NCBI RefSeq assembly: GCF_028641065.1 | Contig: NC_073395.1 | Location: forward strand, 18,042,001 to 18,106,000 | Direction: 5' to 3' | Length of the DNA stretch: 64,000 nt | DNA from: Leucoraja erinacea | Taxonomy: Eukaryota | In this document: positions 1-64,000 of the stretch, piece after piece | How the letters are laid out: each line of letters begins with the position of its first letter | Numbering within the stretch: position 1 is the stretch's first letter | The notes under the pieces: model-generated | Databases searched by the model: none | What the model was told of the DNA's origin: nothing | What the model saw: the letters and a program-made list of their open reading frames with translations, nothing else | Program-made: the position numbers and the translations under genes

Positions 1-957
1 GGACACAGAGCTGTAGCCAACAGTGCAGCAAGGGAGGACCAGTCTGGCACGGTTGTATGGCACTCATTCACATGGCCCAGGTCATTGGGGCAGTGATGTT
101 AAAGGGCACCTATGATTCACACCCGTGTGAATGCTATAGGTTTGGGTGGAAGTTGCACTCAGCTCCTGTATTCTACCTGTCCCAACCACTAAAGAATAAT
201 ATTACCCGATGGTCTGCTCTTAGTTTTGGATGAAGTCATGAGAAAAGCACAGGGAGAAAGCTGCATCAATGAGGACTCAAAACATCCTGCTGTAATTCAC
301 AATCAAATGCTTTCTTCAGACTTTCACAGTTGTTTTGGGCCAATTTTAAGCATTACAAGTTTCTACAAATGGTGGTCAAAAAGTGACGTGATGTGGTTGG
401 CAGAGGAGGTAGTTGAGGCAGGTACTATAATGATTTAAAATACATTTATGTGGACAGGTACATGGACAGGAAAGGTTTCAAGGATATGGGCCAAACGTGG
501 GGAAATGGGACTAGTTCAAATCAACACCTTGCTCGGCATGGATGAGTTGGTGAAGGGCTTGTATTACTCTATTTATGAACATAGAACAGTAGAGCACAGG
601 AACAGGACCTCGGCCCACAATGTTTGTGTTGAACATGATGACATGATTTAGGTAGCTATGGAGATGGATCCCATATTTTGTTAATAAATTAATAAAATAA
701 TTTAAAAATAAGTTCCTTTGTTTACAGTAAGATGCACAAAGGCTTCCTGCCTAAAGTGGGCATTTGAAAGCAGAGATGGGAGAGTCCAAGGGAGCAGCAG
801 ACCGGTGCTGGTGAACTTCAAGGTGATGGAGGGATGGGACAGCAGATTGGAATTGCAAACATGAAGCACCAACAGACCAAAGGGAAAATGTGCTTCTTCA
901 AAGATTGAAGAGGGCCATTTATAAAATTGAAACAAAATGCCTAGCATTATATCTCAC

Positions 958-3900
958 TTGTCGAACGAGCCAGAGAGAAGTGTCTGTGCTTCAAACGGAT
1001 GCCAGTGGAGAGTCTGCACCTGAAACAAGAACAAATGGGAAAGGATTCACAACAAAACTGGGGAATGGACAGGGCAATTCTGAGAAGGTCGGTGAGAGTC
1101 AGAGAAAAGGCAGTCATGTTGCATTCTGTCACAAATAGAGCTAGTGGGTTACTCCCACCTGCCTGTCCTTAGTTCGGGGCTCCAAGTGCTTATTCAGGTA
1201 CTTTCTACAAAAAGCGAGGAGAGCCGCCTGCATCATGCAGTCTCTCTGGGTGTAGTTCTTCTCCCCAGCTCATGTCCATGGTTATTGAGCACTCTGCTAA
1301 AGTGAATAGGTCCGTCATGTTCACCATGTCTAGACCTCTCATAACTTTATACACCTCAATTCAATCTCTCCTCAGTCTCCCTCACGCCGAAGAAACTCTC
1401 CAGCAACAGCATACTCCTCTCAGAATGCTGCTGGTCGTCACAAAAAAAAAAATTAACAAATAAATTCTTTCAAACGTTGAACTGAAATGGGGGAAACAAA
1501 GTCTGAAAATCACACCAAAGGAGTTATAAAGAAAAGGTCTGACTATTTGACAAGTTTGCTCCTTCTAAAATGTCTCTGAAATTTGACCCTTGCTAGCTGG
1601 TCTCTAGACTTTAGAGATATATCGCGGAAACAGGCCCTTTGATCCGACCAGCGATCACCCCGTACACTAATACTATCCTACACACTAAGGACAATTTGCC
1701 ATTTTTACCAAAGCCAAGTAACCTACGAAATTGTACTTTGGAGTGTGGGAGGAAATTGGAGCACCTAGAGAGAGCCCATGTGGCCACGGGGAGAACGTAC
1801 AAATTCCGTACAGGCAGCACCCAGATGATCGAATCCGTGTCTCTGATGCTGTAAGGCAGAAACTCTACCGCTGCAATACTATGCCGCCCTAAAAACCCAC
1901 AACAAAGATGGACCCAAGCAGGTTCCCTCTCTGCATTAATGTTCCTGGAACTATGGACATGCATTTGTTAGCCACAGCCACTAATGAGCCCTGGGCAGTT
2001 CTTTCTCTCAAGCCAAGAGATACCCAGGCCAATTTCCAGTGGGCCGAATGGCCTGTTTCTGAGCTGCAGATCTCCAACACCCACGCTCCTGCTGTCCAAA
2101 TATACTGCACTGGAAGGCCTGGAACAATGATAAAACAAGCAATGGTTGTTGCAGCAAACATAATAGAAAGCAAGAAATAACAGGAAGCAAGCAGATAATT
2201 GAAGGCCCATCTGAGCACATAGTAATCAGGGTAATTAGAGGCTATGCTGTCTGATACACAGTAGACACCGATTGTCCGATAATGAGGATCGCACGTGGGC
2301 TAAAACTGATGCTATTCCGGAAAAGAGATAATCGGCATAGTTGTGGATTATCTGACGTGATTCAACTCATCTGCTCACCACCTGATCTGTTTCTAATTAT
2401 GAGAGAAGCAGCTGACATGATGGTGTGAACAGGCCCCTCCTGTACTGTAAACCCTAACGATTCCATGATACTAAAATCCTCAGTGACCCCAGAAGAGAAC
2501 TGAAAAGTTCATTCTAAAACAGCCCAGTTAAGGCCAGCGAATGCACCCTCTCCCCACTAATTGTCTATTCCCTCCATTTGATGCATATCCCCACACACCC
2601 ACAGACTCCACTACCTGGAATAAACTTCTTCACTGCGCAAATCACTGGACCATAAGTTCCCTTCTACAGTAAGAAGCCTTCCTCCTCACTACAGGGCAAG
2701 ACTGGTCCTTCATTATGAGTGGCCAGGGTGCTAATGGTCCTTGATTATGTTTGCTGGGAGAGGGAAGATAAGAGAGTGATGGGGGTGAGACTGGTCCTTG
2801 ATCATGCACTGCTTGATATAAAAACACAACTTTGAATGATTTATACAAATATGAATATTAGGAACACAAGGTTAGCCATGCCCCTCAAACTTCTCCTAAG
2901 AAAACGTACACTGGCAGTATTTAACCCTTCTTTCTCCCTCTGCCCTAAAAATATTCAAAGATTCTCTCTCGCTGTCTATTTGCGGGAAATAATTCCAAGC
3001 TCACAACTCTCAGTGAAAACAATTTGCTTCATTTCTTCTCAAATGGGTGACCCCTTATTTTTAAACAGTGGCCCCAAACTAGATCCCCCCCCCCCCCACA
3101 TGAGGAAATGGAAATATTCTCTCCAGTCACCCTCTCGTGATCTTATGTATTGCAATTGGTACCTTTCACTCGTAAATATAAAGGAAAAATCTACAGGTGC
3201 AGGAAGTCTGAAATAAAAACTGAAAATGCTCACTCAGCAGGTCATGCAGCATCTCTGGAAAGAGAAACAGAGTTAACATTTCAGGTTAAAAGCCTTGGGA
3301 TGGAACTGGGAAAGAGATAAAACAGGTTAGTTTTTAGTAGGAGAGAAGACGGGGTGAAATGGGAGAGTCTGGCACACTGACTCCATGTATACCACTTCCG
3401 CTGGTTCCCCTTCCACTATTTGGCTATCAAAACACTTGTCTGACATGGTTTCTCATTGAATTTGGGGCCCAGTGTCCCAAGATTGTGCTCAGCACTGAGG
3501 ATGCAGTCAGCATGTACAGAGAGCACCTTTTAGCATCTGTACTTAATAGATCCAATTTCGGGCACTCGCTGAGATGTGTGTGTGACCCGCAGTCCCTCCC
3601 ACTAAGATTCACCCCACACTTCATGCACAGGGTGCTGTGGACCCGGCTCCCTGCACATTCTCAAAGGAGCTCTTCGAAGATAGACACAAAGTGTTGAAGT
3701 GACTCAGCGGGTCAGGCAGCATCTAGTTAACAATCTTGTTGTGCAAAGCCCCTTGGGCAACAGTGACCATAATACGGTGGAATTTGGCATTAAGATGGAG
3801 AGTGACACGGTTAATTCAGAGTCGAGGGTCCTGAACTTAAAGTTGACTTTGATGTTATGCGATGGGAATTAGCTAGGAGAGACTGGTAAATGACACTTAA

Positions 3901-6900
3901 AGGATTGACAATGGATAAGTAATGACAAAGATTTAAAGATCGTATGGATGAATTACAACAATTGTTCATCCCTGTCTGGCGTAAAAATAAAACGGGGAAT
4001 GCGGCTCAACCGTGGCTAATGAGGGAAATTAGGGATAGTGTTAAATCCAAGGAAGAGGCATATAAATCGGCCAGAGGAAGCAGCAAAGAAGAGGACAGGT
4101 AGAAATTTAGAATTCAAGAGGACAAAAGGGTTAATTAAGAAGTGGGAAATAGAGCATGAAAGAAAGCTTGCGGGGAATATAAAAACTGACTGTAAAGGCT
4201 TCTTTAGATATGTGAAGAGGAAAAGATTAGTGAAGGCAAATGTAGGTCCCCACAGTCAGACACGGGTGAATCAGAAACAGATAACAATCAGCACGGGAGC
4301 ACCTCAGGCTGCGTGCTCGGCCCCCTGCTTTACTCACTCTATACTCATGACTGCGTAGCCGGACATAGTGCTAACTCCATCATCAAGTTCGCCAACGACA
4401 CTACGGTTATGGGACGAATCACTGATGGTGACGAGTCAGAGTATAGAAATGAGACCGACCGATTGACCAAATAGTGCCAGCACAATAACCTGGCTCTCAA
4501 CACCAGCAAAACCAAGGAACTGTTTGTGCACTTTGGAAGGGGTAGGATAGGGACCCACAATCCTGTTTATATCAACGGGACTATGGTGGAAAGGGTCAAG
4601 AACTTCAAATTCCTGGGCGTGTATATTTCTGAGGATCTTTCCTGGTCCCAGCACACTGATGCAATTATAAAGAAAGCACATCAGCGCCTCTACTTCCTGA
4701 GAAGATTACGGAGAGTCGGTATGTTAAAGAGGACTCTCTCGAACTTCTACAGGTGCACAGTAGAGAGCATGCTGACTGGTTGCATCGTGGTTTGGTTCGG
4801 CAACTCGAGCGTCCAGGAGCGGAAAATATTGCAGAAAGTTCTGACCACTGCCCAATCCATCATCGGCTCTGATCTCCCCACCATGGAAGGGATCTATCGC
4901 AGTCGCTGCCTCAAAAAGGCTGCCAGCATCATCAAGGACCCACACTATCCTGGCCACACACTCATCTCTCCGCTGCCACAGGAGCCTGAAATCTGGTACA
5001 TCCAGGTTCATGAACAGCTTCTTCCCCACAGCCATCGGGCTATTAAACTCGCCATCAAACAAACTATGAACTATAACAGCCTATTGCACTTTATCTGTTT
5101 ATTTATGTGTATATATATGGTCTTTGCTATATAGACGCACTGAACTGTTCTGTATTTATGCTTACTATATTATGTTGTTCTGCAGCAAGCAAGAATTTCA
5201 TTGTCCTATCTGGGACACATAACAATAAACTCTCTTGACTTGACTAATGGGAAACAAGGTAAAGGCAGACCAGTTAAACAAGTACTTTGGTTCTGTCTTT
5301 ATGGAAGACACGAACAATCTCCCAGATATACTAGGGGACTGAGCATCTAGTGGGAGGGAGGAACTGAAGGGGATCCACATTAGTCAGGAAATGGTGTTAG
5401 GTAAACTGTTGGGACTATAGGTAAATAAATCCCCAGGTCACTGATGGTCTGCATCACAAAATACTCAAGGTGGTGGCCCTAGAAATCGTGGATGCATTGG
5501 TAATTATTTTCCAATGTTCTTTTGACTCTGGATCAGTTCCTGTCGACCAGCTAATGTAACTCCACTTTTTAAGAAGGAGGGAGATAGAAAACGGGGAACT
5601 TTAGATCAGTTAGCCTTACATTGGTAATGAGGAAGATGTTTGAGTTGATTGTTAAAGATGTTATAGCAGCACATTTGGAAGGCAGTGACAGGATCGGTCA
5701 AAGCCAGCATGGATTTATGATAGGGAAATCAAGCTTGACTAATCTTCTGGAATTTTTTGAGGATGTAAAAAGTAGAATGGATAAGGGAGAGCCAGTGGAT
5801 GTTGTGTACCTGGACTTTCAAATAGCCTTTGACAAGGTCCCACAAAAGAAACTAGAGTGTAAAATTAGAGCACATGGTATTGGGGATAGGGTATTGACAT
5901 GGATAGAGAACTAGTTGGCAGACAGGAAGCAAAGAGTAGGAATTAACGGGTCAGTTTCAGAATGGCAGGCAGTGACCAGTGATGTGCCACAAGGCTCAGT
6001 GCTGGAACCCCAGTTATTTACAATATATATTAACGATTTAGATGAAGTAATTAAATGTGAGTTTGCGGATGACACAAAGCTAGATGGCAGTGTGAGCTGC
6101 GAGGAGAATGTTATGAGGCTGCAGGATGATTTGGATATGTTGGGTGAGTGGGCAGATGCATGGCAGATGCAGCCTAATGTGGATAAGGCAGATTATTATT
6201 TGAATGGTGTCGGATTAGGAAAAGGGGAGGTGCAATGAGACCTGGGTGTCCTTGTACATCAGTCACTGAAAATAAGCATGCAGGCACAGCAGGCAGTAAA
6301 GAAAGCAAATGGCATGTTGGCCTTCATGGCAAGAGTATTTGAGTATAGGATCAAGGAGGTCCTACTGCAGTTGTACAGGGCGCTGGTGAGACCACAACTG
6401 GAGTATTGTGTGCAGTTTTGATCTCCTAATTTGAGGAAGGACATTCATGCTAGTGAGGGAGTGCAGAGTAGGTTCACCAAGTTAATTCCTGGGATGGCGG
6501 GACTGACATATGATGAAAGAATCGGTCAACTGGGTTTATGTTCACTGGAATTTAGAAGGATGAGAGGGAATTTTATAGAAACATATAACATTCTTAAGGG
6601 ATTGCACCAACGGGAAAAATGGTCCCCATGTTGGGGGAGTCTAGAACCAGGGACCACAGTTTAAGAATAGGCCATTGAGGACTGAAATGAGGAAAAACCT
6701 TTTCACCCAGAGAGTTGTGAATCTGTAGAATTCCACAGAAGGCAGTGAAGGCCAATTCACTGGATGCTTTCAAGAGAGTTAGATATGGCTCTTAGAGCTA
6801 ACGGAATCAAGGAATATGTGGAAAAAGCAGAAATTGGGTACTGATTTTGGATTATCAGCCATGATCTTATTGCATGGCGGTCCTGGCTCAAAGGGCCGAA

Positions 6901-8613
6901 TGGCCTACTCCTGCACCTATTTTCTATGTTTCTATCTCTGGTGAAAAGGAATAGGTGATGTTTCGGGCCAGAACCCTTCATCCGACACTCTTCCCTGCCC
7001 AAGACAGAATTCATGGGTGCTGATTAATTTCTAAACTCAATTCATAAAAGGTCTTATTAATCCACAGGATGTAGGTCTCATTAATCCACAGGCAGTATTT
7101 AGTTCAGCACAGTTAAATGAACACATGATGGGTTACAGCTGTTCAGTTACTGCCATCATGCTCCGCTCTGTGGGAAACAGCAGCCACATTTGGTGTAGCT
7201 TCACTGAGCAGGTCTGAGTGTTCAGATCCATTGAAACCCAAGTATTCACAGAATTAGTAGGTGGTCTGGCCAGAGTCGGAGGACAAATTATATCCTGGCA
7301 GACAAGGACCGGTAATTTCTCTCATCAGGGATCAGAGCTCAAGGGCCGTGTTTGGAAGTAATCGCTTCAGAGGTCAGTTTAAATTGTCCACTGTTCCAGG
7401 ACAACGGAAACGAGACATCAGATAAACATTCCCAGGCAGGACAATGGAGTCAGAGAGATGAGTAGCCACATTGGAACCTTCCGTCAGCTTCATTAGCATC
7501 GACTTCACACGGCCACTTCGTCACATCGTCTGAACAACTCTGTGGCAGTGGTAGAGTTGCTGCCTTACAGAGCCAGAGAACCGGGTTCAATCCTAACTAC
7601 GGGTGCTGGCTGTATAGAGTTTGTACTTTTTCCCCGTGATCTGCGTGGGTTTTTTCCGGGATATCCAGTTTCCTCCCATACTCCAAAGACGTAAAGTTTG
7701 TAAGTTAATTGTAAATTGTCCCATGTGTGTGTAGGATAGCGTTAGTGTGCGGGGATCGCTGGTCGGCGCAGACTCGGATGGGCCAAGGGGTTTGTTTCTG
7801 AGCTGTATCTCTAAACTAAACAAGTCGACTGACATACACAAAATTGCTTCCTATTCACAGAGAGCTTGGCATTCCACAGCCCGAGTCCAGCTCAGTCATA
7901 CTCCTCACACTAGTAGAATCCTCACACCGGCATCAGAAACACTAAAAATATTGTCTTATTAAAGCAAGGTAGCGTGCAAGTTTGTATCTTTCCATCATAG
8001 TTAGTCTAGAGATGGAATGTATTGCCATTTCTGCAGGGACAGTGAAAAGCTGCTGGAATGCAGTCATTCGGATGGATGGATGGAAGCAGCGCTTCCAGCA
8101 ATTTAGTTTGCTGATCCCATTCTTAATGGTACAGGGCACCTTTTATTCATCATTCAAAAACATGACTAAATGAACAAGTACAGCCTGTGACTTACAGGAG
8201 GAACACACAAACTCACTCACTCCCCTCCAGCCCATTCCTGCAGCAACTTCATTCCGATCTGTTCTCTAATAATTCAGCATCTATCACCACAGCCTGCAGA
8301 TCACTATCCTGCTGATGCCTCCTGTAAGTACTGCTTGTTTACTTTGTATATAAATATAGCAGGAATTATATTTGATTGCTTACTTGAGAGCTACAATTGG
8401 CACTGGTTTGCTAACGTCTGCAACATGGAGCCACAGCTTTGCAGAATGTGCAGCACCACTGGTTTCAAGTAATTGAGGAAGTGGTTTGGGGTGATGAGTG
8501 AAGGAAGGGGAGCTATTTATCGGACATTAAAGGACTTGCATGACATTTAAGTTTAAATCAGACTGGCCTGTTCTATAATTATTCAGCATGACCGATTTTT
8601 CATTGGAACTGCT

Positions 8614-8654
<41 letters not shown>

Positions 8655-11600
8655 AGGGGAGGGATGGGGGGGGGGGGGAGAACATGTGCCCACAGTAGGA
8701 AACAGAGCTCTACTGAGACTGTATTTAGTGACAAGCCAATGAATCCGAGGGGCATGGTCCCTGGGGAGAGACCCCGTGGGAGCCAGGCACTAAGCTCAAC
8801 TTTACGGCGGCAGAATAAAGTGATCCCAAAGATTTCCTCCCCCAATAACAAATTCCTTCTAATTTCAGCCACATGGATCAGCCATTCCCATCTCTCTACT
8901 TCAGCATCAGTGCAAGATTAAAACTGTGTATGAGAGGCATGGTTTACAGAAGTAGCTGAAATAATTCTAAAACAACAGCTTAGATTTCTAGAAAAGAATT
9001 TCATTTCACATGTTCTATCAGAACACCCAGCAACAGAGATCTGGTTATTGTGGATATTGCAGAAGGAAGTTCCGAGGCGAGCGGGTAATAATGAGATTGT
9101 TTCTAGATGAGAGGCTTTGGCAAGTGGGGTGCCAAAGGGATCAGAGTTGTTGCCACAGCTGTTTCCTGGTCTACATCAATGATTGGGATGAGAAGCCTGT
9201 GTAACATATCCAGGTTTTTCAACGACACAAACCCAGGATGCAGTGTGATTGTGAAACGTTTGTGAGGTTATAGATCGGCAAAGTGAATGGGTAGCACCCA
9301 CAGTAGATGGAATATAATGCAGACAAATGTGAGGCCATTCACTTTGGTAAGGGGGTGGGAAATTGCAACCTTCACGTGGTCCACCCTGTTTCGACTAATG
9401 CAATCAACCCGACGTGCACAGACAAAGAGATCAAATAGAACAAGTTGACCTACAACGTTAGGCTGTGCACGCCATACACAAGAAGACGACTTTGGTAAAA
9501 GAGAAAAACCAGGGCCGCACTTTTAAATGGTGAGAGACTGAATGTGGTGTTCCGAGTAACTAAGTAACCTTGAGCTGTGTGCATATCAAGCAATTTGGAG
9601 AGTAAACTGAACATTGGCTTAGAGATAGACATAAAACGATGGAGTAACTCAGTGGGTCAGGCATCTCTGGAGAAAAGGGAAAGGTGACATTTTGGGTGGA
9701 AACCCTTCTTCATACATATTGGCTTTCACTGCAAGAAGATTCAACCAATAGAGTAAAGATGTCTGACATCAAATACATGGGTGTGTGCTGGGATCACGCC
9801 TGCAGCACGGTGTACAGGTCTGGTCTTCCTGGCAGAGAGAGGAGAAACCTGGGGTAGAGGAGATTCAGTAGATCATTTCCTGGGGCGGGGGATTTGTCCT
9901 ACCCAGAACACAGAAAGCAGCCTGGGCTGCATTTCTAGAATGTAGAGGAATGAGAGTCGACCTTATTGAAACATTCAAAATTCTTAGGGGAATTGGCAGG
10001 GACTTTTTTTCCCTAGCTGAATGAATGTATGAATGTATGAATGAATGAATGAATGAATACATTTATTGGCCAAGTATTCACAATGAAGGAATTTGCCTTG
10101 GTGCTCCGCCTTCAAGTGACGACATGACATACAGTAACAGTTAGGAATGACACATTAATAATAATAATAAAACATTATCGATTAAAGTATGGGCTTGGTA
10201 TTAAAGTAAGGGAGTGGTCATTTGGGACTGAAATTAGTAGAAATTTGTTAGCGTGGAAGGGAATCTTTGGGATCAATTACTGAGGGCACAGGATGCTCTA
10301 TCACCGAGGATATTCAAGGCAGAGCTCGCCAGACTTTTAGACATTTGGACAGATAGATACATGGATAAGGAATAGCTCAGAGGGATATGGGCCAAGTGCA
10401 GACAAATGGGTCCAGCTAAGATGGGGCGTTGGGGTCAGCTTGAACGGGTTGGGATGAAGGGCCTGCCTTCATGCAGTATGCCTCTATTAAGGGAATAGAG
10501 AGAGGAATGAGTTAGTGGATGGTTGAAACGAGCGTGAGCGGTGAAGAGAGTGTTTGCTTCTGTTTCAGTTGTCAACTGGAGCCGTTTTCTCTCCTCAGGG
10601 TGAAATGGCCACTCTGGCAGACGTGCTGGTCACGCTGCTGCTGACCTCCCTCCCCCCGCGGGTCGCATCGGTCACTGGTCTGAATGACCGATCAGCATTC
10701 TCGGCCACCAGGACCAGCAGCATGTTGGGGGGTCTGCAGAGAGCGGTCACCTTCGACAAGCTCTTGGTTAACATTGGACACGACTTCCACCCGGACACAG
10801 GCAGGCTCGTGTGCAGGATTCCCGGGGCTTACTATTTTGCCTTCACAGTTGGAAAGTATCCCAAGAAGATGCTGTCGGTCATGTTGATGAAGAACAGCCA
10901 CGAGGTACAGGCGATAGCATTCAGTGACCACAGGCGCAAGGACCGCAAGGTGCAGAGCCAGAGCCTGATGCTACCACTGAGTGTGGGTGACTATATCTGG
11001 CTGCTCCTGTCAAGCAGCCCCAAGTACGCGCTGTACAGCAACATGGGGCCATACACCACCTTCACCGGCTACCTGGTCTACACAGAGCAGCTGTCCCAGG
11101 GGCTGACCAATAGCCTGCCCCCTGTCCCCATCGCCTCCTGCTGTTGCCCCTCCACTCCGCAGCATCATCATGGCTACCGGTCGGCATTCTCAGTGGCTAG
11201 AACGAGCTCTCTGCTGGGGCAGAGCACAGGGGATTTGCAGCAAGAAGCCGTCACCTTTCACACCGAATACATCAACATGGGCAGGCACTTCAACAAGCAG
11301 AAGGGGATCTTCACCTGCCACATCCCTGGAGCTTACTACTTTTCTTTCAATGTCGGAAAGCATCCCTTTAAGGCCATTTCTGTGAAACTGATGAAGAACC
11401 AGAGTGAGGTGCAGGCCATGATCTTCGACGAGGACGATTCAGAGCGGAGGGAGATGCAGAGCCAGAGTGTGATGTTACTCCTGGCAATGGGCGACAGAGT
11501 GTGGCTGCACAGTCAGCAGCATCAGCGCTTTGCTCTCTATAGCAATCTCGGCAAGTACGTCACCTTCACCGGCTTCCTCGTCTATCCGGACACTGGCTCC

Positions 11601-14600
11601 CTGAGGAGCAGTGAGCCTGTGTGCACGTGTCCAACCTCTCCCCTGCGCAGCAACTGCCAGAACACTCCGCTTTGATTTCAAACATCTGCAGAGAATGGGT
11701 AGTTTTGCTCAGTGGGTCTCAAATCCCACTGACATCAGACGCTGCTAAACCAGATGGCGGTAGCTTAGTGCTTCCAACTGCTTCAGTAGTTTAACTGACT
11801 TGTTAGTAAGTTAATACAGGCCATTAAATTACCATCATGGGCAACCTGAACAAGCTGGTACTGCTACTCATCAATCCTACAGCCTCATCAATCCATTACA
11901 CACAGGTTCCTAACCTCACCACACCCGAGACAGCTGGCATTGACAACAAGGCAAAGTTTCACTGAGCGTGGCCGCAGGAACCCGGTAAACCTGAGTCAAC
12001 GGGCAGCAAAAGGGAACAATCCACCGACTGGACTCATTCAGGACATGATGGCACTGTTGTCGGTCATGTATCCCAGCCCCAGAACATCACCACAGCTGCC
12101 GTTCAGTTGGCCCAACATCTCCGCATTTTCACCATCGGACTTCCTTCCATGAGAGGGTCAGAAGAGGGGACCATCGCGGATGATTGCAGTGTGCAACTCC
12201 ATAGAAAAGGGATCAGTTCATGTGCAGCAAGCTTCTGGGCTGACAAGTGTTATCTTCGCCCCCTTCAAGCAAGAGAGGCAACTTACTACCCGTGGTTCAC
12301 AAAGGCATCACCATAGTCGAATGTTGGGGACACTACTGGCCGGGACAAGGCACCTGGATACCGTGCAGGTCAGCGATCAGCTGCCCCACCACAAGTCACT
12401 CACCAGAGCTCTTCCGTCATCACAAATCGCATTGGGGATGTGATGGAGTATTCTCCACCTTCGTAGAGGGGAATAGCACTAATATCAACAACCATCATTC
12501 CTTTTACCACCGGTGACCATGGCTACAGAGGGTGCCAGCCTCAACATGCACTGTTAACATCACTCCGGCAGCTCCCAATCCCGTCACGCTCCTGACCCAG
12601 GAAAACATCACTGCTCCTCGATCATCGTTGAGCGATTATCCTGGCATTCCCTTGGGAACACTATCCCCACGTAACTCAAGTCAGCATATCACCACTTCCC
12701 GGAGCAGTCAGACGCAGGAGGTAAACTGACCATACCAGCGACACCCAGTGATTGAAAGAAATTAGGACTGATGTGGAGAAAGCAATGAAGGAGGAACGAG
12801 AGACGTAAATGGGCGGAGAGTTGAAATGGGAATTTCAAAACACAGCTGGCAATAGTTTGGTCGGGAAGAAGACAGGCAAGAGTGACTCCCCTGCTGCGTT
12901 GAGAGCAGGTATTCAGGTGCTGCTGAGGTTGTAAACTTGCACTGATCGGGATAACAAAGGTTAAGGACCGAAGATGAAAGATCAGGAGAAGCGTAGCACA
13001 TTCCCGGCTAGGATAGAGTTACAGGAAATGAAAACGTTTGCTTTAGCTCACCTTGTCTGTGTGGCCAGTGAGGCAGGTCACGGCTTTCCTTTCAGACATA
13101 TCCCAGAGAATCACAGTGTCATCGGCAGACGCGCTGGCTAGAACAGTCCTAACATGCAATAGAAACATTCCATTACCAGCAGTGACATGGATGAATTCAA
13201 ATCAGGATCATGTAATATCCTTAAGGAAATCTGCAGTAATGATTCTGTATGGAATTTCCCAATTTCAGCTCTCCCATGCCCGATTCATGTAGCAATCTTT
13301 CTGAGATTGTACAGCGTTGACAGAAGTGCACAATGTGCAGAAACAGACAGGATGTCTATGGGATACAGCCAGCACGGAGTCAGCACTGCACAAACTCGGC
13401 ACGATCCCGGGACCAGGATGGAGTGAGGATGATTGGCCGCACACTATAGGTTAGAACGAGGGCAAACTCACAGAAATACGATTGCGAGAGAGACCGGCGG
13501 TATGGACACTGATTGGCCCTCAGGGAAACTAGCTTTGTCTCTTTAAGAGCCAAGAAGAAGGGACCCCAGCTTTGGAGGGCAGACAATCCCAGACTGAAAC
13601 AAGGAAGAACTAAAGGCTTATAAACCCTTGGATTTCTCCCACTAACTGGGCAATAAATGATTGTTGTATATTTCATGGGTGAGATCAATGATTTTTAGTG
13701 AGTAATGTACCACGGGACATGGCAGACATGATAAAGGTTCTGCCACAGCCTAGACCGGAGGAGCAGCAGGTCGAAGGGCAGAATGGCCGCAATCCTCTGC
13801 TTTGAACTCATCGCCAATTGCTTTGTGAACATGAGAACACAGGAGCAGGAGGAGCCAGCGGGACCTCAGCCTCCCCACCATTCAATGTGTGAATGAGTTC
13901 TGGGAGCGATCGGTGTGACCCAAACAGCGGGGACTGCACTGTGGGACAATGTCCACCATTCCCCGTTTGAATGAGTTCTGGGGGCAATCTCTCTGACCCA
14001 GGGAGGCAGGGATTGTACTTTGGGACAGGTGTACTCTCTCCCACATGGGACATCACTAATCTGTACACTTCTTCACTCCCAGCGATGCACACATTTCCCC
14101 TCTCGCCACTTGTTGCATTGGGCTGCACACACTCCCTGTCACCAGGTTAAGAGCATGAACCAGCTGCTTCTCCACAGGAGTTTCCTGCTGTCTGGCAAGG
14201 ACATGAAACATCAGCATCATCTCCTGCCCGCTGCTCACACTGCTGATAATTCCCTCTATTTGCACCTCCCTGACCTGCAGGGACTGAGCACAAATGGTCA
14301 TTCACACCAACATTCCACACAAATGTTAAAACAAAATAAGTCACCAAGTTAAGTGAATTATCTCATTGTTATCAGCGGTTAAACAATTCTGCAAGATAGA
14401 CATCAAAAAGCTGGAGTAACTCAGCGGGTCAGGCAGCATCTCTGGAGAAAAGTTTCAGGTATGACCGTTCCTCAGACTATTCCTTTTCTCCAGAGACGCT
14501 GCCTGACCCGCTGAGTTACACCAACTTTTTGTGCCTATCTTTAGTTTCAACCAACATCTGCAGTTCCCTCCTCAACAATTCTGCAAATCTATCAGGTGCT

Positions 14601-17600
14601 GACATCTGGTGGGAAAACGAAGAACTGCTTCAAAACACAGAGTGCTGGAGGAACCCAGCAGGTCAGTCAGCATCTGCAGAGGGAATGGACAGACGACTTT
14701 TGTTCGCGACCATCTTCAGTTGCCTGTTCACAGATGCCGCCTGACCTGTTGAGTTCCTCAGCATTCCGTTTCTTGCTCCAGATTCCAGCATCTGCAGACC
14801 CTTGTGCCCCACAGATACAGCTCGTCCCCTGTGAAAGGTACAAGGAACAAGCTGTCAGCCCGTGTGGGCAGGAGGGAGGGATCACTGTGGGTGAGGCAGC
14901 ATCTCTCCCCTTCCCACTGCATCATGAGGCAGGTAGACTGGAAGGTGCCACTCACCTGATGTTTCTGTTCCAGGAAAGGTCCAGCACCGCATCAGAATGT
15001 CCTTCATGCCCCGACTCTGTCCCCTGAAACAATAGACCAGCACGGATAAGCTGGGGACTCCTCCGAGACAGGACCAGGCAGAACCCGCATGGTGAAAGTG
15101 TTCCTCTGTGGCAGTAATGAGCGGTCAGCTGTCCACATTGCTGGAGACTGGGCAGATGAGAGCCCATACCGTGCAGATATCCCTCTGTGGTTGGAGTGAG
15201 CAGCCAACTGTACATGCGGCCGGGGACAAGGCCAGGGACCTCCAGAACATCAGGGGGGCCTGCAGCCCCGGAGGCCCAGCCCAGCCTGGCTAGCTGAGGG
15301 ATGGTCGGTGAGGGGGACAGTGGGACGTGGAAGGGGAGGATGTCAATGGGAAAAGGAGCTGGGGTGACTAACTGTGGTGCGGATCAGCTGTGGTGGGGGA
15401 GCGGAGAGATGTGGAGAAAAAGTGGAGAGAGGGGGGAGTAGGAGGTTACACCATTGCTGGGGCCTCTGCCTCCACGTACCTTCCGCTTTTTCTTCTTGGA
15501 CGTCTCACTGCCCAGGCTGAAGACGGGCTCCAGACTGTCGACCACATCCAGGTTCCACACATCGATCACAGGAGTCATGTTGCCCACCGCAGCATGATTG
15601 CCTGCCAGAGGAGCGCACAGGGGTCAGAGGGGACGCCGGGGTCAGGGGGGACACGCCGGGGACACGCCAGGGGCAGAGGGGACACGCCAGGGTCATGCCG
15701 GAGACAGAGGGATTACGCAGGGGTCGGAGGTGAAACGGCAGGGTCGGAGGGGACAAGCCGGGGTCAGAGGCAACAAACTGGGGGTCATAGATGGACACAC
15801 TGGGGGTCAAAGGGGGGTCATGCCTGGGTCTAATGGGGACACACAAGGGGTCAAAGGGCGTAACGCTCAGGTCAGAGAACTGCCAGGGCTTGGAGTCGTG
15901 CAAAATTCACAATATATCTGGGTGAGCACTTGCACTGCAGAGCACCACATGTCATATGCTGGAAAATTAGATATTTTTGTGGATGGGAAGGGTGGCAGAA
16001 AGGCCTGTGGTACGGAAGGCCGTGTAGCCCAGCTTCCCTCAGCACTGTGACAATAGACAGGACGAGACCACTCACAGATCCAAACACAACTCACCCACTG
16101 GCCTTCCTGGGTCTGGATCAAAGTTGAGCCATTCCACACACAGGGGGTAGGCTGGAAGCAGCAGGTCATGGTGCACGTACAGGCTCTGCTCATCCTGGTT
16201 GTACACTGCAAGAAACACACGTGTCACGGTCAGCGGGATACGTCACAGACCAGCCACCGCCCCATCACGCGGTCTACACACCTGACCACGCCCTGCAGTC
16301 TCCCAGTGTGCTCATCACAGCTGGGATCTGAGCTGTTTGACACAAATGCCCCCAGATCCAGGGGCAGAGGGAAACACAGACAAATCCTGGGAATCTCAGC
16401 ACTTCCCGTCTGAGCTCATTCCAAACCAAGGCCCTGCAGACAAGAGCAGCCTGTGCCTTTACAACCTCTCACTCAGTTCTAGGCCAAACAGGTCAATATC
16501 TACACCTGCTGCCACTACAAACTAATACTGGAGGGGAGGGTGCTGGATATACCTCACCGAATATCTCGAGGATGCTGCAATCCTTCTCCACCTTCCCCGT
16601 CACTATCAGATTGTCGCTCGGTTTGATTTTAAAATCTTCATCTTCGTACTGGTCCTACAAAAATATATTGTTAGATGTTAATCTACTCATGAATTAAGCA
16701 CAGTGGAAAGAATTGTTGCTTAGTTAACATCACAATGGAACAAGTGCTCGGGACAATACTAAGAAATGGCCAGCTTCAACTTAACTGTATCTTTAAGAGT
16801 GACGTAGGGGTCGTCTTCGTTGCTGGCATAGACAGTGAGCCCGCCCAGACTATCGCCAAAGTTCACACCACCTGCACAGAATGTCAGATATTATCAGAAG
16901 CACAAATCACAGATATCAATTCACATAATGTGCTTTGGATTTGCACAGTCGGTTGTGATGGCCGGCATGGAGAGGATGGGTTAAAAGGCCTGTGCAGTGC
17001 TACATACACTAACAAATCATCTACTCACCAAATGCACAAATCAGCTTGAACATACAATCTCCCAGAACTAAGCAATTCAGATCTATTTTCCCCAGAGATG
17101 TACCTCTTTTCCCCAAAATGGTAGAGAAGCTCGAAAGCATGTATCATCAGACTCCTGAGGGTGTCAGGGGTTACGGGGAGAAGGCAGGAGAATGGGGTTG
17201 AGAAGGAAAGATAAATCAGCCTTGATTGAATTGTGGAGTAGACTTAATGGGCCAACTGGCCTAATTCTGCTCCTAGAAGTTATGAATATAGGAACAATTT
17301 ATTTCCTTTGGTTATCAAGTTTCTGAACAGTCCTTCCATAAGTTATGGTACTGTCCAATACTGTTGTACTCCCTTACCTGGACTTTGTCTATGGAACTGA
17401 TGCACTACAATGCTGAGAACTATATTCTGTATCTTCCCCTTTGCTCTACCTATTGCACTTGAGTTTGATTTGATTGTATTTATTATCCGGTCTTTTTAGA
17501 TGCAAAGCTTCTCGCTGCACCTCAGTACACGTGACAATAATAAACCACTACCCATTTCCCAATGGATTTGTATCACTCCAGAAATCCACTGACATTGCTA

Positions 17601-19461
17601 GACACAACCATGCTGGAGAAGGGCCTCGACCTAAAACATCGCCTATTCCTTTTCTCTAGAGATGCTGCCTGACCCGCTGAGTTACTCCAACACTTTGTGT
17701 CTATTCACACTTGCAGCCAACGTGGGAATAACATCAGCACATGGATGACACAGTACCCCAGCCAATCTCTTGATGTGTTTTGATGTCCCTCCTCCACATT
17801 AAACTGGTTTCCCCTCAGCCCATTCCAATGAACTCTCACTGAGCCACACACCTGCCACCCAGCCACAGAGCCTCCGAGAGCAATTAATTTCATTGTAATG
17901 AAACAAATTGAAATTTGGTACATTACATACAGGTTTATAAATGGCTCAAACGTGGTCAAACAGGACTAGCTTAGATGGTTGGCATTGGCGAGTTGGGCCA
18001 AAGGACCTGTTTCCACTGATACACTCCGTCAGTGAGCGTGCATGAGTTTATAAAGCCCTGATGATGTATTTGGCTAACGTTGACAAGGCTTTGCAGGCGA
18101 GAGCGTTGAATACCACCATCATTTAGTATGAGACTCACCTTCCTCCTCGTCGTACTCATCCAGGTCATACTCTGCCAGACTGTCCCGATCCCCCTCCTCC
18201 TGCTCCTTCTTCTCCTCTCTACCTTCTGGAGTGTCAGCATCAGAGGCAGGAAGGCCTGATCCTTCCCCCAGCTCCTGTGTCCCCTCTGCAGCCTCTTCAT
18301 TTTCCTGCTCCCGGTCCCTAGAAACAAACCATAATGTTTGGTGTGTTCCGTCAAAAAGCTCGCACTCAGCACCCGCAAACCCTGACAACTCTTCACGTTC
18401 AACCTCAGCAACAGGCGCCAGTGACACTCACTTCAACTCTTCCTTGGCATTGAGGATTAACTGTTGCAGCTCCTGTTTAGTCAGGGTGACCTAGGAAATG
18501 AAAGGCACGCAATGACCACGCATGTAAACACATGTACACTCAGACTTGGGGCCCAGGAACATGCAGCAGCTATAGTGGCACCGCTGATCCTGCGTGCCAG
18601 CACACACACAACTCCATGTTTAAGGAACTGCAGATGCTGGAAATTCGAAGGTAGACAAAAGTGCTGGAGAAACTCTGCGGGTGCAGCAGCATCTATGGAG
18701 CGAAGGAAATAGGCAACGTTTCGGCCCGAAAAGTTTCGGCTCCATAGATGCTGCTGCACCCGCAGTTTCCCCAGCACTTTTGTCTACCTATACACAACTC
18801 CAATGTGTGCTGCCTGGAGACACCTCCGCCAGGAATTCCCAGTGAGGGAGCTCACGGTTAGTGAAGGATCTCACGCCCAGTGAGGGATCTCTCCCCAGAG
18901 GAAGCTCATCTAGTGAGGGATCTCGCCTACAGTGAATGATCTATCCCCCAGTGAGGGATCTCACCCCTAGTGAGTGAGGGAGCTCATCCATAGTGAGAGA
19001 TCTCTCCCTCGGTGAAGGATCTCCCCCAGTGAGGGATCTCATCCATTATGAGGGATCTCTCCCCCAGTGAAGGATCTCTCCCCCAGTGGGGGATCTCCCG
19101 CAGTCCCCAGTGAGGGATCTATCCCCCAGTGAAGGATCTCATCCCCAGTGAGGGATCTCTCCCCCAGTGAAGGATCTCATCCCCCAGTGAAGGATCTCTC
19201 CCCCAGTGAAGGATCTCTTCCCCAGTGAAGGATCTCACCCCAGAGGGAGCTCGTCTAGTGAGGGATCTCATCCCCAGTGAGGGACCAGCACGCAGGTTGG
19301 GCGCCATGTTTACTGTCCCGCCCCCATCCCACCCCCCGGCGGCGCTCCCTCATCACCCCCTGGCGGCGCTCCCTCCCTCCCTCCCTCCCCCTGACCTTGT
19401 GCGGGGTCTCCTGAGCCGCCCCGCGGGGCGTCCACCGGGCGCACGTGTGGAACCCGCTCAT
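958..19461 (-). CDS. PWP1: Periodic tryptophan protein 1 homolog (WD40 protein), coding exons 1-10; 3' exons lie outside the window
   Basis: Exons, all GT-AG and phase-consistent: 19461-19396 ([22 protein letters not shown]), 18490-18432, 18317-18139 (acidic, [13 protein letters not shown]), 16871-16786 ([18 protein letters not shown]), 16654-16558 ([11 protein letters not shown]), 16205-16095 ([22 protein letters not shown]), 15601-15480 ([27 protein letters not shown]), 15023-14956 ([12 protein letters not shown]), 13148-13052 ([15 protein letters not shown]), 1019-958 ([21 protein letters not shown]). The peptides match human PWP1 as recalled. Confidence 0.95.
1608..1890 (-). mobile_element. 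tRNA-derived SINE, same family
   Basis: Reverse-complement match to 7542-7822. Confidence 0.7.
3730..6935 (+). mobile_element. Degraded 5'-truncated CR1-type LINE (end of endonuclease, RT, 3' tail), interrupted by a Rex1 insertion at about 4280-5245
   Basis: LGNSDHN endonuclease motif near 3750; [53 protein letters not shown]; tail ggccgaatggcctactcctgcacctattttctatgtttctat. Contains stops and frameshifts. Confidence 0.9.
4280..5245 (+). mobile_element. Rex1/Babar-type LINE 3' fragment nested in CR1
   Basis: [45 protein letters not shown]; ends in aataaa plus (ttgac)n. CR1 sequence resumes on both sides. Confidence 0.8.
7542..7822 (+). mobile_element. tRNA-derived SINE (HE1/V-SINE-like)
   Basis: A-box-like tggtagag, B-box ggttcaatcc, CR1-like 3' end gggccaagggg..tgtttct..gctgtatctctaaactaaac. 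Confidence 0.75.
8614..8653. repeat. Poly-G homopolymer (40 nt)
   Basis: Direct inspection. Confidence 0.9.
9040..10020 (+). mobile_element. Highly decayed CR1 RT fragments with other repeats inserted
   Basis: FLVYINDW and NDT RT remnants; cttattgaaacattcaaaattctt. Confidence 0.5.
10018..10058. repeat. (GAAT)n microsatellite
   Basis: Direct inspection. Confidence 0.8.
10605..11675 (+). CDS. C1QTNF4: C1q/TNF-related protein 4-like (two tandem C1q globular domains, no collagen region), 356 aa, single coding exon
   Basis: Acceptor ttttctctcctcag ends at 10598 and the ATG is at 10605. A signal-peptide-like N-terminus is followed by two RSAFS..RT..FD/H..NIG/NMG..F..C.IPGAYYF.F..GK.P.K..SV.LMKN..EVQA...QSQS.ML.L..GD..WL...TFTG.LVY units, the architecture of C1QTNF4. 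Ortholog versus paralog status is uncertain. Confidence 0.9.
11940..12760 (+). mobile_element. Highly decayed non-LTR retrotransposon RT fragment
   Basis: IADDC and WADK remnants; no intact ORF. Confidence 0.4.
14395..14573. mobile_element. Penelope-derived fold-back element with 13-bp TSD
   Basis: Inverted arms at about 14395-14452 and 14483-14540; aacaattctgcaa at 14382-14394 and 14574-14586. Confidence 0.8.
15615..15860. repeat. Degenerate G-rich minisatellite (ggggtcagaggggacacgcc) in PWP1 intron 6
   Basis: About 20 bp periodicity. Confidence 0.7.
18617..18791. mobile_element. Penelope-derived fold-back element with 11-bp TSD
   Basis: Inverted arms; acacaactcca at 18606-18616 and 18792-18802. 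Confidence 0.8.
18838..19285. repeat. Minisatellite, about 19-20 bp unit (cccagtgagggatctct...), in PWP1 intron 1
   Basis: Roughly 20 degenerate tandem copies are visible. Confidence 0.9.
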
Positions 19462-19700
19462 CGCCGCCGCCGGAAATGACCGGCCCGCCGCCAACAACAT
19501 CCGGTCCCGCTCCGCCGCGACCCCTGGCGGCGCCCGGCGGTAACTGCGGGGCCAGGGGCAGCGATGGGGGGGGGGAGGGGGAGGGGCAATGGAGAAACGG
19601 AGCCGGGGAGTGGGAGGAGAATACCGGGGGCAGCCGAGCCGAGTAGTGGGGGCAGGCAGCGAGGGGCAAATACGTGGGCAGTGAGGGGGCGAATTCTGGA
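19300..19700 (-). promoter_or_regulatory. CpG island / promoter of PWP1
   Basis: Dense CpG, ETS-type CCGGAA at about 19470, and GCGGCGGCGATG start context. Confidence 0.65.
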
Positions 19701-20164
19701 ACAAACAGGGGGTAGACACCGGACAGATACCAAGAGTCAACAGTATTTTATTGTCAGAACAATGAAAATGTTACTTGTAGCAGCATAACAGAATATGCAA
19801 ACATAATACTCTGTAAACGATATAAAAACGATATATATATATATACACATACACACATGTGCATACACATAAAACAAACATTAATAGTGGAAACAAACAA
19901 AAGACAGATACCGGGGCAGACAGGGGCATAATCTTTGGACAGGGGGTAGACACCAGGCAGTGAGGGGCAGGTGCAGGACGTACACCGGGTAGCAAGAGGG
20001 GAAATACCGACGCAGCGTGGAGTCACCGGGCAATCGCCGTGCTCCGGTGGCGGGGCAGAGGTGGGGGCGGGGGGCAGGAGGTGCAGATGGCGCCTTGCAC
20101 TATCAATGTCTCCATGGCTGCTGCATCTGATCCCAAGGTGACGTTTTCAGAGATGTCCTTTAAA

Positions 20165-20362
20165 TTCAGTTAGCTTTACTAAACGAAAATAATCTATGGG
20201 ATTATGCACGTATTTGGAGAGTGGAAGGAAACCGGAGCACCTTGAGAAAACCCACGCGGTCACCGGGAGAACATACAAACTCATTACAGACAGTACGCGA
20301 GGTCAGGTGCGAACCAGGTCTCTAGCGCTGTGAGGCAGCAGCCCTACCGCTGCGCCACTGTG
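20165..20362 (-). mobile_element. tRNA-derived SINE, partial
   Basis: ggaaaccggagcaccttgagaaaacccacgcggtcac core plus tRNA-like head. Confidence 0.6.
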
Positions 20363-20399
20363 AAAACATTCATAATTCTTTACTAAACATGGGTCGTCG

Positions 20400-21400
20400 T
20401 GTGTCCCACGTATCTACGTCCAGCAGTTCAGCTCACGCTCCCCCGGACTGAACAAGGACAGAATTCCCCTGGACGTCACCTCTCGCATCCAACACATCAT
20501 CCTCAGACATTTCTATCCCGTCCAACATGATCCCACCATGAATCACATCTTTCCATCTCCATCCCAATCCGCTCCCTCCGCAACTCCTGGATTCACTCGT
20601 CCCTTCCCACACACGCCACCCCCTGCCCTGCCCTGCCCAGGAACTTTCCCCTGCAAGCACAGGAGATGTAACATCAGTGCCTCCTCCCTCACCTCCATCC
20701 AGAGGCACCAGTCAACTTTCATGGTGGGACAGACGATCACACGCATCTCCTCATCTGAATCCCGTGTTCCTGGTGTGGCCGCATGTATATCCGCAAGACC
20801 AAACGCACACTTGACAACCGTTTTCACCGAACACGCGCTTTCTACAACTAGCCCACAACCATTTAAACTTTCCTTCGTTCCACCTTTCTTCCTTCCTCTT
20901 GCAGGGGTGTAGAGGCCTCTTCAATCTCAAGTATTTCTCTTGTAGTTTTACAACCCACGGCATCATTGAGCCACCTGGATCCAGCGGGACAGACATCTCT
21001 GGAGAGAAGGATATTCACGTTGAGATCCTCTTCAGACTGAATTATCCAATTTTAGATAACATCCCATCTTCCCACATCCTCTTCCCTGTAACACACCCAT
21101 TTCTACCACTAGCCCACCCTGCTTTCCCGTTCCACCTTTATTCCTTCCTCTTGCTGTACAGGCCTCTTCTCGCCAAATGTCTTTCTATGTCTTTTCATCT
21201 TGAGCACCTATCCACCCATCCGCCACTTCAACTCCCCCCTCCCCCCTCCCTTCACCTGTACACATCTATCACTTCACTTGTCTGGCTTTGTCCCGCTCCG
21301 ATCTTTCTTCCCCCACCACAATTAGCCTGAAGGGTCTCGAATAAAAACGTCATTCACCCATGTCTTCCGACAAGGTGCCTGGCCCGCAGTTACTCCAGTG
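20400..21400 (+). mobile_element. Old Penelope-like 3' fragment
   Basis: NKDRIPL, IQHIILRHF..QHDPT.NHIFPSP, PGTFPC..RRCN; collinear with 45800-46260. Confidence 0.65.
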
Positions 21401-21566
21401 AACGGTGGGGGAGTTTCCTCGTGTGGACCCTCAAACCCCCGTCCTATCCATGTACCTGTGCAAATATATTTAAATTGTGTTATAGTTCCTGCCTCAACTA
21501 CCTCCTCTGTCAGCTCGTCCCATATACCCACCACCCTCGTATGAAAAACGTCACCTTAAACCTATA

Positions 21567-21636
21567 CACAAAGTTGTTTTTCCCTGGGTGGGTTAACTAG
21601 AGGTAGTTAACCCACCCAGGGAAAAACAACTTTGTG
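21567..21636. repeat. Perfect 33-bp inverted repeat with a 4-nt loop
   Basis: cacaaagttgtttttccctgggtgggttaacta-gagg-tagttaacccacccagggaaaaacaactttgtg. Confidence 0.95.
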
Positions 21637-22246
21637 CATTCGCCCTATCTGTGCCCCTCAGAGTTTTATACATCTCTACAGGATCACGCCTCCGCCTCCT
21701 GCGCTCCTTGGAATAAAGTCCTGGCCTTCCCAGTCTCGTCCTACGGCTCAGGCCCTTGGCAGCCCCTACTCCATCAGACTGAAGACGGGTGTGTAAGAAG
21801 CAACTGCAGATGCTGGTTTACACCGAAGATGGACACAAAATGCTGGAGTAACTCAGCGGGACAGGCAGCATCCCTGGAGAAAAGGAACAGGTGACCCGCT
21901 GAATTACTCCAGCATTTTGTGCCTATCTTCAGACTGAAGGAGAGTGCCGACCTGAAGCGTCATCTGTCCATTCCCTCCACGGATGCTGCCTGACCCGCTG
22001 AGTCCCTCCAGTACCGTGTGTTGCTCCTCCTATTGCCGCTTGTGGAGTAACGGTGGGTGTGAGGCGAGGGCGATGCTCTGGGATGCCGGTGACTGAGGCC
22101 TAGCTCCCGGCTCCATCAAACCTGGAGCGGGGCATGGATTGAGAATCCTACCTTCGACCAAGTTAGCGAAAGGGATTTTAAAGCCAATTCGTTGCGTTTG
22201 GTTACTAAAGGCCCAGAAGTGTGTGGGCGGCACGGTGTGGTGGGCT

Positions 22247-22510
22247 GCACGGTGGCGAAGCGATAGAGTTGTCGCCTTACAGCGCCAGTGACCCGGGTCC
22301 GATCCTTACTCCGGGTGCGGTACTATACGGAGTCTTCCCGTGACATGCGTTGGGTTTTTTTCGGGATCTCCGGTTTCCCCCCATACTCCAAATTCATACG
22401 AGTTTGCAGGTTAATTGGCTTTGGTAGAAATTGTCCCTGGTGTGCAGGATAGTGTCAGCGGACTAGATGGGCCGAAGGGCCTGTTTCCATACTGTATCTC
22501 CAAACTAAAC
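22247..22510 (+). mobile_element. tRNA-derived SINE, same family
   Basis: Collinear with 7542-7822. Confidence 0.7.
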
Positions 22511-23258
22511 CAGGCCGGGGGGACCGTGATGACACGAGCCCGTGGTCGGACTATCCCAGACCCACTCCCCCGGCCAAGTCCAGCCTCTGCCGCGCTTCCA
22601 CTGCGCCGCTCCCCAATCTCCCACTGCTCATCAACAAAAGACACAAACGTTTCATTAAACCAACTTTATATAAAAAAAAGATCGATTTTACTAATCTATT
22701 TTACAAGCTATACTTTCATTCTATCAAAATATATCACTTCCTGAATATTGCTGCTTTCTGCAGAGTGAAGAGATTTTAAATAAATAATCTTGTGGCTGCT
22801 GCCGCGGGGTGAAGGTTGAAGGCGGCAGTATGTCACCATCTGTCCACAAGCCCATGTTCCTGTAACATGCACAACCTTTACCTCAAACGCGGCTCAAATA
22901 TTTGAGTGATATCACAAATACTTGTACAAGGAATATTAAAGAAAGATATGGATGTATATTTTATCATATCCTCGATCAGATGCATTCTGTAATCTTGCAT
23001 AGTTTGAGATTCACCAGCTGATCTCGGATGCTGGGGATGAGGGCACCGTCTCCACCCAGACTTGACAGATCCACGGCCCGGCGTGGTCTCGGGCACTCGG
23101 CTGGCGGGGGACACGAGGTTCTCGGTCGTGAACAAGCTGCAACTCCGCTCGGCTGGCGGAGCGGGCAATCCCGGTCCCCACAGGCGGGACAAGACAGGCA
23201 GTATGTGTGCGCTGGAGTCCGCGCCTCCGCTCGGAGCCGGGCTCTGGGCACTCGCCGC

Positions 23259-59464
<36,206 letters not shown>

Positions 59465-59544
59465 CGCCGCGCCGCATCCCGGCCCGCTGCACCGCAGGCA
59501 TACTGACAGCGCGGCTCAGCTCAGCTCAGGCGCGTCTCCGCCTC

Positions 59545-59662
59545 CCCACGCCCCCTGCGCGCCCCCGAACCGCCGCGTCCCCGCGCCCCCGAACCCGCCG
59601 CGTCCCCGCGCCCCCTGCGCGCCCCCGAACCCGCCGCGTCGCCACGCCCCTTGCGCGCCCCC
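59545..59662. repeat. GC-rich tandem repeat (cgcgcccccgaacccgccgcgtcc-type unit) upstream of the ABTB3-like ATG
   Basis: Three to four imperfect copies. Confidence 0.75.
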
Positions 59663-59933
59663 AATACGGTCCCCAAGCCATCAGCGCGCTCCCGCTCTGC
59701 CTCTGCGCGCTCCCGATCACGTCCCCACTTACCCTGCGCGCTCCTGACCAATCACCGCACCCGCCATCCTCTGATTGGACGTGGTCTGGCCAATGGGCGT
59801 CGGGGCGGGCATGGAGTCGGACTGCCATTGGTTGAGGAATTTAAAGGGACCTCCGGGCAGACCTCCGCCACCGGCTGATTGGTCAGAAGTTGTTTAAAGG
59901 ATTGGGACCCGAGGCTGTACTTGATCAATAGAA

Positions 59934-60140
59934 TATTTAAGAAGGAACTGCAGATGCTGGAAAATCGAAGGTACGCAAAAAAAAAGCTGGAGACACTCAG
60001 CGGGTGCAGCAGCATCTATGGAGCAAAGGAGAAAGGAACGTTTCGGGCTGAAGAAGGGTTTCGGCCCGAAACGTTGCCTTTTTTCCTTTGCTCCATAGAT
60101 GCTGCTGCACCCGCTGAGTTTCTCCAGCTTTTTTGCGTAC
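59934..60140. mobile_element. Penelope-derived fold-back element with 14-bp TSD, inside the ABTB3/CRY divergent promoter
   Basis: Nearly identical inverted arms; cttgatcaatagaa at 59920-59933 and 60141-60154. Confidence 0.85.
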
Positions 60141-60512
60141 CTTGATCAATAGAAAATAGGTGCGGAGTAGGCCATTCGGCCCTTCGAGCCAGCACCGCTA
60201 TTCAATATGATCATGGCTGATGCGCTAAATATCAGTATCCCGATCCTGCTTGTTGCCCAGATCCCTTGATTCCCTCAGCCCTAAAGCGAAATCTAACTCT
60301 CACTTGAAAACATCCAATGAATTGGCCTCCACTGCCTTCCGTGGCAGAAAATTCATCAGATTCAGTAGGCTCTGTAGGCGGGGCCGTGGCTGTAAGGGGG
60401 AGGAGGAGGGGCGTGGCTGCAGGCGGGGCCATATTTGTGGGCAGGGTCTTATTTGTGGGCGTGCCATGTACTCGGCGGGGATCGTTGGAGCGGCTGGTCC
60501 CTGCATTAAGCC

Positions 60513-63195
60513 ATGGGCTGCAACTCCATCCACTGGTTCCGCAAAGGACTCCGTCTGCACGATAACCCGGCGCTGCTGGAGTCGGTGCAGGGTGTCGGCA
60601 CCATCCGCTGCGTCTACATCGTGGACCCGTGGTTCGCGGGCACCTCCAGCCTGGCCATCAACCGCTGGGGGTGGGTACACGTCGCGGGTAGGCCCGCTCG
60701 CCGCGCCATCGCGTTACCATGGAGACTGGCCCCGGCCCGAGCCCCTCTCTCCCAGCCGGAGGCTCCCCCACCCCCACCCACGGCTGCTCTCCCACACCCC
60801 GTCCCGAACCGCTCTCCCACGTCGGTCCGGCCCCAGCCGCTCCATCTCACCGCCGGCCCAAGCCGCTCCTCCCCACCCCGGTTCGCTCTCCACCCGGCAC
60901 CACAACACCGGTTCCTGCCCCCAGCTCTCTCTGTCAAATCCCCGCCAAGCAGGGAATCGCGAAGGAGTATTGTGAAGACCAGGGAGGCAGTGTATGATTG
61001 GTGTTTGTTTATTATTGTATTCTCGGATTTCCTTTTTAAGCTGAGATGCAGGGAAGACCTTTTAAATATGTATAATTGTGACCATCATAAATTCCGCGGA
61101 TGCTGGCAACCTGGAACCAAAGCGCACGGCTGCAAATTCTCCTCCCCCTCTCTCTCTCCGCAGACGCCGTCTGACCCATGGAACATTTATATAAAACATT
61201 TTGTATGAACACCTGACGGAGACGGTCTTTTAGTAAATCAGGGAGCATAAATTAAAATGATTTGGCGGGGGGCGCTGCAAACACATTTTCCTGAACGCTG
61301 TTGGGGTCTGGTAATAGCTGCCAGAAGGCAGAACGCCTCGCCATGTTTAAAATGTTCTCGTGTCTTTACTTAAACTGCTGTGAACTTAGTGCGGAAAGAC
61401 TAGTTGCTCTTACGACGGGCATAAAGGCAGTGTCAAATGGCAGCTAATCCTGCAACCAATCACATTTTCTCTGTGTTATAAAGCGCACTTCCAAATTTGG
61501 AAGGTTTCTATAGTTGGAAGGAATCTATAGCTTTTTCTCCACACAAATGCTGCACCAATTAGTCTATTTCTATATTTAGTCCTGACCCATTCCTCTACTA
61601 ATTTTCCATTATTCTCACAAAATTCTTAACAGCCTCCCCCCCTCCCCCCAACTTGAACACTGGGACAATTTAAGTGACCAGTTAACCAACTAAGCTGTCA
61701 AATATTCAACCTGAAACTTCTCTGTCTTATTTAAAGCCATTGTATGCCATCCCTATAATACTTGCTGCTAAGTGTCTCAACCTCTAATGAGATGATTGAC
61801 AAAACATTCATTCTGTTTCACTCTTCACTACAGCTACCTAATGAGAATTGCTAGTATTTCCTGTTTTCATTTCAGTTTTCTGGCATCTGTAGGATTTTTT
61901 GTTGTGTTCCTGCTCCTCAGGGCTGGGCTGTGGCTCTGTTGACTGTCTTCAGTTACATGTGTTGTGAGCTTATATAACAGTGATGGTGCAACCCAATTCC
62001 TGAGAGCACATCTCAAACTGCAAATGTCATCTGTTCCTTGATTCCCCTACAATGGTCAAGAGACTCTGTGCATCTACGCGATCTATTCCTCGCATGAATT
62101 TGGATTCTTCTATAAGATCACTCCTCATCCTCCTCTGCTTCAAGGAATAGATACTCAGCCTACTCAACCTCTCCCCATAGCTCACACCCTCTCGTCCTAG
62201 CAACTTGAAAATAGGACAATTTTCCCCATAGGCTATATTGTCAATGTAAATTATACAAACATGCATCCAAACACCGCGTGTCCCATGAGACAGCCTATCC
62301 CCTAAGAATCTGTTTATTTCTGCTCTTTTTATCCATAAAATAACTTTCAATTCACACTGGTACATAATACCCATTGTTTGTGTATAACCTTGGAGGGTGT
62401 TACATAGCTGCTGCCTCAAACGCAAGAAGAAGTGTGCAACCTTGTCAAATGCCATAAAATCCAAATATTTCACATTCACTGGTTCCCCTAATGTTCTGCT
62501 GGTCACTTCCTCAGAACTCCAGAAGAATATTTAAACATTCCATAATTCCTTGATTACTTTCATAATTCCTTAATTCCTTCATCTGATTACTCTTGCAGAG
62601 TTACATAGAATAAGTCGTTCCACCAACCATGTCTGTGCTGAACTTGATGCCTAATTAAACTAATCCCTGCTGCCTGCAGTTCCAGCGCTATATTCTTAAT
62701 GTAGATTACAGCAGATTCCTACTACTGCATTACTCTAATATGTTGTTTCCCTCTTTTAAATAATGGGATCTCATTTCCAACCCACAGGAACAATTCTAGA
62801 ACCTAACAACCTTTGAAGAAAATAACATGAAAATTCATGATCTCTAAAGGCACCTCTTTTCAAACTCTGAGATGTATTAAGCAGTTTATGGGAACTTTCT
62901 ATGAAATGGGGAGTAGGTGCTGGAATGGAAGGTTGGTCACCGAACCATGGAGGAAAGAGTTATTTGAATTGGGAACAGATTGAATAAGGAAGGAGAATTA
63001 ACTAGTTTCAAATACGAGGAAGTTCCCTGTGTCATTATTGGAATGTTTTGAATTGACTGCTGTTCATCTTTGAGCTTGGCCTTCAGGTTCTTGCTACAAT
63101 GCCTTGAGGATCTTGACACAAATCTGCGGAAGTTAAACTCTCGCCTGTTTGTCATACGTGGACAGCCAGCTGATGTCTTTCCCAGATTGTTCAAG
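60513..63195 (+). CDS. CRY1: Cryptochrome-1-like (vertebrate repressor-type CRY), coding exons 1-2; the gene continues beyond the window
   Basis: Exon 1 is 60513-60670 (158 nt; [21 protein letters not shown]...[18 protein letters not shown]) with donor gtgggt. Exon 2 is 63087-63195 (109 nt; [36 protein letters not shown]), flanked by cttcag and gtgtgt. It lacks the CRY2 N-terminal extension; CRY1 versus a CRY1-like paralog is unresolved. Confidence 0.85.
62025..62510 (-). mobile_element. CR1 fragments in CRY intron 1
   Basis: [10 protein letters not shown] and [23 protein letters not shown] remnants. Confidence 0.6.
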
Positions 63196-63629
63196 GTGTG
63201 TAGTTTTTACATATATTTCATGGCGTAAAAGACTGGATTTAATGAGTTTGAGCAATATGTATCCATTTTTCCATTTAATTTAAAAATATATCGGTACTGT
63301 GTTACCTAATAATCTTGGCTGGTTCCAGAGATATTTTCCACTGCTGCTTCAGATAACTGAAATTGACCAAAATGCATGCAATTATGCAGTGGCTGCAATA
63401 TCACAGCTCTGATTAGCTTTAAATGAACAGGGGGAGCTTCTGTGTACTGCCAACAAAACTAATGTAGGATGAATCTGAAGCATAATTCCCAAAGAATGTT
63501 GAGATGCACATGCCAATATTAAAGCTTGAATTAAAACATTGGTTTGTATAAATTAGTATCGCCTGTCATGACGGTGGCTGTGAAATAAATCTTTAGTGAA
63601 TCGTGTATACTATATAATTATTGCTATAT

Positions 63630-63825
63630 TGTTTAGTTTAGAGATAGCACGGAAACAGGCCCTTCAGCCCACCGAGCACGGCACACTAACACTATCCTTA
63701 CTCTGGGGACCATTTACTAAACTGATTAACCTAAAAATCTGTACATCTTTGGAGTGTGGGAGGAAACCAGACATCCCAAAGAGAACCCATGCAGGTCATG
63801 GGAAGAACATACAAACTCTGTACAT
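63630..63825 (-). mobile_element. tRNA-derived SINE 3' part, followed by a Rex1-like fragment to the window end
   Basis: gtttagtttagagatagcacggaaacaggccc...ggagtgtgggaggaaacc. Confidence 0.6.
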
Positions 63826-64000
63826 AAAGCACTCAGCAGGACTGGTTCAGAACATCTATAGCTCTGGGATGAAGCTGTTCCTAAGTCTGGAGATGCGGGC
63901 GTTGAAGGCCTTGTAACGTCTGCCAGATGGTAGAAGTTCGAACAGACTATTGAAATGGTGTGAGGAATCTGTGATGGAGGCAAAAGTCTTAGTCTCTGTC

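What the first reader, a model, noticed from the sequence alone, without database searches (positions are those of the whole stretch)
1020..13051. Secreted tandem-C1q gene (C1QTNF4-like) nested antisense inside intron 9 of the housekeeping gene PWP1
Seen in sequence: PWP1 exon 9 ends at 13052 and exon 10 ([21 protein letters not shown]) is at 1019-958, so intron 9 is 12.0 kb, while introns 1-8 are 0.1-1.8 kb. An intact 356-aa C1QTNF4-like ORF sits in it on the opposite strand. From recall, human C1QTNF4 is not nested in PWP1 and lies on 11p11.2. Inference: this is a nested gene arrangement I do not recognise, possibly a second C1QTNF4-family gene lost in mammals, with potential transcriptional interference from the constitutively transcribed host.
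Basis: partly seen in the sequence, partly recalled or inferred. Interest (0 to 1): 0.7.

Follow-up and report, generated by a model that had tools for sequence, protein, structure and literature searches.

The report
C1QTNF4 twin nested in skate PWP1
A skate keeps an intact second copy of the gene for the secreted signalling protein C1QTNF4 on the opposite strand inside a 12-kb intron of the housekeeping gene PWP1; this copy likely dates from an early vertebrate genome doubling and was likely lost in land vertebrates, so it is an ordinary nested gene with an apparently undescribed history.

Summary
The nesting is real. PWP1 is single-copy with 15 collinear exons. Intron 9 (1020-13051, 12,032 nt) holds an intact 356-aa ORF with two C1q domains on the opposite strand. 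Contigs from two public runs join exon 9 directly to exon 10, and a contig from another species links the ORF's end to exon 9, so this is not a misjoin. The gene is not canonical C1QTNF4, which lies on C18 beside FAM180. It belongs to a second clade (support 100) found in chimaera, sharks, skates, coelacanth, bichir, sturgeons, bowfin and teleosts, where databases call it C1QTNF4-like or 'C1q and TNF related 13'. No tetrapod is among the 120 best of 543 hits. It shares a contig with PWP1 in 13 of 17 other species checked; nesting outside skates is inferred, not seen. The chromosome context fits a whole-genome-duplication copy. No spliced transcript of it was seen and transcriptional interference is untested; published mammalian data show it is rare. 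Nested genes are common. Modest interest.

The parts
1020..13051 (-). PWP1 intron 9, 12,032 nt, GT..AG; host intron
   Evidence: junction across it in contigs of runs X1 and X2
13052..13148 (-). PWP1 exon 9 (97 nt, ends ...GHTDK)
   Evidence: tblastn with P0121; contigs and reads over 13049-13150 with loose ends matching exons 8 and 10
958..1019 (-). PWP1 exon 10 (62 nt)
   Evidence: single copy in the window
14956..19461 (-). PWP1 exons 1-8 (ATG at 19461; GC- and CpG-rich start). Exons 11-15 lie 0-4.1 kb left of the window
10605..11675 (+). Nested ORF, 356 aa: short hydrophobic leader, C1q domain 1 (about 29-161), Pro/Cys linker, C1q domain 2 (about 191-329), Cys-containing tail; no collagen repeat; one coding exon
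10584..10598 (+). Pyrimidine tract and AG acceptor 6 nt before the ATG; the C18 paralogue has an acceptor 5 nt before its ATG
   Evidence: sequence; use in splicing is inferred
11823..11828 (+). ATTAAA, the only A(A/T)TAAA on + between the stop codon and exon 9; candidate poly(A) signal
   Evidence: one 186-nt contig of X1 covers 11640-11825 at depth 3.7, strand unknown
7827..9304 (+). Stretch free of locally detectable repeats, with a consensus donor after 8323; candidate promoter and non-coding first exon of the nested gene (untested guess)
3670..7826 (.). Mostly decayed interspersed repeats (LINE- and SINE-like by recall). About 30% of the intron is repeat by a rough local mask (39% masked, of which about 1 kb is the match to the C18 paralogue)

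Best explanation
An intact paralogue of C1QTNF4, likely a copy from early vertebrate whole-genome duplication, lies antisense inside PWP1 intron 9, and PWP1 mRNA splices straight across it. The nested gene likely has its own promoter and non-coding first exon within the intron, is likely transcribed weakly and in few tissues, and is predicted to make a secreted, collagen-free, two-C1q-domain oligomer acting as an extracellular ligand like CTRP4. The pair has likely been linked, and probably nested, since the common ancestor of jawed vertebrates; tetrapods likely lost the nested gene and some teleosts likely separated the two. Low, tissue-restricted expression would let both genes coexist without a dedicated interference switch.
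For: SHOWN. Exon map and junction. ORF and domains. Canonical copy at G000:C18:34479577-34480581, 55% identical, 9 kb from a FAM180 gene, on the chromosome with the NDUFS3-family gene. Two clades with SH-aLRT 100 in a 70-row quick tree; the nested clade (13 rows) stays one side of a branch at 100 with four outgroups, one named Ciona savignyi. All 120 listed rows and all 120 sort to their own clade. C19 and C18 each carry a cryptochrome, a BTBD11/ABTB2-family gene, a FAM180 gene and a tandem-C1q gene; PMC4558521 treats the human CRY1 and CRY2 regions as paralogons (passages). Consecutive RefSeq numbers in 6 of 11 of these where both accessions were seen, and within 3 in a seventh. Constraint: X7 contigs list no indel in the ORF but many in the flanks; 7 of the 10 listed coding differences are synonymous (partial list); domains are 81-82% identical to a shark and 70-71% to coelacanth. 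INFERRED: own promoter, first exon, secretion, oligomer state, ligand role (PMC8042453 passages), nesting outside skates, tetrapod loss.
Against: No spliced transcript of the nested gene. Run X8 had no read on 10490-13042 among 7.3 million read (about 6% of the run; only 3 reads on PWP1 exon 9). X1 had one 186-nt contig of unknown strand. X2 contigs run unspliced through the acceptor. Two sturgeon-family species and two teleosts list different contigs. 423 of 543 hits were not listed, so a diverged tetrapod copy is not excluded. Both trees are quick searches without bootstrap, and with outgroups the canonical clade is not resolved as one group. No lamprey or hagfish sequence was identified. 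The leader is only moderately hydrophobic.
Confidence: 0.72

Rival explanations
1. The gene is the old paralogue but became nested only in the skate or batoid line, through a small local inversion or move; elsewhere it is merely PWP1's neighbour.
For: Nesting was seen directly only in G000 and in runs from close relatives. For other species I have only contig lengths and accession order. The region is rearranged in this genome: the PRDM4-type gene is 14 Mb from PWP1. Only 21-34% of host/nested pairs are shared between human and mouse (PMC11694760).
Against: Consecutive accessions in chimaera, four sharks and coelacanth show lasting adjacency. Moving an intact two-exon gene with its promoter into an intron of an essential neighbour is a rarer event than keeping it there (inference).
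Confidence: 0.17
2. The nesting is a working regulatory device: constant PWP1 transcription suppresses the nested gene, or nested transcription lowers or truncates PWP1 in particular cells, and this is why the arrangement has lasted.
For: Convergent overlap over 12 kb. PWP1 contigs reach depth 122-358 while the nested gene is barely seen. Three AATAAA hexamers lie on the host strand of the intron. Interference at nested loci has precedent (search listings only: PMC13309782, PMC3192792).
Against: No test here. Low expression needs no interference. Anticorrelation is rare among mammalian pairs in either orientation. The canonical paralogue works without a host, and teleosts seem to keep the gene away from PWP1. 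The hexamer count was not tested against chance.
Confidence: 0.12
3. A retrocopy or decaying pseudogene of C1QTNF4 dropped into the intron.
For: Single coding exon. Long branch for skates (0.46-0.56). Little RNA evidence.
Against: The canonical gene also has one coding exon, and both share an acceptor just before the ATG. The ORF is intact in other skates (331-352 of 356 identical) and has orthologues across jawed fishes. The C18 copy has an equally long batoid branch.
Confidence: 0.03
4. Assembly misjoin placing an unrelated gene inside PWP1.
For: A repeat-rich left half and a 65-nt G run at 8614-8678; no single record bridged 1020-10490.
Against: An independent contig links the ORF to exon 9 on the intron side, exon 9 splices to exon 10, and no exon 10 lies between them. 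This holds whatever the left half contains.
Confidence: 0.01

Closest known systems
C1QTNF4 / CTRP4 (human 11p11.2, location recalled; here G000:C18)
   Same: Two C1q domains in tandem, short linker, no collagen region (PMC8042453); one coding exon with an acceptor just before the ATG; 57-59% identity per domain.
   Different: Separate clade. Lies in PWP1 intron 9 on the cryptochrome-BTBD11 chromosome, not beside FAM180. No tetrapod member found. PMC8042453 calls C1QTNF4 unique in its tandem build; jawed fishes have two such genes.
Teleost 'C1q and TNF related 13' / si:ch211-219a15.3 and chondrichthyan 'C1QTNF4-like' database entries
   Same: Same clade, SH-aLRT 100; 57-74% identity.
   Different: Automatic or database names only; no paper found on the fish gene. 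In Chanos and Astyanax it lists a different contig from PWP1. The one paper with 'c1qtnf13' is on mammalian CTRP13/C1QL3, a different protein (search listing).
Intronic host/nested gene pairs (Montibus et al. 2024, PMC11694760; example MCPH1/ANGPT2)
   Same: A broadly expressed host with a lowly expressed nested protein-coding gene; about 17% of human and 12% of mouse genes host a nested gene of some type.
   Different: PWP1 and C1QTNF4 appear in none of 13,088 human or 7,560 mouse pairs, while neighbours BTBD11 and PRDM4 do. This pair may be far older than most.

Membership tests
C1QTNF4 (CTRP4) subfamily | Two tandem C1q domains | tested here: met
   Pfam PF00386 twice, 214 bits
C1QTNF4 (CTRP4) subfamily | No collagen region | tested here: met
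   No run of four or more G-X-Y; no collagen family hit
C1QTNF4 (CTRP4) subfamily | Signal peptide and secretion | tested here: inconclusive
   Best 11-residue hydropathy 2.2 from residue 4, against 1.9 in macaque C1QTNF4; no signal-peptide predictor or experiment
C1QTNF4 (CTRP4) subfamily | Oligomerisation and receptor binding through domain 2 | not tested
   Known for human protein (PMC8042453); no complex prediction run
Orthologue of human C1QTNF4 | Groups with mammalian C1QTNF4 and sits beside FAM180 | tested here: not met
   The C18 copy meets both; the nested copy meets neither
Fish c1qtnf13 / C1QTNF4-like clade | Groups with the proteins so named | tested here: met
Ohnologue pair from vertebrate genome duplication | Split after tunicates and before the jawed-vertebrate radiation | tested here: met
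   Both clades hold chimaera, sharks, ray-fins and coelacanth; the Ciona protein lies outside both
Ohnologue pair from vertebrate genome duplication | Paralogous chromosome context | tested here: met
   Four families tested have members on both C18 and C19; no chance control; NDUFS3- and PRDM4-type genes are single
Ohnologue pair from vertebrate genome duplication | Timing against cyclostomes (first or second round) | not testable with these tools
   No lamprey or hagfish sequence identified
Antisense intronic nested gene | Coding region wholly inside one spliced host intron, opposite strand | tested here: met
Antisense intronic nested gene | Own transcript with its start inside the host | tested here: inconclusive
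   One 186-nt contig only; first exon not located

The most novel reading that the evidence does not exclude
The PWP1[C1QTNF4] nest predates the vertebrate genome duplications, and its copies were then undone in three ways: the 11p-type copy lost the host, tetrapods lost the nested gene from the 12q-type copy, and teleosts moved the host away (beside TULP4-TMEM181). Cartilaginous fishes, bichirs and coelacanth would keep the original, giving a natural experiment in how nested genes are undone and a second CTRP4-type hormone that land vertebrates lack.
Probability: 0.25. Interest if true: 0.55.

Novelty: new member of a known kind. Interest (0 to 1): 0.32.

Why it matters
CTRP4 is studied in mammals as a structurally unique signal in appetite, metabolism and inflammation. 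Fishes have two such genes, often under the same database name, so comparative and fish functional work can confuse them; the PWP1 link gives a simple way to tell them apart. If nesting holds in sharks, chimaera and coelacanth, it is an unusually old host/nested pair. It reveals no new mechanism by itself.

Tried and rejected
Alternative exon 10 or a second PWP1: none. PWP1 remnants in 120 kb around the C18 paralogue: none; expected after this long, so uninformative. No indexed holder of the nested gene is on record as RNA; no evidence either way. The first read lay was swamped by repeats and its joints are repeat artefacts; only the PWP1 contig pieces were used. N-terminal extensions of shark and coelacanth models found no upstream exon. 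The 50%-identity representative search merges both clades and could not test tetrapod loss; 6 of its rows were named. The metagenome scan gave 24 loci, none a vertebrate locus with flanks. ESM Atlas gave only C1QTNF4/C1q clusters. Ten literature searches: no paper held both C1QTNF4 and PWP1, none held ch211-219a15.3; subscription journals are mostly missing. The ohnologue database paper PMC13450315 had one readable supplement without these names, and its database was not seen. The catshark paper's supplement (PMC11979771) could not be read; it may hold expression data for this gene. The careful tree did not finish; quick trees were used. No structure or complex prediction was run. Three look-ups of earlier scan findings returned nothing relevant.
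Full report
Observation. The window comes from a skate: its PWP1 exon 7 peptide is identical to Amblyraja radiata PWP1, and the nested protein matches the Amblyraja one at 347 of 355 residues. With P0121 as query, tblastn finds PWP1 exons 1-10 in the window and exons 11-15 within 4.1 kb to its left, all on the minus strand and in order. A search of G000 finds no second PWP1; 14 of its 20 matches are these exons and the other 6 are distant WD40 proteins at 27-34%. Intron 9 runs 13051-1020 (12,032 nt) with GT..AG ends; introns 1-8 are about 0.11-1.8 kb. The ORF 10605-11675 on the plus strand is 356 aa with two C1q domains and no collagen run.

Is the nesting real? Four public runs were laid on 10490-13800. 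In X1, a 1635-nt PWP1 contig (depth 122) covers exon 9 and continues into letters that match window 987-1016, which is exon 10, with one mismatch. X2 shows the same junction exactly (checked). Three X8 reads show the exon 8-9 junction only. One 2830-nt contig of X7, another species, covers 11561-13799: the last 115 nt of the ORF, the rest of the intron and exon 9. X2 contigs tile 10510-13078. No exon 10 lies in that interval. The ORF is therefore downstream of exon 9 and upstream of exon 10 in independent data. The left part, 1020-10490, was not bridged by any single record, so the exact length rests on the assembly. About 30% of the intron is repeat by a rough local mask.

What the gene is. 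G000 holds exactly two full-length tandem-C1q matches among 27: this one and C18:34479577-34480581 at 55%. The C18 copy lies 9 kb from a FAM180 gene, tail to tail, which is the human C1QTNF4 arrangement as I recall it. NDUFS3, a known C1QTNF4 neighbour in fish (PMC8812170, one passage), is on the same chromosome. A 70-row quick tree, made from rows I picked out of the 240 listed plus one, splits into two clades with SH-aLRT 100. One holds the C18 copy with chimaera, sharks, rays, ray-fins, coelacanth, lungfish, amphibians, reptiles, birds and mammals. The other holds the nested gene with chimaera, sharks, bichirs, paddlefish, bowfin, teleosts and coelacanth. All 11 unnamed rows placed (of 27 unnamed) fell among teleosts. 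With four outgroups, one named Ciona savignyi, the nested clade holds at 100 but the canonical clade is unresolved at its base. The window's protein is already in NCBI, UniRef and nr, and teleost members are named 'C1q and TNF related 13' or si:ch211-219a15.3.

Origin. C19 carries a cryptochrome exon at 60513 and a BTBD11-like gene at 58640-59464, both in this window, plus a FAM180 gene. C18 carries a cryptochrome, a BTBD11/ABTB2-family gene 70 kb from NDUFS3, and FAM180. The names CRY1 and BTBD11 are assigned by position and recall. PMC4558521 (passages) treats the human CRY1 (chr 12) and CRY2 (chr 11) regions as paralogons, and PMC4350181 (passages) gives BTBD11 as CRY1's neighbour. Both tandem-C1q genes have a splice acceptor 5-6 nt before the ATG and one coding exon. 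Together this fits a whole-genome-duplication pair that stayed near its ancestral place, not a recent insertion. I ran no chance control on the shared families.

How old is the link to PWP1? I could not read other vertebrate genomes and used two indirect measures. They differ in Polyodon, Acipenser oxyrinchus, Chanos and Astyanax. Sturgeons have their own duplication and I did not look up the other copies; the Astyanax records may come from different assemblies. Accessions: consecutive in 6 of the 11 same-contig species where both were seen (Heterodontus, Mustelus, both Scyliorhinus, Callorhinchus, Latimeria), within 3 in Rhinoraja, and far apart in Amblyraja, Heptranchias, Polypterus and Erpetoichthys. 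This shows adjacency across jawed vertebrates. Nesting there is inferred; I put it at about 0.75. An Electrophorus gene model fuses TULP4, TMEM181 and PWP1 domains, which suggests PWP1 has other neighbours in those teleosts.

Loss in tetrapods. No tetrapod or lungfish name is among the 120 best of 543 hits for the nested protein, while every tetrapod row among the 120 listed for the C18 copy sorts to the canonical clade. In the human and mouse host/nested tables of PMC11694760 (supplements S1 and S2 searched, uncut), PWP1 and C1QTNF4 do not occur, while BTBD11, PRDM4 and MCPH1 do. The loss is likely but not proven.

How it likely works. Shown: the host splices across the gene. The reading frame is conserved: no listed indel in the ORF against many in the flanks in X7, 7 of 10 listed coding differences synonymous, and 70-82% domain identity to coelacanth and shark. 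Inferred: a promoter and non-coding first exon inside the intron (candidate donor after 8323 in a repeat-free stretch), a poly(A) signal at 11823, low and tissue-limited expression, secretion, and action as an oligomeric ligand like CTRP4, whose domain 2 drives oligomerisation and receptor binding (PMC8042453, passages). Expression evidence is thin: one 186-nt contig in X1, no read in the sampled 6% of X8, and unspliced contigs in X2. Interference is possible but unsupported. In human and mouse, hosts are broadly expressed, nested genes are low and tissue-specific, and anticorrelation is rare in either orientation (PMC11694760, passages and section 4).

Novelty and verdict. Nested genes are common and this gene is already annotated, so it is a new member of a known kind. 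Ten searches found no paper on the pair or on the second fish C1QTNF4 (listings only, except the papers cited above); unread supplements of PMC11979771 and the ohnologue database of PMC13450315 may bear on this. Earlier scan notes held nothing relevant. Observation confirmed; interpretation partly supported; interest 0.32.

Noticed in passing
window 58640-59464 (-) and 23259-23400 (-): The BTBD11-like gene seems to fit in about 36 kb between the cryptochrome and PWP1, against 341 kb for human BTBD11 (row). Its first exon is only 34-38% identical to family members on C18 and C24. Its exons were not mapped.
   Followed up: partly
G000:C24:22981008-22981715: A third BTBD11/ABTB2-family gene, perhaps another duplication copy; no tandem-C1q gene was found on C24.
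   Followed up: partly
G000:C19:3641228-3641305: The PRDM4-type zinc knuckle lies 14 Mb from PWP1 and 1.1 Mb from a FAM180 gene, whereas human PRDM4 is next to the BTBD11-PWP1 region: a rearrangement in one lineage.
   Followed up: no
window 60513-60668 (+): Cryptochrome first exon head to head with the BTBD11-like gene; only one other exon-1 match in the genome, on C18.
   Followed up: partly
L002:1471-2451 (G000:C18): The canonical C1QTNF4 of skates and rays is about 327 aa against about 390 in sharks and sits on a long branch (0.7-0.83); both paralogues evolve fast in batoids.
   Followed up: no
proteins P0374, P0375, P0378, P0379; locus L029: Tandem-C1q proteins 35-40% identical to both clades, one from Ciona savignyi: the two-domain build predates vertebrates.
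   Followed up: partly
proteins P0381-P0390: Ten records of canonical C1QTNF4, closest to the teleost reference, break off at the same point in domain 1, which suggests a lineage-specific intron in the coding region.
   Followed up: no
window 8614-8678; 18838-19284; 23486-25082: A 65-nt G run in intron 9, a 19-nt tandem array of about 24 copies in PWP1 intron 1, and a long purine-rich low-complexity tract with 131 N.
   Followed up: no
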